This document shows, in pieces, positions 1-27,002 of a stretch of 27,002 nucleotides of DNA. Under the pieces are notes generated by a model. The model had not been told where the DNA came from. It made no database searches and was given only the letters and a program-made list of their open reading frames with translations. The translations under genes and the position numbers were made by a program. This stretch comes from Candidatus Hadarchaeum sp. GTDB lineage: Archaea > Hadarchaeota > Hadarchaeia > Hadarchaeales > Hadarchaeaceae. Numbering within the stretch: the first letter of the stretch is position 1; each line of letters begins with the position of its first letter. The DNA lies in NCBI RefSeq assembly GCF_049969415.1, contig NZ_JBMFOX010000016.1, positions 1-27,002 of the forward strand, given 5' to 3'.

Positions 1-40
1 AACGCAAAGTATTTAAGCTTTTGGGTAAATATACCCAACG

Positions 41-337
41 ATGTTAGGGACTATTGTGGTGATCGTGCTGAACCGCTTGGAGCAAAGGCGGGCCAATCAG
101 TTCTGCAAGAAGTTTTACGGCCAGGTGACCAGCACCAGGGGGAAGAAGTACCGGAGGATCGGCCTGCTCGACGGGATCCCGCACATCAAGCTGGCGAGGG
201 GCGTCGTGATCGTTTCGAAAAAAGACGCAGGTGAAGTGATCAAGTTCATTCAGGGATTCGGCGGGGTAGAGTTCCACGCCAGAGACGTCGTTCTAACGCC
301 TCAGGATATAAAGGCCCTTCGAGGGAGGGAGGTGTAA
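41..337 (+). CDS. Small basic hypothetical protein, possibly Cas2/VapD/PaaX-middle-like ferredoxin fold
   Basis: 98-aa ORF with a BRE/TATA-like element (cgcaaagtatttaag, 3-17) about 25 nt upstream of the ATG, consistent with a leaderless mRNA. The predicted beta-alpha-beta-beta-alpha-beta pattern makes the fold call tentative. Confidence 0.6.
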   Translation: MLGTIVVIVLNRLEQRRANQFCKKFYGQVTSTRGKKYRRIGLLDGIPHIKLARGVVIVSKKDAGEVIKFIQGFGGVEFHARDVVLTPQDIKALRGREV

Positions 338-340
338 ACT

Positions 341-373
341 ATTTTTGTCCCAAATCTGTGTGCAGACAAAAAT
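341..373. repeat. 9-bp inverted repeat (ATTTTTGTC-N15-GACAAAAAT) between convergent genes; possible terminator or binding site
   Basis: Arms at 341-349 and 365-373 are exact reverse complements and present a T-run on each strand. Confidence 0.45.
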
Positions 374-432
374 TTAACCCAAACCGACAGATCTCGTTAT
401 CTTTCAAGGAAAGCTTATGAATTTACTGGTTT

Positions 433-2316
433 TCATTCAAACGACGCCACTGAATAGCAGTGGATATTCGGCACGGTGAAGGTGACCTTCCCATCCTGCA
501 ACAAGAAATTCAGAACTCTTCCCTCTTCATCCGGGCTAATGATTTTCAACTGCTTCCCCTCCAGAACCACGCCTTCGGGGACCGTCAGCGTCACCTCGAC
601 ATTGGTCAGATCTAAAAAGTCCCTTGTCCCTCGGTCGTACCTGTAGTTGAGCATGTGGATTAGCAGCGAGCTGTCCCCCCGGTAGACTACCAGCCCCAGA
701 TCCTCCGCGGCGTTCGTCTCCACTCCGAGGTCAACCCCCAGCCCCCGCAGAACCGGCACCAGCTGTGAGTCGTCGGCGAGGTCGTCGCACCTGATGACGA
801 GGCCGCCCGCCGCCGCGTACTGCTCGAGGAGGGCCAGCGCCTCAGGGTCAAGGTCGTAGTCCCGCGGCACCACCACGACCCGGTATTTCTGCAGCTCTGC
901 CAGCGCCAGCGGCCTCTGGACGAAGGTCCCGTCACCCCGGTAGACGACCTCGAACGGGATGTGGGCCTCCTGGAGCGTGATGCCGATGCTCTTGAAGCTG
1001 TTCCAGGCGCTGGGGGCGAGCCAGGTGAACCTGTTGATCAGCGTAGAGTGTAGGTCGTGGAGCAGCGCCACCGTCGCCACCCGGTCCAGGTTCTCGTAGT
1101 ACTGCGGATGCCGGGCGAAGAACTGGGTGTAGGGGGAGACCTTTTCCGCCGCGATGGTGTAGGCGCCGCCCCCGTAGACGTAGGCCCGGTGTGGGAGCAT
1201 GAAGGAGGCCCCGCAGGCCCGCGCCTCGGCCAGCCAGTGCCGCCACAGCCACCAATCCTCCTCGGAGAGTTGCTGGAGGTCGAAGACGTCGGGGAACGCG
1301 GAGAACGGCTTCCCCCGGTCCAGCGCCTCGGCAAGGAGATAGGTGACGAAGTGCTTGCCCGGAATGGGGCGGAGGTAGTCAACGCCGGGATGGGCCTCGG
1401 GGATCGTCGGCATCTCGAAGATGACGAAGTCGAGAAGGGGCACGAAGATCTGGTGGTTCGGCTCCAGCCCATAGACGTTCGCCGTCACTGGGATGTCCCA
1501 GCCGGCTGCCTGCTTGCCGTGCCGGACGAGCTCCCCGAGGAACCTCGTCCGCTCCAAGTACCGGAACTGGAGGTACGTGCTTTGCAGCTGCGGGTTGGGA
1601 TCGTCCCACCAGTGGGCGCCCCCTTGCCCCAGCAGATATTCCCGGTAGCTGAAGGCAGTGAGGTCGGTGATTCCGAAAAGCTGCTCCAGTTCGTCGGGCG
1701 AGTAGTGCTCGGCCAAGTAGTTGTTAAAGGCCTGCATGCAGTAGCCGCAGAAGCAGTCGCCGACATCCCCGGGCTCGTCGAGGAGGATCCCGTCTACGTC
1801 CCCTCTCGCCTGCTCCGCTATGCGGTTCATGAGAAAATCCCGCCAGAGCGGGTTGTTGCCGCACATCTTATAAAGGCCCTCCAGACCCAGCAGCAGGACA
1901 GGGTCGCCGTAGACATCCCTCTGACAGGCCTCCTCCCGGAGCTGCAGGTTCTCCGTGGTTGCGGACTGCTCGCAGGGGAGGTTGGAGGTGACCTTGAAGC
2001 CATTTCTGTGCAAATCCTTTACATAGTTCCACTCATATTCGTTGAACCCGCTGTAGTAGACTGAGAAGGCCGTCCCGGTCGCGCCCAGTTCCTCCAAATA
2101 TTCTGTTGAGGGCTGGTCGAAAACCCAGATGTTTCCCTCTCTGAGCCAGTCCCTGGTGAAGGTGTAGTGTTCCTCCTCAGCCGTGCTTGGCGTGGTGTTT
2201 GTAGTCTCCGGAGGGGATTCCGTGCCCGCCGGCGGTCGCTTGCCCAGGTTTATAATCAGACCTGCGGCCAGAACGGCGACGACCAGCACCGCCGCGATGA
2301 TGATAATTTTTCTCAC
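433..2316 (-). CDS. Membrane-anchored or secreted glycoside-hydrolase-like protein (TIM barrel + beta-galactosidase trimerisation/GATase-like domain; GH42/GHL6-like)
   Basis: N-terminal MRK plus hydrophobic stretch and a P/T/E-rich linker. Motifs DGILLDE and CFCGYC..AF; a later VALLH...LQEAHIPFEVV...LQKYRVVVVP segment; beta-rich C-terminus. Confidence 0.7.
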   Translation of the reverse strand: MRKIIIIAAVLVVAVLAAGLIINLGKRPPAGTESPPETTNTTPSTAEEEHYTFTRDWLREGNIWVFDQPSTEYLEELGATGTAFSVYYSGFNEYEWNYVKDLHRNGFKVTSNLPCEQSATTENLQLREEACQRDVYGDPVLLLGLEGLYKMCGNNPLWRDFLMNRIAEQARGDVDGILLDEPGDVGDCFCGYCMQAFNNYLAEHYSPDELEQLFGITDLTAFSYREYLLGQGGAHWWDDPNPQLQSTYLQFRYLERTRFLGELVRHGKQAAGWDIPVTANVYGLEPNHQIFVPLLDFVIFEMPTIPEAHPGVDYLRPIPGKHFVTYLLAEALDRGKPFSAFPDVFDLQQLSEEDWWLWRHWLAEARACGASFMLPHRAYVYGGGAYTIAAEKVSPYTQFFARHPQYYENLDRVATVALLHDLHSTLINRFTWLAPSAWNSFKSIGITLQEAHIPFEVVYRGDGTFVQRPLALAELQKYRVVVVPRDYDLDPEALALLEQYAAAGGLVIRCDDLADDSQLVPVLRGLGVDLGVETNAAEDLGLVVYRGDSSLLIHMLNYRYDRGTRDFLDLTNVEVTLTVPEGVVLEGKQLKIISPDEEGRVLNFLLQDGKVTFTVPNIHCYSVASFE

Positions 2317-2426
2317 GTTACCAAACTCCTGTTTTTCGCCTTTAAAATAAGTGGGTGCCCCTCCCGCTACGCTTTTTATCCCGAGGTTACAATCTTTTAT
2401 CGGAGGTCTGGAAAGGAGGTGGGTCG

Positions 2427-2615
2427 TTGCCGAGGAAGAAGGTCGAGCATAAGGAGAAAGTCGAGGAGAAGCCCAAGCCCGAGGTGAAGCACGAAGTTAA
2501 GGCTCACCCGGAGAAGGCCGGGGAAAAAAAGCACGATGACATGTCCACTTTCATGATCCTGCTGGTTCTGATACTGATCGTGGTTCTGTTAATGCTGGTG
2601 ATTCCGGTTTTGTGA
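2427..2615 (+). CDS. Small tail-anchored membrane protein (K/E/H-rich N-terminus, single C-terminal TM helix)
   Basis: TTG at 2427 follows SD GGAGGTGG, with TATA-like cttttatc near 2394-2401. Charged region is followed by FMILLVLILIVVLLMLVIPVL. Confidence 0.7.
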   Translation: MPRKKVEHKEKVEEKPKPEVKHEVKAHPEKAGEKKHDDMSTFMILLVLILIVVLLMLVIPVL

Positions 2616-2643
2616 AGTGGCGCTGAATTCAAAAGCTGATCGC

Positions 2644-2952
2644 ATGGTCCACTGCACTTACTGTGGTGCCGAAAACGAGGATGGAGTAAAGAGATGTAGG
2701 TCGTGTGGCCGCGGCCTCTGTCCCTCAAAGGCCGCCGAGGGGAGCGTCAGTCGAGGAAATCGCCTTTTTCTGGCGCAGATCGGTTCCGTGACCGGGATCA
2801 CCGTCGGCCTGTTAATCATGCTCTTCGGCGCCGGTTTAGTGCTTTCCCATCTCTATGGAGCGGCCGTAGAGATCTGGCCCGCGGCCTTCATCGTCTTCGG
2901 CATAATGATTGTCTCCGCAGCCATTTCGTCCCTGCGCCGTTCGGGAGGATGA
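2644..2952 (+). CDS. Zinc-ribbon domain membrane protein (2 TM)
   Basis: MVHCTYCGAEN...CRSCG ribbon, two hydrophobic helices with IWPAAFIVFG. ATG 2644 is preferred over GTG 2617. Confidence 0.75.
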   Translation: MVHCTYCGAENEDGVKRCRSCGRGLCPSKAAEGSVSRGNRLFLAQIGSVTGITVGLLIMLFGAGLVLSHLYGAAVEIWPAAFIVFGIMIVSAAISSLRRSGG

Positions 2953-3440
2953 ATTTCTTGAGCGAAAAAAGTAAACCGGACATCCTGGGTCTGCTCTCCT
3001 TCGGGTTCTTCCTGATCCTCGTGGGGGCAATTTTCTCCACGAACCCCAACCTGCCCGGAGAGATACACGATTTTTTACAGGACCTGACCCTTCAGGAGAT
3101 TTACCCGGGCGTGAAATTTTTTGCCCCAGCCTCCAGCCACCTAGGACTCTATGCCGCTGCCTTTAACTTTTCCCTTGCGCTCGCCATTTTCAATGTCCTC
3201 ATCTTGGCGTTGAGGTTTGCCTTCAGGGAGCCGTGGGGCAGAAGGGCGAGCACCGCCTCCAGCATCTTCTTCTGGTCCGGGGCAGTTTTCTCTTTAAGCT
3301 GGCTCAGCAACGGTGCGATCGACTGGTTCACCTTTCTGGGCTGCATCCTGACCTTCTTCGGCGGGTCGATAGTGCTGGGCGGCGCCATCCGTCTGGCAAC
3401 GCTGAATAGGGTTATACCCGCAAAAGCTCAAAGAATTTAG
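2949..3440 (+). CDS. Hypothetical multi-pass membrane protein (about 4 TM)
   Basis: ATGA overlap with the upstream stop, SD GGGAGG, four hydrophobic segments. True start is inside ORF 2703..3440. Confidence 0.75.
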   Translation: MNFLSEKSKPDILGLLSFGFFLILVGAIFSTNPNLPGEIHDFLQDLTLQEIYPGVKFFAPASSHLGLYAAAFNFSLALAIFNVLILALRFAFREPWGRRASTASSIFFWSGAVFSLSWLSNGAIDWFTFLGCILTFFGGSIVLGGAIRLATLNRVIPAKAQRI

Positions 3441-3445
3441 CGGAG

Positions 3446-3805
3446 GTGAAGCATCTGGTTTACTGCCACAAGTGCGGTACCAAAAATCCCGATGACGCCG
3501 AAGTTTGCAAGAAGTGCGGTGCCCGACTTTACGTTACTGGCAGGGGGGCGGAGCGGAGGACATGCTTCGGACCCGAGCGGGAGCACGAGGAGGAATGCTT
3601 CGGTTTGCCCCACGGCGGCGTGATCGTGGCGGTGATCATCGGCACGATAATCATCATCGCCGGCCTTACCTCCCTGCTCAACAACCTGTTCAAATGGAAC
3701 GTGGACGTCTGGAACTCCGTTTGGCCCGTGCTGATTATGATCATCGGGATACTGATAATCGCGGGAGCCATCTACGGGTTGAGCCAGCGGAGAAAGGTCT
3801 CTTAA
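3446..3805 (+). CDS. Zinc-ribbon domain membrane protein (2 TM, LiaF-TM-like WP motif); start may be CTG 3455
   Basis: VYCHKCGTKNPDDAEVCKKCG ribbon, EEECFGLP segment, VWPVLIMIIGILII helix. Confidence 0.8.
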   Translation: MKHLVYCHKCGTKNPDDAEVCKKCGARLYVTGRGAERRTCFGPEREHEEECFGLPHGGVIVAVIIGTIIIIAGLTSLLNNLFKWNVDVWNSVWPVLIMIIGILIIAGAIYGLSQRRKVS

Positions 3806-4518
3806 AAGTCCCTTAAATCGCAGCCGGGGTCGTCGCAGGCCCGGCAGATCTTGCGGTGGCTCCAGCGGGAGAGGTAAAGCCTGTTTAGAATCCAGAAGAG
3901 CGTCAGGGCGAGCAGGGACAGCCCCACGGTGAGGCTTTTGCTCATGTCGTCAACCCCAACCACCAGCAGAAAGGCCCCGGGGGCAAAGAAGGCATTCGCG
4001 AGCGATCGGGCCAGCCACCACGGCGGAAACAGTAGCGGCGAGAGCAGGCCGAGCACGACCCCTGCCGCACCCAGCCACAAGATAAGGAAGGTCAGGTTTC
4101 CGGGCGAAAAACCGGCGAAGAAGTAAAGGAAGGTCCCGGCGAGGTTTATCATGGCGCCGATGAAAAGACCGGTGCAGCCTGCGCAGAGGGCCCGGTTTCC
4201 CACGTGGAAGACATGGGAGGAGAATTTACCGCAGTCGGGGTGGTGTCCCCGAAAACCAAATTTTTTCCGGGCAAAACCTGCTCCGGTTCCGGAAATTGTG
4301 CGACTTTTCTTCAGCCCAGCTTTTTCAGAACAGGGCCCGGGGAAAAGTGCCGCGGTCATTCCGCCGAGGCAGATCAGCGCGAAGAGCAATCCCAGCAGAG
4401 GTTTTCGCAGGGTGGTTTCCTCGGAGATCACCGGCGGGTAAAGCGTGAGCAGCATCGCGACCGCCAGCCCGTAGAGGGAGACGCCCAGAAAGAAAGCCGG
4501 TAAGAAATCCCGCTTCAT
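3802..4518 (-). CDS. Cys/His-rich integral membrane protein, DUF2085-like
   Basis: About 6 TM segments, GHHPDC...H...LCAGCTG motif, C-terminal HRKICRACDDPGC. Confidence 0.65.
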   Translation of the reverse strand: MKRDFLPAFFLGVSLYGLAVAMLLTLYPPVISEETTLRKPLLGLLFALICLGGMTAALFPGPCSEKAGLKKSRTISGTGAGFARKKFGFRGHHPDCGKFSSHVFHVGNRALCAGCTGLFIGAMINLAGTFLYFFAGFSPGNLTFLILWLGAAGVVLGLLSPLLFPPWWLARSLANAFFAPGAFLLVVGVDDMSKSLTVGLSLLALTLFWILNRLYLSRWSHRKICRACDDPGCDLRDF

Positions 4519-4527
4519 CTCGATGGT

Positions 4528-5955
4528 TCACCTGAACAAGTCTCGCAGCGCTTTCAACAAACCCTGACCGGCAAGATAACGGTAGGTCCTCCTTTTGATC
4601 CTGTTGCTGGAGAAAAGCCCGGAGAAGCGCCGGCTGAACGAGCCGTAGAAACTGCGGTAGCAGAGGTAGAGCTCCTCCTGCACTTCTTTTTTCGTCAGCG
4701 TTTCCGTGGGTATGATCGCGTGAACCATATCGTAGTTGGCCCAGTTGTCTTCCTCAATCCAGCCGTTTCTTTTTGCCTTTTCGTAGAGTTCGGTACCGGG
4801 AAAAGGCGTCAGGATCATGAAGATGGCCAGGTCGGGGTCGATGGCGTTGGTGAATTCCCGGAGATTTTCGATCGATTCCCTCGTGTCCTTCCGATTGCCG
4901 ATGATCAAGGTCGCCTGGGCGAAGATGTCGTTTTTCTTTAGCAGGTCCATCGCCCTTTTCGCGTCCTTCGGGTCTATCTTTTTTCGGAAGGAGTTCAGGG
5001 CCGCGGGGCTCTGATTTTCAACGCCGACTAGGGCCCAGTGAAGCCCGGCGGCTCGGGACAGGGGTAGGATGTCCTGATGTTTGACGATATCATCGACCCT
5101 AACCTGCATGAACCACATTATCTCATCACCAATCCCTCCTCTTTTTATCTCCTGGCAGAGTTCTCTGGTCTGGCGGCCCAGGCCGAAGTTGTCGTCGGTC
5201 AGCCAGAGGAACCTGATCCCGTAGTTTCGGTAGCAGAGCTCCATCTCGTCGGCAATCCGTCGGGCTGATTTCTTCCGCCATTTCCCCCGCCAGTGCTTCC
5301 ACTGGGAGCAGAAGGTGCACCGGTGCGGACAGCCCCGCGATCCCTCGATCAGCGCGTAGCCCGCGTTGGCCCCCGACATCATCCTGAAGTGGTATTTGTG
5401 AATGACGTGCTCAACGAAGTGATAGCCCGGCAGAGGTAAACTGTCCAGATCCTCTATCAGCGGTCGGTCCGGGCTGTGTCTCACCTCTTTGCCGTGCCGG
5501 AAGGAGATGCCCTTTATTCGCGAGAGCGAGGATTTTTTGTCAACGGACTTTACCAACTCCGCTAGGGTCTGCTCACCCTCGCCCCTGACGATAACATCGA
5601 TCTCGGGATAGCGCCGCAGGCTTTCCTCGGCCGTGGCTGTGAAGTGCTGGCCTCCGGCGACGGTGAGGATTTCCGGGTTGACCCTCTTTGCCAGCTCCGC
5701 CGCCCGGGCCACGAGGTAGGCGTTGCAGGTGGCAAGGGCGCTGGGTGCGAAGATATCGGGCTGGGCAGATTCGATGCGCCTTTCGAGGCCGTCCCAGTCC
5801 AGTTTTTCGGCCTGGCAGTCCAGCACCTCGATTTCAACATCCTTGACTTTTTCCTCGAGGTAGCTCGCCAGCTGCAGGATTCCGAACGGGGGCGGAAGGT
5901 ATTCCCCCATCACGAACCACATCTCCTTCGGAGGCTCTACAAAGAGGACTTTCAT
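4528..5955 (-). CDS. Cobalamin-binding radical SAM enzyme (BchE/class B methyltransferase-like)
   Basis: N-terminal B12 domain (PPFGILQLAS, GGQHFT, IVRGEGE), SRGCPHRCTFC CxxxCxxC motif, TDDNF and LTPFPGT. Confidence 0.9.
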   Translation of the reverse strand: MKVLFVEPPKEMWFVMGEYLPPPFGILQLASYLEEKVKDVEIEVLDCQAEKLDWDGLERRIESAQPDIFAPSALATCNAYLVARAAELAKRVNPEILTVAGGQHFTATAEESLRRYPEIDVIVRGEGEQTLAELVKSVDKKSSLSRIKGISFRHGKEVRHSPDRPLIEDLDSLPLPGYHFVEHVIHKYHFRMMSGANAGYALIEGSRGCPHRCTFCSQWKHWRGKWRKKSARRIADEMELCYRNYGIRFLWLTDDNFGLGRQTRELCQEIKRGGIGDEIMWFMQVRVDDIVKHQDILPLSRAAGLHWALVGVENQSPAALNSFRKKIDPKDAKRAMDLLKKNDIFAQATLIIGNRKDTRESIENLREFTNAIDPDLAIFMILTPFPGTELYEKAKRNGWIEEDNWANYDMVHAIIPTETLTKKEVQEELYLCYRSFYGSFSRRFSGLFSSNRIKRRTYRYLAGQGLLKALRDLFR

Positions 5956-6024
5956 CCGGACACGGTTATCCTTCAGCAATTGGCCGTAAAAGTTTAGTGT
6001 CTCGGGAGTAGCCAGATCACCAGT

Positions 6025-6813
6025 TCACCTTGCCCTTCTGGCGATGGCGGCCGCGAAGACGCCGGCACCGAAACCGTTGTCGATGTTGACCACGGCGAGC
6101 TTGGGTGAGCAGGACTGGAGCATCGTGATCAGGGCCCCCACGCCCTTTACCCCGACCCCGTAACCGATGGAGGTCGGCACCCCGATCACGGGAACGTCGA
6201 CGAGGCTCGAGACTATTGAGGGCAGCGTCCCCTCCATCCCGGCCACGACGACGAGGGCCGAGACCCCTTCTTTGACCATGTGCTCCAGCGGCTCAAACAG
6301 ACGGTGAATTCCGGCGACCCCGACATCATAGGCCTTGAGGACCTTGCAGCCCATCACCCGTGCCGCCATGGCGGCCTCCTCAGCGACGGGCACGTCGGCG
6401 GTCCCGGCCGCGAGTATCCCCACCTTGCCCTCCTCGGGGAAAACGTGCCCTTTCCTCCTGATCAGCACCGCGCGCGCCGGGCGGTTGATTTCCACCTCGA
6501 AAACACGGCCCAATTCTCCCCTTATCCTCGCGATTTGCGTTCGGTTCGCCCTGGTGATGAGGGCGTAACCGTTGGCTTTGGCCAGGGCAGCCGCAGCCCC
6601 GACGACAGTTTCAGGGTCCTTTCCCTCGGCGAACACGACTTCAGGAACACCCGTCCGGCAGGCCCGCCCCAGATCGATCCTCGCCAGATCCCTGATCTTC
6701 CTGATGTTCAAAGCCGATAGCCGGCGTTCCGCCTCCTCCAGCGTGATTTCACCGCGCTGAAGTTTTTTCAGGACGTCCTTCAGGCCCACCGGCAGCTCGT
6801 TATTTTTGCCCAT
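6025..6813 (-). CDS. larB: Nickel-pincer cofactor biosynthesis protein LarB (PurE-like)
   Basis: R..RTGVPEVVFAEGK, AGTADVPVAEEA, DVGVAGIHRL, AGMEGTLPS, PTSIGYG and VVNIDNGFGA motifs. Confidence 0.92.
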   Translation of the reverse strand: MGKNNELPVGLKDVLKKLQRGEITLEEAERRLSALNIRKIRDLARIDLGRACRTGVPEVVFAEGKDPETVVGAAAALAKANGYALITRANRTQIARIRGELGRVFEVEINRPARAVLIRRKGHVFPEEGKVGILAAGTADVPVAEEAAMAARVMGCKVLKAYDVGVAGIHRLFEPLEHMVKEGVSALVVVAGMEGTLPSIVSSLVDVPVIGVPTSIGYGVGVKGVGALITMLQSCSPKLAVVNIDNGFGAGVFAAAIARRAR

Positions 6814-6881
6814 TCCGATCCAATGAAATAAACCTCGTTTTCGCTAAATAGCTATCCCTATGTCGCGGTTGAAAATGGCGT

Positions 6882-7670
6882 TTACCGGGAGATTTCCTCG
6901 GCCCGTCTCGCCGCGGCTTTGACGGCCTCCTTGATGGCGTCGGCGACCTTCCTTTCCTCCAGTACCTTCATGCCTTCGATGGTGGTGCCCCGCGGCGTGC
7001 AAACCCGACGAATAAGTTCTTCTATTTTTTCCTCAGAGTTGAGCACAATTTCGCTCGCGCCTCGGGCGGTCTGGGCGGCCAACTTGAAGGAGATGTCCTT
7101 GGGGAGCCCGAGCTCCACGCCGGCGTCCTGCACCGCCTTCATGAGGTAAAAGAAGAATGCGGGCCCGCTGCCGCTGACCGCGGTGACCGCGCCCAAGAGA
7201 TCTTCCTCCACCGGGAAGGTGGTCCCAAGTTTGCCGAGAAGCTGCGCCACTGTTTTTTCGTCCTCGGCGGTGGCCCGGGAGCCCTTGGAGTAGGCTGAGG
7301 CCATTTGCAGCACCGCTCCACATAGATTCGGCATGGCCCGGATCACCCTCGCCCTTGTCCTAGCCTCGATGAAAGCGGTGGAGACGCCGGCGGCCACCGA
7401 GACGAAAAGCTTGCCCGCGGAGAGATCCTCGACCTCCTTGAGCACGGGTTCGACCAGATCCGGTTTTACGGCAATGAACACCACATCACACTCGCGGACG
7501 AGCTCCCTGTTGTCCGAGGTCACGCCGATCGAGAGCCTGGCCAGCTCCCTCGCCTTTCCCTCGTCCGGTTCGCTGACGACGATTTCATCCGGCTGAAGGA
7601 CACCAGATCTCAGAAACCCCTTGATCAACGAGGAACCGAGATTTCCGCCGCCGATTACGCCCACCCTCAT
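6882..7670 (-). CDS. proC: Pyrroline-5-carboxylate reductase (alternative start 7688)
   Basis: IGGGNLG Rossmann motif, AVKP, RAMPN, TAVSGSGPAF and VCTPRGTT. Confidence 0.95.
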   Translation of the reverse strand: MRVGVIGGGNLGSSLIKGFLRSGVLQPDEIVVSEPDEGKARELARLSIGVTSDNRELVRECDVVFIAVKPDLVEPVLKEVEDLSAGKLFVSVAAGVSTAFIEARTRARVIRAMPNLCGAVLQMASAYSKGSRATAEDEKTVAQLLGKLGTTFPVEEDLLGAVTAVSGSGPAFFFYLMKAVQDAGVELGLPKDISFKLAAQTARGASEIVLNSEEKIEELIRRVCTPRGTTIEGMKVLEERKVADAIKEAVKAAARRAEEISR

Positions 7671-7790
7671 CGCAACCCCACTATTCATGGTCGGCAGATA
7701 ATAAAGTCCTAATCCTCACCATTCTGAACACGCGTTGAAAAAATTTTGTTTGCGCGATGGGAGGATCGGCACGATTCCGGACTTAAATGG

Positions 7791-7803
7791 GAAAAGTTTA
7801 AAC
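7791..7803 (+). promoter_or_regulatory. BRE/TATA promoter of tRNA-Thr
   Basis: gaaaag-tttaaac lies about 25-30 nt upstream of the mature tRNA 5' end. Confidence 0.65.
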
Positions 7804-7827
7804 AAGCCGGATGGAACTCAGAATGGA

Positions 7828-7956
7828 GCCCCGGTAGCTCAGTCGGTAGATTGTGGCGGAAAGCCTCAAGCCGCAAGCGCCACCTTGGTATCTCGCGCCA
7901 AGGAGGTGGAGGTCGCGGGTTCGATTCGGGACGCGAAAATCCCGCTCGGGGCTCCA
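7828..7956 (+). tRNA. tRNA-Thr(GGT) with three introns (7850-7875 at 22/23; 7891-7903 at 37/38; 7926-7939 at 59/60), CCA encoded
   Basis: Removing 26+13+14 nt gives GCCCCGG TA GCTC AGTCGGTA GAGC G CCACC TTGGTAA GGTGG AGGTC GCGGG TTCGATT CCCGC TCGGGGC T CCA (76 nt, U73). Each intron forms a bulge-helix-bulge. Confidence 0.9.
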
Positions 7957-7975
7957 CAAAATCCAAGCCCTTTCA

Positions 7976-9916
7976 TTATTCCCGGATCTCCCCTGTCCCC
8001 GGCGGCAGCACCCGCTCTATTTCATCGACCGGGACATCAAATCCCGCAATTTTGAACTTAACCTGTATCTGGCGGGCGAGTTCAGATTTCTTCACGGGTC
8101 CCGGGTAGATCTCGACGAAAACTTTCGCGTGCTTCTGGACAGCGCTCTTCGGCCCGCAGACGACCACGTTTTCGCCGTCGAGCGCCATGACGCCGACCGC
8201 CGCCCTCACCGGGACCTTGAGCAGGTTCCGCTTGCCTTGGATGGTATAGCTGCCCTTGGGGAGGTAGGTGCCCGATGGTGCCTTCTTTGAGACCTGGTCC
8301 GGCTTGGCCCAGTAGACGTCGAGGATGCCCAGACCCTCCCGCCAGGCCCGCGAATGCATGGCGGCAAACTCGGCGGCCTCGATGATGGTGGTCTCCGGTA
8401 TTTCCTTGCCCGCCGATTTGACGACGACGTGGGGTGCGCCGATGATCTCCGCGTGTAAATAGAGGTCGTTAGGATCCATGTGTTTCTCGATGATTTCGGC
8501 GTTGCCCTTGGCGTCCCTCCCTCCAATGACCAGATGTCCGTCCGAGGAGATGAACCAGCGGTGATGTTCGAACCACTTCGGCGTCCTCCTCTTCGGCGGT
8601 GGGGACACCTTGACCTCAGGGGCACCCGCCCTCAGGGCCTCAAGCTCGCGCTCCGTGGCCTCAAGGGCAGTTCTGGCACCCACCGCCTTCTCGGCGAGTT
8701 CCCGATATTCCCGGTAGTATCGCGCCGAGTTCTCGAAGGCCGAGGCCCGCGGGTCGAGCTCGATCGTCTGGCCCGCAAGCTCGACCTCCATCTTGCCCGT
8801 CTTGAAGTCCACACTCTTTATCAGCTGGGCCCAACTTTCCCCCGCCTCCTTTGATCGCTGTAAGGCCTCGAGGGCACCTTCCCAGCCCTTGCTCCTCCGG
8901 AGCCGGTCGAGCATTTTTCGTGCCTCGTTGATCTGGAGGTGATGGATGGCGATGAGGTCGGCCTTTCTCTTCGCCTCCGAAGACCTCTGGTAAAGTTCTC
9001 CGAACTGCTGCTGCTGTTCCTGCTGTCGCTTGAGCAGACCCGCCACCTTTTTCTCGTACTCCTTCCTCCGGCGTTCGCTGGCGGCCATCACCGCCACGGT
9101 GCTGAAGTACTCGTCGAGGGTCTCGTTGAACGAGCTGAACCTTTTCACCTTCTGGCCTAGGTGAGTCTTGAAATCCAGCGGGGCGAAGTCCACCGGCTTA
9201 TCTCCCTCATAGATGATGCAGGGTGCCGGCTCCGCGGAGAGGAGACCCTTCAAGGCGCCTAGGACGGCCTCCAGCTCCTTTTCCGAAAGTTCACCCGGCT
9301 TGACTCCCTTGGACACCTCGGCCCGGGCACAGACTTCTTCGGCCAGCGGTCCACCCAGCCCCAGGTTCACCGCCAGCCCCCGGACGATGTCCGGGGCATC
9401 CTTCAGTTTTTCCCTCAGCCCGTCGGCGTCAAGTCCAAACGGATCGACGCCGGTGCCGGGAGGGTAGAGGTAGGGCACGCCGGCCTTGAGGGAGCGGTGT
9501 TTCCAGGTGGCGATGCGGTAGGGCTGGATGATGTTTTTCTGAGAATCACAGAGGATAATGTTTCCCTCGCCAAAGAGTTCGGCGATTAGAACTCGCCCCT
9601 CCCCGGCGGCGAAGCTGATCTCAACGATGCGCTCGAAATCCGGTTGGCTTACGTCCGAGATCTCGGCGTTCTCGAGGTGTTTTCTCAGGAGCATGGCGAA
9701 TGAGGTCGGCTGCTTCGGCGCGCGGTAGACCCGCGTGGTGAGGTGAACCCTGCACCCGGGCTGGATTACCAGGTCCTTTCGTCCCCCCTCCCTGGAGTGC
9801 AGCCGCAGGACGATCGAGCCGTCAACTTCATAGACATTTTCAACTCGATCACCAATAGCGTTTTTAAGCTCGCGAACGCAGACCATAATGTCAAGGCTAG
9901 TCATCGACAGCTTCAC
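7976..9916 (-). CDS. rqcH: Ribosome quality-control protein Rqc2/RqcH (NFACT/NEMF family)
   Basis: MTSLD, FAMLLRKHL, DFERIV, IAELFGEGNIIL, coiled coil, WFEHHRWFISSDG..VIGGRDA..N and GTYLPKGSY. GTG 9916 follows SD GGTGAG. Confidence 0.93.
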   Translation of the reverse strand: MKLSMTSLDIMVCVRELKNAIGDRVENVYEVDGSIVLRLHSREGGRKDLVIQPGCRVHLTTRVYRAPKQPTSFAMLLRKHLENAEISDVSQPDFERIVEISFAAGEGRVLIAELFGEGNIILCDSQKNIIQPYRIATWKHRSLKAGVPYLYPPGTGVDPFGLDADGLREKLKDAPDIVRGLAVNLGLGGPLAEEVCARAEVSKGVKPGELSEKELEAVLGALKGLLSAEPAPCIIYEGDKPVDFAPLDFKTHLGQKVKRFSSFNETLDEYFSTVAVMAASERRRKEYEKKVAGLLKRQQEQQQQFGELYQRSSEAKRKADLIAIHHLQINEARKMLDRLRRSKGWEGALEALQRSKEAGESWAQLIKSVDFKTGKMEVELAGQTIELDPRASAFENSARYYREYRELAEKAVGARTALEATERELEALRAGAPEVKVSPPPKRRTPKWFEHHRWFISSDGHLVIGGRDAKGNAEIIEKHMDPNDLYLHAEIIGAPHVVVKSAGKEIPETTIIEAAEFAAMHSRAWREGLGILDVYWAKPDQVSKKAPSGTYLPKGSYTIQGKRNLLKVPVRAAVGVMALDGENVVVCGPKSAVQKHAKVFVEIYPGPVKKSELARQIQVKFKIAGFDVPVDEIERVLPPGTGEIRE

Positions 9917-9936
9917 GATCTCACCAGGTGTATGAT

Positions 9937-10338
9937 ATGGACATAACGGCAAAGCTCACCCTCACGTTTTCCGGGGCAGGGATACTTGCAGGCATCATCT
10001 CCGCTTTCCTGCCCAACGCTTGGCTGGCCTTGCTCTTCGCATTTATCTTTCTCGGTATATCTTATAAGCTGACCACATCTCTCCTGAAAAGAGGCTCAGC
10101 TTCACCCGCCCCCAGTGCTCAGGGCCCGGCGCAGACTCCACCGCAGGCCCCGCCGCAGCCGGTGAAGCAGATGGCCAACTTGAGGGGCTTCCGGCTGTTC
10201 TTCGCCACCTTGGTCACCAGAAGTGGACCCGAGGCCAAGGAAGTCGAGATGAAAATCTGGTTCTGGCCCTACTACATCATGTGGTTCATCTTCTGGGTCA
10301 TGACCTACACGATAATGTTGATCTGGTGGGCCGCTTAG
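9937..10338 (+). CDS. 3-TM membrane protein, archaeal EMC6-like/DUF5379-like, with P/A/Q-rich loop
   Basis: GILAGIISA helix, a second helix, and C-terminal WPYYIMWFIFWVMTYT aromatic pattern. ATG 9937 follows AGGTG. Confidence 0.6.
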   Translation: MDITAKLTLTFSGAGILAGIISAFLPNAWLALLFAFIFLGISYKLTTSLLKRGSASPAPSAQGPAQTPPQAPPQPVKQMANLRGFRLFFATLVTRSGPEAKEVEMKIWFWPYYIMWFIFWVMTYTIMLIWWAA

Positions 10339-10392
10339 CTCTGCCTGGTTTTTATCACGCGGGGAGAATAGTTAAGCGAGGTGGCCCGAGGC

Positions 10393-11088
10393 ATGCAGAG
10401 TAAAATCGACGCCCTGTCCGGGGAGAGGCTCAAGATCATCGCCGACCACCGTGAGGAGGCTTCGGGAGTTATCAATGAGCTCCGGGCGCAGGGGGTCGAG
10501 CTGGAGATCCGGCAGCTGAAGGTGGGCGATTTTATCCTCAGCGACCGCGTCGGTGTGGAGCGGAAGTCCGTCAGCGACTTCCTGCAGTCGATAGTCGACA
10601 AGCGCCTCATGCCGCAGGCGAGGGTGCTGCGGGAGTGTTTTGAGCGCCCGGTGCTGATCATCGAGGGGAAGGGACTTTACCACCGGCGGGCAATACATCC
10701 CAACGCCATCCGTGGCACGCTGGCGGCCCTGGCCGTTGACGTGGGCATCCCCATCATTCCGACGGTGGATGAAAAGGAAACCGCGTCAATCCTCATCGCC
10801 ATAGCCCGACGGGAGCAGATCGCGGAGAAAAGGGAGGTTGCCCTGCGCGGGGAACCGAAGAAGTTCACCCTGACCGATTGCCAGCGCTACATCGTAGAGG
10901 GGCTTCCCGGGGTCTCCGCGGTGCTCGCCAAGAGGCTGCTGGAGCACTTCGGCACAGTCGAGAAGATCATGTGCGCCTCCGAGGAGGAGCTCCGCCAGGT
11001 TGACGGCATCGGGAAGGAGAAGGCCCGGGAGATTCGGAATGTGCTGACGGCTACCTACGCGCCGGAAGCTCCTCAACAAACTCCTTGA
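10393..11088 (+). CDS. ERCC4/XPF-family structure-specific endonuclease (nuclease + tandem HhH, no helicase)
   Basis: IIADHRE, GDFILSDRVGVERKS (GDXnERK), LIIEG, and HhH motifs LPGVS and VDGIG. Confidence 0.92.
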   Translation: MQSKIDALSGERLKIIADHREEASGVINELRAQGVELEIRQLKVGDFILSDRVGVERKSVSDFLQSIVDKRLMPQARVLRECFERPVLIIEGKGLYHRRAIHPNAIRGTLAALAVDVGIPIIPTVDEKETASILIAIARREQIAEKREVALRGEPKKFTLTDCQRYIVEGLPGVSAVLAKRLLEHFGTVEKIMCASEEELRQVDGIGKEKAREIRNVLTATYAPEAPQQTP

Positions 11089-12220
11089 TCAGCTTTATCG
11101 CCAGCTTGATGTTTTCCATCGAGGTGGCGTAGCTCAACCGCACGTGCCCCTCGCCGCCGGGGCCGAAACCGCTTCCCGGCACCGCGGCGACGCCCTTGTT
11201 CTTGAGCAGGGACTCGCAGAAAGCAAAGGAACTCATCCCCAGTTGTTCAATGCTCGGGAAGACGTAGAAGGCCCCCTGCGGCTTCAGGCAGCTGATGCCC
11301 TCGATCTCGTTCAGGCCCGCCACCAGGACATCCCGGCGCCGGCGGTACTCGGCGCGCATCTCGGCAACAAAGTCCTGCGGCCCCTTCAACGCGGTGACCG
11401 CGGCCGCCTGCACGAAGCTGGCGGTGCAGGAGGTGGAGGCCTCCTGGATCTTCGCCATTTCGGTGATGAAGTCGGCCGGAGCCACGGCATACCCTATCCT
11501 CCAGCCGGTCATGGCGTAGGCCTTGGAGAACCCGTTGATGCTGATCGTCCGCTCGGCCATTCCGGGGAACTTCAGCGGATTGCCCTGCTCGCCCTCGTAG
11601 ACGAGCACATTGTAAATGTCGTCGGAGAGTACCCAGAGGTCATGGTCCGCGGCTATTTCCAGGATCGGTTTCAGGTCCGCGGCGCTCATCACCGCGCCGG
11701 TGGGGTTGTTGGGATAGTTCAGCAGGAGGAGGCGGGATCTGGAGGTGATGACGTTTTTCAGCTTTTCCTCCTCGAGCTTGAAGCCCTTCTCCGCCGACCC
11801 CTGGATGAACACCGGCTTGCCCCCGCAGATCTTCACCATCGCCTCGTAGGTCCAGCAGGGGCTAGGGATCAGGACCTCGTCGCCGGGGTCCAGCGCCGCC
11901 GCCAGCGCGCAGAAGATGGCGTGCTTGGCGCCCGGCGTCACGATCACGTTCTTCGCCGCGACGTCGATCCCCTGCCTGACAAAGTGTTCGGCGATCGCCT
12001 CCCGCAGCTCAGGAATTCCGGCGCTGGGGGTGTACTTCGTCATCCCCCTGTCCAAGGCCTGCTTGGCGGCCTCCTTGATGTGCGCCGGGGTATCAAAGTC
12101 AGGCTCTCCGACCTCCATGTGGACTATTCTCCTTCCGGAGCGTTCCAGTTCCTTAGCCAGGGCTAAAACCTTGAGGGTGCTGGAAGGGGGTATGGAGATC
12201 ATCTTTTTGGCGGCCTTCAT
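11051..12220 (-). CDS. PLP-dependent class I/II aminotransferase (aspartate aminotransferase-like)
   Basis: VGEPDFDTP, NYPNNPTG, SDDIY, NGFSKAYAMTGWRIG and VRLSY. Confidence 0.93.
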   Translation of the reverse strand: MKAAKKMISIPPSSTLKVLALAKELERSGRRIVHMEVGEPDFDTPAHIKEAAKQALDRGMTKYTPSAGIPELREAIAEHFVRQGIDVAAKNVIVTPGAKHAIFCALAAALDPGDEVLIPSPCWTYEAMVKICGGKPVFIQGSAEKGFKLEEEKLKNVITSRSRLLLLNYPNNPTGAVMSAADLKPILEIAADHDLWVLSDDIYNVLVYEGEQGNPLKFPGMAERTISINGFSKAYAMTGWRIGYAVAPADFITEMAKIQEASTSCTASFVQAAAVTALKGPQDFVAEMRAEYRRRRDVLVAGLNEIEGISCLKPQGAFYVFPSIEQLGMSSFAFCESLLKNKGVAAVPGSGFGPGGEGHVRLSYATSMENIKLAIKLIKEFVEELPARR

Positions 12221-12272
12221 GGACGTCCCGCTAACATTTTAGGCTGGCGTATAAAATCCTTTACTCGATTGC

Positions 12273-13862
12273 ATGCACTGGATAGACGCCGTGGCAAATG
12301 AGCTGCTGAAACGGGGGGGAAAGCAGGTCATCGCCAGCGGCATCTCGATCTCCGGTCATGTTCACATCGGGCACTCGAACGACGTCTTCATCGCCGACGC
12401 CGTGCGCCGGGCCGCTGAGGGTCTGGGCCTTGAGGCCGAGGCCGTCTGGTGCGCGGATGACTACGACCCGATGCGGCGCATACCCTGGCCGTTGAACGAG
12501 GGCGAGCTGGCGGAAAGGTACAAGCAGTATCTCGGATTCCCCTACGCCAACATCCCCTCACCTGACCCGGACTACCGCGACTTTGTGGACTATTTTTCCC
12601 GGCCCTTCATAGAATCCCTGAAGGACTTCGGGATAAAGGTCAGAGTTCACTCCGGTGCCAAGGCTTACCGCGAGGGGAGAATGGCGGAGCTGATCAGGAA
12701 GGCACTGGAAAATTCAGAGGTGATCAGGTCTATCCTGAACCAGTACCGGGACAGGCCGCTGCCGGAGGGCTGGTTGCCCGTGGACGCCATCTGCGAGAAC
12801 TGCGGCCGGATATCGACGACCCGGGCCATTTCCTGGCATGGGGACTATGTCAGGTACCGCTGCGAGGGCGCGGAATACGTTGCCGGCTGCGGCCACGAGG
12901 GTGAGGCCGATTACACCTCGGGAGGGGCCAAGCTCACCTGGAGGGTGGAATGGCCCGCGCGCTGGAAGCTCCTCGGCGTCACCTGTGAGCCCTTCGGCAA
13001 GGACCACGCGGTGCGCGGAGGCAGCTACGACACGGGCAAGCTGATTGCCGAGAAGGTCTTCGATTACGAGGCGCCTTACCCCGTACCCTACGAGTGGGTG
13101 AGCATGAAGGGCAAGAAGCTGTCCTCCTCCAAGGGTGTGGTCTTCACCCTGAAACAGTGGTTGGAGATTGCGGAGCCCGAGATTCTCCGTTACTTCATCT
13201 TCCGCAGCAAGCCAATGAAGGCGAAGGAGTTTGACCCCGGCCTGCCACTCCTCGACCTGATCGAGGAGTACGATATGGTTGAGAGTGCCTACTATAGTAA
13301 GACCTCTGAGGAGGGCAAGAGGGAGGAGCAGCAGAGGCGCATCTATGAGCTCTCCCAGGTGGAGCGGGTCTCGGAGACGCCCATCAGGAGGATCTCCTAC
13401 CGGTTCGCCGCGGTGCTGGCCCAGGTCACCAACGATGAAAAGAAAATCCTTGAGGTCCTGACCTCCAAGAAGATGTTGATCAACCCCAGCCAGCTGGAGA
13501 TAAAGCTGGCCCTGCGCCGAATGCAGCTGGCCCGCAACTGGGTGATGCAGTATGCGCCGGAGCACCTGAGGTTCAAGGTACTGGAACGGATGCCGGCGGA
13601 AGGGGCCCAGCAGCTTAACTCGAAGCAGAAGCAGGGGTTGAGACAGTTGGCCGATGACCTGGCCCAGAAGGAGTTCACTCCGGTTGAGCTTCATAACCAC
13701 GTTTATGCCGTGGCCGAGATGACGGGGCAAAAGCCAAATGAGCTCTTTCGGGCGATCTATCTGGTCCTGCTCGGCCGCGATTCCGGGCCCCGCGTCGGCA
13801 ATTTCATCTCCGCCTTGGATAGGGATTTTGTCATCTTGAGGTTCAGGGAAGCCTCTCTTTAA
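12273..13862 (+). CDS. lysS: Class I lysyl-tRNA synthetase
   Basis: SGHVHIGH (HIGH), KLTWRVEWPARW, EPFGKDH, KLSSSKG and C-terminal SGPR. Confidence 0.97.
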   Translation: MHWIDAVANELLKRGGKQVIASGISISGHVHIGHSNDVFIADAVRRAAEGLGLEAEAVWCADDYDPMRRIPWPLNEGELAERYKQYLGFPYANIPSPDPDYRDFVDYFSRPFIESLKDFGIKVRVHSGAKAYREGRMAELIRKALENSEVIRSILNQYRDRPLPEGWLPVDAICENCGRISTTRAISWHGDYVRYRCEGAEYVAGCGHEGEADYTSGGAKLTWRVEWPARWKLLGVTCEPFGKDHAVRGGSYDTGKLIAEKVFDYEAPYPVPYEWVSMKGKKLSSSKGVVFTLKQWLEIAEPEILRYFIFRSKPMKAKEFDPGLPLLDLIEEYDMVESAYYSKTSEEGKREEQQRRIYELSQVERVSETPIRRISYRFAAVLAQVTNDEKKILEVLTSKKMLINPSQLEIKLALRRMQLARNWVMQYAPEHLRFKVLERMPAEGAQQLNSKQKQGLRQLADDLAQKEFTPVELHNHVYAVAEMTGQKPNELFRAIYLVLLGRDSGPRVGNFISALDRDFVILRFREASL

Positions 13863-14553
13863 GGCCGATCTTCATATCCGGGTTTTCCCGGACCAGCTGT
13901 TGGAAGACCTCCTCGAAGCTCTCCTTCGGGGCCAGCTCCCTCCGGATAAAGATGCCGGTGTGCCCCACCTTGGCCCGCCTCGTCAAAACCTGAACTCTCT
14001 CGCGGACGATCTCCAGCCCCACGCCCAAGGCCTTGGCCACGGTGCCCTCGTTACCCATCACCGGGCTCTCCAAATGGCCCTTCTCGGTGGGCTGAATCAG
14101 CATAAGCCTTTTATCGACGCCCGGAACCCTGACCTCTCGCTTCAGCTCATCAACCCCCGCGGCCCCGCCAAAGTAATAGAACTCCAGCTCGGACTGGCGG
14201 GGTTTAACCAGCGGGAAGGCAACCGAGCGGTCATCCTCGATGTATAGTTGGGCCTTGGGCAGCTGCCACGGGGTGGCCATCACGATCTCCCTCTTGATGG
14301 GGGCGAGCCCCACCTTCAGCAGGGCCAGCTCCAATTTAAATGAGGGAACCACATACGGGATGAACACGTCCACATCGCTGTTTTTGTCGACGTCTCCCCG
14401 AGCGGCGCTGCCATGGACGATGGGCTTGAAACCGGAGGCCTCGAGGGGCAGCATCAGCTCCAAGGCACGTTTTCTTAGTTCACCGAGGATTTTCCACCGC
14501 TTTTCACCGTAGATGACTTCCCGGATGTCGGCGACACGTGCGGGCTTAACCAT
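13843..14553 (-). CDS. Pol-beta superfamily nucleotidyltransferase (archaeal COG2413-like)
   Basis: HGSAARGDV...SDVDV, QLPKAQL, EFYYFGG, RVPGVDKRL and R..VGHTGIF. Confidence 0.85.
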   Translation of the reverse strand: MVKPARVADIREVIYGEKRWKILGELRKRALELMLPLEASGFKPIVHGSAARGDVDKNSDVDVFIPYVVPSFKLELALLKVGLAPIKREIVMATPWQLPKAQLYIEDDRSVAFPLVKPRQSELEFYYFGGAAGVDELKREVRVPGVDKRLMLIQPTEKGHLESPVMGNEGTVAKALGVGLEIVRERVQVLTRRAKVGHTGIFIRRELAPKESFEEVFQQLVRENPDMKIGLKERLP

Positions 14554-14557
14554 GCGA

Positions 14558-15097
14558 TCAAAGCCCTATCTCGCGCTCTGCTACAGCAAAATTTTTGTCG
14601 GAAATATGAAGCAGCGGCCTGACAAAGGACACGTTTATTCTGCCGTCTTTAAAGGCGTCCCTTTGCGCGTTAGCGGCCACGACCCTGCCACCGATCACCA
14701 CGTATTCCGGACCCTCGTGCTTCCAGTCCAGCTTGCACTCCAGGTTGGCGGGACATTCAACAACTCTCGGCGGCTTTACCTTCAGGGACGGCTCCCAGGA
14801 CAGCTTGGCCTTTTCCAGCTCGTTGACCCCGCGGGGGAAGTTTTTGCTGCAGAGGTACATCTGCTTCTTGATCTTTTCCGGAACTAGGTTGATCACAAAC
14901 TCCTCCGTCTCACAGATGTTGTGGTAGGTGTCGCTCTCATAGCTGGTGGAGAAGGCGACTGTGGGCGGGTCGGACTCGACGGGGGTCACCCAGGACATCG
15001 GGGCCGCGTTTATCCTTCCCTGTTTATCCACGGTGGTGATGAGGACGATGGGCCTAGGCGCGATCAGCAGATATGCGTCTCTCAGGTCTACCTGCAT
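14558..15097 (-). CDS. Flavin reductase-like FMN-binding protein
   Basis: PRPIVLITT, NAAPMSW, T..NI..T.EFVIN and VKPPRV.EC...LEC. Confidence 0.9.
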   Translation of the reverse strand: MQVDLRDAYLLIAPRPIVLITTVDKQGRINAAPMSWVTPVESDPPTVAFSTSYESDTYHNICETEEFVINLVPEKIKKQMYLCSKNFPRGVNELEKAKLSWEPSLKVKPPRVVECPANLECKLDWKHEGPEYVVIGGRVVAANAQRDAFKDGRINVSFVRPLLHISDKNFAVAEREIGL

Positions 15098-15101
15098 ACA
15101 A

Positions 15102-15413
15102 TCAGTCCAGACTTTCCTTCAGCCACTTTAAATATTGCGGCCAGCCCCGTTGAACTTTAACTGAGATAATCTCGGGCACTTGGTAGCTGTGGAGCTCCTT
15201 GATCCTTGCCATTAACCGGTCCATCTCCTTCGTCGATGTTTTTATCAACAGGAGCAACTCCCTCGACCTTGCGACCTTTCCCTGCCACCGGTAGATCGAT
15301 GAGACTTGAGGGACGATGTTCACGCATGCGGCCAGCCTCTCCGAGACTAAGGCGCGGGCAATTTTGTTCGCCTCGCGCCGGTCCTTCACCGTCGTCAGCA
15401 CGATGGAGTACAT
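15102..15413 (-). CDS. cutA: Divalent-cation tolerance protein CutA
   Basis: LVSERLAACVNI, SIYRWQG, HSYQVPEI and YLKWL. Confidence 0.95.
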   Translation of the reverse strand: MYSIVLTTVKDRREANKIARALVSERLAACVNIVPQVSSIYRWQGKVARSRELLLLIKTSTKEMDRLMARIKELHSYQVPEIISVKVQRGWPQYLKWLKESLD

Positions 15414-15457
15414 TTTTCTCAAGCAAAAGGATTAGCGCATATGTTTAAAGATTACCG

Positions 15458-16666
15458 GTGGTATTTTCTACGGTGCTGCCGGTGTACGAGGAGATTCTTT
15501 TCATCGTGGCCATGTTCATCCTGTTCTGGGTCGCCCTCGGCCTGATCGACCGCTGGTTCAACCTGAGGAAACACGGTTTTTCCATCTCTCCGGGCGTAAT
15601 GATGTGGCGCACCAAGCGCGGCCTTAATTTCATAAGGCGGGTCGGCAAGGCGAGGGGATTCTGGCGTATTTACGGTGACTTCGCCGTCGTGGCCGGGATA
15701 GGGCTGATGGTCTTCGTCTTCATCAACCTGGTGCTCAACCTGATGGTCCTGTTGACCCAGCCCAAGGCGGCGGTTGCCGGCGTCCAGCTGGTGCTGCCCG
15801 GGTTGGTTCCCGGCCTAACTCCGCTGGCTTGGATAATCGCCATCGCCACAGTCCTTCTCGTCCATGAGTTTGCCCACGGCTTCCTGCTCAGCTCTCAGGG
15901 TTTAAGGATTAAGTCGGTGGGTGGCATGCTGGTCGTGGCGATCCCCGGGGCCTTTGTTGAGCCCGACGAGAAGCAGCTCGCCAAAGCACCGGTCCTGAAG
16001 CGGCTGAGGATGTATGCCGCCGGGGCCTTTTCCAACGTCCTGTTTGCGCTGCTCTGTCTGCTGATAATCGTCCTCCTCATCGTTCCGAAACCCGGGGCCT
16101 ATGTCTATGCCGTCGCCAAGGATTACCCCGCCGACAATTACGGCATCACCCCCGGCATGAGGATTTATTCCGTTGACAACTTTCAGATAAATACTCCTGA
16201 GGACTTCGAGAGGTTCATGAGCCTGACCAGGCCCGGGGACAACGTGCGGCTGGTGACCAGCGCGGGGGAGATGGTGATCACGCTGGCACAGCACCCCAGC
16301 GTTGAGAACCGGGGCTATCTCGGCGTGGCCCTCCTTTCGGCATTTTCGCGCTGGAATTTCGTCAACCCGCTCTTCGTCCTCTGGACGGCGATGTCCGAGC
16401 TCATGGGGGGCAACGTCTTTCATCCCTTCGTCTTTGAGGCTTTGGTGCCGTGGGCGGTGATCGACATCCTAAAGTGGATATTCGTCCTGAACATTGGCAT
16501 CGGGCTGTTTAACCTGATGCCGGCGGTTCCTCTCGACGGCGGCTACATTCTCAGGGGGATATTGGAAAAGGTGGTTTCGGAGGAGCGGGCCAAGCAAATC
16601 ACCCGGGCGCTGTCGATCATCGTGCTGGGCATAATTCTGGCCAACTTCCTGCCCTACCTCTGGTGA
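15458..16666 (+). CDS. Site-2 (M50) intramembrane metalloprotease with PDZ domain
   Basis: HEFAH, GAFVEPD, NLMPAVPLDGG and a central PDZ-like segment. Confidence 0.93.
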   Translation: MVFSTVLPVYEEILFIVAMFILFWVALGLIDRWFNLRKHGFSISPGVMMWRTKRGLNFIRRVGKARGFWRIYGDFAVVAGIGLMVFVFINLVLNLMVLLTQPKAAVAGVQLVLPGLVPGLTPLAWIIAIATVLLVHEFAHGFLLSSQGLRIKSVGGMLVVAIPGAFVEPDEKQLAKAPVLKRLRMYAAGAFSNVLFALLCLLIIVLLIVPKPGAYVYAVAKDYPADNYGITPGMRIYSVDNFQINTPEDFERFMSLTRPGDNVRLVTSAGEMVITLAQHPSVENRGYLGVALLSAFSRWNFVNPLFVLWTAMSELMGGNVFHPFVFEALVPWAVIDILKWIFVLNIGIGLFNLMPAVPLDGGYILRGILEKVVSEERAKQITRALSIIVLGIILANFLPYLW

Positions 16667-16670
16667 TGCA

Positions 16671-16883
16671 ATGACGGTTGAGATTAAGGTGAAGATTGCC
16701 GGTCAGAGGTCTTCGCGCAGGTTAAGGGTTGCTCCCGGAACCACCGTCGCCGAGTTGCTCCGGAAGGTCGGTCAGAATCGTGAGACTGTGGTGGTGAGGT
16801 TAAACGGCAGGATCGTCGCTGAGGAGGAGCGCCTGAGAAAGGGAGACCTCGTTGAAATCCTGCCGGTAGTGACGGGTGGTTGA
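16671..16883 (+). CDS. ThiS/MoaD/SAMP ubiquitin-like sulfur carrier
   Basis: 70 aa, beta-grasp pattern, C-terminal VTGG, adjacent to the thiolase. Confidence 0.9.
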   Translation: MTVEIKVKIAGQRSSRRLRVAPGTTVAELLRKVGQNRETVVVRLNGRIVAEEERLRKGDLVEILPVVTGG

Positions 16884-17843
16884 GTGCTCAGGTGCAGCTT
16901 CTGCGGCCGAAGAGCCGTTTACCACCGGCGTTACGCCGGGGTTTTCCTGTGTGACCGCTGCATGATAAAGAGCGTTGAGCGAAGGTTTCGCCGGGCGGTC
17001 AACAACTACCGGCTCGTCTTGCCGGGCGAGAGGGTCGCTGTGGCCGTTTCCGGGGGAAAGGACAGCGTTGCCTGCCTGCATCTGCTCACCAATTACTGCC
17101 GGGGAAAGCGTTGCGAGGTGGTGGCCATCACGGTGGATGAGGGCATCAGGGGCTACCGCGACGAGAGCCTCCCCGTAGCCAGGGAGAACGCCGAGGTGCT
17201 GGGCGTCGAGCACTACGTGATCAGTTTCAAGAGTGTGTTCGGCGTCACCTTGGATGAAATGGTCAAAATTGCGGCCAAGAGAGGCACGGGATTGAATCCC
17301 TGCACCTACTGCGGCGTCATGCGCCGTTCCCTCCTTAATCAAGCTGCCCGGGAGTTGAGCGCGGATAAGCTGGCCACGGGTCACAATTTGGACGATGAGA
17401 CGCAGGCGATAATGCTGAACTACGTCCGGGCGGATCTTTCCCGGCTCTACCGGCTGGGACCCATCTACATCCCACTTGAGGGCTTCGTGCCTAGGATTAA
17501 ACCGCTGCGGGAGATTCCGGAGAAGGAGGTCGCGCTCTACGCGCTGCTCAAGGGAATAAAGGTTCATCTCGCCGTCTGCCCCTACGCGAGCGGAATTCAC
17601 ACCGAGATCCGGGATTTCTTAAACAGCCTTGAGGCCAATCACCCGAACTCGAAGTTCATGATTCTCCGGATGTTTGAGGAGATCAAGCCCCACCTGAAGT
17701 CGGCCACCCCGGAATTTGAGGTGAAAAGGTGCGAGAGGTGCGGGGAACCGACATCCACCCGGCTGTGCAAGACGTGTGAGCTGCTTCAGGGCCTCGGGCT
17801 GGCGAAGGGACGAAAGAACCTTATTTCTGAGCGAGATAGTTAA
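16884..17843 (+). CDS. ncsA: tRNA 2-thiolation protein, NcsA/TtuA/Ncs6 family
   Basis: N- and C-terminal Zn fingers, PP-loop SGGKDS, CTYCGVMRR, TGHNLDD and CPY. Confidence 0.9.
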   Translation: MLRCSFCGRRAVYHRRYAGVFLCDRCMIKSVERRFRRAVNNYRLVLPGERVAVAVSGGKDSVACLHLLTNYCRGKRCEVVAITVDEGIRGYRDESLPVARENAEVLGVEHYVISFKSVFGVTLDEMVKIAAKRGTGLNPCTYCGVMRRSLLNQAARELSADKLATGHNLDDETQAIMLNYVRADLSRLYRLGPIYIPLEGFVPRIKPLREIPEKEVALYALLKGIKVHLAVCPYASGIHTEIRDFLNSLEANHPNSKFMILRMFEEIKPHLKSATPEFEVKRCERCGEPTSTRLCKTCELLQGLGLAKGRKNLISERDS

Positions 17844-17847
17844 TTTT

Positions 17848-18159
17848 GGCGGCGGGCTAGGTGGGCAGCTACCCCTTGCCTGTACCACAAATGGGGTTCA
17901 CGGTGGGCCGAAGCCTGCGGACGGCGCTCGGAACTGCGCGTCGACCTAGCTACCGGCGACGAAGTCCTGTCCCATCGGGTCGGCGGCGGCAGGGTTCAGG
18001 CCGTAGGGTCTGAATTAACTGCCCTTGCCTCCTGAATCCCCCAGGGGCGGAAGTCAGCAAGGGTGGGGAGGACGTGCGGCGCTGATGGCAAACGGGATGG
18101 AGCTTGGGGCTAGCCATCGGTGCGCAGGGAAGGCGTCAACCGCGGGCGTGCCCGCCGCC
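17848..18159 (+). ncRNA. ffs: Archaeal signal recognition particle (7S) RNA
   Basis: Terminal helix GGCGGCGGGC/GCCCGCCGCC and Alu TGTA motif. Helix 6 is TTCAGGCC-GTAG-GGTCTGAA and helix 8 is CAGG-GGC-GGAA-GTC-AGCA (18042-18059). Length 312 nt. Confidence 0.93.
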
Positions 18160-18208
18160 GCCCGGCTCAGCAGCTCTTTTAATAAACTGAGGTCAGATTA
18201 ATGTCTGT

Positions 18209-18312
18209 GCGGGGGTAGCCAAGCCAGGTATGGCGGCAGGTTGCTAAGGTGGACCTGCAGGTACCTGTTGGCGCATCGCGCCTCAGGGGTTCAAATCCCC
18301 TCCCCCGCGCCA
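18209..18312 (+). tRNA. tRNA-Ser(GCT) with 16-nt intron at 37/38 (18247-18262), CCA encoded
   Basis: Acceptor GCGGGGG/CCCCCGC with G73; anticodon stem GCAGG/CCTGT; long variable arm GGCGC-ATC-GCGCC; T arm AGGGG-TTCAAAT-CCCCT. BHB central helix TTGC/GCAG. Confidence 0.9.
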
Positions 18313-18411
18313 GCGCTAAATTTTCGTAACGCCATTTTTGGAAAGATCTGCGTGCCAGTTCTTCACCTACCTGTTCTTTTAACCCCGAACGTTGAGTTTA
18401 TTTTGATAGTT

Positions 18412-19575
18412 ATGTCCACCTTACAAAGCGAGCAATCACTCACCGGTCGCGTCGTCTTTCAGTACTTCTATGACTGCGGCGGAGAAGTGGAACTGGAAAA
18501 GGTGCCGCTGGAGAAGCTGAATGTAATCCACCGGGTCGCGCCCAAGCGTTTGCGAGTGCTTGCCCCAAAATATGGGGAGGTTGGTCTCCAGCCGCTGGAG
18601 ATTAGTTTCGGGACCAAAAACATCGACGGTCACGAGGCGAGGGTGGATGGCAGAATTTTTCCCATCGGAGTAATCGAGATTTACATCGTCATAGAATTCA
18701 GAAACGCGAGCTTGAAGAGTTTGATAAGGCTGGTAAGGCTCGATGAACATCCGGTGAAGGTTTCGGGCACCGAGGTGGAGTTTGAGACGTTGGCCCGCGA
18801 GTATTTTGAGAAGTTGCTGGAGACGATCAAGCCGGCTCTAACCTCACCCTATCCCGCCTATAAGCATCCTGAAACATATACCCTCATCATGATAACGGAG
18901 TCATCCCCGAAGCTGAAGGCGCAGGATTTTCTGAGGAGGTTCCGCAAGCAGACGGCCGGCATCCTTCGCGGGGAAAAGGAATGGCGAAGGCTCAGCGACA
19001 AGGAGGTGGAGGACGCACTCAAGAGCTATCTCAGCTACTCTGAGGATGACATCGTGATCGTCGACTGGTATTCTGCGCTGATGAGCGGCGCGGTTAACTA
19101 CATGGATGAACTCGAACATATGATCGAGCTGGCCAAGATCCAGCTGCTTGAGCTCAAGACCTATGACAAGCTCCTCGACATGCGGCTGGAGCGCGCCTAC
19201 GATTCCCTGTACGCCGTTTTCACCGGGGCCAGGGTCGGGATGCTTTGGGGCCGGCGCTGGTACGGCAAGCTCGCTCTCGCCGCCGGGGAACTGGCCGAGT
19301 GGCGGGTCGAGGTGACGGACTTGGTGGAGGACATGAGGAACATCCTTAAATTTACCGGTGACTGGTATCTGGGAAAGCTCTACCGGATAGCGAGCGAGCG
19401 CTTTCGCATCCAGGATTGGCTGGCGCTTGTGGACAGAAAGCTGAACCAGCTTCAGGAGCTCTATGCGATGGCGATGGAGCGGGTCGATGTCCACCGCGCG
19501 AGGACGCTGGAGCTCCTCATCATCCTCCTGATCGCGATTGAAGTAGTGCTGGCGTTGGTCATCGGATTGAAGTGA
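18412..19575 (+). CDS. RMD1/DUF155 (CorA-funnel-like) protein with C-terminal TM helix
   Basis: Long helical region ending LELLIILLIAIEVV. Start moved to ATG 18412 because the ORF-track start lies inside tRNA-Ser. Confidence 0.65.
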   Translation: MSTLQSEQSLTGRVVFQYFYDCGGEVELEKVPLEKLNVIHRVAPKRLRVLAPKYGEVGLQPLEISFGTKNIDGHEARVDGRIFPIGVIEIYIVIEFRNASLKSLIRLVRLDEHPVKVSGTEVEFETLAREYFEKLLETIKPALTSPYPAYKHPETYTLIMITESSPKLKAQDFLRRFRKQTAGILRGEKEWRRLSDKEVEDALKSYLSYSEDDIVIVDWYSALMSGAVNYMDELEHMIELAKIQLLELKTYDKLLDMRLERAYDSLYAVFTGARVGMLWGRRWYGKLALAAGELAEWRVEVTDLVEDMRNILKFTGDWYLGKLYRIASERFRIQDWLALVDRKLNQLQELYAMAMERVDVHRARTLELLIILLIAIEVVLALVIGLK

Positions 19576-19617
19576 AGACACGGGTTATTCTTTTTATGGC
19601 GGAGCAAAAGTTAGTTG

Positions 19618-19690
19618 GGGCCCGTAGTCCAGTGGTTAAGACGCTACCCTTACAAGGTAGAGATCGAGGGTTCGAATCCCTCCGGGCCCA
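19618..19690 (+). tRNA. tRNA-Val(TAC), intronless, CCA not encoded
   Basis: Acceptor GGGCCCG/CGGGCCC with A73; anticodon arm CTACC-CTTACAA-GGTAG; T arm GAGGG-TTCGAAT-CCCTC. TATA-like ctttttat upstream. Confidence 0.96.
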
Positions 19691-19763
19691 CTTGATCAAT
19701 AAAAATATTGGTCAGAAACGTTGAACTTCCGAATCTGGTGACCAAATAACTTGAAGTGTTGTC

Positions 19764-20300
19764 TCAGGCCTTTTTCGGCTGTTTCTTCTTTTTCATTAAA
19801 TTTTTGATTTCCTCGTGCAGGATTTTGAAGCGGCTGAGGGCCGGGTGCTGCGGGCCGAGCTTAGATTTAAACCATTCGACGGCCTGCCTGTAGGTGCCCC
19901 GCTTGTTACCTGAGACGAGCTTGTCTGCGTAGGTAACCACTTTTTCCTCGATTGTCAGCGGCACGAAGTCTCGAGCAGGCAACCCCAGCGCCCTTGCTTC
20001 CTCGGCCGGAATACCCGCGCCCAGGTGCCTTTCGGCGAAGGGTACGAGTTCCACCAAACCTAGCTTTCTGAGGATTTTCCCGCCCTCGACCCCGTGTTCA
20101 ATACCGTGCGTCTTTGCCCTGCCGATGTCGTGTAGGAGCCCGCCCAGGCTGACCAACCCTAGGTCAATTCGGTGCCCGTTGGCGGCGATTTTTTTGGCGA
20201 TGGAAAGTGCCGTGCGCTCGACGGCGAGGCAGTGCTCGATAACTTTTGTCGAACAACCGGCCTCACGCAGGGCAGCGAGGGCTCTGTCTCTTTCGATCAT
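19764..20300 (-). CDS. HD-domain (HDIG) phosphohydrolase, archaeal TIGR00295-like
   Basis: VIEHC..V, LLHDIGR, HGVEG, ERHLGAGI and EEKVVTYADKL. Confidence 0.88.
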   Translation of the reverse strand: MIERDRALAALREAGCSTKVIEHCLAVERTALSIAKKIAANGHRIDLGLVSLGGLLHDIGRAKTHGIEHGVEGGKILRKLGLVELVPFAERHLGAGIPAEEARALGLPARDFVPLTIEEKVVTYADKLVSGNKRGTYRQAVEWFKSKLGPQHPALSRFKILHEEIKNLMKKKKQPKKA

Positions 20301-20332
20301 CCTCTCCTTATGACTCGTGGAATTTTAGTTTC

Positions 20333-20367
20333 TTATCTCTTTTGAGTGGCGCGGGTAAAAGAGATAA
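20333..20367. promoter_or_regulatory. Perfect 11-bp inverted repeat (TTATCTCTTTT-N13-AAAAGAGATAA) in a divergent promoter region
   Basis: Arms 20333-20343 and 20357-20367 are exact reverse complements, each about 30 nt from a start codon. Confidence 0.6.
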
Positions 20368-20396
20368 AGGAGAAATGAAAATAAAATTTGATTTTC

Positions 20397-20756
20397 ATGG
20401 CTCGAAAAATTGTCCTGAAGTTTCCCGATTTTGAGGCCGAGGTAGAGCTGCTGGAAAAGGATCACTCCAGAATATGTGAGGCCATCTGGCGCGCCCTGCC
20501 GTTTGAAGGCGTGGCGGACGTCTGGAAGGAGGAGATCTACTTCGAGATCCCGGTTAAGATAAAGCCCGAAAGGACCACGACGCGGACAAAAACGGGAGAT
20601 GTCTCCTACTGGCCTGATGGCCCGGCGCTCTGCGTCTTCTTCGGAAGCTCGCAGCCGGTAGGCCCCGTCGAGACCTTCGGGGTAGTCCGGCAGGGAATTG
20701 AGAATTTCCGCCGGCTCAAGGCCGGAACCACCGTCACCGTGATCGGTTCTAGATGA
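20397..20756 (+). CDS. Cyclophilin-like fold protein (TM1367/DUF369-like)
   Basis: IWRALPF, WKEEIYFEIPV and GDVSYWPDGPALCVFFG. Confidence 0.85.
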   Translation: MARKIVLKFPDFEAEVELLEKDHSRICEAIWRALPFEGVADVWKEEIYFEIPVKIKPERTTTRTKTGDVSYWPDGPALCVFFGSSQPVGPVETFGVVRQGIENFRRLKAGTTVTVIGSR

Positions 20757-21795
20757 CGCCGGTTATTTTGGCTAGCCTTTCAGCAGCCCTTCTGCTCAGG
20801 CCGTCCTTCAGGACGGTGTAGCGGTCGGGCCTGATTTTGTGCGCTATCGTCAGGGCCTTCACGATGTATTTTGGAGGTATCCCCAGCTCCTTGGCGTTAG
20901 TGGGTGCTCCGATCGTCTTCAGCGCCTCCTTGACGGCGACCCAGTCCTCGCCGTGGAGATAGGCCATCATTATCGTCCCCACGCCGCACTGCTCCCCGTG
21001 GAGCGCGGGTTTCGGCGCCGTGATGTCGAGGGCATGGCTGAAGAGGTGTTCCGATCCGCTCGCGGGCCTGCTGCTTCCGGCTATGGCCATCGCCACGCTG
21101 CTTGAGATCAATGCCTTGACGACCTCCCTCACGCTCTCCTCGGTGCGTTTTCTGATCAGCCCGGCATTTTCCATAACGATTTGATAGCTCACCAAGGAGA
21201 GCATCGCCGCATATTCGCTGTAAGGTTCGCCTTTGATTCGATGGGCCATCTGCCAGTCCCGGACTGCGGTCAGGTTGGAGATGATGTCACCGCAGCCAGC
21301 CGCCAGCAAGCGGTGCGGTGCGCGTCTGATGATGAGGGTGTCGGCGATGATCGCTATCGGTGCATGCGTTTCAATGGAGGTCGGCTTTTTGCCGCCTTTG
21401 ATCGAGGCCCGGGAGGAGGCAATCCCGTCGTGGGAGGCGGCCGTCGGCACCGAGACAAATGGCCTGCCTTCTTGGAATGACGCCAGTTTGGCCACATCGA
21501 TGCACCTGCCCCCGCCGACGCCTAAAAAGAAGTCGATTTTGCCCCCAGAGATTTCTCTCACCTTCGCCACCGTCGGGAGATCCGCCTCATTTATTATCGT
21601 GTGATTGACTTCGAAACCCGCCCGCTCCAGCTGGGATTTGACCTTGGAGCCAACCAGTTCAAAGGTCGTCGGGTCGGCCACAATCAGGGCCCGCTTTCCC
21701 AGTTCCAGCTTCCGACACACGTGCGCCACCTTGGATATCACCCTAGGCCCCATCCAGACCTCCCGGGGCAGTCCAATTTTCTTGGGCTCCTTCAC
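20749..21795 (-). CDS. egsA: sn-glycerol-1-phosphate dehydrogenase
   Basis: LPREV, GVGGGRCIDVAK, PTAASHDGIAS, SSRPASGSEHLFSHALD, LHGEQCG and RYTVL. Confidence 0.96.
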   Translation of the reverse strand: MKEPKKIGLPREVWMGPRVISKVAHVCRKLELGKRALIVADPTTFELVGSKVKSQLERAGFEVNHTIINEADLPTVAKVREISGGKIDFFLGVGGGRCIDVAKLASFQEGRPFVSVPTAASHDGIASSRASIKGGKKPTSIETHAPIAIIADTLIIRRAPHRLLAAGCGDIISNLTAVRDWQMAHRIKGEPYSEYAAMLSLVSYQIVMENAGLIRKRTEESVREVVKALISSSVAMAIAGSSRPASGSEHLFSHALDITAPKPALHGEQCGVGTIMMAYLHGEDWVAVKEALKTIGAPTNAKELGIPPKYIVKALTIAHKIRPDRYTVLKDGLSRRAAERLAKITGVI

Positions 21796-21890
21796 CGCAT
21801 CCCCGCTCTCAAATTTGCGGATAACTTTATATAGAACTACCACGATTCACTTATTGCTGCTTCTATGCGGCGTTTTTGGGGTGCATAGTT

Positions 21891-22505
21891 TTGAAAGAGG
21901 AGAGATTTGAGCAATTGAAGGGAACGACGACGGTCGGCATGGTGTGCAAGGACGGCGTGGTTTTGGCCACCGATTCACGCGCCACCATGGGCTACCTTGT
22001 GGCCAGTAAGAAGTCTAGGAAGATTTACAGCATCACGGACCGGATAGCCTTTACCACCGCAGGAGGGGTGGCCGACACGGAGCAGCTGGTCAACATGATG
22101 AGAGCTGAGGCGGGTTACTACGCGATGCATGAGGGCATCCCGATGAACGTTTTAGCCTGCGCCAAGATGGTCTCCAATCTGATGAATTCCTACATATACT
22201 ACGCGAACCTTCTGGTCGGAGGCATGGATGGTGACATCCCGCGGTTGTTCTTCATCGATGTTGACGGCGGCATGATTGAGGAGAAAATGGTGGCGACGGG
22301 ATCGGGATCGCCGGTCGCCTACGGTGTGCTGGAAACCGAATTCAAAGAGGGCATGAAAACGGATGAGGCGGTCCCGGTTGCCATTCGAGCCGTCAAGACG
22401 GCGATGAAACGGGACATTGCCACGGGAAACGAGGTCCAGGTCGCCGTGATCACCAAGAAAGGTTATCGCGAGCTTACCCCGGATGAAATTAAAAAACTGG
22501 CCTAG
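21891..22505 (+). CDS. psmB: Proteasome beta subunit
   Basis: Short propeptide then LKG|TTTVG, DSRAT, GGVAD, ATGSGSPVAYG and RDIATG. Confidence 0.95.
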   Translation: MKEERFEQLKGTTTVGMVCKDGVVLATDSRATMGYLVASKKSRKIYSITDRIAFTTAGGVADTEQLVNMMRAEAGYYAMHEGIPMNVLACAKMVSNLMNSYIYYANLLVGGMDGDIPRLFFIDVDGGMIEEKMVATGSGSPVAYGVLETEFKEGMKTDEAVPVAIRAVKTAMKRDIATGNEVQVAVITKKGYRELTPDEIKKLA

Positions 22506-22533
22506 GGCACATCTGGAAAGTTAAGGTGCGAGC

Positions 22534-24438
22534 ATGGCTGCGGAGGAATTGCTTAAAGAGATAAAGGCCGCGGTGAAGGAGACACCATTTGCCGACGCAG
22601 TCACCAATATCGACTTTGAGGGGCCGCGGGTCGTCCTCTACTGCGGAAATCTGGATCCGCTGATGGACAACGGTGAGAAGATAAAGGATCTCGCCCGCAA
22701 GCTCAGGAAGAGAATCATCCTGCGTCCTGATCCGTCCATCCTGACCGAGAAGGAAAAGGCCGAGAAGAAAATCAGGGAACTGGTGCCGGACGAGGCCAAG
22801 ATCACCGACATCATTTTCAGCGATGACATCGGTGAGGTGACGATAGAGGCCGAGAAGCCCGGAGTCGCCATCGGCAAGGGCGGGGCCCTGCTCCGGGAGA
22901 TAATGCGCCAGATAAGCTGGACGCCGAAGATTATCCGGGCGCCACCGATAAAGTCCGACATCGTGCGCAATATCAGGCTCTCGATGATTTACGGCGGGGC
23001 CGAGCGGCGGGAAATCCTGAGGCGGATCGGTCGGCGCATCCACCGCGAGCAAAAGGCCAAGGACGGCTGGGTGAGGCTCACGGCTCTAGGGGGCGCCAGG
23101 GAGGTCGGAAGATCTTGTTTCCTGCTCCAGACTCCCGAAAGCAGGGTGATGCTCGACTGTGGCGTCAACGTGGCCTCCGATGACAAGGCCTTCCCCCATC
23201 TCGAGGCCCCGGAGGTCAGGTTGCCGGAGCTGGATGCGTTGGTCCTAACCCATGCCCACCTCGACCACTGCGGTTTCATACCTTATCTTTTCAAGTACGG
23301 TTTTGACGGGCCGGTTTACTGCACCCCTCCGACGCGGGACCTTGCCATCCTGCTGCTGCTGGATTACTTGGATATCGCCGAGCGCGAGGGGAAACAGCTC
23401 CCCTTCAACAAGAGGGACATCGGCTCATTTCTCTCCCACTGCATAACCTTGGAGTACGGTGACGTGACGGACATCGCCCCGGACATCAGGATCACCTTCC
23501 ACAACGCCGGGCACATCTTGGGCTCCTCGTTGGTTCACATCCACATCGGCGACGGGCTTTACAACGTGGTCTACACCGGCGACCTGAAGTTTGACCGCAC
23601 GCGCCTCTTTTCCCCCGCAGTTTACAGCTTCCCCCGGGTCGAAACGCTGATCATCGACAGCACCTATGGCGGCTCCGAGGACATTCAGCCCTACCGAACG
23701 GATGCCGAGAAGGCCTTCATTCAGGCGGTGCTGGAGACGATAAAACGCGGCGGAAAGGTGCTCATCCCCGCCTTCGCCGTGGGCCGGGCTCAGGAGATAA
23801 TGGTCCTGCTCGAGAGCGCCAGGCGCAGCAAGATCTTAGATGGTATTCCCGTCTACCTGGATGGCATGATCTGGGAGGCGACCGCCATCCACACCGCTTA
23901 CCCCGAGTATCTCTCCCAGGAGCTGCGGGAGCTGATCTTCAAGGAGGAAGAGAACCCGTTTCTTTCCGACATGTTTACCAAGGTCTCCGGGCCTGACCAG
24001 CGAGCCGAGATAATCGCCGGCGAACCTTCGGTTATCCTCTCCACGGCAGGCATGATGGCCGGTGGCCCGGTTCTAGAGTACTTTAAGCATCTGGCGCCCG
24101 ATCCCAAGAACACCTTGATCTTCGTGGGTTATCAGGGCGAGGGCTCGATGGGGCGGAGGATTCAGAAGGGCTGGCGCGAGATCCCGATGCAGGGCGAGAA
24201 GGGGAAGCTGGTGGAGGTCAAGGTCAACATGGACGTGAGGACGATTGAGGGCTTCAGCGGCCACTCCGATCGTGCCCAGCTGCTCAACTACATCAGAAGG
24301 CTGTCACCCAAACCAGACAGGATCATAAACGTTCATGGGGACGATACCAAGTGCACCGACTTCGCCGCCGCATTGCACAAGCTCTTCCGGGTGGAAACTA
24401 GGGCACCGCTGAACCTCGAGACCATCAGGCTAAGGTAA
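22534..24438 (+). CDS. fttA: beta-CASP ribonuclease aCPSF1 / transcription termination factor FttA
   Basis: N-terminal KH domains, LGGAREVGRS, THAHLDH, NAGHILGSS and GFSGHSD. Conserved adjacency to psmB. Confidence 0.95.
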   Translation: MAAEELLKEIKAAVKETPFADAVTNIDFEGPRVVLYCGNLDPLMDNGEKIKDLARKLRKRIILRPDPSILTEKEKAEKKIRELVPDEAKITDIIFSDDIGEVTIEAEKPGVAIGKGGALLREIMRQISWTPKIIRAPPIKSDIVRNIRLSMIYGGAERREILRRIGRRIHREQKAKDGWVRLTALGGAREVGRSCFLLQTPESRVMLDCGVNVASDDKAFPHLEAPEVRLPELDALVLTHAHLDHCGFIPYLFKYGFDGPVYCTPPTRDLAILLLLDYLDIAEREGKQLPFNKRDIGSFLSHCITLEYGDVTDIAPDIRITFHNAGHILGSSLVHIHIGDGLYNVVYTGDLKFDRTRLFSPAVYSFPRVETLIIDSTYGGSEDIQPYRTDAEKAFIQAVLETIKRGGKVLIPAFAVGRAQEIMVLLESARRSKILDGIPVYLDGMIWEATAIHTAYPEYLSQELRELIFKEEENPFLSDMFTKVSGPDQRAEIIAGEPSVILSTAGMMAGGPVLEYFKHLAPDPKNTLIFVGYQGEGSMGRRIQKGWREIPMQGEKGKLVEVKVNMDVRTIEGFSGHSDRAQLLNYIRRLSPKPDRIINVHGDDTKCTDFAAALHKLFRVETRAPLNLETIRLR

Positions 24439-24993
24439 CGAAGTGAGCGCTTTTATTTCCCTCTTCGTCAGCCTGTGCTTTTTCGATCTGCGGTCAACGA
24501 TGGCGCTGTGGCCGAAGGGATCCATCAGGATTATTTTGGCCCGGGCCCGCCCCTGAACCAGCGCCTCTATTTTTTTGAGCTTCTCCTCGGCCGCCCGGCG
24601 CTTTGAGGGCGGGGCGGACTCCATGGCGGAGGTCAACACATCCCTGATCCGGATCAGAACGCCCTCGATGTTGGTTATATATCCCTGGCTGCCCGGGCCG
24701 GGGCTGATGGTCACGCCCAGCCCAGGTATCTTTATCGTGCCGGTGCTCGACCTGACGACCCTGACCTTCATGTCTTCCTCCGAGGTTATCAGAAATTCAT
24801 ATTTTGAGCCCTCCTGCTTGCCTAGGTGGGTCACTTCGGAGTGCTTGAAGTTACACTTGCTGCAGGTGGCTAGGGTTTCCATTGTCTCGCCGAAGTAAGG
24901 GATATCGTCAATCCTGCCGAAAACTTGAAAGGTGCCCCTAGCCCCACAAATGGGACAAATCTCAACCGGGAGGACGAACTCCCTTTTCATCAT
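24430..24993 (-). CDS. ZPR1 zinc-finger domain protein
   Basis: CPICG...IPYFGE...CSKCNFK, RVVRSS, GYITNIEGVL and DPFGHS. Confidence 0.93.
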   Translation of the reverse strand: MMKREFVLPVEICPICGARGTFQVFGRIDDIPYFGETMETLATCSKCNFKHSEVTHLGKQEGSKYEFLITSEEDMKVRVVRSSTGTIKIPGLGVTISPGPGSQGYITNIEGVLIRIRDVLTSAMESAPPSKRRAAEEKLKKIEALVQGRARAKIILMDPFGHSAIVDRRSKKHRLTKREIKALTSLP

Positions 24994-25005
24994 GAGCACA
25001 CCAAA

Positions 25006-25380
25006 TCAGGTGGCAGGCTTCCTGAACTGGAGGCTGATGTACTTTGGCGTGGCGATTACCTTGGTTTCCGTGAGCCGCCCCATGTCCCCGCCGATCCCCT
25101 GACAGATGCCCTTGAGCTGGTCAATGGCCTGCTTCAATTCTTGGGGATCATGGTTCATGAGCGAGCTGATGTCCAGGATGATGATGTTTCCCGCCCGGAG
25201 TTCGTCGGCAGCCTCTTGGACGTCGGCGAGGCTGTTGAGTTCCATGCTCTTGACGTAGATGGGCTCCACCTCGCCCAGCTTTCTCGTGCCGGCGGTACTC
25301 TCGACCTCAGTGACCGGTATCTCCTGAATTGGCGCCGGCTCTGAGCGGGGCTTGCTAAAAATTTTCTTTAGCGATCTCAT
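25006..25380 (-). CDS. sepF: Archaeal cell division protein SepF
   Basis: ELRAGNIIILDI...LK....IGGDMGRL....VIATP pattern. Confidence 0.85.
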   Translation of the reverse strand: MRSLKKIFSKPRSEPAPIQEIPVTEVESTAGTRKLGEVEPIYVKSMELNSLADVQEAADELRAGNIIILDISSLMNHDPQELKQAIDQLKGICQGIGGDMGRLTETKVIATPKYISLQFRKPAT

Positions 25381-25412
25381 GTACTCTCGTGCAAATATCG
25401 ATTAATCAATAT

Positions 25413-25898
25413 TTAACCCTTTTCTAACGCTCGCCAGATCTGGTCGCCCACGTGATGGATATTTTTAACCGCCTTTCCCCGGGGCGCCTTCATCTCTTTG
25501 GCATCGACGAGGGCCAGTCCTAGCGCGATGGTCTTGCCGTGGCGTTCATCCACGACCGCGACGATATCCCCTTTCTTGATGTCCGGATCAGCCGAGACGA
25601 TTCCGGGGCTCATGACGTCGGCACCGTTGGCCACGTGCGGCACCGCGCCCATATCGATGATCACGCGTTTGACCTTGATCAGGTCAACTATCCTCAGCGT
25701 TGGAAAGAGCTCGCCATCCCTCTGAAAAAATATCGTTTTTTCCCCGCTGATGATCAAACTTGCCCCATCGTCTCTCTTCAGGATTTCAACATCCCCTCCG
25801 ATGACGCTGGCGATTGCCTCACCGAATCTTTGGCCGGCCTCCTGAGCGAGTTGTTTAATTTCATCCTTTCGCAGCCGATAGCGCCTTCCCGGGGGCAT
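25413..25898 (-). CDS. PUA-domain RNA-binding protein (DUF1947 + PUA; MCT-1/Tma20-like)
   Basis: FPTL, VIIDMGAVPHVANGADVMSPGIV and KNIHHVGDQIW. ATG at 25898. Confidence 0.9.
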   Translation of the reverse strand: MPPGRRYRLRKDEIKQLAQEAGQRFGEAIASVIGGDVEILKRDDGASLIISGEKTIFFQRDGELFPTLRIVDLIKVKRVIIDMGAVPHVANGADVMSPGIVSADPDIKKGDIVAVVDERHGKTIALGLALVDAKEMKAPRGKAVKNIHHVGDQIWRALEKG

Positions 25899-25941
25899 AT
25901 TAGAGCCTCGGCGGGATAAACTTAAATATACAGGTGAATAA

Positions 25942-26181
<240 letters not shown>

Positions 26182-26186
26182 TTCGG

Positions 26187-26372
26187 GTGGTCAAGGGAAC
26201 CCCCTCGATGGGTAAAAGGCACAAGGTTGTCCACATAAGATGCCGACGCTGTGGCAGGCGGTCCTATCATGCCCAGCGCGGAGTTTGTGCCGCCTGCGGC
26301 TACGGAAGGGACCGCCGGATGAACAAGTACCGCTGGAAGGTGAAGACGGTTCAGCGGCTCAGGTTGAGGTAG
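26187..26372 (+). CDS. rpl37e: 50S ribosomal protein L37e
   Basis: [20 protein letters not shown]....CAACGYG. Confidence 0.96.
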
Positions 26373-26421
26373 TCCCCGCTTTAAAAAATCTCTTAAGCCG
26401 GACGCACCACAGTTTATCGGT

Positions 26422-26511
26422 GGGCCGGTAGATCAGCTGGAAGATCACTCGCTTGGCAAACGGCTTTGTCCAGATTGCGAGAGGTCGCGGGTTCGAGTCC
26501 CGCCCGGTCCA
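26422..26511 (+). tRNA. tRNA-Ala(GGC) with 17-nt intron at 37/38 (26459-26475)
   Basis: Acceptor GGGCCGG/CCGGTCC with G3:U70 and A73; anticodon stem CTCGC/GCGAG. BHB central helix TTGG/CCAG with bulges CA|A and AT|T. Confidence 0.92.
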
Positions 26512-26567
26512 CCTCCAATTGAGTGCAAATCCTTTTATAGAGGTGCCTCAAACTCCCTTCTGAGGCG

Positions 26568-26849
26568 ATGACAGAGAAAGTTAGCAAGTACGCGGCATAC
26601 CTCGAGGACCAATCCGTGAGGCGCTGGTTCAACAATCTCTCCCGAGGTAGCCCCATAACCGCGGATGTCGCGCTCCGGAGGCTCAGCAAGCTCTGCGAGC
26701 TTCTGGGCACCACGCCGCGGGGCATGGTCCAGCGGGCAAGGGGAAATTTGACCGAGTTCCAGGATGCCCTGGAGGACATGATAAGCTCTGGCTGGAGGTG
26801 TTCGGCAGAGCAATATTCTAAGATGATTAGGATGATCGAGAGGGTTTGA
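26568..26849 (+). pseudogene. N-terminal fragment of an archaeal tyrosine site-specific integrase
   Basis: D.SVRRWFNNLSRGS.ITA.V.LRRL..LC....TP resembles, from memory, the N-terminus of archaeal integrases. Only 93 aa with no R-H-R-Y catalytic domain; starts 57 nt after tRNA-Ala. Confidence 0.6.
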
Positions 26850-27002
26850 TCGCGGAACGAATGGCTTTGGAGCGATTATAAACGAAAAAATTCGTAGCTC
26901 GGGATGGCCAAGTACCTCTGGCTCCTTTTTTCCAAGCATTCTACTGCTCTGTTTCTCCATAAAAACCAGCCTCCCTGATTTTTGATGATATGGTAATGAT
27001 GA

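Follow-up and report, generated by a model that had tools for sequence, protein, structure and literature searches.

The tRNA-Thr(GGT) locus

The DNA analyzed here is a single stretch of 27,002 nucleotides, referred to throughout as the window, from a Candidatus Hadarchaeum MAG of 138 contigs (G000), which is estimated to be 95% complete with 2% contamination. Positions 7828-7956 of its plus strand hold a threonine tRNA gene of 129 nt, made of four exons and three short introns. The gene lies in a gap of 287 nt that is bordered by two minus-strand genes, one for pyrroline-5-carboxylate reductase (6882-7688) and one of the NFACT family (7976-9952), the latter coding for a protein that shares 82% identity with proteins of two Candidatus Hadarchaeum sp. 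MAGs, one of which belongs to the genus of the window genome. The parts of the locus are the following:

7790-7802, plus strand: putative promoter, with TTTAAA as TATA box at -31 to -26 and, ahead of it, a purine-rich stretch resembling a BRE
7828-7849, plus strand: exon 1, tRNA positions 1-22 (acceptor 5' strand, D stem 5' strand, D loop, G22)
7850-7875, plus strand: intron 1, 26 nt, at 22/23 in the D arm; BHB core with a weak 2-bp exon-side helix
7876-7890, plus strand: exon 2, positions 23-37 (D stem 3' strand, position 26, anticodon stem 5' strand, anticodon loop with GGT at 34-36)
7891-7903, plus strand: intron 2, 13 nt, at the canonical 37/38 site; BHB core whose outer helix is the anticodon stem
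7904-7925, plus strand: exon 3, positions 38-59 (anticodon stem 3' strand, variable loop, T stem 5' strand, T loop to position 59)
7926-7939, plus strand: intron 3, 14 nt, at 59/60 in the T loop; BHB core whose outer helix is the T stem
7940-7956, plus strand: exon 4, positions 60-76 (T60, T stem 3' strand, acceptor 3' strand, discriminator T, CCA at 7954-7956)

Removal of the introns in silico leaves a molecule of 76 nt with an encoded CCA end, which ARAGORN identifies as tRNA-Thr(ggt). All 21 stem pairs of its cloverleaf form and all 11 scored conserved positions are as expected; the D loop has 8 nt and the variable loop 5 nt, the GGT anticodon sits in a 7-nt loop with T33 and a purine at position 37, and the overall dimensions are those of a class I tRNA. 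The spliced sequence can be aligned with the intron-free Thr(GGT) gene of another genome of the order (G064). A sequence-only reading of the window had proposed three BHB introns at 22/23 (26 nt), 37/38 (13 nt) and 59/60 (14 nt) that would yield a regular 76-nt tRNA on splicing. The sequence divides exactly so, the helices and bulges described for each intron have the same anatomy on re-reading, and the predicted product was recovered in silico with its 21 pairs. With three introns, two of them at non-canonical sites (22/23 and 59/60), and with collinear exons, the gene belongs to the multiple-intron class; a split or permuted tRNA gene was ruled out, the four exons being collinear within 129 nt.

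The segment at 7790-7802 is taken here to be a putative promoter by comparison with the archaeal promoter consensus. The string TTTAAAC stands at the same distance (-31 to -25) in five of six compared loci of the genus (L004, L005, L006, L008 and L010, not L025). Two further tRNA genes of the window carry a single intron at 37/38, namely tRNA-Ser(GCT) at 18209-18309 (plus strand; intron of 16 nt), which adjoins the SRP RNA at 17850-18157, and tRNA-Ala(GGC) at 26422-26511 (plus strand; intron of 17 nt).

BHB motifs and chance controls

Each of the three introns has a central helix with 4/4 pairs (G.U allowed) and two 3-nt bulges. In intron 1, the central helix is CGGT/GCCG (C17-T20 paired with GCCG, one G.U) with bulges AG|A and CA|A; its inner hairpin comprises 3+3 bp around a T/T mismatch, and its 3' bulge is poorly closed because the outer, exon-side helix has only 2 bp, one of them G.U. 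The central helix of intron 2 is TTGG/CCAA (T32-G35 paired with CCAA), its bulges are TA|T and GG|A, and it is flanked by an outer helix of 5 bp (the anticodon stem) and a single inner pair, effectively a 6-nt loop. Intron 3 has the central helix TTCG/CGAA (T54-G57 paired with CGAA), bulges AT|T and AA|T, an outer helix of 5 bp (the T stem) and an inner one of 2 bp. The three BHB cores are thus strict, while the flanking helices are partly relaxed. By the general rule for BHB introns, the cut falls after the second base of each bulge, and junctions placed by this rule agree with the orthologues that lack the respective intron.

The three motifs have no nucleotides in common and are compatible with one another in a single nested structure. 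At 37 C, the precursor fold that contains all three has a free energy of -42.7 kcal/mol vs. -53.6 kcal/mol for the MFE fold; the BHB fold is stable but is not the MFE fold. Among the competing structures, one contains a continuous helix of 7 bp that absorbs the bulges of intron 2, and another involves a second copy of TTCG that is able to pair with CGAA at intron 3.

Chance controls relied on an enumerator of strict BHB cores, for which it required a central helix of 4 bp, with G.U counted as a pair, bulges of 3 nt on both sides of it, and a flanking helix of 2 bp or more on one side. Up to three candidates were spliced in all combinations, and the products were passed to ARAGORN and then given a cloverleaf score. 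From 50 BHB candidates in the region, the proposed combination emerged as the single best with 21/21 pairs, the runner-up reaching 18/21. An acceptable spliced tRNA was obtained in none of 200 dinucleotide shuffles of the region and in one of 300 random windows of the genome, that one with 18 pairs.

Detection by tRNA finders and threonine decoding

On the unspliced window, ARAGORN called only tRNA-Val and tRNA-Ala and did not report the Thr(GGT) locus, even with introns allowed. Rfam at the gathering score returned the SRP RNA and three other tRNAs of the window, again without Thr(GGT), and the Rfam tRNA model RF00005, run over the whole genome with E-values up to 10, gave 50 matches, none of them at 7828-7956. 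The expectation that annotators would easily miss such a gene thus holds for ARAGORN and for the Rfam tRNA model. Over the whole genome, ARAGORN with introns made 48 calls, which include Thr(cgt) and Thr(tgt), both on contig C5. A second ggt gene was found neither among these 48 calls nor by a DNA search of the genome, which returned a single copy; the uniqueness of the gene, singled out for checking by the sequence-only reading, is consequently apparent by both approaches.

Threonine codons in the nine Pfam-supported ORFs of the window amount to 81 ACC, 10 ACT, 47 ACG and 7 ACA (n = 145), ACC being the commonest in this set. By the ordinary wobble rules, a GGU anticodon reads ACC and ACT. From these rules and the codon counts of the nine ORFs, a Thr(GGU) tRNA would read 91 of the 145 threonine codons. 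The gene model fills the place of the missing decoder of the commonest threonine codon, and counts of the tRNA complement made with ARAGORN or Rfam-type tools will miss Thr(GGT) in Hadarchaeota MAGs.

Intron states and covariation among orthologues

Of 65 genomes from the order that were searched at the DNA level, 32 gave matches, the window genome being one of them, and 28 Thr(GGT) genes could be read from the loci returned. Their intron states vary, always at identical junctions:

22/23 + 37/38 + 59/60: 4 of 28 loci (G000, G032 and G038 of the same genus; G003 of another genus)
22/23 + 37/38 only: 2 of 28 (G007, G040)
37/38 + 59/60 only: 1 of 28 (G037)
22/23 alone: 1 of 28 (G010)
37/38 alone: 17 of 28
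intron-free: 1 of 28 (G064)
no correct solution by the solver, resembling 37/38 only by eye: 2 of 28 (L030, L031)

In a MAFFT alignment of ten of these loci (A1), each missing intron appears as a clean gap at the predicted junction. Intron 1 is absent exactly at 22/23 in G036, G037, G064 and others, intron 2 is absent at the 37/38 junction in G064 and G010, and intron 3, present in five of the ten rows, is absent at its junction in G036, G010 and G064. Pairing according to the BHB motifs and the cloverleaf holds in 98.3% of 296 cells of A1, vs. 37.5-49.5% when the partners are slid by one to three columns. Pairs that have changed on both sides number 13, compared with 6.0 +/- 1.6 in column shuffles, none of 500 of which reached 13. 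The central helix of intron 1 is paired in all seven rows that bear this intron, with a CG/UA exchange, and five of the seven pairs of its inner helix are compensatory; the helices of intron 3 are invariant on A1 and so give no covariation signal. In many relatives (L012-L025, L027), the 37/38 intron is only 11-12 nt long, has three of four central pairs (a G35/A mismatch) and lacks an inner helix; this relaxed motif was found in genera g6 and g8, and also in G009 (L027), G035 and G037.

The distribution of introns was compared with a single-protein tree of FttA (29 rows, LG+G4, SH-aLRT supports only). G000, G032 and G038 fall into a subclade of five genomes with a support of 100, which also holds G034 and G033, where Thr(GGT) is not readable. 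Other genomes of the genus have intron 2 only (G035, G036) or introns 2 and 3 (G037), and the three-intron genome G003 stands in another genus beside G007, which has introns 1 and 2. On this tree, introns 1 and 3 each call for at least two events and would therefore have been gained or lost more than once, in a direction that the tree does not reveal. G003 and G007, which are sisters on the FttA tree (GTDB genus g2; L007 and L009), differ in the acceptor stem of Thr(GGT) (GCCTCGG vs. GCCGCCG) and in the type of intron 1 (ATTG... vs. ACTAG...), the G007 gene resembling genera g6 and g10 instead. Judged from these sequences, a replacement or a transfer of the tRNA gene is possible.

Strength of the gene model and alternative explanations

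We hold with high confidence that 7828-7956 (plus strand) is a functional, and apparently the only, tRNA-Thr(GGU) gene of the genome, whose product would be spliced from three BHB introns. In silico splicing, the presence and absence of introns among orthologues and covariation indicate that the gene model is very probably right; that the precursor is transcribed, cleaved, ligated and used in translation is what we infer from these same sequence comparisons.

Splicing at slightly different junctions is quite improbable. Intron 3 could begin one base earlier (58/59), which would give the T loop TTCGAAT, or the 3' cut of intron 1 could be shifted or relaxed. The first shift draws on the succession of TTCGA and a second TTCG, since the local MFE fold of the T arm pairs CGAA with this second TTCG and not with T54-G57; the other draws on G032, whose intron 1 is longer by one base at its 3' end, which makes the 3' bulge apparently 4 nt long instead of the strict 3 nt. 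Against both stands the fact that the strict BHB solution alone gives 21/21 pairs; moreover, the T loop obtained by the BHB rule, TTCGATT, is identical to that of the G036 gene of the same genus, which is without intron 3.

Still less probable is a decaying threonine pseudogene that retains its insertions, ACC and ACU being read by another tRNA that was not assembled or not recognized. A MAG of 138 contigs at an estimated 95% completeness leaves room for a second copy, and several tRNA-like loci of the genome have no solution in the census described below. Yet none of the 21 stem pairs or scored conserved bases is damaged once the introns are removed, three further genomes retain the same insertions with compensatory changes, the putative promoter box recurs at other loci of the genus, and neither ARAGORN nor the DNA search disclosed another GGT gene. 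Chance resemblance or an assembly chimera, in favor of which nothing was found, is the least probable explanation of all and is refuted as far as computation allows, given that no shuffle yielded any solution and that three independent assemblies, G032, G038 and G003, show the same three-intron architecture at 82-90% identity.

A 3' fragment of the gene in a sister genome

In the Candidatus Hadarchaeum sp. MAG G034 (L003, G034:C14), only the last 16 nt of Thr(GGT) (positions 61-76) are present beside the NFACT gene, and L003 7977-8977 is syntenic with window 7940-7975. Directly upstream of the fragment, the GC content drops from 0.544 to 0.346, and the contig stops after another 1 kb; a 146-aa ORF that matches no Pfam family above the cut-off occupies the place of proC. 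A search of the G034 assembly for the 5' part, the anticodon arm or the whole of Thr(GGT) picked up nothing but tRNAs, Thr(CGT) among them, and a coding region. On these findings, and because the bases that precede the fragment lack the CGAA strand required for a trans-BHB at 59/60, a split tRNA-Thr was considered and rejected. The favored reading is that low-GC DNA was inserted, or a rearrangement took place, at the 3' end of the tRNA gene.

Host lineage and census of tRNA introns

NCBI taxonomy places Hadarchaeum, an archaeon of the hot-spring type, in the Hadarchaeota, kingdom Methanobacteriati. The sequence-only reading had surmised a SepF-encoding genome of euryarchaeal type; the contig belongs to Hadarchaeum and is of that type, and SepF has its match on the minus strand of the window at 25036-25254. 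An approximate census of the genome covered 51 tRNA-like loci, a few of them probably from bacterial contaminants, and found introns in about half, many at non-canonical sites:

37/38: Met/CAT, Ala GGC, Ser GGA, Ser GCT, Pro TGG, Pro GGG
22/23 or end of the D loop: Ala CGC, Asn GTT, Gly TCC, Glu TTC, Leu GAG and one more gene
29/30 + 37/38: Arg TCT, Arg TCG
30/31: Ser CGA, Leu CAA

At least four genes besides Thr(GGT) have two introns, and Thr(GGT) is the only three-intron gene among those solved. C87:423-520, C27:10103-10172 and C5:45143-45239 received no solution, and the solutions for C6:45731, C12:20510, C18:4350 and C3:26538 are doubtful. Four very short contigs (C74, C136, C69 and C50) carry intron-less pairs of tRNA-Ile(GAT) and tRNA-Ala(TGC); the pairs resemble the spacers of bacterial rRNA operons and would represent contamination of the bin.

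Two other loci of the census deserve description. The 22/23 intron of Ala(CGC) (G000:C28:2180-2272) and intron 1 of Thr(GGT) have the same architecture and common ends (ATTG...CAAGCCG), which could hint at the spread of an intron between the two genes, the common part being too short to tell homology from constraint. A tRNA-like locus with a CCA anticodon context, found at G000:C18:4350-4505 (minus strand, 156 nt) and at G034:C4:29592-29745 (L044), contains a long insert with GATGATGA and CTGA boxes. The locus resembles the box C/D RNA-bearing intron of euryarchaeal tRNA-Trp and may be of that kind.

Splicing enzymes and proposed maturation of the precursor

The genome has one EndA gene (C9:25337-25873, 179 aa), the sole match in searches with PF01974, PF02778 and the protein itself, and one RtcB gene (C4:14417-15724, PF01139). 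phmmer aligned this EndA collinearly with the M. jannaschii enzyme, an alpha4 EndA of strict specificity (PDB 1a79; E = 9e-37, 165 vs. 163 residues). In a sequence alignment, the spacing between the Tyr and His residues equals that of 1a79 and is 5 residues shorter than in ARMAN-2, with no extra loop visible. The loop that ARMAN-2 has at this site is the one compared by Hirata et al. with the N. equitans loop. On sequence grounds, the enzyme is of the alpha4 type.

Maturation would begin with the transcription of a pre-tRNA of about 129 nt, probably from the BRE/TATA promoter some 26-31 nt upstream. The precursor would then form three independent, non-overlapping BHB motifs, in the D arm, the anticodon loop and the T loop, each of which the 179-aa, alpha4-type EndA would cut in both 3-nt bulges, and RtcB would ligate the four exons into a 76-nt tRNA with its gene-encoded CCA. 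As the three motifs have no nucleotides in common, no order of splicing would be imposed.

According to two papers, EndA enzymes of the alpha4 and alpha'2 types accept only strict BHB motifs, and broad specificity goes with inserted loops (PMC3488258; PMC5829648). For Thr(GGT), the strict cores alone may be enough for an alpha4 enzyme. The exon-side helix is short or missing in intron 1, as it is in several further introns of the D arm in this genome. A wider and rather doubtful proposal, to which we give limited credence, is that a minimal alpha4 EndA without the known specificity-loop insertions handles the non-canonical introns of Hadarchaeum, including D-arm introns with almost no exon-side helix, and that introns are still being gained and lost, perhaps in connection with mobile elements. 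If it were true, tRNA splicing independent of intron position could do without loop insertions. Ongoing gain and loss is suggested by the variation from one to three introns among genomes of a single genus, always at the same sites, and it may be linked to mobile elements that target tRNA-Thr(GGT), considering that the low-GC block of G034 abuts the 16-nt 3' fragment one base from the site of intron 3.

Comparison with known systems

A marked disruption of tRNA genes was reported in Hadesarchaea archaeon YNP_N21 with tRNAscan-SE 2.0 and SPLITS, and a figure of the same study includes a multiple-intron class (Kaneta et al., 2018; PMC5829648). Sections 9 and 16 of the paper and the legend of Figure 7 name no individual genes. 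The novelty claimed by the sequence-only reading, which had called the gene unexpected, is accordingly mixed: the host does lie outside the Thermoproteales, but marked tRNA gene disruption was already in print for its lineage, which weakens the claim by a yardstick that the reading itself had set, assignment to a lineage where such genes are routine. A literature search combining Hadesarchaea, Hadarchaeota or Hadarchaeum with tRNA introns (non-canonical, multiple, BHB) returned no paper beyond Kaneta et al. (2018). Since interrupted tRNA genes were already in print for this lineage, the worth of the present locus is the correction of an annotation together with a comparative series. Across 28 related genomes, the Thr(GGU) locus forms a natural series of zero, one, two or three introns at fixed sites, which is usable for studying the gain and loss of BHB introns and the action of an alpha4 endonuclease at non-canonical sites. 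The splicing enzyme offers a point of difference from YNP_N21: the paper assigns an L3 loop to the EndA of Hadesarchaea (Kaneta et al., 2018; PMC5829648), whereas the Tyr-His loop of the EndA described here has the length of that of M. jannaschii.

Among crenarchaea, the tRNA-Thr genes of Aeropyrum pernix are similar in that threonine isoacceptors carry canonical and non-canonical introns, which EndA removes in that organism; unlike the host described here, A. pernix is a crenarchaeon with an (alpha-beta)2 EndA, and the abstract of the report makes no mention of three introns per tRNA-Thr gene (PMC3241643). Close counterparts of Thr(GGT) are the multi-intron tRNA genes of the Thermoproteales, which likewise have up to three BHB introns at 37/38, in the D arm and in the T loop (Sugahara et al.); three is also the maximum per tRNA gene in the Thermoproteales according to a review (PMC4033280). 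In both cases, generic tRNA finders miss genes and near relatives differ in intron content. Two features set the present gene apart from these counterparts. On the one hand, its host belongs to the Hadarchaeota and not to the Thermoproteota. On the other hand, in place of an (alpha-beta)2 EndA with the Crenarchaea-specific loop, as in the Thermoproteales, its genome encodes a single 179-aa subunit that appears to be of the alpha4 type.
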